Shown piece by piece: positions 1-64,000 of a stretch of 64,000 nucleotides of DNA. The translations under genes and the position numbers were made by a program. Within the stretch, counting starts at the first letter, position 1. Every line of letters begins with the position of its first letter. The notes beneath the pieces were generated by a model. It ran no database searches. It had not been told where the DNA came from and worked only from the letters and a program-made list of their open reading frames with translations. The DNA comes from Octopus bimaculoides (taxonomy: Eukaryota). The stretch lies in the NCBI RefSeq assembly GCF_001194135.2, contig NC_068984.1, forward strand, positions 65,562,411-65,626,410, given 5' to 3'.

Positions 1-1619
1 ATGTAACCAGACCATTACAATATTTTAGGGAAGATTTCCCTTTTATAGTATTTGTATATTCCTCCAGATTAAAACCAATATTAAGAAAAACTAAGTTTAC
101 AAAGATGATGTCACAATAAACAAATCTAGGCTATTTTTCTCTTGTTTATGACAGTAAAAATCCTTACTGAGCAGAGGAAGCTTCATGTATGCGATGATCT
201 ATCTTTTCTCAGTGACCACGCAGCATACATAGCACATGTTAACATGGCAATTTGCAATAGAACAGATATACTGACATAGAAATTCCAGATAGAATCCCAT
301 TAAAACTACTGCTCTGTATAAAGTTGCATGGGCGAATACAGTATTACAGACACATTCAATGCAAGCGAGTATGGAAAAAAATAATGTTTAAAACTACTGC
401 AGATGCTGATTAATTTATATATCTTTTTCTTTATCAAAATTATCATGAAAACAACTCTCTCTCTCAGCAAAAACACTTAAATAGCAAGCAATTTAACAAA
501 TTATCAATATAAGAAAATTTAGGTTAATTTATTATAAGGCTACAGAAAATTGCATCATAGTCTTCTTGTAGACAAATAACCTCATCATATTATGACTTCC
601 TAAGAATTATTGATAACATTCTATTTTCCTCAACCTACTCATTGGATTATTTGGCAAAGCATACTTTTAAAAAGAGCTGCCTTAAAACGGTTTACTTGTT
701 TTTTATTCTCAGAAGTAATTAATTGCAAGTTCAACAATACACAAACATTGATAGTATTTTCAGCCAATGGATAATTATCAGAAGACTATTTATAAACTCT
801 TCAGTAATTAAAATTAGATACATGAGAGCTCTCAGAAATAAATATGCAGTTTAATCAGTTATATTCCCAATCCCATGAAGCCTCAGTTGCCCTTCATCTA
901 ACATATTAACAGTAACAAATATAATGCTGTGACTTGACTTCAAACGAATTTTGGGACATGAAAACTTGTTAATGAATTTTTAAACAATAATATATCAATT
1001 AGAGAAAGCCAGTACAAAGACAGAAAGCAATGCAGTTGTTTCTCAAGGCATTTAATCTCAGTGATTTTGAATCTGCTAAGAGCAAGAATAATTGTTTAAT
1101 TATTTCTTTATGCATTAAAATCAATTCTAAAAATTGAAAAAAATATATAATAGAATAAATTATAAAAGATTATTATAGTTTTACAAGAGTATTTTGCTGA
1201 AGAAAGTGAAGGAATTCTAAGCGTAACATGAAATGTTTTCTCATTACCATATACCTGCATCTAAAATCTGCTTCAGAATCTGAAACCCCATAATACTAAC
1301 AGATCCGACATGTCTGCTCAAATTCTAAAGGAACTAGCAACCAGGCTATCCTTGTTCTGACATTAATCTTGCTGGAATTATCATACTGCTCATGCATTCT
1401 TAAGGACTGAAAGCAGGTATTGATTTTGTCCAGTGTTTAAACATGGAAAATTATATAAAGCCGAATAGAGAACTCAGATCAATATCCATCATGTGTATTA
1501 TCTAAAAAATAATGCAACTCAGAATCCATTGCTGCAGCATTAAGTATTCATCTTCCCATTCCTTTAATAACAGATAGCCACTACAACATCAAACATGAAA
1601 ACTGCATTGAGTGCAAATT

Positions 1620-2770
1620 ATCATCACTTTTTGTCCATTTTCCATTTCTATGGGCCATCATGGTCTGAATCACTTATTTGGAGTTACTGCTCTCTTAGAT
1701 AAATTAGAGGACCACCTTTTATGCTTGGCATGACTTCTGTGGCTGGGTGGTCTTCCTAACACCTACTTTTTTTATGGAATGTGCTGGATACGGTTTAGCA
1801 TGACACTAGAACTAGAGAAGTTATCATGCCCTCAACAAGACATGTATAAAAGGGCCTCATAATTCAATATTGTTTCCACTTCACATAGTTTAATGGGTAC
1901 ATTCTTAACATTGTACCACATTAATGATTTTAGTTGTTACACCATAACAAAAAGAAAATGTCAATACTACTTTGTGTTGACCATCTGAATGAATACAAGA
2001 GAGGGCGATTGCAGCCTATGTAGGAAGGTGAGAGGAAGAAAGAAATAAGAACATGTTGGGATAAACAGAGTGACTGGGTGACAGTTTGGAGGAAGAAGTG
2101 CCTGAAGCATTGCACTTAATGAGAAGCATTTTATTGCCAACTGAGGTAATAACTCTCTGAGCTTTTTCCAGCCATTTTTTATTCAGGTTGTTAAACTCTA
2201 CTTTAAAAACACTCACCTGGAATGTTAATTCAGTCTTCTAGGTAACAAAAATTCTCAACAATTTCTAGAGATTGGGCATTTGAGAGAATATATTTCATAT
2301 GTATTCTTAGTGATCCTGTGTATCAGCTGCAGATGAAGTTTATCTTATGCATTAGCATTCCTGTGATTCTGCCATTTCTCTTGTTCATTCATTGTTTAAC
2401 AGTATCCTTGATATCATATCATTCAGAAATATATCGGGATGCTAATCTAGATGTTGACAATATTTTCCAAGACACCTCTAAAGTACAGAATCATATCAGC
2501 CAATGATATTACTGTCTGGAGTTACAATACTGCAGAACATGAGTGGAAAACTTCATAAATGGATCTCTTTCAATCCCTCAGAGAGGGATCATAAATAACT
2601 TGCCAGACGGAAGTATTTCTATCAACAATTTTCCAGTATTAAAGTAGGATGGTACAAACAGTTAAAATGTGCTCAAGACTGTGACAAATGTAAATTCGTA
2701 AAGTAGACAAAAGAATCTAACTACTAAAGATGGCATTATCCATATGTAGCTTGAAGAATATACTCGAGAA
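1620..2770 (-). mobile_element. Heavily decayed RTE-type non-LTR retrotransposon (C-terminal ORF2 plus 3' UTR)
   Basis: The minus strand at 2234-2272 reads SLEIVENFCYLED, matching the ..VDSFRYL.DQ motif of the better-preserved RTE at 17.8 kb. 1620-1780 resembles the family's 3' UTR and tail (tccattttccat...ggctgggtggtcttcctaac). Many stops. Confidence 0.5.
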
Positions 2771-2823
2771 CTAAAGTATGTTTATATAACTTTCCTGTCA
2801 TAAGCAGGAAGCTCCTCAAAAAA

Positions 2824-3370
2824 ATCAGGTGTCACAAGATGTGGCACCCACCAAGCAGAAACATTCCTCAGGCCAAGTTCATTGTACAGAATATTTTCAA
2901 CTCTTTCACAGCATATGCTAATAGCATGTGGCTATTTGAGTTATAGTGAGTTGCTTGTCACCCATGACCATGTAGCGAACACAATCAATGTTTTTTTGCA
3001 ATGATGGCAGTTACAGGATGTTCAGACTTTGGGTCATCTTCAAGACTCTCCCTTCCCCTCCTAAATTTAGCTGCACTGTTGATGAAGCTGGAATCATCCT
3101 TTACTGTAGCAACTGTGTCGGCATGAATGTTCTTTGGGGCTATACTATTTTTCTGAGGGTATTTCATAGCACTAAAATACCAAATTTTGCCCATTTTAAA
3201 AAGAAGTTGCCACAAGTTGCTTTTGAAGTCTTCTTTGAACAGATGTCAGTTAACATGGAATGAATTAATGCACTCACAAGAAAAGTAGGAAATTAATGCA
3301 TGCAAGATTTCATAGTTCAAAGTATTGCTCTTTCATTGTCAGCCTATGAACTTTTTCACCCACCCTTGTA
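2824..3370 (-). mobile_element. Mariner (Tc1/mariner) transposon, 5' half, decayed
   Basis: The minus strand starts TACAAGGGTGGGTGAAAAAGTTC (TIR-like, TA at 3369-3370), with ATG at 3194 (MGKIWY). It encodes KFRRGRESLEDDPKSEHPVTA (mariner HTH) and, after frameshifts, ELGLRNVSAWWVPHLVTPD (WVPHEL-type motif). It is truncated before the DDD domain. Confidence 0.85.
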
Positions 3371-6238
3371 TTGTAAATAGCATTTTGTTTTCTTAATCGA
3401 AATATATAAGGTTTTGATAATGGGACACAGATGCCCATCATACAGTTACCACAGTAGAGGCATACATACAGAGCTGAGTAACAGAAAAATCAAGGCAAAG
3501 AAGTGTACCCAAATAATTGTGGGAAAAGCAGCTTCTGTATCTTTCTGGCAAGACATAGAACTGAGTTCACCTACATATATTCCACAATAGATGTAATTAC
3601 AGGGCTTGTAAGTTTGATAAGTCTAACTTCCTGAATAGAAAAAAATAGTCCAAAATAATGACAATATAAAAACTGAAACAATGTATCTAAATAATACAGA
3701 AATCGAACATGAAAAAGTTTTTTATGTTGCCATCAGTTTGAGATAGCAAGTGTATAATGATGACAATATCTTTTCTAGTCTATGCATTTATGAATACTCT
3801 AAACAGATCAGGAAAATATAAGTGTTGAAATAGAAACAATAAATTGAAAATATTTACTTATGTATGCTCCAGAAATATAAGCTATGTTATTAAATTTCAT
3901 ATGTAAAATGTAAAGTAATATTGACAAAGATCGATTAGGAAAATTATTCTTAGATCAGAGGCAGGTGACCTGTATACAGTTACTGTACCCTAAACAGCAC
4001 TCAAGAATTCACAAAAACATCTTAGGTGCATTATTATTTGTCAGGTGTCAATTCTATGCTAGATTAATTTGACAAGTTGTTACTGTTTTGCCTTGTTTCT
4101 TCTTTTACAAGATATTGCATTTTCTTTCAACAACTGAAATTTATGATTATTTATTATTTTTTTTTTTCAAAGCATTTCATTTTGTTCAGTTTACTTGAGT
4201 ATTCGTTGATTTTTGTTTCTTGCTTCACCTTAGCACTCTGACAAATGCAAAGCTAAAACAGTTTATGATTACAACAATGAATAATGCATCATTTTCTTTC
4301 TTATTTTACTTTCTTTTTGTTTTGCATTTATTAAAAAGTGTTTAAATCACAGAAGCCTTTCTTTATTTGATCTTTTCTTCTACTCAGAAAGCTGTTGCTA
4401 ATTTTTGAAGGAAATTTTGATGGGAAAAAATGTTTGCTTTTAGTTCAAATTGAATCTTGGACACATGTTTAAGTTCTTGGATCTAAGCCAACTATCCACA
4501 ATTTAGTTACTAACAAGAAAGATTTGTATCACTTTAGTCTGCATTCTGTAGAGATGGTTTGTATTCTATAGGAAATATAACTAACATTTGAGAATAAACA
4601 GGTAATAGGCTGACAACGTGAAGAACATGACTGTTGCACCAAAGACTTGTACTCATAAATTAAGTGCAACCGTAAGAAGAAAAAGAGAGCAGTATTTGTA
4701 TAAAATATTCTCAACTAACTAGCATTCTACTTATTTTTATCTTTGAAATAGCTGATGTTTCACATTAATATTTAATAACCAAAAAACGTCCATGATCAAA
4801 GGAGGGGCTCAAATGAGAAAATCTACAGATAAAACATTTTACTAAGTTCTAAGTACCTTAATCCATATTAAAAAATATCATTGCTAAAACAATCTATTCT
4901 GCATCCCATTTTGCAGCATACAGCTGCAAGAATTTTCATCATATGGAAATTACAAATTCCATAGAAACTTAACCTTTAGCATAATATTCAAGCTAAGCTT
5001 TTGAGTTACAGGTACAGTTCATCTATCAGAAAGTTTTTGTTTACCCATTTTCATTCACAAGACGCAGGTAGATGCAGAGCTATAGTTAGTATAGTTTGGA
5101 TGGATTAATACAGTCTTAAGTCAATACTTATTCAGCCAGCCATAAAAATCCTGCCTTGAATAAGCTTCCATCCAAATCCATGCTAGCATGAAGAAACAGG
5201 CATTAAACTAATGAACAAATATATGCATATCAGTACATATACATAAATACAGTCATAAATATAAAGTCATCAATTTCTTTGGTTACTTGGTGCTTCAGTA
5301 ATGATTTCTTTCATCAGCACAAAATCGCACTGTTTCAGGAGAATGGTCAATAGGAGTTATCCAGTTACTATTGCAAAAAAATATTTTCTCACTCCCAGTA
5401 TAACAAAGCTGGTGTTAAAATTTGTATTTTGGGTGTTATTGCTGAAGATATGTTATAGAACATCAACAATTAATACTCTGTTATATTTAAGACTGAGTTC
5501 TCTTTTTATAAAATAAATGAAAAAAAAAAAAAAAAAATTCAGTCCCCATAAAAGTAATATTTAAAACAACTTTTTCACATACCATTCTTTCCATAAACTA
5601 AAATATCACCTATTGCTGTCAACTTCTACTTCCTAGCAACACTGAAATTTCATGACAAAACTTTTAGTTGCCTGAGCTGCTAGAAATAGCAGCCAAACCA
5701 CTCTACTGTGTTAAAAAAAATGGAAGTATAGATTGGACGGACGATATAGCCTGTGATGCATTATGTCATTTAAAACAATAGTATAGTCATAGACAGAATG
5801 TCTCTGATAATAAGTCTGCTCAGTCAGTGATGATCTGATCAACAACATCAAATACTCATTTGCTATGTAGACTATTTGTTTGAAAAAGTATTAAAATCAT
5901 GATAACTATTAAATAGAGTGTAGAAAAATGTTCAGATTAAGATTTTCTAGCAATTTTGATACCATTCATAAAAGAAAAACTTTTGTAAAACATTAAGTAA
6001 CATTTTTATTGAGGTTTATGGTTTGATTACTGAAGAAAAGTCTGAACAACACATCTTCCAATGCTCCTTTACCTTATTCTGGAAGAATAACCAAGTAACC
6101 TAGTTTGGTTGATTGTCTCTAATCATCCAGCCTTGATTATTTTAAAACTGTATTGCAGAGGATATCATATCTTTCTAATTGATATTTGCACAAATTTACC
6201 AGACATCTTGCAGTAATAATAATATCCATTCTTCTTAC

Positions 6239-6273
6239 CGCTTCAAGTTTTTGCAATTTAAATGACATCTTTG
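6239..6273 (-). other. Candidate 35-nt exon, minus strand
   Basis: ttttactctttttttttttaatcattcag|CAAAGATGTCATTTAAATTGCAAAAACTTGAAGCG|gtaaga: strong acceptor and donor. Could encode MSFKLQKLEA. No homology recognised. Confidence 0.3.
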
Positions 6274-6795
6274 CTGAATGATTAAAAAAAAAAAGAGTAA
6301 AAAACAAAAATAGTTTGGCTTTCATATAAAATACAGACCTCATATCTTCTTATATATGCATTTGTTTTCCTTTAAAATTACTTTTGTTGGAATTAGAATG
6401 CTTTATAGTGGGACAAGTCAAATGAAAATGAAAGTTTGAAAGCGCAACATATTTTTTGACTGAAACATTTTTCTGTCAAAACAATTGACTATGAAATGAG
6501 CAATCCTACTTATTATTCTCTATATATTCTGTCTGTGTGTGGGGCTCATATACTAGTTAATATTTTGGTGCTTTCTAAATTAATGTCACTAATTTTTTGT
6601 TTTCTAACAGGATTTTTAAGCATAAGCATATGAAGTAAAGCTCTTTCATAAAAATTCTACATGCTGTACCATACTACATTAATTATAGCCATTTCAATGT
6701 AGGTTTATATTTTATAGATGCATTTGCTTCTTTTTCAGTCAGCACATTTTAAATTATACACAATATATGAACTCATAAAAGCTTAACTTTATTAA

Positions 6796-7015
6796 CCCTT
6801 TCACTACCAACCCAGCTGAAACCAGCTCTGCCTCTGAGTACTTATGTCTTGTTTCCATAAGTTTTGAATTAAAATCTTCCACCAAATCTTAGTCACAATT
6901 TATGTTCCTAACACTAGCTGAGTAATAACTAAATTATTTTACTAAATTTTTTGTTATATTTAAAGTAATTGAAAGAAACACAGAGCATCTCAAAATTAAT
7001 ACAGTAACGAAAGGG
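6796..7015. mobile_element. piggyBac-type MITE (220 bp)
   Basis: TTAA at 6792-6795 and 7016-7019 flank CCCTTTCACTAC...GTAACGAAAGGG, an imperfect TIR beginning CCC. No ORF. Confidence 0.8.
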
Positions 7016-7174
7016 TTAAAGAAAACTGGTTATTGTTTGCATTTGAATTGTAATCAACTAATGGCAAGAGATCAATGTCATTTGGCTGTCTTTATTATTA
7101 GCATTATCCTTTTGATTAGATAAATATATGTTGTGTGAATAAAGATCTCAGTATTAATAAAATGAATTAATGCA

Positions 7175-7390
7175 ACAAGCTGGCAGAATCATTAACAGGC
7201 CAGGTAAAATGCTTAGTGGCATTTTGCCCATGTTTATGCTTCAGTTCAAATTCCGTTGAGGACATCTTTACTTTACATCCTTTCAGGGTCGATGAAATGA
7301 GTACCAGTCAAGTACTGAGTGTTGATGTGATCAACTTACTCTTGCCTCCAAAATTGCTGGCTTTGTGTCAAAATTTGAAACCAATATTAA
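7175..7390 (+). mobile_element. tRNA-derived SINE, family A
   Basis: gctggcagaatc...gttcaaattcc (B-box-like), then the central domain catcctttcagggtcgatgaaatgagtaccag shared by more than 10 copies in the window. Confidence 0.8.
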
Positions 7391-8159
7391 TAAAATGAGT
7401 TATTTAAATCGTTATGTAATATTTGGGGAGGTGCCCTGCATGACCACAAGGCAATCACTGAAATGAGTAAAGAAATAAAAGAAAGAATCAAGGAAGTAAG
7501 AAAATATTCCTCTAACGAATTAAAACATCACAGCATCATAGAAGTTAAATCATTAGGAGGCTCTGAACATATAATCCATGGGTCACAAATCAATTTTTTG
7601 TCATGTGCAACTGTAAAATAACCTATTATACTTATCTCAATTTGTTTTACAGGAAATATATTAATACTAATTTCAACAAATAGCTGTCATGAAAACAGAT
7701 ATAAATTTATATTAAAATTGTTCCAAACACTAAGTATCTAATTAGGTGATAACAATTGTGGTGATGATGATGATCATAATGACCATGATGGTGTATGTGT
7801 GTGTGTGTGTACATACACATGCATGCTTGTATAAGTATGAATGGGTAAGATACTGAGATACCAGCCTATATCTTTGAGTTCATATCTTGTATGCTATTAA
7901 ACAAAATGCTATTCTCTGTGTAGTTTAAATTTATTCTACTTATTCTGTGACAGATTTCTTTCCTCTCTCTTAGTGCTAGCAACACCTAGGTGATGTTAGT
8001 AGACTTTATATTTTAATTCAAATTATTATATATTAAATGGAATATATAAGTAAGAGAATTTCAAGAATGATCTTTGATAAACAATTGTGAAAAGTTAATA
8101 TCAGTTTAAATGTAGTGTAACTGAACCTATTGTGATAACTACATAGAAATATTTTTCTA

Positions 8160-8760
8160 TCACTGTAATGTTTATTAGATACGATATACCAGCAACTGGT
8201 TTTATAGAGAAGTTTGTCATAGGAGATATAGATCAGTTATAAATCCATATTTAACTGATGGATAAAACTTTAGGATGTTACTAGACAATATGGTATCACC
8301 ATAATCAAGCATAAATACCAGGATAGCAATATATTTATTTCCTTTATTAGATTTGAGCAAGAATATATTTTGTCACTTTCTCTACAAGTGAGCAGAAGGC
8401 AGATCTGGTCAAAAGCAGATGACAACAGCTTCAGCATGCTGACCATTCTTTGTACAGAGCAGCTCATGACTGATACGTAAGAGCAAGAAATGAAGACTAT
8501 CTTAAATCACACAGTATGGAGTCTTGCCCTACCTTGAAACAATATTTACTTTCAATTAAGAAGAGTACAGTGTTTTTGGCCCTATACTTTATAAACTCAC
8601 TGAACTTAGACCTCCCTCTGATTGTTTGGCCAAAATTCAACATCTTGTGATACACAATATCAGGCACACCATAACAATTTCTAATATGAAGCCTTGTTTT
8701 TAAAATCATCAGCTGTATAATACCATTAAACGATATCTAGTCACATGGTCACTTTCAAGT
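8160..8760 (-). mobile_element. Very decayed non-LTR RT fragment (I/Jockey-like)
   Basis: The minus strand gives YTADDF (8702-8719, YxDD-like) and, downstream, MLDYGDTI (about 8289-8312, LDYG motif of the LINE RT thumb region), interrupted by stops and frameshifts. Confidence 0.4.
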
Positions 8761-10759
8761 TATGTACAGAATCAATTTCCATAATGAATCAGTAATCAGT
8801 CTAAACAATAATTCATTTCTCAAATACAAAAGAGTGGCAAACTAATTTGGTGGGATTCTTTTATCATTTTTTTTTTTTTTTTTTTTGGTAACCTTTTGTC
8901 AACTTCCTAAGATTCTTATTTACTTCATTAGTACTCTTTTTCTGTTTGATGTAAATAGAGGAGAATAATTTCATAACTTATATTAAAAGTTCTGAAAGCT
9001 CCCGAACAATTTTACTTGGCATAGATTCAATGACAGCTTTCAATTCATCAGAAATGGCAGTCATCCATTTTTCATAAGGCATATCTTAAGTGACGCATCT
9101 CAAAACAAAAGCCTTCTATGACGTATATTCACTTATTTTTTGTAGGTAGTGTGCATTTGTCATAGGTTTATAAACATTTAATAAATGTGCATGCAGACAG
9201 AATTTCATGGTACCCTTTTTCTGATGAAATTTATTATTACAGCAGGCTATTATATATGTGTGCTTTATATCAAATTACTTCCCATAGAAATTAATAATAT
9301 ATTATCTAATGTATACTGCCAGTCAGACAACTTTATTTGAGAATTCAGCAATATATTCAGATGAAAATCAAAAGTGAATACTACAAAAGTTCTGTATATG
9401 AAAAGAAGAATATATTTCATAATACTTAATGGAATGCAGTGTAAAGACAAAAGGCTTCATCATCATATAGTGTCATGCTTATACTTTTCCAGGTAATTAA
9501 GTATGGTTAGAAATTACATATATAAACCAGGAATAAGTGAAGTGAAATGGTCCAGACATTTCACTTCACTGAAATGCATCAGATATTCAGCTTACCAAGA
9601 ACTTAATAGTCATCAATAACTTTACACACTCACACAAACACACCACATACACACACATCTCTGCAGAGATGTACACTGTTGTGTGTTGTGAGTATGTATC
9701 ACATTACAATCAGTAGATTGTGTGTCCATGCAAGATGATGCTTAATTACCTTAATTAACAGAAAAGGCTCAAATAGCAATAGAACCTGTATTGTCAATCT
9801 CCCAAGAGTTTATCGCCAGTCCATAGTGCTTATTTTATAGATATGTGTATATGAATTAACAATGGACTTATTTGTGTAAATCATGCATACTACCTGTGTT
9901 TGCTTGTCTATATACATGCTTCCACCTATGGGCATTTGTATGAGTATGAATGTATACGTGTTGTTTTCTGCAAACTCCTGACAAAAATAACGAATTTAAA
10001 ATATTCCCAATATTAAGTGACATGAATAGTACAGTGAAAAGAATGATGCTGCTTAAAATTGATGATTTATAGGTGAAAGATTAAGCCATTTTTCATAGCT
10101 CTATCTTGCTTGTATACAAAACATATGAAAAGGTGCTGACTAAGGAAAGAAAAGCATTTATTTTGCTTTCATTGTGAGTCTATTATTGTACATTATGTAC
10201 ATAATATTGTAATATTGGTCTTTCTGCATAATATTATATTCATCAGAGATACTCAATATATAAGGCAAGGGGTGCACAGCAGAGCTAATTGACTGATGAT
10301 ATGACTCTTTTTCCTATATAGGTTAGGAATAATGTCATGAATACAAGATAATATATTGAATACCTAACTTAATCCTAAATGTTTTCTTGTACTAGCCTCA
10401 GAAGTGTATAGAAATGATATAGTTTCCTGTAGTCTTATGGTATTTACAAACACAAATAAAGCAGTTGTCAAGAGTAAGTTGTTGGTCTACTAACCTAAAA
10501 TGTTCCAACAGACAATAAAGTACTATGTGTTCTTTTTTTTAAAAATAAAATAAAGACAAATAATTTACTTGCCAATTTGACCAAGCAGAAAAATATCTAT
10601 CATCCCTGGTTCATGGTTGAGTTGATGGCTTTAAGAAATAATCAATATTCAAAACAACTGCTTCAACAATTCATGAAACTGTCTGAATTAGCACAACCAT
10701 TCCATCTGGTATGGAAATTACATATAACAAGATCTATTAAAATAACAACAAAAACAACA

Positions 10760-10945
10760 AAAGAAGGAGGAGGGGAGGACATGGGGAGAAAAGGCAAAGA
10801 GAAGAAAGAGAAGAGAAGAGAAAGAGGGGAAGGGGGGGAGAAAAGTAGAGGGAAGAGAATGAAGAAAGGAGAATAAAGAGGAGAATGAAGGAGGGAAAGT
10901 AGAAAAGGAAGAAAGAAAGAGAAAAAAAAAAAAACAGAAAGAAAG
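10760..10945 (+). repeat. Purine-rich (GA) low-complexity tract
   Basis: About 185 bp of almost only A and G. Confidence 0.85.
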
Positions 10946-11848
10946 CAGCAGTCCAGAAACGAAAATGCTGGATTTCTATTCTTCTGTTTTGCTTAGCAAA
11001 AGTAGTAAAACATTAAACAGTATTTTGTTTGATGCTTAGCATTTTTATGTTTCAAATCTTGCTAGGTTTAATTTCATATTTCAACTCCTTGTGGATAAAA
11101 AGAACCAGCAATGTACAACAATTACCTCCTTCAGTTACACAAAGATGTGTACATTTCGCTTTTACAAAAGAAATCATTTGGATTCTATAACACCAGAATA
11201 TTAGAATCAATATGTAAAGCATTTAGTAGAAAAATAGACTGATATTTTACAGGTGTAGTTTTTTTTTATTTAATGATTAAGTGGGAAATTAATTTCTAGT
11301 GTTTGGAGTCATATCTCAACAATCTAGAAAAATGAGAAATCAAAACAAGATATTGATATAATCAAATCCTTCTTGTTATTACTTCTTTGACTATGTTTAT
11401 ATCAAATATTGCTTGAATTGACATTGTTAAACTGAAATATAGTATCAATAGAAATGTGATAATTAGACATAATAAAACTGATGTGACAATAGATTATATA
11501 AAAAATATGTTTATAAACTATATTTTTGTTGTAAGTTCTGTATTTCATTTTGAAAATTGAAAATGAATTTTATAATACTATAGGTCTTTTCATAAATAAT
11601 CTCCCTTGTTTATATCTAAATGAAAAGTACTATTAATATAATACTTCTAATTCTAAATAAAGGCTACATTTCAAAAAGCATACTTTGTATTTGTCAATAA
11701 GCTATGATAAAGTATATTTATTTATATGGAAGTGAAAATTTAAACTCCACTTCTTTATTAATTAATTAAAGCTAAAGTGTTATAACATTTGTTTGCTAGC
11801 AAATTGAAGTCACTTTAATAATCATGCTAAAAACAAAACGATGATGAT

Positions 11849-11998
11849 TTGACCCCAGTACTCAACTGGTACTTATTTTATCAAGTCCAAAAGATGAAAG
11901 GCTAAGTCAACCCCAACAGAATTTGAACTCAGAACATAACGACAGACTGCTGCAAAGCATTTTGCCTGGCATGCTACAATTCTGCTAGCTTGCCACCT
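11849..11998 (-). mobile_element. SINE family A
   Basis: Reverse complement of the head and central domain (actggtacttattttatc...atttgaactcagaac...gcttgccacc). Confidence 0.8.
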
Positions 11999-12177
11999 TT
12001 TTCTTTTCTAAAATATTCTTCAATTTTTCTTAATAAGTATTATTTATATTATAAGAGAATCTCTACATGACTGCTTGACCTGCTCAGAAGATCTGCTTTC
12101 TAAACACAGCCTGTTATCTTGATATAGCAAGGACATATTAGATAATATGTATGAAGAAAAATAAAAATGAAATAATA

Positions 12178-13226
12178 ATCATTTAAATGGCAGAACATTA
12201 GCTTAAATTCATTGTAGTATTTAGTAATATGTAGTGAGCTGGCAGAATTGTTAGCACGCTGGGCGAAATACTTAGTGGTATTTTGTCTGCCATTACATTC
12301 TGAGTTCAAATTCCGCCTTTTACCCTTTCAGGGTCGATTAAATAAGTGCCAGTTATGCAATGTGGTCGACGTAATCAACTTAAACCCTTTGCTTGTCCCC
12401 TCTATGTTTTGCCCCCTGTGGACAATAAAGAAATAAATATGTCAATATATTCTGACTTAAACTCTTTCTAAGTCTGCTTCACCTTCCATCCTTTTGGGCT
12501 TTATAAGTAATAGTCAAGTACAGGAGCTGATTAATTGATTATACATTTCTAACAAAATCCCTAGCCTTGTGTTAAGGTTAGAAATCAATTATTATTGTGT
12601 TCAAGTGCTAGATATGCTAAAACACTGGCCTAAGTGTCTATGATTGTGTAGTTATATCACTGACTTGAGTTCAAATTCCAATGTTCAACTCACCTCACAT
12701 TCATTTAAAGTCAACAGTTGTATAAATTCTTTATCTGGCTTTACAGATTCATACAACAGACGAATCTGAACAAGAGATAGTATTTTTATAATGTGTATAT
12801 GCATAAGATATATATTTTGCAATTTTTTAGATATATCTTGGTAAGTTTTATGCTATATCTTGATCTTGGTCAAAAGGCAGAGAGCAGATAGTTATTTTGT
12901 AATATTAAATTTAGTATTATATTATCACTCTAAATACATTACATAGTTTGCTAGTATTCACTGTATACACATATCCAGTGTGTGTATATGTATATACATT
13001 TATATAAATGTGAAATTTTTTTGATTTGTAAACATGTAAATGCATTTTGAATTTGCATGAGCACATGTGTATTGACATTATTTTCCTATCAATTCAGAAA
13101 GGAACCCAGAATGTAATGACAGACAAAATACCACGAAGTATTTCGCCCAGCGTGCTAACGATTTTGCCAGCTCACTACATATTACTAAATACTACAATGA
13201 ATTTAAGCTAATGTTCTGTCATTTAA

Positions 13227-13231
<5 letters not shown>
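12178..13231. repeat. Inverted repeat with 130-bp arms (12178-12307 and 13102-13231), made of a SINE head plus 5' flank
   Basis: The arms are reverse complements with about 6 mismatches, and include about 55 bp upstream of the SINE head. Spacer is about 794 bp. Confidence 0.9.
12233..12436 (+). mobile_element. SINE family A, full length
   Basis: gagctggcagaattgttagcacgctgggcgaaatac...gagttcaaattccgcc...cagggtcgattaaataagtgccag...gccccctgtggacaataaag. Confidence 0.85.
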
Positions 13232-13267
<36 letters not shown>

Positions 13268-13268
13268 C
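13228..13268. repeat. (GAT)n microsatellite
   Basis: Direct reading; source of the poly-Met ORF. Confidence 0.95.
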
Positions 13269-13324
13269 ATGTCAAGTTTGTCCACAGGACCACACATTTT
13301 ACAAGAGGATATAGTTGAAATAAC

Positions 13325-13535
13325 GGTTTCAGATTTTAGCACAAGGCCAGCAAGTGCAGGAGAGGAGGGTAAGTTGGATTATATCAGCCCTAGTACTAAA
13401 CTGGTACTTATTTTATCAACCATAAAATAAAACGTTGAAGGCCCACTAAACTGGTACTTATTTTATCAGCCATAAAAGGCTGAAAGGCAAAGTCGACCAA
13501 TGTGCTAATGCTAACGATTCAGCCAGTCCACCTCC
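13325..13535 (-). mobile_element. SINE family A with an internal tandem duplication
   Basis: actaaactggtacttattttatca(a/g)ccataaaa occurs twice (about 13394-13427 and 13445-13478). Confidence 0.7.
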
Positions 13536-13861
13536 TATGCTTATTTTCTTGACCAAAGAAAGATGATTTGAACTCAGAATATAATAAGATAACTAACTCA
13601 GAAACAAAAACAACTACAAAACTATCTAGAATGAACAAGTGGTGAAACTTATTTGCTTATACATGCATGCACATATATATGTGTATGTATATATACATAT
13701 GTGTGTATGTCAACCAAGGACTAATAGCAACAGCAAGAATAATAGCAAGATTAGAAATCTGATTGACAGTACTGAATCACATACTAGAAGGCATTTAGCT
13801 GGAATCACTAATAATGCCAAATGCATTACCTTAATAATGATAATAATAATCTTTTTTACTA

Positions 13862-14062
13862 TAGACACAAAGCCTGAAATTCTGGGGGAAGGAACTAGTT
13901 GATTCCATCAACCCCAGTGTTTAACTGGTACTTAATTTATTGACCCAAAAAGGATGAAAGGCAAAGTTGAGCTTGGAAGAATTTGAACTCAGAAGGTAGC
14001 AACAGATGAAATACCACTAAGCGTTTCACCTGGCATGCTAACGATTCTGCCAGCTTGCCACC

Positions 14063-14064
<2 letters not shown>
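13862..14064 (-). mobile_element. SINE family A, next to (AAT)n at 14064-14142
   Basis: Reverse complement of the family consensus, ending gcttgccacctt directly at the AAT run. Confidence 0.85.
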
Positions 14065-14145
<81 letters not shown>

Positions 14146-15016
14146 AGTAATCAGTAGTAACTCTTTATCAAACTGTGGTACAGAAAAAAAAACTTTACTT
14201 TTAATGTAAAGTAAAAATTGATACAAATAATTAATTATTATTATGCTGAAAGGTATCATGTCAACAAAACAATCTATTTCAGTATAATGCATATTTAATT
14301 GAATTAAAATTTTGGAAACTATTTTGAAATACAGCAGAAGGTAAAACATGATTTAGAGGATTAGAAATAAATTCAATTTGTACAAAAAATATCATGTAAT
14401 TTAGAGTAGAGAAATATCAATTCAAAAATTTTGTTTCTTTGGATTATTCGCAGATTTCTTTGAGTTTTTCATGGATAAAGTTTTCAATAAATTGATGTGA
14501 TTTTTCACTAAATTACATAAGTAGTGATTGCTTTAGCTGGTGAAAGTTTGACAGGAACTCGTATATAATTGAAGAAAACTGTTTAATTGAGATTAATTAA
14601 ATATACCAGTTAGGTGAAATAAATCACTGTATCTTCTAATCACCATTTATAATTTGTATGAATGTTTACATGTGGTGCACATTTGTATGTTATACATACA
14701 TATAATGCTTCATACCAGTATGTATACATGCACACACACACACACATCCAAACATACATTGAAAGCACATGCCGAGACTAATTAGATAAACAAGGCTTCA
14801 AATAGAAACAGAGAAACTAAAACACTAAAACTCATATACACATCTTTTGCAAAGCTACAAGTGATGTGGATATCAGCTAATGTTGTATATCTGGTTATCA
14901 TACATTCTTTGATACCTGTATCAAAAATTGTATTGTGGTCATCCTGGTGCACTGGCTTGAAGTTTATATTTAATTTAGAGAGACATGATCTCTGAACATT
15001 TTTGTTTTGTTGATTA

Positions 15017-15066
<50 letters not shown>

Positions 15067-15624
15067 CTTGTATTGAGAGAGAGGAGAAAGATTCCACTTG
15101 AAGAAATGTCAACAGAGAAGCTGCAAGTTACCAAACTGCTTAAATAGACAATAGAATGTGCATGTATGTCTGTGTGCATGCTAGAGAGGGGTAGAGAGAC
15201 TGTGCTTCTGTGTGCTTCAAGAAATTAGTCTTTCCATTAAACCTCTTTGTATAAGAATTCAGACTACATATTATCAGTAGCATATTCATAAGTAAGTAGT
15301 AGACACATTTTTTAGATAACTGTTTTACTATATCAATGCTACTAATTCAAATTTGCCTGCACATGTATTCCTCCTATATATAAAAATGTTTGGAATCAAA
15401 ATTAAGCATAAATATATCATTAACAACATAAGAGTTCATATTTTACTCCCCGTTATAAGAAAGCAAGGGATATAGAGCTTTTTGTTGCTATTTAACAGAA
15501 ATAAGTGTCAAAAGTTAGCTTCCAAGAAAAAAACTTTAACAGCTTGTATATAATTTATTTATAAAGGAAAGCAACAGTTGATGTATAGTGAAGATATTCA
15601 TGCCAAAGAGAATAGTGTACTTAC

Positions 15625-15649
15625 GTTGTACCTAGTGATACATTTTGCA
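15625..15649 (-). other. Candidate 25-nt microexon, minus strand
   Basis: tttacattttctttcacaatttctgctcag|TGCAAAATGTATCACTAGGTACAAC|gtaagt. Confidence 0.25.
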
Positions 15650-16559
15650 CTGAGCAGAAATTGTGAAAGAAAATGTAAATACAATTTTTGCTGATATATC
15701 TCATATCTTTGTTCCTATTTAACTTTTACTTATGCTATCTGAAGATAAAATGTTAGAAAATACATTATATACTGCAAATTATTAAGGTTTCAACTGATAG
15801 TAATTAGGCATATAAAAGAGAAATGGTAGAGAAGGAATGTTTGGCACCCCTATAGTAGCTGCAGCTTTCAGAAATCATATCATGATCTTTACAAAAAATT
15901 CTGTATACATCTTTTCAGTCAATTTACATTTTAACAAGGTGATTGTTCAAGAAATGTTGACTATAAAAATCCATAATTTGAAGCCAAATATTTTGGCTGT
16001 TACTTAAAGAAATGATTTGGCAATTTTCTTATGATAATGTTCCTGCCAAAATTCTAGATTATAAAGAAAAAAAATTAAAGCAAAGTGCAAGCTTATATTC
16101 TACTAAAATGCTCTCAGATGTGAGGAGAGGTAGTATTTGAGGTGATAAATTAATATTATTAAAACTAATGTTTGCTAAAAACATGAGAATTAAACAAAAA
16201 CAGATATTTTTTTTTCTTTATGTCACTTTATGTCAGTCTAATATTTAGTTGAAAATTAATTTTAGTATCTAATAAATATTTTGGAGATATTTTTAGAAAA
16301 TTTTCTAATAATTTTATACTTTTGAACTAGTATAGCTAAAAGAAATTCCATGAATTTTCACCATAAAAATATGAGTAAATGATGATGGTGATGATGATGA
16401 TATAAAATATTAAAATACTTACACATCCACACAGAGATATGCAAACAAATGTACATACATAAAAATGCCCAATGATATATGACTATATATGCGTGTGTAT
16501 TTGTATAACTATATATACTTATTAATAATAGATTTGCAATGACTAGACAAGTAGGCTGG

Positions 16560-16866
16560 TCATGTCCCACAGAGGGAGTTGCTAATTATCTGTCCTTTCT
16601 TGTCTCCTCCGTGAGATGCAGCAACTTAAAATCTGTCTTCACTGTTTTCTCTCAAGTTTTCTTCACTCTTCCACACGTTTCATTTACTATGAATGCACAG
16701 TACTTCTTTATATTGCTGTCCTCCTCCATCAGACTCGCATACCAATGCTGTCTTCTCTTTTGCTTAGGCATTTCATTCCTTTCAGTTCATTTGTGTTCCA
16801 TTGCTCATACACACAAGTACTACACATCCAGTGAAGCATACTTACTTCGTTTCTTTCTAGGTTTTG
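16560..16866 (-). mobile_element. Older RTE LINE fragment (ORF2 C-terminus)
   Basis: The minus strand reads LERNEVSMLHWMCSTCVYEQ...HWYASLMEEDSNIKKYC, paralogous to LTRNEVSMHRWMCNVSVH of the adjacent element. Confidence 0.7.
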
Positions 16867-16892
16867 AAAAATTCTGTAATCAAGATCTAGGT

Positions 16893-17200
16893 CAGTCAGG
16901 CAGTACTGGCATCGACCATGCTTGAATGGTACTTTTTATGTGTCACAGCCACAGGACCAGTTAGCCAGCACTGACATCAACCACGCTCGAAGGGTGCTTT
17001 TTATGTGCCACCAGCATGGGTACCAGTCAGGTGGCACTGGCAACGATCATGCTTACATGGTGCTTATATTGTGCCACCGGCACAGGACCAATCAGGTGGC
17101 ACTAGCATTGACCACACTCAAATGGTGCGTTTTATGTCCACCGGTAAAGGTGCTAATCAGGTGGTAATGTCATCGGCCATGACAATGACTTCACTTGCCT
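16893..17200. repeat. About 65-bp tandem minisatellite in the RTE 3' UTR (4 full units plus 1 partial)
   Basis: Units start at 16893, 16958, 17024, 17089 and 17154 (cagtcagg...ctggca.cga.ca.gct...atggtgct.tt.atgtgccacc.gcac.ggac). Confidence 0.85.
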
Positions 17201-18518
17201 CAACAGGTCTTCGCAAGCGCAGTTTATTACCCAATGGTAGAAGGGTACTCTTAAATGAGCTGGTTATGCTGCACTGGCATAGGCCAAGCTTACAGTCTCA
17301 TTTGGCTTGCTGGGTTTTCTCAAGCACAGCATATCTCCAAAGGTCTCAGTCACTTGCCATCGCCTCAGTGAGGCACAATGTTCAAAGGTTGTGCTTCACT
17401 ACCTCATCCCAGATCTTCCTGAGTCTACCTCTTCCACAGGTTCCCTCGAATGTTAGGGTGTGACATTTTCTCACATATGACCATACCAGTACAGTCATCT
17501 CTCTTGCACACCACATTGATGCTTCTTATGCTCAACTTTTCTCTCAGAGTGCTTACATTCTGTCGAACATGCACACTGACATTACACATCCAGCGGTGCA
17601 TACTAACTTCATTCCTTGTAAGCTTATGCATGTCCTCAGCAATCACAGCTCATGTTTTACTTCCATGTAGCATAGCTGTTCGCACACATGCATCAAACAG
17701 TCTACCTTTTACTCTGTGCGAGAGGCCCTTTGTTACCAGCAGAGGTAGGAACTCTCTGAACTTTGCCCAGGCTATTCTTATTCTTGCAGCTACATTCTCA
17801 GAGCATCCACCCCTGCTACTGACTTGGTCAACTAGGTAGCGGAAGCTATCAACTGCTACTAGTTTTTTTCCCTGGAATGTTACAGAAGCTGTTGTCTGCA
17901 CATTTTCAGTGTTTATTACCCCTGAGCATTTGGCACTCACAAAAACAATTAACCTTCCAGTTAACCTTCCTTTGATATTGCTGCACCTCTTATGTGTCCA
18001 TAGTTTACACCGGGTACATCTTATGGAGTTTCTACTTATGCTTTTTCTACAGATCGAACAGGGCCATCTACCTGAAGGGATTTGTGGTTTGTCTGCCTTC
18101 CAGCTTATTAAGATCTTGGTTTTTGCTAGATTGACTCAAAGGCTCTTTGATTCTAGACCCTGCTTCCACACCTGAAACTTCTCCTCTAGTTCTGATAGTG
18201 ACTCAGCTATTAGAGCAAGCTCATCAGCATGGCGAAGCTCCCAGGGGCATCCTATCTTGAATTCCTCTGTTATTGCCTGGAGGACTATGATGTATAAGAG
18301 CGAGGCTGGGGACTGATATTTGGTGGACCCCTACCCCTACTTGGAAATCTTCACTGTACTCATTGCAAACCCTCACCTTACTGACAGCATCTCTATACAT
18401 GGCTTGTACAGCTCTCACTAACTACTCATCTATCCCTAGTTTCTGCATTGACCATCAGATAAGGGATCAGGGAACCCTGTCAAAGGCTTTCTCCATGTCA
18501 ACGAAAGCCAGGTACAGA
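16893..18518 (-). mobile_element. RTE-clade LINE, 5'-truncated and decayed (RT domain, C-terminus, 3' UTR)
   Basis: The minus strand gives [47 protein letters not shown] (degenerate YADD), then VDSFRYLVDQVSSRGGCSENVAARIRIAWAKFREFLPLLVTKGLSHRVKGRLFDACVRTAMLHGSKT and NEVSMHRWMCNVSVH. Several stops and frameshifts. The 5' end lies next to a (TA)n tract. Confidence 0.92.
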
Positions 18519-18544
18519 GATATATATCTTTATTATGTGTGTGC

Positions 18545-18546
<2 letters not shown>

Positions 18547-18632
<86 letters not shown>
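18547..18632. repeat. (TA)n microsatellite
   Basis: Direct reading. Confidence 0.95.
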
Positions 18633-18638
<6 letters not shown>

Positions 18639-18678
18639 GTGTATGTGTATACATATATATAAATATATAAATAAGATT

Positions 18679-18919
18679 GAGTCAGCAGGAAGTATTATGG
18701 TTGATAGTTATTTTTAAATCCCTACAAATGTTTTTATACAATATAGTTCTTCATATATACAGGTATTTAAATATGCAGCCGGTTACCTGATAAAATGGGA
18801 TCCTGTTGTATTTCCTCAAGTGAATATCAAATACCTGTATATATGAAGAACTATGTTGTATAGAAACATTTGTAGTGATTAAAAAATAACTGTCCAACTG
18901 TAATCCCTCTTGTTGACTC
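18679..18919. repeat. Foldback element with about 95-bp arms (18679-18774 and 18824-18919) and a 49-bp spacer
   Basis: For example ctacaaatgtttttatacaatatagttcttcatatatacaggtattt pairs with aaatacctgtatatatgaagaactatgttgtatagaaacatttgtag. Outer parts are more diverged. Confidence 0.88.
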
Positions 18920-19375
18920 TATTTTATTCTATTTTATTTTCACACTCGACAAATGCCCAAATCTAGACTTGGAATTATATCATAATACTACCAGCTATTT
19001 GGTAATTCTTAGGGTGAATGAGCTCTATGCTGTACTCTACTACATTCCTAACAGAATACACCTTAAATATACATATATACATACATATATATGTATATAT
19101 ACAGAGAGAGAGAGAGAAAGACTAGATGCAGGAAGTATATATGTATAATATAAATACATTTCAACCAGTTATACATTTTGCACAGAACAGAGGAATAGTG
19201 GAATAAAATGCAAATGAATTCTTTTTTTTTGCCTCTGTTTCTCTTATCTTTTGACATTATTGTGCTTCTACATATGATATCTGCAGATAAAATAAATTTG
19301 AAGACTCAAAAGTATGGCTTCCATTATACGCTACACATTATTAAGGTATTATGTGATACAAATTACATATACCAG

Positions 19376-19444
<69 letters not shown>

Positions 19445-19759
19445 CACAAAATACATTTAGATAAATGATAGAAAATGCAATGAATGACATCCTTTATTTT
19501 AAATCTCTGCAATTGTTTCGGCACATTTTTACACGCATAGTATACTGGTGAGATGTTGTACAATCATTATGATACATTCAAGGTGTAAAATGCATACACC
19601 TCCTTGGTTGATCGTTTAAATGGGTTCTTCATTAGATACCACCATTATTTTGCACACTGTGAAGATACATACCTAAAGTGATATGTCATTTTTAATAGTT
19701 TCCAGACAAAACTAAATCCATAGATATAGTGACAGATAAAATACAGTTATAATTATCAG

Positions 19760-19990
19760 CATGATCATTTAGCAACTGCTTTCCATGCTGGCATGGGTCA
19801 GACTGAACTTGGTAAGCTGGGGAGCTGCACCAGGTTCCAGTTTGATTTGGCGAGGTTTCTACAGCAGAATGCCCTTCCTAACACCAACCACTCCAACCAA
19901 GAGTGTAATGGGTAATTTTTACATGCCACTAGCACAGGTATCAGTTACATGACACTGGCATTAGCCATGACTATGATTTCAATTGGCTTG
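19760..19990 (-). mobile_element. RTE-type 3' UTR and tail fragment
   Basis: ttccatgctggcatggg...gcccttcctaacaccaaccactcc...catgccactagcacagg, the same family as 34055-34195 and 35690-35845. Confidence 0.7.
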
Positions 19991-20395
19991 ATTAATCAAA
20001 CTATAAAATACAGAAAAAAAGAACTGGATAATTTTTAAAAAATGGTGTGGGGTGGTCATGTTGACTTAAATTACAATTCTATCTTCATGGTCTGATTATA
20101 AGGAAGAAAGTACAAAATGGAATGAAGAATAAAATTAAGTATTTAGAAATAATGAAGTGACAAAGTGATGAAGACTGACCATTTCAGTAATCAACTGTCT
20201 CTTTCTTTCTTTGAATGATTTAAGTTACCTTGTGTCTGTCATAGCAAAAACAACTGGCTCCATTCTACCCTCGAATCAGTCCCTTACCGTTTAGTTTTGA
20301 TATCCTTTTTTTAAACAATTAGACATAAAAATGTTAGTGGGCATCTTTACTGCCACCTTAACATGTACACATATCTAGAAGGTAGTGTATACAGT

Positions 20396-20427
<32 letters not shown>

Positions 20428-20468
20428 GGATAGTTTTGTAGTTCACTTGAAGCATTGTGTATTGCTTG

Positions 20469-20757
20469 TAAAGAATAAAAAGTTTTGAATGGTACAACAA
20501 TGCACTATAATGCAAAAAATGGAACTATATACCTGTTTCAATTTAGTTATCCATAGTATTTTGGAATACAATTCCTTCTTCAGATATTCTTAGATGGAGT
20601 CGCTGACTATAGTAGTGACTCCATCTAAGAATATCTGAAGAAGGAATTGTATTCCGAAATATCATCGGACTATGGATAACTAAATTACAGCAGGTATATA
20701 GTTCCATTTTTTGTTTAATAGTGCATTGTTGTACCATTCAAAACGTTTAATTCTTTA
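20469..20757. repeat. 289-bp near-perfect palindrome containing a hammerhead-like core
   Basis: The core stem 20563-20604 pairs with 20614-20655 (42 bp, one G-T) around a 9-nt loop. Arms extend to about 140 bp with one indel. The + arm has CTGAAGA-A-GGAAT-tgt-ATTCC-GAAA-T-ATC (20635-20663). Confidence 0.92.
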
Positions 20758-20771
20758 TATATGTATATATA

Positions 20772-20871
20772 NNNNNNNNNNNNNNNNNNNNNNNNNNNNN
20801 NNNNNNNNNNNNNNNNNNNNNNNNNNNNNNNNNNNNNNNNNNNNNNNNNNNNNNNNNNNNNNNNNNNNNNN
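20772..20871. other. Assembly gap (other gaps: 24066-24143, 27646-28588, 33211 to about 34011, 35092-35485, 49296-49457, 59880-60603)
   Basis: Runs of N, nearly all bordered by (TA)n or (TAA)n. Confidence 0.99.
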
Positions 20872-20911
<40 letters not shown>

Positions 20912-21569
20912 ATACACATATATACACACACACACACATATCACTTTATATATACACGCATAGTTGCTTCTTAGAAATATTCTTAAAATTTTTACTGTTT
21001 ATATCAATATTAATATGTTGGGTTGACAGCCTAACCCACTCACAAAGTAGTGTGTATATCCTTAAATATACATACATGTATCTATATATGCACATATACC
21101 GTATATACTTCTTACATATAACCTTACTATTATAGAAGCAGGAAAGATATAGTATAATGAAATATATCTGCATATATCTGTTTATATATACACACATAGA
21201 CACTTCTTTTATACATAATTATTATTTCTAAAGACAGAAATTTGCTTATATTTACACATATAAATACTTCTTATATAGATTCTTATTGTTCATAAAAAAC
21301 AGAAATAGATAATACATTTATCTACTTGTATAAACTCTATGGATATTATGGAATTTATGATGTCTATTCAGTAGCAGGAGCATTTCCACTGTATAACATC
21401 AGGTAGCTAATAACTGTGCATGAGCTATATGTATACAGGCATGACTATACCTAAATGTTATATAAGAGATGTGTAAGCATGTGTGTGTGTGCGTCTGTAT
21501 GAGAATATGCAAGCATAATTACGTATATACATGCATACATATCAAAAAGCACATGAAGGCATAGTCTGC

Positions 21570-21900
21570 AATGCCCTCAATTGTAATTAAAAATCGAATG
21601 AATTTCTCTGATGTCATAAATATTTTGGCAGGAATGTTTCAAGGTGACAATCTGACTATGCTTTACATTATTTTTGGCCTTAAATCCATAGTCATTTCCT
21701 TTACAAAAAATTCCACTGGTTATTCCTGAAGGCCTAAAACAGAAAGAAACACTAATTCTGTTCTTAATTTCTTTGCTAACAAAATATTTACGATACTGAA
21801 AAACATTTTTAACCTTTTTTGGCTGATGCAGAGACAGAGTATGGCCAAAAGAATTGTTCATATTTAACAAATAGATATGGAAAAATTGTTCCCTAACTCC
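21570..21900 (+). mobile_element. Decayed non-LTR RT fragment (GIFQGDSLSP-type, R4/Dong-like or related)
   Basis: The + strand reads GMFQGDNLTMLYIIFGLKSI and later ADAETEYGQKNCSYLTNRYGKIV (compare DIGMEFGLDKCA...RGK). Contains stops. Confidence 0.5.
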
Positions 21901-22261
21901 AAAATTTGTATCAATGGTCTCTCTATTTCCTTTGTTCCACACACGCACTGCAACTACCAAGGTGTTCATGGAAATATATCATACAAAGATCTGCTAACAA
22001 CAATACAAGGACTAAAGAATTTTATGGTAGAGACTAAAAGCTATATATATATATAAACGTATCACAGATCATGATGGGAAGGATGACTTCCCTTTGCAAA
22101 TACAGACAGGACACAGATGTGTGTCAATAGCCAGCTGGAGGAGATGTTCTCCTGGGGCTAAAAGCAACAGTAACATCCGCCCTTAGGGGTCAGCCGCATT
22201 TAAGTGGCAAATATACTTCACCTTGTCGTGCAGTTACTGTTAATACCTCGTTCAGAGATTT

Positions 22262-22317
<56 letters not shown>

Positions 22318-23869
22318 TATAGTATGTACATATATATAAATATATAGTATGCACACACACATATATATCCACCACTATCATTATCACCTAAGATCCTTTT
22401 TTTTCATTCTTGCATGGGCTGGATGTTTTGACAAGAACCGAAGAACTATGACGTCTTGAGTTTCTTCGCACCATGTGTGAATGTCATTTTGCAGCAATTC
22501 AAACTGGGTAGACAGAGGCCTGAAAGAATCCCGTCATGTTTGTTTTCACCTACATTTTATGTCACAACAAGTTTGCTCAAGAATTATGCTAACAGTACGC
22601 CTGTCTGTGGTTTTCCCAACTACTGACACATTAATTCAGGAAAAGGTAAGTCACTTGATCGAATAACATTCAATACATTCAATTTTTTTTAACATCTTTG
22701 CATTTTCTGACTTGTCTCAAAATCATGCAACAACGTAAGAGTTAGTAATGTGTGGTTTAGAGAAATGCCCAGCCTGTATTTAGCCCTCCCTGAAATTAGA
22801 ATTTCCAGTGATTTTATATATTTCTATTTTTATGGCAAGAAAGGGCACTATCCTAAATTATTTGAAAGGTCTTAGAAACTATTTGTAAAATATTAAGAAG
22901 AAATCACACATCATGGGTTATACTCAGGCTGGTGACTTGGTTCAGATAATTGCCTCAGAATATGATCTGTTTAAGTCACCCATGAGCTAAGTGGTATTGT
23001 TACACTAGGTCATGATTAAATCTGTTGGTAAAAAATATTTCTCCAAAGTGTCATGAGTGAAGCATATTAAATCAAAAGGTGAATCAAAGATACTAGGAAT
23101 TGTTATTTTCAATTCCCCACAGTGAATATTTTCTTCTAACAATTTTTCTGAAAGCGCCAAGAAAGTTGGCAAAAATATATACTTCTACAATATTTCATAC
23201 ATATTGCATGATTAGTAAGATATTAATATGGAAAATCAAAACAAAAATTGATTTTGCCATCAAAGTCTGACTTCACAAAATGATATGAACGTTAAAAAAT
23301 GCTGACATGAAAAATATATTTGTTCTTTTTTTTCCTCCCTTTCTTAAGTTCACTTTTAGTCAAATATCTTACTCATACTTGTGGCTCCTAATTCTTAAAA
23401 AAAATGTATTGATTATCGAAGCAATATATTTTGTTGATAATTTTCACTAAATATATGCACAACTTCATATTTTAAATGTTAAACACATTAATATTTACTA
23501 TTTTAAAATTCTTACTGACTATTTATTATTATTCCAAATAGCACTTCTTTTTATTTTTATATACGTATTTATTCAATTTGTTAAAAAGGATTAGTCATTT
23601 AACAAAATCATTGCTACACAGGAGGATCTGAATAATCAGGTGAGGCTTGTGCAGTTATTATATCACCGTTAAGCATTCTTCTTTGCATTGATAATTTAGC
23701 ATAGTCTAATTTTATTAATAATCCACTTAATATATACTGTATATATATATATATATACATACACACACACATATATATATATATACACACACACGCACAC
23801 ATATATATACACACACATACATATACATATATAGACACACATACACACATGCATATATATATTTTTTTT

Positions 23870-24055
23870 CTCCGTGTTTTTCTCCTTGTTTTCTCCGTGT
23901 TTTTCTCCTTGTTTTCTCCGTATTCTTTCTGTTGAAGAGCGTAGCTCGAAATGTTAAAGACTTTCCGTATTCCCGAGCATCATACTAATACATCCTTTTG
24001 TTGTTTACACCACCTGTCCTCGTCTGTTGTAGTTTTTTTTCGTACATTCTCCCAT
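23870..24055 (+). mobile_element. Penelope-like terminal repeat with a variant minimal hammerhead motif (23924-23960)
   Basis: TCTTT-CTGTTGA-A-GAGC-gta-GCTC-GAAA-T-GTT-AAAGA, so stem I and stem II both pair. It is preceded by a 23-bp duplication (ttttctccgtgtttttctccttg) and sits between TA repeats. Confidence 0.6.
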
Positions 24056-24143
24056 ATATACATATNNNNNNNNNNNNNNNNNNNNNNNNNNNNNNNNNNN
24101 NNNNNNNNNNNNNNNNNNNNNNNNNNNNNNNNNNNNNNNNNNN

Positions 24144-24176
<33 letters not shown>

Positions 24177-24189
24177 CCTTTATCTTATG

Positions 24190-24345
24190 CTTGTTTCAGT
24201 CATTGGACTGCAGCTAAACTGGGACACTGCCTTGAGGAATTTTAGCTAAACTAATTAAAGTCAGTCCTTATTTTCTTCTTACGCCTGGTACTTACTCTAT
24301 TGGTATCTTTTGCCAAACCACTAAGTTACAAGGATGTATACCAAC
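24190..24345 (-). mobile_element. 3' module of the composite tRNA-SINE (family B)
   Basis: gtttcagtcattggactgcagc...tttgccaaaccactaagttac matches the tail at 53845-54030. Confidence 0.7.
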
Positions 24346-24574
24346 ACTGTGTGTGTGTGTGTGTGTGTGCACATATCTACATTGCCCTAGTGTAATGTAG
24401 ATAACAGTGAGAAGACTGAAGAACTAGTTGTCTTTCAAAAGGATCTTCTGCAACGTTTTGGGCACTCTTGTCATCAGAAATTTAGTGACCACTGATAGGG
24501 TCTTTGAGAACCTGTAACCAATAAAACTATTTTTCATCAATTGTTATATAATGTATAAATAATCATTTCAAGTA

Positions 24575-24772
24575 AAGTACCAGAAATTTTAGGAAGGGAA
24601 AGCTAGTCAATCACATCAGCTCCACAGTCAACTGGTACTTATTATATCAACCCCACAAAGGATGAAAAGCAAAACTAACTTTGGCAGAATTTGAACTCAG
24701 AACATAAAATTGGACAAAATGACACTTTGCATTTTGCCCTGTATGCTAATGATTCTGCTAGTAACCACCTTA
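24575..24772 (-). mobile_element. SINE family A
   Basis: actggtacttattatatcaacccc...ggatgaaaagc...gaatttgaactcagaac...gattctgctag...ccacctt. Confidence 0.8.
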
Positions 24773-39260: not shown

Positions 39261-40199
39261 ACACACACACATACACACACACACACACACACACATACAC
39301 ACAGAGACAGAACAAAAGCTATGTACAAGAACAATTCATGGTGATTGTCAGTCCTAAGGCAACGCTAGGTACAATTTATGAATAAACGGATAAAACTGTT
39401 CTTGAAGTGAACCATGAGACTCAAGAAATCCCGCTCCAAACACAACTGGTAAGGAGACGGAGAGTCACCACAGCAGCAAATATGACAGTGAAAATAACTG
39501 ACCAGGAGATTTCCCCATTGATATATAAGGATGGTGATCAAGCTGAGGCTAAAGAAGATAAGACTTCTTAGGAAATATGGAAAATGATGCAATGAAAATT
39601 TCAAAAATTAATAAAAGCAAGTTCAAGAATACCATCTGTAAAAAAGAGAAAGCCTCTGCTGAGAAAGGACTCATCTCTTATGAAGAAAGGTCTATAATTT
39701 GTAAGGAAAAAAACCAACCTCCATTCAAATTGAAATGCAATTCACAACCATTTGCAACACTTAAACATCTAATAAGTTACTAATATGAAATAAAGAGCAT
39801 GGGAAAGAAAGGGACTTAGTAGACATTTTAGTCATGCATTGTGAGGTATTACTTGTCATATATTAACTCGCCCACTGTAACTTGAGAGGTCCTCACAGAC
39901 TATTCTGGATTATCCAACTATGAACTTTACAGAAGCTTGTAGAGGAGGTCAAGGAATGTGGGATATCCTGATCAAAGCAGGTGGACATTTAAATTTCATA
40001 TAGATATATTTTAATTATTGTGTGTTTTGTTATAATTGTATAATTTATTTTGCATGAATATTCATGTTGCTTACAAAATTTTAGTTCATTCTCTTTGTAT
40101 AACATATCTTTCCTATCCCATACACTATTGTAAGACCTCTGTTCAACATCCTTTAAAATTCGTAGTATTTCCTTGAGCCTTGTGACTAATAAAGAAACT

Positions 40200-40249
40200 T
40201 ACTACTACTACTACTACCATTATTATCATTATTATTATTATTATTATAA

Positions 40250-40311
<62 letters not shown>

Positions 40312-40323
40312 CATCATCATTAT
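40200..40323. repeat. (TAC)/(TAT)/(CAT) compound microsatellite
   Basis: Direct reading. Confidence 0.95.
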
Positions 40324-40545
40324 TAAGGTGGTGAGCTGGCAGAATCATTAACATGCCATATGAAATGCTTGGCAGCATTTCGCCCATTGCTACATTCTGA
40401 GTTCAAGTTCTACTGAAGTCAACTTTACCTTTCATCTTTTTGGGGTTGATAAAACAAGTACCTGTTAAATACTGGGATCAATGTAATCGACTCATCCCCA
40501 CCACAAAGAAAAATTACTGCCTTGTGACCAAATTTGAAACTATTA
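40324..40545 (+). mobile_element. SINE family A
   Basis: aaggtggtgagctggcagaatc...gagttcaagttc...cctttcatctttttggggttgataaaacaagtacc. Confidence 0.85.
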
Positions 40546-40554
40546 TTTTCATTA

Positions 40555-40800
40555 TTATTCAGAAGTCATATTTTTATCATGTGCATTCATTGCACTACTG
40601 AACACAGCTCTGTGTGCCTTGGGTATGTGCTGTGGTTTGTTGTGGTGTTCTTATTTTCACTGTATTGAAAGTGCTTTACGTAGGATGTGTGCAGTGCCTA
40701 GTAGTGCTGTTTTCTGCATGTTAAATACACTTGTAAGTCCTAGGGTTTTGGTTAGGTATTTGGGTGAATGTTGTTTTATCATACCTAATGCACCTACAAG
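40555..40800 (-). mobile_element. 3' end of an REL-endonuclease non-LTR element (R4/Dong-like)
   Basis: The minus strand reads LVGALGMIKQHSPKYLTKTLGLTSVFNMQKTALLGTAHILRKALSIQ*, then a short 3' UTR ending in ctgaataataa. Confidence 0.75.
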
Positions 40801-40969
40801 GTTAAATAATAATAATTCTTTAAAATGTATAATAGGATATATTTATGTTTTTAGGCTTCACATTCGAGTTACCTCTATTTCTAGATCTTTGTATTTAGAA
40901 AGTTGTTGTTGTTGTTCATCTTTTTCTTTTTCTTCTTCTTCTTCTCCACCTTGTCATTATTATTATTAT

Positions 40970-41175
40970 TAAGGTGGTAAGCTGGAAGGATTGTTAGAAT
41001 ATCAGAAAAACATACTTTGAGGCATTTGTTTTGACATTTTACATATAGAGTTCAGATGTTGCCAAGATCAACTTTGCCTTTAAACCTGCCAGGGTCAATA
41101 GAGTAAAGGATCAGCCAAGCACTAAGGTTAATTTAATCAACTAATCATCTCTACCTCTTTTGGCCTTGTACCAGC
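40970..41175 (+). mobile_element. SINE family A (degenerate; another degenerate copy follows to about 41370)
   Basis: aaggtggtaagctggaaggattgttag...gagttcagatg...caactttgcctttaaacc...gggtcaatag. Confidence 0.65.
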
Positions 41176-42700
41176 ATTTTAAAGAATTATTATTACAATT
41201 GTTTAGCAGAGTTGTGAGAATTGTCATACAAATCTCCTTGGGGCATTTAGTTAAGGCACTTTATATACTGAATTCAAATCTATAGTATCAGTAAAGTACT
41301 GAGGTCAACGTACGTGATTCATCCTACTTCCCTAAAGGTTGCTGGCCTTGTGTCAAAATTACAAAGGAACATAATTATTATTTTAAAAAGTGAGATAGAA
41401 CATCAGACAACTTATCTCAGATGTCAAATACTACCAAGTTTGTTTTTATAACATCAAGTCAATAAATAAAAATCCTCGTCAACAGCTGAAATTGATTCAC
41501 CAAATGTAAGACTTGTGCCTCTTCAAGAAATCATTATCAGTAACTTAAATACATTATTATACATGTTTAGTTTTTACCTTCCTAACATCAAACATCTTTC
41601 TTCTATATTACATTGGTGAAAAATATAAATACTTTAAATGACTATGTCTTTAAATATCAAAAGATAATTACTTAATACTTCAGAGAATTTTGTTTAACTC
41701 TGTAAATCATAACAGATTGCAAGCTTTCTGAAAATTTATAAAATTTTAAATTCATATTGAATCAAATCAGAATATCAAAAATTGAGGATAAATGACTACT
41801 CTCTAAATTTTTGTAAACTTGTATAATATTAATGGTATGACAATGTTAGTTGTGATTTTTTTAAGGTACTTCATCTTTTAATATAGAATTATATTCTTTA
41901 CTGTTAATAAAAGCTTTTAAAATATCATCATTTTGTTCACTTTTTTAAACATCATTTCAAACATAAGTTATTCATCAGCTTACTGAGTTTGTGACGAATC
42001 TCTTCAATAAGCTTTTTAACAATTGTAATGGCAACTAAGAATGCTGGCAAGTCTGGAATAATGGTGGTGCAACTTTTCTCAGTCTATTTTCTCTTTTGTT
42101 TTGGTAAAATACAATTCTCTTGAATTGCTTAGTCTAGAATCATGTTAATAAATAAAAAGAGAAATTTATTAGAAATTTGAATTCCTGTCAAGAATATATG
42201 CAAGAATAAGTATAAAACCCTTATGTTTTCCTATTCTATTTCAGAACATGTGTGCCAAATCAATTTATCAATTCAGTAATGGAATAATATTTTGCCAACC
42301 TATTGCATTTGTAACATTTGCAACATTGCCACTTCTGTAAATTGACCTATTCAGTGGCTACAAGTGGTGTTAATATCTCTAAAGATATTTCCTATTACAT
42401 TTAATGTGAATAAAATCCCCTCTTTTTAGAACATTCCTGAAATTGTTCCATCTCTGAGGATATTATCCAAGAATTTCTCCAAGTACTTTGGGTTATAAAC
42501 TGGATTAGTGTCTAAAAACCCAAAAGACACTGTCATTGTCAATAAATTTGCAAATAAAAATCTAAATTAATATTTCAATATTTCATTTCTATATGTAATG
42601 AGTATACTCTACTGCTTAGAAATGACAGCTTCTATTCTTTTGACAACTATTGAATAGTTTAAATATAGAGATTAGGAATTTAACAATTTAAAATCCAATA

Positions 42701-42893
42701 CTGTAATCCTTCACCATATCGTGGTTTACCTATCATGGGTCACCTATCGTGGTTTATTATTTAAGCCTACATCGATTCATCCATGGTGTTGTTCTGCATT
42801 AATAATAAATTAAATATATGCAAATTATAAGAATAATAAAAAAAATACACGTGGGGGGGGGACGTAACATCCGTGATAATCGAGGGATTACTG
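42701..42893. mobile_element. Tigger-like MITE (193 bp)
   Basis: TA|CTGTAATCCTTCACCATATCG...GATAATCGAGGGATTACTG|TA: TA flanks and an imperfect CAGTAATCCCTCG-type TIR. Confidence 0.75.
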
Positions 42894-45169
42894 TAGCAAC
42901 AAAATATGCTTGAAATTTATGTTCTAAATGTAGTTCAAGAAAGTTACTTATATAATAAAACTAATTATTACATGAAATCTGAAGAAGATTTAACCATATT
43001 GACATGTCTTTCAGGAAATGCTAGTTCATTCTTAACTCATGATAATTTTAGTAACTATAGGTTTAAATTTTCATAGCATATTCATCCTAAGTCCATATAT
43101 AGCAAGGCTTTCCACAAACAAACATTATTGGTGCTCAACTAAGAAGATGATGCTACTTTGACTCGATCAAGTGGATTTGCAAAAGGTTACAAATTTGAAA
43201 GGAAATTATATAACTAATTTAATCAAACTCAGTACATTACAAGAGGTTGTATTGCTTCAAGAGATTTTAAAGACAGAGTTAACTGGTATCATTGAAATTC
43301 ACCTTATAGGATTGAGTCAAATGCTTTGCTGTTCAACCTATCCACCATCAGTGAAATTAATTTTATTTACCATTGAATTAAATCACTTAAAAAACTGGAT
43401 TTTAAGAGAGCCTAATAAGAACTAATCACTACCAAAAATGTCCCCAGTTATGTCGTACAATATTCCTCCACTCTCATAAAGGCACAGTAATTTTAGGTGT
43501 AACATGAAACATTTTGAAGTCTTTTTTACTTATTTTCATAGGCATATCATTTTATGATAACTCTAAAAAGGAGCTGGAAACAAAGAGTGTCAGTGAAAAG
43601 TCTAAACGGAGGAAGAATTGGCTGTTTATGATTACAAAAATAACATCTGTTGGAGAGGAAAACTAATGTCAATCATAAAAAGGACAAGGAGATAAGTAGA
43701 ATACATCTACAAGGGAAAATGATTTGATTCAAGAAATAGTGATTATTCAAAGAGACTTGGCTGAAAAATTTAGAATTTTAAGTTTAACTATATGGCATAA
43801 TGCTAACAAATTTCATAACTGACTATATAGTTAAAAGGCTCACACTTAATTGAGTTTTAGCATGTGATTAAAGGAAAAAATCTATAATGTAAGTTTAAAA
43901 ATTTATTTTTATTCAAATTTTCCACTTCGTAATGAATTCTTTTAACAACTACATATAATTGAAAAACATAAAAATCTATATGAAAATATTTACCAATTGT
44001 TCCAGTAAACACATTTTAAAACAGGTAGAATTTAAACATAAAGCAAACAAAAGAATTATATAGAAAAACAAGGATTACAGTCCTCAAATATGATTAAAAC
44101 AATACATATGTTTTAATCAAAAATTTTATTTTTGTTTCATTATTCAGACACTGCCTTCAGCTAGTACTAGCTCTAATCATTTATGAATCCTAAATAGACA
44201 AAACAAGATCAATTTTATAGAAGTCATGAATTCTAATGACCAATTTGCTTTATAAAAATAAGAACCATATAGCTAATCAATAGAAATCAATTATCAGGAA
44301 TCTCATCAAGTTAGTTCAACAAAGTGAGACAGAACCAATTCTTACATGTTTAACTATCTTACAAAATATTAAGCAAGTAAGCTTCAGATATTGTAATAGA
44401 AGTAACATTTTCTTTTGTCAATAATAGTGGTGTAAACATTTACAGGTAGTTACAAGATCAACAAAAAAATAAAAAATAAAAAAGCTACTGTAACTATAAC
44501 TAACCAATCACCTTTATGATAAGTAGCTCTTATCAATCTGTAAATGAATATAGATTATCTAAGATGCCGGTATTTACAGATTAATCAACTACATAAATAA
44601 GAAGAAAAAAAATCATCAATTCAGTAGAGCAAATCATTTAAGTAAGAATATATTAGAATTTAAAATGCAGCACCATGTTATATCACTTGTTAATTTGTTA
44701 ATATACGTTTCAAATACTATATTTTATATTTTTGAAACGTTTTGGTGAGTATGTGTATTTCTACAAGGAAAATTACCTTTTACCACAACACACACACACA
44801 CAAACAGACACACAATATATGTGTCTATAAATATACATGCACACAATATAGATAAATGTACATGCACACATATACACACAAACATATGCATGAGTGCTAG
44901 TGTGTGTAATAGATAGATAAATAGATAATAAGATATGTCTACATATGCATACAAATGTGTGCATCTGTATGTATGCATGTATAAAACGTCTGATTTATTA
45001 CACAAATATTCCATGTGTCAGACAGATAAACAAGTCATTCCAGACACAGAGACCTTGTGTATGCAAATATTAAAATCGTTTCATCTAGCTTTCTAGTTAA
45101 AAGTACGTAACCAACATATCTGTGTTTAGTAATATTATCATTCTCAATCAATTGTAATACTATTAAGAA

Positions 45170-45333
45170 TAGGCATGGTTATGAGTACAGGTGTGGCTGG
45201 GAAATGTGCTTCCCAACCACATGGTTTCTAGTTCAGTCTGACTGTGTGATACTTTAGCCAAGTATTTTCTACTATAGCCCCATTCAACTAAACCTTTGTG
45301 AGTGGATTTCATACATGGAAACTGAAAGAAGCC

Positions 45334-45336
<3 letters not shown>
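45170..45336 (+). mobile_element. tRNA-SINE family B head
   Basis: cttcccaaccacatggtttctagttcagtc...ctactatagccc...ttgtgagtggatttc...ggaaactgaaagaagccc, then (TA)n. Confidence 0.8.
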
Positions 45337-45392
<56 letters not shown>

Positions 45393-45557
45393 CATATATG
45401 GCCACTCTAGGTGTTGTGCTTTGAAACGCAATTTTATCATAGTATTTTAATTATATTTAAGGCAAATTTTGACATACTTAATAACTGATCTATGTTCTTT
45501 AATAATTTCCTACTTATTTCACACAGAAAACATTCCTAAGCAAAGGTGCCCTTAATT

Positions 45558-46563
45558 ATGAACTTGACAAAAAAGGACCTCCACTTACTTTTCTTGCATG
45601 AGTTCAAGCTTGGACACGATGCCTCCCAAGCTGCTGCTAATATCAACAGAGCCTGGGGAGACGGGTCCACAAGTGATCACACAGTACTAAGGTGGTTTCA
45701 GAAATTCTGTAGTGGTGATGAGAGCCTTCAGGATGAAGAAGGTAGAGGACGGTCATGCAGTCTTGACAATGAACAACTATGAACAAAACCCACATCAAAG
45801 TGTCAGAGAAATGTCTCAGGCACTTGGTGTCAGTATTGCAACAGTTTCATGCAATCAGAAGAAGATTGGTAAGGTGAAAAAGCTCAATAAATGAGTACCA
45901 CACGAGCTCAATGAAAATCAAAAAGTTAGGCATTTTGAAGTTTGCTCAATGCTCTTCCTGCAAAACACCAGTGATCCTTTTCTTGACCAAATAGTCACTT
46001 GTGAGGAAAAGTGGATCCTTTATGATAACCATAAATGACCAGATCACTCGCTTGATCGTGATGAGTCACCCAAACATTTCCCAAAGCCAAAGTTGCATCA
46101 GCAAAAGATTATGGTGACCATCTAGTGGTCTGCAATTGGTGTTGTCCATTACAGCTTTCTGGAAGCCACTCAGAGCATTACAGCAGAAGTTTATTGCAAT
46201 AAATTCAATGAAATGCATGCTCACTTGCAAAAAATGAGAGCTGCATTGGTAAATCAGTGTGGCCCAATTTTACTCCATGATAATGCAAAGCCACATGTTG
46301 CAAGAAGGATGCTGAAGAATTGAGATACAAGACTTTACCACATCCTTCATATTCTCCTGATCTTTCACCCACCGACTACCATTTTTTTAAAACAATTAAA
46401 CACGTTTTTAAGTGATAAAACTTTCAGGCCCAAACCAGAGGTGGAATCAGCTTTCAAAGATTTCTTAGCATCAAAGCTAATAAGTTTTTGTCGACAAGGA
46501 ATAAATAATCTCGTTGATCGATGGCAGAGATGCATAGATGTTCACAGCTCATATTTTGACTAA
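45558..46563 (+). pseudogene. Mariner transposase (Hsmar1/SETMAR-like DD34D), near full length, inactivated
   Basis: ATG at 45558 gives MNLTKKDLHLLFLHEFKLGH...TVLRWFQKFCSGDESLQDEEGRGRS. After a frameshift: KK LNK*VPHELNENQ, IVTCEEKWILYDN, LLHDNAKPH, YSPDLSPTDYHFF, ...LVDRWQRCIDVHSSYFD* (TAA 46561-46563). Several stops and at least two frameshifts. No TIRs recognised. Confidence 0.93.
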
Positions 46564-48834
46564 TCAAAACATTTTTATTGTTAATTTTGGCCACAGCTGG
46601 AGTTGTTCAAGAGGAAATGGCTCTTCTTTTTCTCTTAGAAAGGGCTTTTTATATTTTGGTGCTTTTCTTTCCCACTACACTGACCAAGACTATATATTTA
46701 ACCTCCATTAGCAATGAGGTAAAAAAAAGTTTTTTTGAATGGTTTCCCTGGGATAAAGTATTACAGTTAGTGATGTTCCACATTAGTATATAAATTTAAA
46801 TGCTACGCATACCAGTATATATGTGTACGTGAACACACACACACACACACACACATTCCAGAACATTAATAAGACCCTTGCATATAAACACATGTAATAA
46901 AAAAAAAAGTAGGGTAAAGATATACCAAATAGACCATTTTGTGAAAGCCCACTTATTGTAAATATTGATATTTGTATATATTTGTATATAAGCAAAAAGT
47001 GTAAACAAAGATTCTAAAATTCCTTTAAACCAAACTACTATTAGTGGTTTTCTACAAAAGAACAGATAAACATAACAGATAAAATTATAAATTAAATCTA
47101 CACTTGATATGAAATAACCTTTGAAATAAAAAAAAATTCTGTTTATTGATTTCTTTAAAGGAATACTAAGTCAACTATTTCAGACATACAGGAATTTCTT
47201 TAATTGATTTTCCCACTAGTCTAATCCCATTGAGAACATTGCTAATATTTTACTTTCAAAAATGACCCTTTTTTGGTTTTTATTTTTGAGCAATATCAGA
47301 AGAATTTATCAGTTTACTCCATACTAAATAATACTATTCTTAAGTTTTTATCTATTTCTTATTATCAACCAATTTGCCAAAGTCAGCATTTTAGGATAAT
47401 ATCAATATTCACGAAGACTGTTTTCTTTATTAAAGGAGACAGCATGGAGAAGGCATGAGACTTCAGTTTACCAAGAGTGTTTCTTTTTCAGATACATGGA
47501 TACAGACAGACAGATTCACATTCACACACACATTCACAAACTTACTACAGCCAATATCTTATGCTGTGTGTTTGCATTTAGATCATTGCTATAGCTTCTA
47601 TTAGTTTCTAGTTTACACTAGCAGTATATTACTTCAGGTACAATAGGTTAAGTAAATGAATAGAAATAATTATTTACTCTGCTTCATTGATTTACATTTT
47701 TTATTTATTTCTCTTAGTTACTTGTTTAGCTTCTTAGTTTAGCTAATAGTTGCATACGAAAGGATAATTTCTAATTAAAATCATTAAGAAATTTAATTGA
47801 ATAAAAAAAAAAAAAATCAAAGTTTTCTAAAGAAATTCATCTAAGTGTCCTTTCCTACTCATGATTCTGCAATAGCACTTTGAATCATTCTACTTAGCAT
47901 ATCTTCACATTAATAAAAGCATTTCATATAAGTCAATATTTCCTGAGGTGGTGTGAATTGATCTGTTAATATTTATACAAGAGTTGTTAGATTATGTGTA
48001 CACACATACACACATGACAACTAATGAATGGAATGTCCTGCAGCAGAAATTCTATGTGTGTTTTGTGTGTGCATATGTATGTGTAATATATTCATTCTAT
48101 TTGCTTAGGCTTCAGATCAAATCCATAAGTAATTTCAAATAAAATACTGAGAATTTGACCATTTAAGTCTTATTTTTCATCTCAAATGTGAAATTTAAAA
48201 AAGAATTCAAGCAACTGTTTGGAACCAATATCAATTTTCTGCTGTATTTTTATTTCTGGTCATGTGAAATTGATCAGCTATGTTTTCTATATTTTTAATG
48301 TTTTTATGCTGTTAGTTTCAAGCTTCTTCAAAATTTTAATTTACAACAATAAATCCATACTGCTGAGGAATGAATTCTTAAGAGTGTGCTCAGTATTAGC
48401 TTCACTATCACATCCGTATTTATATACAAAATTTCAGAAAAATCTTTTTACTTTATTCTTTAGAGATTAACACAGATTTTCAGGATTATAGCCTTATGCT
48501 AAAAAATTAAATTTTATGTCATTTTCATTTATGGTCATTTAACATTTTTTTTTTTTTATCATACATGAAGTTTCAATTTATCAAAAATTTTCATTCTTCC
48601 ACTAATTTATTTCTGTAGCCTACAAAATATTTTTGTTCTTCAAATATCTGTGACTTTCAAGTAATTCTTGAAACTTCAAATTATTTTCAATCAGTAAAAA
48701 TGCATAATAATGTATTTAAGAATTGACTCTTAATAACATTGCAAGTCTGTGAGAAAGTTATAGATCATTAACATTTTTTTTCAACTGTTGAATGAAAGTT
48801 GGCTGAGTATTATACAAAACAGGTATTGAAAAAA

Positions 48835-49025
48835 TCAGAGTTTAGGTGTCAGAATTGTTAGTGTATCAGACAAAATATTTTAAGTTCTAAGATCAAGCCC
48901 TGCTGAGGCTAATCTTTCATCCTTTATGGGTTGATAAAATAAAGTACTAGTAAAGTACCAGGATAAGTTTATTCAATTAACCCCGCTTCCCATAAATTTC
49001 AAGCGTTGTGCTTATATTAGAAACA
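48835..49025 (+). mobile_element. SINE family A (degenerate)
   Basis: cagaattgttag...ctttcatcctttatgggttgataaaataaagtactag. Confidence 0.7.
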
Positions 49026-49135
49026 ATAACACAGATAATTTTCAAAAGTATGTTGGATGTTTGAGCAGCAAATTATTGAAGAGAAAATACATCATTTACA
49101 TTTGACAGAGATTTGTCCTCATCTTGTTTGTTGTT

Positions 49136-49181
49136 AACACAACGTTTCGTCTGATATACCCTCCAGCCTTCTTCAGGTGTC
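49136..49181 (-). ncRNA. Minimal type I hammerhead ribozyme motif
   Basis: GACAC-CTGAAGA-A-GGCTG-gagggtatat-CAGAC-GAAA-C-GTT-GTGTT. The CUGANGA and GAAA cores are intact, stem I pairs, stem II has one mismatch, and AACGTT is palindromic at stem III. Confidence 0.65.
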
Positions 49182-49228
49182 TTGGAGAAATTTCGAACCT
49201 GGGTTCTCATTCCTAAGGTATTTTTCGA

Positions 49229-49295
<67 letters not shown>

Positions 49296-49457
49296 NNNNN
49301 NNNNNNNNNNNNNNNNNNNNNNNNNNNNNNNNNNNNNNNNNNNNNNNNNNNNNNNNNNNNNNNNNNNNNNNNNNNNNNNNNNNNNNNNNNNNNNNNNNNN
49401 NNNNNNNNNNNNNNNNNNNNNNNNNNNNNNNNNNNNNNNNNNNNNNNNNNNNNNNNN

Positions 49458-49529
<72 letters not shown>

Positions 49530-49576
49530 TCGAAAAATACCTTAGGAATGAGAACCCAAGTTCGAAATTTCCCCAA

Positions 49577-49622
49577 GACACCTGATGAAGGCCGGAGGAT
49601 ATATCAGCCGAAATGCTGTGTT
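49577..49622 (+). ncRNA. Degenerate hammerhead motif (sister copy)
   Basis: GACAC-CTGATGA-A-GGCCG-gaggatatat-CAGCC-GAAA-T-GCT-GTGTT. The cleavage triplet is mutated (GCT), so it is probably inactive. Confidence 0.5.
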
Positions 49623-49799
49623 AACAACAAACAAGATGAGGACAAATATCCATCAAATGTAAATACTGTACAGAATTCCTCATCTCTTAAATATAGAACT
49701 GTAAGAGATAGTAGTTAGTTACTTCACAGGATAAGTTGAATTATTTCAGAAATGCTTCAGGTAAAATATAATCAAATGAGAATAGGATCTAAATGTTTC

Positions 49800-49985
49800 T
49801 AATTTAGGGCAGCGTCAACAACTTTGAAGCAAGTAATTCAGTGGATACCTTTAACCCAATACTTAACTAGTACAATATTTTAGCAACCCCAAAACAATAA
49901 GATGGAAACTTGACCTTGGTGGGATTTGAACTCAGAATGTAAAGAGCTGTAATTAAATACTACAAGACATTTTTGTCTGATTCCT
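49800..49985 (-). mobile_element. SINE family A (degenerate)
   Basis: gaccttggtgggatttgaactcagaatg plus the central-domain reverse complement. Confidence 0.65.
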
Positions 49986-52900
49986 TAATGCCATGTAAAT
50001 AGTGATATAATACAACGTTTGTTTTCATATTTTCTTTGTTTTTGTGTTTTAAGTAAAAACTATTTCAGTTTCCTTTGCCCTGGGATAGATACTATTCTGG
50101 GAATATTTGTAACAATTGTTTAGAGTTCCAGAGAGAAATTCATACGTTAATATTTTGAATACAACGAGTTTTCAGCAATTATGAGCTTTTCAGTTAACCT
50201 TCACAACATTCAATTTACTGTATGCTAAATGTAATATGAGACCTCAGCTAGTTATATTTCAATAGCTAAATCTAAGTAGATTAAACACAGTAGTTTAACC
50301 AGCTACTCAGATAAGCTCCACTCTAAACGTTTCAGTAAAATTAGTAAGTACTGGAATTAATACATTACCTTCACATCATTTCTATACACATGACTGCAGT
50401 TAAGTTTAAATTGATGACACTTTATCATTAATTCAAATAAAATTTCTGAATAAATGTCTATAACGTGAACTTCCTAGAGAGATTTGAACAATTAGTTCCA
50501 AAAATTCAATCCATGCAAGAACCATTCTCTTCTGCACTCAACACTCTCTACTTTGCAGAACAGAGTTTCTACTATCTCTTCATAGTTAGTGATTAGTATT
50601 ATGAAATGCATATGGATATAATTATAGGAATCCGTAAGAGAAATATTTATATATGATGAACCTATGCAACCATGTTTAAATTAAAATGCTCATAGAGCTA
50701 GCAGAGGAACAATAACAAATGAGAAAAAAAACTATATTTTGGATATATTTCCTCTACTCTTCCTACATGCTTACATAATCAGTGCTCATCTACATAAATC
50801 TTCTTCAATACAAGCATGACGCTTATCATAGTAACTGATAAAAATAGCTAACCAACAGTATTAAGTTAATTATTTTTCTATCCATATTCACATTGGAGAT
50901 TATGTATTTAGTTCATTATATTTATACATGTCATAGTTTACCCATCTTCAGAAAACTTCAGATGATTTGAAGCTGGACAAATACGTAATATTTCACATAT
51001 AATAATAGAAAAACAAAAAAGGACATTAAAAACATGCTCAAACACCAAAACAGGATAGACAGCAGAGTGCCAACAAAAGAAAAGAAATGAATACCGACAA
51101 ATGATTGTATGAACTAACACTCCCACTCTATCTCTAAGGATTACACATCAAATATTTGCAAAGTGATAAATTGATATAAAACTCCAGCTGCTTTTTTCTA
51201 CATAATTTTTTACACAAGCATGCACATATGTGCATACATATGCATACCCATTCAGTCGTTTACACTCATTCATGCACATTCACTTATTCATACTCTCATA
51301 CAAATTGTCCCACACACGCTTTCATATAAATATTACCAAACACAGACATATATGTACACATATTGATCAATTCATTTATGATTTAGAGTTATGTAAAACA
51401 AAATTAAATCTAAGTGGAGAGAAAGAAAATTAGATCTATGCTAAAAGCAACAAGCTGATGCTGTGCCATATACGAGGTCCCTGAATACTTCACGGCCTCC
51501 AGTGTGCTTAGAGAGGAATTTTGTATATTATAAATATCCTGCAATAAGGCTTCAGGCTTCACAAGATGTAGAGTAAAAAAGTGAACAGAAACTAAGTGCA
51601 AGATTTTGGGGAACAAAAAGGTACAGTATGATAAGATAAAAATCTTTAGGGCAGTACCAGATGAACAGTACAAAATAAAATGTATTGGCTAACTTAAATG
51701 GTGCAGACTTGACCATGTCTTTAAGAAGGCTCCATTGTATTCCCAAGGTTCTGAATTAGAATCTACAGCTTTGGTAAGTTTTCTACCATATATAGAATTG
51801 GATTGATCCAAGTGTGAGAAGAATAGGATAGTTGGAAACAATAGAAGCCTATCAGATAGGCTTCCATACCGATTCTTGAGTAGCTAACAAAACCCATCAC
51901 CCAGTTTAGCACCACCATCTGGCTCTTGAGAGCTTTTAGCAGAATTTATTCTCTTCCAAGCATTCTCTTACCAGATCTTTGGTCTGATAATAGATTACTC
52001 TATATTTTCATGAAGCAAAATCACGGTGCAAATACAGCCTGCCATTAATCTACAATACACCAAATAAATGAGATATAAATGTGATTCAAATTTTTGAATA
52101 ATTGGAATTATACCCATCTCACTCATTGTTAATACGCACTGATATCAATCCAAGACAGAATTCCAGTTTCAAGACCTTTTCATGACATGAAAATACATAA
52201 GCCCTCAAAAGTTCTAACCATTCCACAAAGCACAAACTGTCCCACTAATATATACTGTTATTCTTTTACAAATTCCAGTCAGTGGACTGTGGCCATGCTG
52301 AGAATCACTGTCTTTCTTCTTCCACTAACATTATTAAAATAACCTCTAAAATAAACCTACTTTCATTCCCATCCAGTCCTCTAAGCATCACTTGTTAGTC
52401 CTTAGTCCATAATAAATTTCTGTTACTAAGCAGAAGTCAACCCACTAATATGCATGCACACATGCGCGTGTATGTGTGTGTGTAATGAGTTGTTTTGAGT
52501 TTTTTTCTCCTACCATTATGGCTATGGCCTCTTCTCTATTACAACTGCAAATTTATTATTACATACAACTAGTATTACTCGAATTTCTAGCTAATACTGC
52601 ACATTTCATTTCTAATATGTCCCTCACTCTAGGCCACCTACAAAACATATTTCCAATTCTTTTTTTCTTTACAGCTTCTACTCTTTATCTCATTCACTTG
52701 ACCCTGGGGTATTTCTGTTTTCCCACTGCATCAAATGCAAAAGTTCGAGTTGAAGATTAACTACAATACTCAAACAGTCTGACAAGCTCAGCAAGAGCCA
52801 TATGTCTTACCCTCCCTTCAATAGATTAAATATTAATGATAAACACATATACACATGCACACACGTGTGTGCAAATATAAAATAATAGTAGAAATGTTTC

Positions 52901-53694
52901 ATGAAAATTAATACAAATTTTTATATATATGTGAGATTAAGAGGTTAGAAATGAATGAGAAAGAAAGAGACAATATATACACATAGTTCCTGAGTTATAA
53001 TTTTCTGAAATCATCTCAGATTACTTAAGATACTTCAGTGGCAAAATAATTCATGACTTAACAAGTATTACCAAAGGACAAAATATAGTGATGTTTATAT
53101 TCTCTAAGGTATATTTAAGACAGTTATTTTATTCATTACTCTTGGTTCACTTGTAAGTTTCCATAAAGAAATGTTATCAAAGAGTCTAGGATTTACATTA
53201 TGAAATAATGAACTATAATATTACTTGGCCCAAGTATTTTCTTAATACAAAGAAATCAAATAATTTTTATGACATTTTCTTGAAAAGGAAACTTCTAAAA
53301 TTTTTTCTACTCAAAATTCTGGGAAAAAAAGAAGAAAAAAACATTAAGCAGATTCAAAAGAAATATTTGATTTTAAAGAAAAAAAAAGTGAACATTACAT
53401 TGTTGTGAGTTTTGTAATTGCTGAAATTGGAATGTTAACACTCATATAAATTAATGAAATATTAAAGAGAATTTTTCATGTAAAAACTACATTTGTGATA
53501 TAAGTTCACCAGCTTTTTGAAAGTAGAGGTTGCATAAGTAGCTACTTCTCTACAACACACATATTCACATACTCATACATAAAGTAATGATGGTCTAAGT
53601 AATACAAAAGGAACTTCGAAGCAGAATATGTGAAACAGAAAATACAGTAATTTTTTAGAAGTAACATTTTAATTAAATATAGAATATATCTTAC

Positions 53695-53768
53695 CATCAG
53701 CAGAATCAACAGAATTTTAAAGTGTGGTACTTACCTGAAAAAGAAAGAGATAAAAGAAATATTAGTTA
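53695..53768 (-). other. Candidate recursive splice site (CAG|GTAAGT at 53735/53734) with a 40-nt RS-exon
   Basis: Minus strand: taACTAAt (branch A at -28), 22-nt pyrimidine tract, CAG|GTAAGT ACCACACTTTAAAATTCTGTTGATTCTGCTGATG|GTAAGA. Stops in all three frames. Confidence 0.5.
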
Positions 53769-53777
53769 TCTGTAAAC

Positions 53778-53780
<3 letters not shown>

Positions 53781-53817
<37 letters not shown>
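53781..53817. repeat. (CA)n, read as (UG)n on the minus-strand transcript
   Basis: Direct reading; lies just upstream of the branchpoint on the minus strand. Confidence 0.95.
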
Positions 53818-53827
<10 letters not shown>

Positions 53828-53839
53828 ATATTTGACTCT

Positions 53840-54200
53840 TCTATTTGTTTCAGTCATTTGACGGCGGCCATGCTGGAGCACCACCTTTCGTCAAGCAAAT
53901 CGACCCCAGTACTTATTCTTTGTAAGCCTAGTACTTATTCTATTGGTCTCTTTTGCCAAACCACTAAGTTACAGGGTTGTAAACACACCAGTATCAGTTG
54001 TCAAGCGATATTTGGTGAGGGGACAAACACAGGCACAAAAACATATATATATATACGACGGCTTCTTCCAGTTTCCATCTACCAAATCCACTCACAAGGC
54101 TTTAGTAGAAGACACTTGCCCAAGGTACCATGCAATGGGACTGAACCGAAAACCATGTGATTGGTAAGCAAGTTACTTACCACACAGCCATTCCTGTGCC
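53840..54200 (-). mobile_element. Composite tRNA-SINE family B (head, short TA spacer, tail)
   Basis: The head at 54045-54200 (ggctgtgtggtaagtaacttgcttaccaatcacatgg...ttcagtcccattgc...ttgggcaagtgtcttctac) is joined to the tail at 53845-54030 (...cttagtggtttggcaaaagagacc...gctccagcatggccgccgtcaaatgactgaaac). Confidence 0.88.
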
Positions 54201-57144
54201 CATGCATATATATTCCAAAAATATAACTGTCAAGCAACATTTCAAGGAACCAAATAGATGAAACACCTTTAATCTAATGTGCATATATGTATATGGTTAT
54301 GCATTTATGATGGTGCATGGGTTGATGAATCATGTTTATGGTGTTTAGGTATAGGCATAGGTTCTTTTATATGCAATGGAAAACACAAATATGCACATAC
54401 ATTTTCATATATACTTCTACAATATTGTGAATAAGTGCATCCCTCAAAGTTCAATACTCAATGTTTAAATGACTTTGTACATATTGCATAAATAGATCTG
54501 CATGTTTATTGAGTGAATAAGGCAAAAAAAAGAACGTGTTTTTGTGTGTGCATATGTATGAGAGAGAGAGAGTGTAATTTTATGCATGCCTAGTGAATAA
54601 ATATGTGCATACATGAAGGATGTATATACTATTGTAATATGTATGCAATCAAATGAACAGATACTTGCCCCATGTGAAATTTCAAGAACCTTATATTTAT
54701 TTCTTCCAATTTCTACTTTTCTCTCAATCAGTTCTCTCAAGTGAACCTAATTGTTTTCCTTCTCCCTAACTTTCCAAATTGTTTTCCATCTAAATTTGGT
54801 AAAACAACTGAGCTTAATATATTGTTCTAAAAAGTTTTATATGTTATGTGTATTTTATTGTAATGGCGCATTTACTCAAGTCCTTTTCTTAATATCTGTT
54901 CACATTTGACTTATATACAGTTAAAAGGAACAACATTCCATTCTACATCCATCACACTTTAAAACTATAGCAAAATTTTCATACTCAATGATTATTTCCT
55001 TCATTAAATGTAATTCAAATACCCTAAATGAGCATTATATTGATTCCAGAAAAATAGAGGGTGCTTACATGTTGGGTTTTATAAAGAGAATCAGAAGTAG
55101 CATGACTTGAATATTACCAAGAACACTTACCCACTTATCTAGACATGTTAAGCACTTTAAAAAGTCACATTCTGCTGATTGCTAAAGGTCTAATCCTATA
55201 AACTACATACAATTCATTTAGACCAAAATCTATTCTTTTCAACAAGTAAAAAATAAATAAAAGCTGCATGTATTTTCTATGATAGAACAGTATTAACACT
55301 TTTAATGTTACTCTTCATTTCTGTATATTTTCCCAGTTATATTGTTACCTTTGAAGTAAATATTTTCTCACCTCAGTAGGCCTATTTACAGATATCTCTT
55401 GGTATACGATTCATATAAATTCAAACTCACAATATAACTAAACATAATAGAAAAGCAAAACAGATCAATGTAAACAATTTGTGCACACCTCTTTCTGTTT
55501 ACTTTGTTCTTTCAAACTGATTTAAAAATTAAAAACAATAAGAAAAAAATAAGCAATATTATATTTTAAATATGTAAGACATATTCTGGTAACTAAGATA
55601 AACTATTGTTCTTGAATAATAATGTTATGTTAGAATGTGGAAATTTGCACAAAAATAAAAATTAAAATCAGCGAAAGTTCTTCTTTTTTGTTAATAGTGT
55701 TAAAGTAAATATGCTCATTTTACACAGACACACTCACACACACACACACGTATAATCACAAAGTACATCCAGAATAATATGTTTTTCCCCTAGAGAAGAT
55801 TTTTCCAAAATAACTATGTTTTAGTAAAGGTTTGAAAGTTAGCTCTGATGAAAGTAAACTTTAAAATGCACTTCTTTTTTTTATTATTTTATTTTCAATC
55901 AGTGAAGTTGTCTTATAATGGCCAAACATTGATTGATTTTGCATAAGCAACTCCATTTTTGTATCATGACATAATTTTTTTCTACTAACAAAATATACAA
56001 AATGCACCATTTTTTCTATTTTCTGCTTGAGTTTTTAATCCATTAGAGAGAGCAAGGAAGGAAAATACCACACACTAATAAATAAAAGAAGTAAAAGATG
56101 TCAAGAGACATTTACTGTATTGATGTCATAGTAACATTTTCCCTGAAATGAAATTCTTTGGCAAGATGAAAAACTATAATAGCAATTTATGTAACTCTGA
56201 AGTAAAATGTGAATTTTTTTTTATGTTTAATTTTCTCATGTTGACAAGAGTTGGGCAGATTTTGAAATTTGAATATTTTCTTCTTGCAAAAATATGCTTT
56301 ATGACCTTAATCGCTTCTATGCATTAACCCTTTTATTTTTTTACAAATTTCATGAGTCTGCCTCTAGTATTATGATACAAAACCTCTCGTTTTAAAGTAT
56401 ATATATTGATATTTAAATATTTCATTAAAATATTATTCATTATGCGGTGTCAAAATTTTCATTGTGCAAACTGTGACCTGGTCTCTGTAAAGGTTACACT
56501 GGATCTCAGTGTTTGTGCAACATGTATCCTCTACACAACAACAATTTTAGTTGCAACACATGGTCTTGGGTCAAATCACTTGCATGGCCAGTACACCTTT
56601 CATCAAAATATTTTCAAAGAACCTATCTAGTTAGGTAAGAATTTAAGTCCCAAACACCAAACTGATGATGCAAAAATTAGTTATCTTGATAAATCCCCAC
56701 AATGTTTGATAACTTTCACAATTAACTGAAACATATGGGCCTAAGGTTTCTCAGACATTTTATCACAAGAGAGTTAAGCAATCCATCATTACATGATGAA
56801 CTACATACTTTCTTCTGAAGAAATTTTATTTAATTGACTATTTTTTAGTGTATTTTGACTATTTTTTTAGTGTATATCTTTTAACATATCACCCATTAAT
56901 TTTTTAAATCAAATTTATATACCATTAGTCCATTTGAATTAATTCCCCAAACTCATACAATTTTGTTTTATATGTGCAAAATACTAGTAACAAAAGTCTC
57001 CATAACTCTTTTTTTTCTATACATAAATTTCTTCAAATGATAATGAAGTAATGAGAAGACTATGTAAATATTATAAATATAACAGTAAACAGTAAAGAAG
57101 TCCAGATTTGATGGGTTGTATAATAATAATAATAATAATAATGA

Positions 57145-57350
57145 TCCTTTCTACTATTGCCACAAAGCAGGAAATTTTGTGAGGAGGGGACTAGTTGATT
57201 ACATCAACCATAGTGTTTCACTGGTACTTAATTTATCGACTTTAAATGCATGAAAGGAAAGTCAACCTCTGCAGAATTTTAACTAAAGGCAGACAAAATG
57301 CAGTTAAGCATTTTGCCCAACATGCAAACGATTCAGCCAGCTCACCACCT
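57145..57350 (-). mobile_element. SINE family A between (AAT)n and (GAT)n runs; a further + strand fragment lies at 57462-57565
   Basis: actggtacttaatttatcgac...gaaaggaaagtcaacc...cgattcagccagctcaccacc. Confidence 0.8.
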
Positions 57351-57361
57351 AGATAATAATA

Positions 57362-57426
<65 letters not shown>

Positions 57427-57455
57427 AATAAGAAGAAGAAGAAAAAGAACAAGAA
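57362..57455. repeat. (GAT)n/(AAG)n compound microsatellite
   Basis: Direct reading. Confidence 0.95.
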
Positions 57456-57792
57456 TAATACCCTTTTGGGATTGATAAAGTACCTACCAGTCAATTTACT
57501 AGGGTCGATGTAATTGACTAGCCACCTCCCTCCAAATTTTAGATATTGTGCCGTCAGTAGAAAAGATTATTATTATTATTATCATTAACATCATTTATGG
57601 TTGCCCTTCAGTATAACTTTATTCCAGCTGCCTTAGTACTGGGCATCCTCTGGAGGCCAAAAGTAGCAAGGGCACTTTTGTTTTGCTATGCATGCTAAAA
57701 TTATCACTACATTTATTCCATTTTAGATTGATAGTGCTTTCCATAGTATATGGGCTGTACCCATCAAGGTTATCTTTTGTAGTTAATGGTGA

Positions 57793-58005
57793 TTGGAGTT
57801 ACCAGGGAGTTGCTTGATATACTTATCAGCTCCCTTCTTTATCATTTCCAATGCACCATTATTATTATTATTATTATTATTCAGTAGTTTTATTTTTATA
57901 ACGTGTTTTCACTTCACTACCGAGCGCAGCTCTGTGTGCCTTGGGTATGTACTGTGGTTTGCTGTGATGCTCTTATGGTTGTGTGTATTGAAAGTGTTTT
58001 GCGTA
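57793..58005 (-). mobile_element. Two R4/Dong-like REL-element 3' fragments separated by (TAA)n
   Basis: 57793-57857 reads GALEMIKKGADKYIKQLPGNS. 57882-58005 reads RKTLSI plus the same 3' UTR as 40.6 kb (gagctgcgctcggtagtg...actactgaataataa), with TAA repeats on both sides. Confidence 0.7.
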
Positions 58006-58016
58006 TTATTATTATT

Positions 58017-58078
<62 letters not shown>

Positions 58079-58440
58079 TATTGTTATTATACCATAGTGA
58101 ACAAACTCTATTTGGTTTGCACTGAATCTACAGCCCATTTAGTCAGAGATTATTCCAGATTCCATGGGGTTTGAACATCTAAGAGTACAAAATCTTTCCC
58201 TGAATGGAAGACCAGTCCACTGTAGGGTTAACCACTCTATCCCAGCTGTTACTAGTATACCAGTGAAATGAATTGTTTTGATTAATACTATCCAATCCCA
58301 AAATCACACACTAATATTTGGGTCCAACACCAAAACCCTTATATATGCCATGAGCTTTCACATACTATTCAGCCACATATTTTACACTTAATCTATCACT
58401 CCACCCCATCTCACTGTTTTAAATTTCTTTTTCTCCACCA

Positions 58441-58698
58441 GGTGCAGGCATGGCTGTGTGGTTAAGGAGCTCATTTTGCAACTATGTGGTTTTTGGTTCA
58501 GTCTCCCTATGTGGCACCCAGGTCAAGTATCTTTTACTATAGCCCCAGGACAAACAATAGCTTGTCAGTGGACTTGATAAACAGAAACTGTGTGGAAGCC
58601 TGTTGTGTGTGTGTATATATTAATTATAGCTTAATGTGTGCGCTTTGAAATGTTCCGAAAAAGTATTATTCCATATATCTGTGTGTGCATGTGTGCAT

Positions 58699-58735
<37 letters not shown>

Positions 58736-58915
58736 ATGTAGAGCTTTGTGTTTATTCTATTCTACTACTGTTTGTCTACATCCCCAAAACTTAGCAGTTC
58801 AGCAAAAGGGACTGATAGGATATAGAATATGTGGTAGTACTGGAGTCGATATATACAACTAGACGCTTCAAGGTGGTGCTCCAGTATGGCCAGAATCCTA
58901 TGACTGAAACAGTAA
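58441..58915 (+). mobile_element. Composite tRNA-SINE family B with an expanded internal (TG)n spacer
   Basis: Head ggtgcaggcatggctgtgtggttaag...ttggttcagtc...tactatagcccc; spacer 58605-58740; tail cttagcagttcagcaaaaggg...ggtggtgctccagtatggcc...tgactgaaac. Confidence 0.8.
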
Positions 58916-58939
58916 ACTACTTCCCTCCACCCTCTATTT

Positions 58940-59470
58940 TAACCTGTCTTACCATTCTACTTTTCCCCTCTCTTCACCAAGGTGATACAATATTTTGATA
59001 CAGTTAAATGCACTGCACTTAACATATTTCTTATTTTACATTTTCTCTTTCCTAATTCCTTGTTTCTCTCTTCCACTCCCACCACCACCACTACCACCAC
59101 CTCCAGTTTTAGTTTTGCTCCCCTCTCTTCTTCCTTCTTGCCTTTGTTCCTCACCTACATTCTCTTTATCTCTCTTCTTTTTTTCCTTATTTCCCTACCT
59201 TCTTTCTTTACATATTTCTTACTCCCTTTTTCCATACCTTATTTAATTTAGCATCCCTTCTTTCCATATCACATCCTCTTTCTGCTTACTTTTGTTTCCC
59301 CTATTTCTCCTAGTATGTTTCTTCTCTCTACTTCCTACATTTACTTTTATTTCCTTTCTCTATTTTCTTCTCTCTTTTCACCTCACCCACTTTCAATACA
59401 TATTTTTCTATCCTTTTCTTACAACCCTCTGGCTACATATACACCTCTGCTTCTCTATTTCATTTCTTCT
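58940..59470 (+). repeat. Pyrimidine-rich (CT) low-complexity tract
   Basis: About 530 bp dominated by C and T. Confidence 0.8.
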
Positions 59471-59786
59471 TTAATGCAGCCAATCTAACCACACCACTAT
59501 TTTTGCCTAAATCACTTGCCGCATGCATTTCTTTATTCATCTATTTATCTATTTTGATGTCAAAGTTTTTATTAGCCTTGCTTTCATTCAATGTTTAATG
59601 ATATTGGCAGTTAAATGTGAAATGTTGTTTTTAAAACTGGCAACATGAAACACCAAAAACAAAAAACAAAATACAGTAAACACAATTCTACTACTATTGC
59701 TATATGCATGTTATATACATATATGCACACATGCATATATACTCACAAATATATACACATATATGAATATATATCTATATAAACAC

Positions 59787-59818
<32 letters not shown>

Positions 59819-60603
59819 TTCTAAAATTTATTTTGCTGCTCTATGATTAATAATGGTATATATATATATATATATATATNNNNNNNNNNNNNNNNNNNNN
59901 NNNNNNNNNNNNNNNNNNNNNNNNNNNNNNNNNNNNNNNNNNNNNNNNNNNNNNNNNNNNNNNNNNNNNNNNNNNNNNNNNNNNNNNNNNNNNNNNNNNN
60001 NNNNNNNNNNNNNNNNNNNNNNNNNNNNNNNNNNNNNNNNNNNNNNNNNNNNNNNNNNNNNNNNNNNNNNNNNNNNNNNNNNNNNNNNNNNNNNNNNNNN
60101 NNNNNNNNNNNNNNNNNNNNNNNNNNNNNNNNNNNNNNNNNNNNNNNNNNNNNNNNNNNNNNNNNNNNNNNNNNNNNNNNNNNNNNNNNNNNNNNNNNNN
60201 NNNNNNNNNNNNNNNNNNNNNNNNNNNNNNNNNNNNNNNNNNNNNNNNNNNNNNNNNNNNNNNNNNNNNNNNNNNNNNNNNNNNNNNNNNNNNNNNNNNN
60301 NNNNNNNNNNNNNNNNNNNNNNNNNNNNNNNNNNNNNNNNNNNNNNNNNNNNNNNNNNNNNNNNNNNNNNNNNNNNNNNNNNNNNNNNNNNNNNNNNNNN
60401 NNNNNNNNNNNNNNNNNNNNNNNNNNNNNNNNNNNNNNNNNNNNNNNNNNNNNNNNNNNNNNNNNNNNNNNNNNNNNNNNNNNNNNNNNNNNNNNNNNNN
60501 NNNNNNNNNNNNNNNNNNNNNNNNNNNNNNNNNNNNNNNNNNNNNNNNNNNNNNNNNNNNNNNNNNNNNNNNNNNNNNNNNNNNNNNNNNNNNNNNNNNN
60601 NNN

Positions 60604-60639
<36 letters not shown>

Positions 60640-60645
<6 letters not shown>

Positions 60646-60815
60646 TTCAATGGCTGCAGACACTGGAGTCTGATGAGACGCCTATAAGGCTAAGAACTTT
60701 ATGAATGTAAAACCATCAGTTACTCTATGACTAGACATATAATTAACCTCCTGTAAATACACTACTCCTCTAACTTTTAAGAGTGTGCTTCTTTTTGGGA
60801 TATATAATCCCCTGA
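60640..60815 (+). repeat. Dispersed repeat, possibly a Penelope-like terminus; a second, inverted copy lies at about 35553-35660
   Basis: Both copies share CTGATG(A/G)-hairpin-GCTAAGAACTTTAT...ACTCTATGAC, and both border (TA)n. Confidence 0.45.
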
Positions 60816-60847
60816 CAATATGAGTATATGCATATATATATATATAT

Positions 60848-61413
60848 AAACAATATATGAGTATATGCATATATATGAACATGTATGTACATACCGTCAT
60901 CTACATGTACATATAGATACATATCTGGGTGCATGACGTTGCAAACAAACATGGACAAAATGGTAAACAAGTTACAAAAAACAAGCAGGCCACATAGAGA
61001 ACATATCCTTCATCAGCTGCCACCATTAAAACACTGGAGTTTCGAAGAGTTGGGGCAGGACGCATCGTTAAAATGGCTCTTCCCACGAACACAAATTAAA
61101 TTTTTTTTCTTGGAGGATAGTGGAGGACGGAAAACAAGACAGGAAAACGAAACGGTGATCCTCTATGATTTAATTTGTGTTCGTGGGAAGAGCCATTTTA
61201 ACGATGCATTCTGCCCTAACTCTTCGAAACGCCAGTGTTTTAATGGTGGCAGCTGATGAAGGATATGTTCTCTATGTGGCCTGCTTGTTTTTTGTAACTT
61301 GTTTACCATTTTGTCCATGATTTTGCAACGTCATGTACCCAGATATGGATCTATATGTACATGAAGGTATGTACATACATGTACATATATATGCATATAC
61401 ACATATATTGTTT
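60848..61413. repeat. Foldback element with about 250-bp arms (60848-61101 and 61168-61413) and a 66-bp spacer
   Basis: The arms are reverse complements with only about a dozen scattered mismatches or short indels, for example catggacaaaatggtaaacaagttacaaaaaacaagcaggccacatagagaacatatccttcatcagctgccaccattaaaacactgg. Confidence 0.95.
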
Positions 61414-61458
61414 GTATCACACGATCGAATGCACGTGTTACCTTTACAAGTAAGTTTG

Positions 61459-61491
<33 letters not shown>

Positions 61492-61509
61492 AGAATATAT
61501 ACGTACATA

Positions 61510-61725
61510 TCTTTTGCATTACTTTCAGACATTAAATTGCAGCTATGATGGGGCACTGCCTTGATGAATTATAGAATTTTAGTTAAATGAATTGATCCCA
61601 GTCCTTTTGTTTTTTCAAAAAAAAAAAAAACCCTGGTACTTCTTCTATTACTTTGCTGAACCACTAGGTTATGGAGCTGTATCACACCAACACCAGATGT
61701 CAAGCAGTGGGAGACAAACACATAC
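61510..61725 (-). mobile_element. SINE family B tail (degenerate)
   Basis: ctttgctgaaccactaggttatgg...caccagatgtcaagcagtgggagacaaacac. Confidence 0.65.
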
Positions 61726-62829
61726 ACATATATATGTGTGTGTATTGCACACTAACAAATACACACACTCACACACACACACACACAAATAGACACACGT
61801 TCTCATGTGTACAAACATATATTAATGTATATATTAATAACACGTCAGCAATTATTTTGTAGTAAAATTCTGAAAGCTAATATAATTACTTCTCAGCAGA
61901 GCTGTATGTTTCCTCAGACAAAATTATAAGGAATATTAACAAACCAAATATAACACAATTTATTAATAATATATATTTTTCATTAATTACATTGCGTCAA
62001 GAATTTGCTTTATATTATTCAATATTATCTTAACAAACAAGTTTACTAAGTTAATATCAATTTGTATTTAAGTTTTCATAGGTAATTTTGACTGAAACAC
62101 TTACTTATAGTAAGTCAAGAAAAATTGTATTAAATTTCTACTACCAATCATTTTTCCGACCCTATCACGTGATTATTTTTATCAATGCTTTGTATTTATC
62201 TAATTTTCTCTTTATATTTAATATAAATGGTAATGATAGAGATTTAATTCCATGAAACAGGATTATGTGGTCTTGGAAACAACTAAAATGATGACAGGAA
62301 AAATATATGATATTTTTCTAATATCTAAGACTGAAGTTTCTAATAATAATATAAAGAAAAAGAAACAAATAAAGACTTAAGTATTATAACTTGAAAAAAT
62401 ATATTTGGATGACGTCCATCAAAGAAGTTTATATGAATGATATATGAAAATGAAATATTGTAATGCATGTCTGACACACTACTTTAAAATGCACACATGA
62501 GGTACAGAAGAAATAAGTTATTTAGAGTTTGTTTGATGCATACACATCAAAAACTAATATATATATAAAAAAAAATTCCATATTATATATTCTTTTTCAA
62601 AACAAAAGCATCTAGACCAATAAAAATTGAGTGACAAACATATATTGGAAAAAACTAGAGAAAGAAAAAAACCTGAAATATTAGAAGTCTATTTGATTAA
62701 ATATGTATGAGTACTTCTGATTAACACACCAGATGCATGCAAAGTGGTGAAAAGATAAATTATAGATGCAATGTTTTATACTGCAGTATTTATTAGTGTG
62801 TGTGCATACACACACGTGTATATATACCC

Positions 62830-62831
62830 AT

Positions 62832-62862
<31 letters not shown>

Positions 62863-62978
62863 GACAGATAGACAGACAGATATATGCACACACATATACA
62901 CACAAGTAACTCTCAATATATATTTGTATTTATTTATTTTATGTCTGTGTGTGTATATATATTCTTATATATATTCAC

Positions 62979-63029
<51 letters not shown>

Positions 63030-63127
63030 AAACACATACATACTTATTATATATATATATAAACATACATGCACACACATACACACACACTCACTCACAC
63101 TCACTCATTCACTCACTCACTCACTCA

Positions 63128-63173
<46 letters not shown>
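62830..63173. repeat. Compound (TA)/(CA)/(TCAC) microsatellite block
   Basis: Direct reading. Confidence 0.9.
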
Positions 63174-63175
<2 letters not shown>

Positions 63176-63599
63176 ATTCATCAGGAACAATATTTCTGAT
63201 GAAATGACTTACACATCACATTCAGCTAAATTAATTTAATGACTACAGTTAATTATATTATTATTATATTGTTCACAATGTTTTCACATAGGTCATGAAA
63301 ATAGTTGTTGAAGAGAACAAATGAATTTTTGGGAATATCATTGAGATTGCTTGTCTCTTAGTAGTCCAAATATTCAGCTCAGAACATTAGTTTTAGCCAG
63401 TTTTAAACTTTATGCAGTATCATAATTGCTATTGCTATTGCATTGAAGAAATAACAAATTGGAATTTAATGACATGTTAAAGAACTGAGATCTTTACTTT
63501 TCAGGATATATTTTTTCCCAGTGCATAATAACATATTCCAATCATGTCTATTTGGCAAGGGGACAAACAGAAAGGTAAAGGTTTATCACTATTCTACAA

Positions 63600-63935
63600 T
63601 GTGCTGAACAGAGTCAGGAAGTGTTCTGGATTGCAAGACAGTGTATCCGAGAAAATCGAGATGTTGCAGAAGGGAAGCTTGTACAGATGAATAATGGTGC
63701 ACTTGTAATTTGTTAGTTTGAAAAGAAAGAGATATAGAAGAGCTATGTATGAAAGGCTACTAAATGCGGAAACTGCACCAGAGAAAGAGAGTCACTCCAA
63801 TGTGAACCAGACAGGGGGAGCAACCATTCTAGTGGACAGTTGTATAATGCATAATGCAATTAAGGACATGCAGTAAGGAATAGCCACTAGTCCATTAGGA
63901 ATCAGTGCTGACATGCCTTAATATTTGATGGAGTA
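63600..63935 (+). mobile_element. RTE LINE ORF2 fragment (linker between endonuclease and RT), decayed
   Basis: QEVFWIARQCIRENRDVAEGKLVQMNNG..., then ERLLNAETAPEKESHSNV (in a shifted frame) and AIKDM...ATSPLGISADM, typical of RTE ORF2 upstream of the RT. Confidence 0.7.
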
Positions 63936-64000
63936 GAAAAGTTGTATGTACAAATCCCATAAAATGTACCCAGGCTCAGATAGTTGTGTGTGTGTATATA

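What the first reader, a model, noticed from the sequence alone, without database searches (positions are those of the whole stretch)
53689..53817. Textbook recursive-splicing (ratchet) site with a stop-containing RS-exon and an upstream UG repeat, on the minus strand
Seen in the sequence (minus strand): (UG) about 18 times, then ACUAAU with the branch A at -28, a 22-nt pyrimidine tract with one purine, and CAG followed directly by a perfect GUAAGU donor. A second donor (AUG|GUAAGA) lies 40 nt downstream, and the 40-nt segment has stops in all three frames. Established: AG|GU ratchet points with short downstream RS-exons are how Drosophila and vertebrate genes remove very long introns, and UG repeats bind TDP-43/CELF-type proteins that repress cryptic exons. 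Inference: the window is part of a giant minus-strand intron removed in steps. I know of no characterised cephalopod recursive site. Caveat: on a rough base-composition estimate, YAG|GTAAGT alone is expected about 0.5 times per strand in a window this size, so the case rests on the branchpoint, tract and second donor occurring together.
Basis: partly seen in the sequence, partly recalled or inferred. Interest (0 to 1): 0.72.

Follow-up and report, generated by a model that had tools for sequence, protein, structure and literature searches.

The report
Candidate recursive splice site, unverified
The minus strand of this octopus-like window really does carry a very strong acceptor fused to a perfect donor, with a second donor 40 bases on, which is what a recursive splice site looks like, but no host gene, RNA evidence or conservation could be obtained, so it remains a good candidate rather than a finding.

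Summary
The bare YAG|GTAAGT motif is at chance level: 0.5-1.2 are expected per window and 1 is seen. The a-priori recursive-site motif, which adds a tract of at least 18/22 pyrimidines, is expected only about 0.008-0.015 times per window. A second donor within 100 nt lowers that roughly tenfold. The site also meets the published motif criteria from flies: TT at -5/-6, a short out-of-frame cryptic exon, and a first donor at least as strong as the second.

The (UG)18 is the microsatellite tail of a SINE, and 13 such runs lie on this strand. YTNAY occurs upstream of 49% of positions, and three-frame stops occur in 16% of 40-mers.

The core inference, a giant minus-strand intron, could not be tested. 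No exon was found in 64 kb, and no orthologue or RNA data could be reached. CpG depletion (o/e 0.23) and a small strand skew are weak hints of a minus-sense gene body.

A 2-3 Gb genome should hold tens of chance look-alikes. I put real use as a recursive site at about 0.4. The main rival, an unused chance motif, is almost equally likely.

The parts
53831..54203 (-). SINE-like repeat with a tRNA-like head, an internal microsatellite and a conserved 3' body. It is not part of the splice motif, but it supplies the UG repeat.
   Evidence: It is 75% identical over 409 columns to O. vulgaris L001:3035-3423, and matches a second copy at L001:5870-6164. Partial copies lie in the window at 24144-24341, 45207-45363 and 58445-58590. 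Similarity stops at the 3' end of the element.
53782..53830 (-). Microsatellite tail of the SINE, (TA)5(TG)18.
   Evidence: The copy at about 24.2 kb carries (TA)n at the same place.
53761..53765 (-). Candidate branch-point motif CTAAT, with the branch A at 53762 (-28).
   Evidence: CTRAY in the -18..-40 range occurs at 9% of random positions.
53738..53759 (-). Polypyrimidine tract, 21/22 pyrimidines, with TT at -5/-6 and no AG back to the branch A.
   Evidence: A tract of at least 21/22 occurs at 0.15% of positions and one of at least 18/22 at 1.5%.
53729..53737 (-). Juxtaposed acceptor|donor CAG|GTAAGT. The junction is 53735|53734, the candidate ratchet point.
   Evidence: It is the only YAG|GTAAGT in the window on either strand.
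53695..53734 (-). 40-nt candidate cryptic RS-exon. It is not a multiple of 3 and has stops in all three frames.
53689..53694 (-). Second donor ATG|GTAAGA. It matches the consensus less well than the first donor.

Best explanation
The site is a candidate intronic recursive splice site: a ratchet point with a short cryptic RS-exon on the minus strand.

Proposed mechanism, all of it inferred:
1. If the minus strand is transcribed as part of a long intron, U2AF/U2 bind the very strong tract, the CAG and the CTAAT branch.
2. U1 binds the GTAAGA donor 40 nt downstream, so the 40-nt segment is defined as an exon.
3. The upstream exon is spliced to 53734.
4. That junction rebuilds a 5' splice site, xxx|GTAAGT. 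It out-competes the weaker GTAAGA donor.
5. The 40-nt stop-containing segment and the rest of the intron are then removed, leaving no trace in the mRNA.

Shown here: the motif anatomy, its rarity under composition-matched nulls, and its independence from the neighbouring SINE.

Not shown: transcription, the host gene, strand, use of the junctions, or conservation.

The (UG)18 is an accident of a SINE insertion. It is not required by the model, although it could bind a TDP-43-like repressor.
For: - Anatomy is confirmed.
- The composite motif is expected about 0.008-0.015 times per 64-kb window, and about 0.0007 at the observed tract strength. Adding a second donor within 100 nt multiplies this by about 0.1.
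- It is the top-ranked pyrimidine tract among all 315 AG|GT sites.
- It matches the published criteria. [quoted passage not shown]
- 99.5% of fly ratchet points have TT at -5/-6 and a prominent pyrimidine tract (bioRxiv 10.1101/006163).
- Recursive 3' splice sites are stronger than ordinary ones (PMC6110457).
- The competition model between the two donors is described in PMC6224609.
- The motif lies outside the SINE, in sequence that is single-copy within the window.
- The RNA around it is unstructured, z +1.4.
- No exon was detected in 64 kb, which is compatible with a giant intron.
- CpG o/e is 0.23 in every 8-kb bin, with a TpG/CpA excess. In O. bimaculoides methylation is reported to be clustered on gene bodies and low in intergenic DNA and transposons (PMC9476566).
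- After masking, the minus strand has G>C by 3.1% and T>A by 1.5%. That is the direction seen on the sense strand of mammalian genes (my own knowledge, uncalibrated for octopus).
Against: - There is no direct evidence that the minus strand is transcribed or that a host gene exists.
- Absence of exons fits intergenic DNA equally well.
- No conservation test was possible, yet conservation is the hallmark of fly ratchet points.
- In a genome of about 2.7 Gb (my own knowledge of octopus genome size) the same null gives roughly 300-600 chance sites with the basic composite. It gives about 35-70 with a second donor and a few at the observed strength. So one instance found by a scan is not decisive.
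- Only about half of a large animal genome is intronic (PMC5534336), hence roughly a quarter per strand.
- Thresholds were partly chosen after seeing the site.
- The CpG and skew hints lack a genome-wide baseline. A 6.4-kb O. vulgaris locus already has CpG o/e 0.36.
- No second recursive-like site occurs on the minus strand of the window.
Confidence: 0.4

Rival explanations
1. It is a fortuitous motif in non-functional DNA. A T-rich stretch that happens to end in CAG sits next to one of about 29 GTAAGT hexamers in an AT-rich, repeat-rich, gene-poor window. It is either not transcribed on this strand or never used.
For: - Bare YAG|GTAAGT is at chance level.
- 34 strong acceptor-like YAG sites and 29 GTAAGT hexamers exist in the window.
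- Genome-wide, tens to hundreds of such composites are expected by chance (extrapolated).
- The finding was picked out by a scan, so selection bias applies.
- No gene, exon or RNA family was found.
- Several listed supports are uninformative: the branch motif at 49%, three-frame stops at 16%, and a UG repeat that is a SINE tail.
Against: - For this single window the a-priori composite has p of about 0.01, and with the second donor about 0.001.
- All independent motif criteria from the literature are met at once.
- CpG depletion and strand skew lean towards a minus-sense gene body.
Confidence: 0.38
2. It is an ordinary short cassette, poison or non-coding exon (53734..53695) that merely begins with GTAAGT. 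The exon would be included in some transcripts using the GTAAGA donor, possibly held down by a UG-repeat-binding protein, in the manner of TDP-43-repressed cryptic exons.
For: - A strong acceptor and a usable donor 40 nt apart fit exon definition.
- In vertebrates many annotated exons start with a donor-like sequence and are nevertheless included (PMC6224609).
- (UG)18 lies 46 nt upstream, and TDP-43 is described as a repressor of non-conserved cryptic exons (PMC5289002 abstract).
Against: - The exon is 40 nt, out of frame and has stops in all frames. It could only be a UTR, lncRNA or NMD-targeting exon.
- GTAAGT is the better donor, which predicts skipping under the competition model.
- The UG repeat is explained by the SINE and is common on this strand.
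- The same lack of transcript evidence applies.
Confidence: 0.12
3. It is a relic carried by a repeat or a gene fragment. The acceptor|donor would belong to an unrecognised transposable element or an unprocessed pseudogene fragment present in many genomic copies.
For: The site sits 16 nt from a SINE tail, in a window full of TE debris: a mariner, a LINE fragment, SINEs and palindromes.
Against: - 53689-53780 has no second copy in the window.
- Similarity to two O. vulgaris SINE copies ends at the SINE 3' end and does not extend into the motif.
- The + strand ORF across the site found no relatives covering that part.
Confidence: 0.05

Closest known systems
Drosophila intronic ratchet points with cryptic RS-exons (Ubx, kuz, Bx; Duff et al., Joseph et al., Pai et al.)
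   Same: - A juxtaposed (Y)nCAG|GTAAGT.
- TT at -5/-6 and an exceptionally strong pyrimidine tract.
- A short (about 50 nt) out-of-frame cryptic exon with a weaker downstream donor.
   Different: - No evidence here of a host long intron, of junction, sawtooth or lariat reads, or of the strong conservation that defines the fly sites.
- The organism is an octopus-like mollusc, in which no recursive site is described in the searched literature.
Vertebrate recursive splicing via RS-exons in long neuronal genes (Sibley et al. 2015; Blazquez et al. 2018)
   Same: - An RS-exon defined first.
- A reconstituted 5' splice site that competes with the RS-exon's own donor.
- Inclusion that would introduce stop codons.
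   Different: - Vertebrate cases were established from RNA data in genes with very long introns.
- Whether this locus is in such a gene, and EJC-dependent repression, are both untestable here.
TDP-43-repressed cryptic exons and the CFTR exon 9 (UG)m(U)n acceptor
   Same: A long UG repeat just upstream of a pyrimidine tract and acceptor of a short stop-containing exon. The CFTR comparison is from my own knowledge.
   Different: - Here the UG repeat is a SINE tail 46 nt from the AG, and it is one of 13 such runs on this strand.
- No protein binding or repression has been tested.

Membership tests
Intronic recursive splice site (ratchet point with cryptic RS-exon) | Acceptor and donor consensus juxtaposed around AG|GT | tested here: met
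   CAG|GTAAGT lies at 53737..53729 and is the only YAG|GTAAGT in the window.
Intronic recursive splice site (ratchet point with cryptic RS-exon) | Unusually strong pyrimidine tract with TT at -5/-6 and a plausible branch point | tested here: met
   The tract is 21/22 pyrimidines, the best of 315 AG|GT sites. TT is present at -5/-6, CTAAT places a branch A at -28, and no AG intervenes.
Intronic recursive splice site (ratchet point with cryptic RS-exon) | Short downstream cryptic exon (about 50 nt) ending in its own donor, out of frame or stop-containing | tested here: met
   The segment is 40 nt, ends ATG|GTAAGA and has stops in three frames.
Intronic recursive splice site (ratchet point with cryptic RS-exon) | Reconstituted donor stronger than the RS-exon donor | tested here: inconclusive
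   GTAAGT matches the consensus at +1..+6, whereas GTAAGA mismatches at +6 and its exon end ATG mismatches at -2. Positions -3..-1 of the reconstituted site depend on an unknown upstream exon. No MaxEnt-type scorer was available.
Intronic recursive splice site (ratchet point with cryptic RS-exon) | Lies in a long intron, on the sense strand of an expressed gene | not testable with these tools
   No exon was detected: 75 candidate ORFs gave 0 hits. There is no annotation access. The only hints are indirect: CpG o/e 0.23 and a minus-strand G/T excess.
Intronic recursive splice site (ratchet point with cryptic RS-exon) | Acceptor|donor core conserved across related species | not testable with these tools
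   No orthologous locus was retrievable.
Intronic recursive splice site (ratchet point with cryptic RS-exon) | Junction reads, sawtooth coverage and lariats in total or nascent RNA | not testable with these tools
   No RNA-seq data are accessible.
UG-repeat (TDP-43-type) repressed cryptic exon | UG repeat next to a cryptic exon with usable splice sites | tested here: met
   (UG)18 ends 46 nt upstream of the AG. However, it is a SINE tail, and 13 such runs lie on this strand.
UG-repeat (TDP-43-type) repressed cryptic exon | Exon inclusion rises when the UG-binding repressor is lost | not testable with these tools
   This needs a knock-down experiment plus RNA-seq.

The most novel reading that the evidence does not exclude
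This is a working recursive splice site in a cephalopod giant intron, the first outside flies and vertebrates. A SINE-derived (UG)18 would have been co-opted as a binding platform for a TDP-43/CELF-type protein, which would tune whether the 40-nt stop-containing RS-exon is skipped or included.
Probability: 0.06. Interest if true: 0.6.

Novelty: new member of a known kind. Interest (0 to 1): 0.3.

Why it matters
Recursive splicing is documented in Drosophila and vertebrates. The literature searches here found no paper describing it in cephalopods or other molluscs. Octopus genomes are large and have long introns. A validated site would extend the mechanism to lophotrochozoans and give a concrete locus for testing how such introns are processed.

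As it stands this is one well-formed motif without transcript evidence. Its main value is as a template for a genome-wide search: composite motif counts in sense versus antisense long introns would show whether octopus maintains such sites at all.

Tried and rejected
1. Rfam at gathering thresholds over the whole window and ARAGORN found nothing. A permissive Rfam scan of 53600-54300 gave only UG-repeat-driven matches far below threshold. A structured-RNA reading is rejected, and the fold is weaker than shuffles, z +1.4.
2. I asked whether the motif is part of a repeat. The window self-BLAST and alignments to two O. vulgaris SINE copies show it is outside the SINE and single-copy in the window.
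3. Exon hunt. I listed six-frame ORFs, GC peaks, single-copy filtering and a crude splice-flank scorer. 75 candidate ORFs (4317 aa) were concatenated and searched, with no hit at E <= 1e-3. An earlier 11.8-kaa concatenate was not submitted, because the word-filter cap would have swamped it.
4. Attempts to reach an orthologous locus all failed.
   - The protein search of the + strand ORF spanning the site gave 4 hits, all to the SINE part only.
   - An exact look-up of 10 window ORFs found none in the collection.
   - A mariner pseudo-protein, used as a neighbouring anchor, gave a best identity of 61% and no octopus copy.
   - Two metagenome scans gave 0 hits and then 2 unrelated contigs.
5. 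Pfam on TE-like ORFs confirmed a mariner (HTH_48, Transposase_1) and a zinc-finger-bearing LINE fragment, but gave no host-gene clue.
6. A genome-wide CpG o/e baseline for octopus was not found in PMC9476566, so the CpG argument stays uncalibrated.

Full report
**Observation.** On the minus strand the window reads (TA)5(TG)18 at 53830..53782, then a 16-nt spacer, then CTAAT at 53765..53761 with a candidate branch A at 53762, position -28. Next comes the tract TTTCTTTTATCTCTTTCTTTTT at 53759..53738, which is 21 of 22 pyrimidines, has TT at -5/-6 and has no AG back to the branch A. CAG at 53737..53735 is fused to GTAAGT at 53734..53729. A 40-nt segment (53734..53695) carries stops in all three frames and ends ATG|GTAAGA, with that GT at 53694.

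**Is it more than chance?** The bare motif YAG|GTAAGT occurs once in the window on both strands together. The a-priori recursive-site motif also demands a strong pyrimidine tract, and that changes the picture.
- Only 1.5% of positions in this window have at least 18/22 pyrimidines in the equivalent 22 nt, and 0.15% have at least 21/22.
- Simulations give 0-0.01 composites per window.
- An independent empirical estimate gives 0.008. It multiplies 34 YAG sites with at least 18/22 pyrimidines by a GTAAGT density of 2.4e-4 per nt. At the observed tract strength the estimate is 0.0007.
- Of the 315 AG|GT sites in the window this one has the best tract. It is the only AG|GTRAG site above 12/22.
- A GTRAG donor 20-100 nt downstream occurs at 10.6% of positions, and one 20-60 nt downstream at 5.6%.

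YTNAY in the branch range occurs at 49% of positions and the stricter CTRAY at 9%. Three-frame stops occur in 16% of random 40-mers.

For this one window the composite is therefore unlikely by chance, roughly 1 in 100, or 1 in 1000 with the second donor. Octopus genomes are about 2.7 Gb (my own knowledge). Scaled to that size, the same null predicts several hundred basic composites, tens with a second donor, and a few at the observed strength. The site was also selected by a scan. The statistics make it a good candidate, not a demonstrated element.

**The UG repeat.** 53831..54203 (minus sense) is a SINE-like repeat.
- It aligns at 75% identity over 409 columns to a locus on an Octopus vulgaris chromosome, L001:3035-3423. 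That locus was reached through the only named protein hit to the + strand ORF across the region.
- It also matches a second copy in that locus and partial copies in the window at 24144-24341, 45207-45363 and 58445-58590.
- In the three-way alignment, similarity runs from a tRNA-like head through an internal microsatellite to ...GAAATGACTGAAACAAGTAAAAGAGT and then stops. Beyond that point the three sequences are unrelated.
- The copy at 24.2 kb carries (TA)n where this copy carries (TA)5(TG)18.

The UG repeat is therefore the microsatellite tail of a SINE. The branch motif, tract and AG|GT lie in unique flanking DNA that begins 16 nt after it. (UG) runs of at least 6 units occur 13 times on the minus strand of this window. 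The repeat is not evidence for a purpose-built regulator site, though binding of a TDP-43-like protein is not excluded.

**Surroundings.** The window is 30% G+C, has seven assembly gaps (3203 N) and is rich in microsatellites and TE debris.
- A frameshifted mariner lies at 45540-46560. It hits Pfam HTH_48 and Transposase_1, and its best protein identity is 61%.
- A LINE fragment lies at about 17.4-18.4 kb.
- Two long palindromes are present.
- No Rfam family or tRNA was found.

I looked for exons by ORF length, GC peaks, single-copy status and splice-like flanks. I then searched 75 candidate ORFs (4317 aa, concatenated) against 5.8 billion proteins. Nothing scored E <= 1e-3. No coding exon is detectable, which fits a giant intron and intergenic DNA equally well.

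**Indirect hints about transcription.**
- CpG o/e is 0.23 overall and 0.10-0.33 in every 8-kb bin, with GpC at 1.15 and TpG/CpA at 1.32. In O. bimaculoides fewer than 10% of CpGs are methylated. Those are clustered on the bodies of broadly expressed genes, while intergenic DNA and transposons are poorly methylated (PMC9476566). Uniform CpG decay would then point to a gene body. I found no genome-wide baseline, and a 6.4-kb O. vulgaris locus already shows 0.36.
- After masking simple repeats and TEs, the minus strand has G>C by 3.1% (z 4.0) and T>A by 1.5% (z 2.8), in the same direction in 6 of 8 bins for each. This is the polarity of the sense strand in mammalian genes (my own knowledge) and is uncalibrated for cephalopods.

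Both hints lean towards a minus-sense gene body, but they are weak.

**Comparison with known recursive sites.**
- Fly ratchet points are tandem acceptor|donor motifs in long introns. [quoted passage not shown] The exon is skipped because the ratchet-point donor out-competes the RS-exon donor. The acceptor|donor core itself is ultraconserved (PMC8605326).
- 99.5% of 197 ratchet points have TT at -5/-6 and a more prominent pyrimidine tract than ordinary introns (bioRxiv 10.1101/006163).
- Recursive 3' splice sites are stronger than ordinary ones. The authors note that many recursive sites could be functionally neutral (PMC6110457).
- Vertebrates use the same RS-exon logic (PMC6224609).

The present site meets every sequence-level criterion. 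Donor competition is only inferable, because positions -3..-1 of the rebuilt donor depend on an unknown upstream exon. The defining functional criteria could not be tested here: location in a sense long intron, conservation, and junction, sawtooth or lariat reads.

**Attempts to obtain related sequence.** All of these failed to reach an orthologous locus.
- The + strand ORF across the site gave four hits, all to the SINE part.
- Ten window ORFs are not in the protein collection.
- The neighbouring mariner found no octopus copy.
- Two metagenome scans returned nothing, then two unrelated contigs.

I weighed two lines of reasoning.
- A ratio argument compares chance composites genome-wide with a plausible but unknown number of maintained recursive sites. 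It gives roughly even odds.
- A mechanistic argument multiplies P(sense-intronic), about 0.25-0.5, by P(used if so), which is high. It gives about 0.3.

My estimates are:

| Reading | Probability |
|---|---|
| Site is used as a recursive splice site | about 0.4 |
| Unused chance motif | 0.38 |
| Ordinary short non-coding or poison exon | 0.12 |
| Repeat or pseudogene relic | 0.05 |

If real, it would be a new member of a known kind: the first recursive site described in a cephalopod, since the literature searches found none. It would not be a new mechanism. Interest is modest until annotation, RNA-seq and cross-species alignment are consulted.

Noticed in passing
window 53831-54203 (-); partial copies at 24144-24341, 45207-45363, 58445-58590, 27144-27285, 34382-34497: A SINE-like family with a tRNA-like head (GGTTCAGTCCC box), an internal microsatellite and a variable microsatellite tail. 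It is 75% identical to copies on an O. vulgaris chromosome. Its head carries TGG|GTAAGT (54180), so every copy seeds a perfect donor-like hexamer.
   Followed up: partly
window 45540-46560 (+): A frameshifted mariner (Mos1/Hsmar1-type) transposase pseudogene with HTH_48 and Transposase_1 domains. The closest proteins are 59-61% identical: a Logan contig and the amphipod Trinorchestia longiramus. No octopus copy appeared among the hits.
   Followed up: partly
window 60844-61417 and 49088-49670: Two large near-perfect palindromes. The first has arms of at least 155 nt at 97% complementarity with a 66-nt loop. The second has 291-nt arms at 94%, centred on an assembly gap and flanked by (TTA)n. 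They could be foldback elements or assembly artefacts.
   Followed up: partly
whole window: CpG o/e is 0.23 in all 8-kb bins, with a TpG/CpA excess. A consistent strand asymmetry is also present: C>G and A>T on the + strand, and (AC)n runs outnumber (GT)n runs 13:6. This suggests long-term germline methylation and a strand-biased process such as transcription, but there is no genome baseline.
   Followed up: partly
window 17385-18421 (-), 1933-2237 (-): LINE reverse-transcriptase C-terminal fragments. One has a PHD/C1-like zinc finger (Pfam E 1.8e-5). A G+C-rich (about 50%) repeated segment lies upstream at 16880-17460, with similar pieces at 34875-35087.
   Followed up: no
L002 656-706 (-) (metagenome contig Ga0209629_10303018): An unrelated 46% G+C contig carries the same architecture, CGCTTTTTCAG|GTAAGTAC...CTG|GTAAGTAC, with donors 39 nt apart. 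It may be a recursive-type site of some eukaryote in a metagenome, or a chance pattern match.
   Followed up: no
window 20772-20871, 24066-24143, 27646-28588, 33211-34012, 35092-35485, 49296-49457, 59880-60603: Seven sized assembly gaps, most of them bordered by (TA)n or other microsatellites. The assembly breaks at simple repeats, so local repeat structure near the gaps is unreliable.
   Followed up: no
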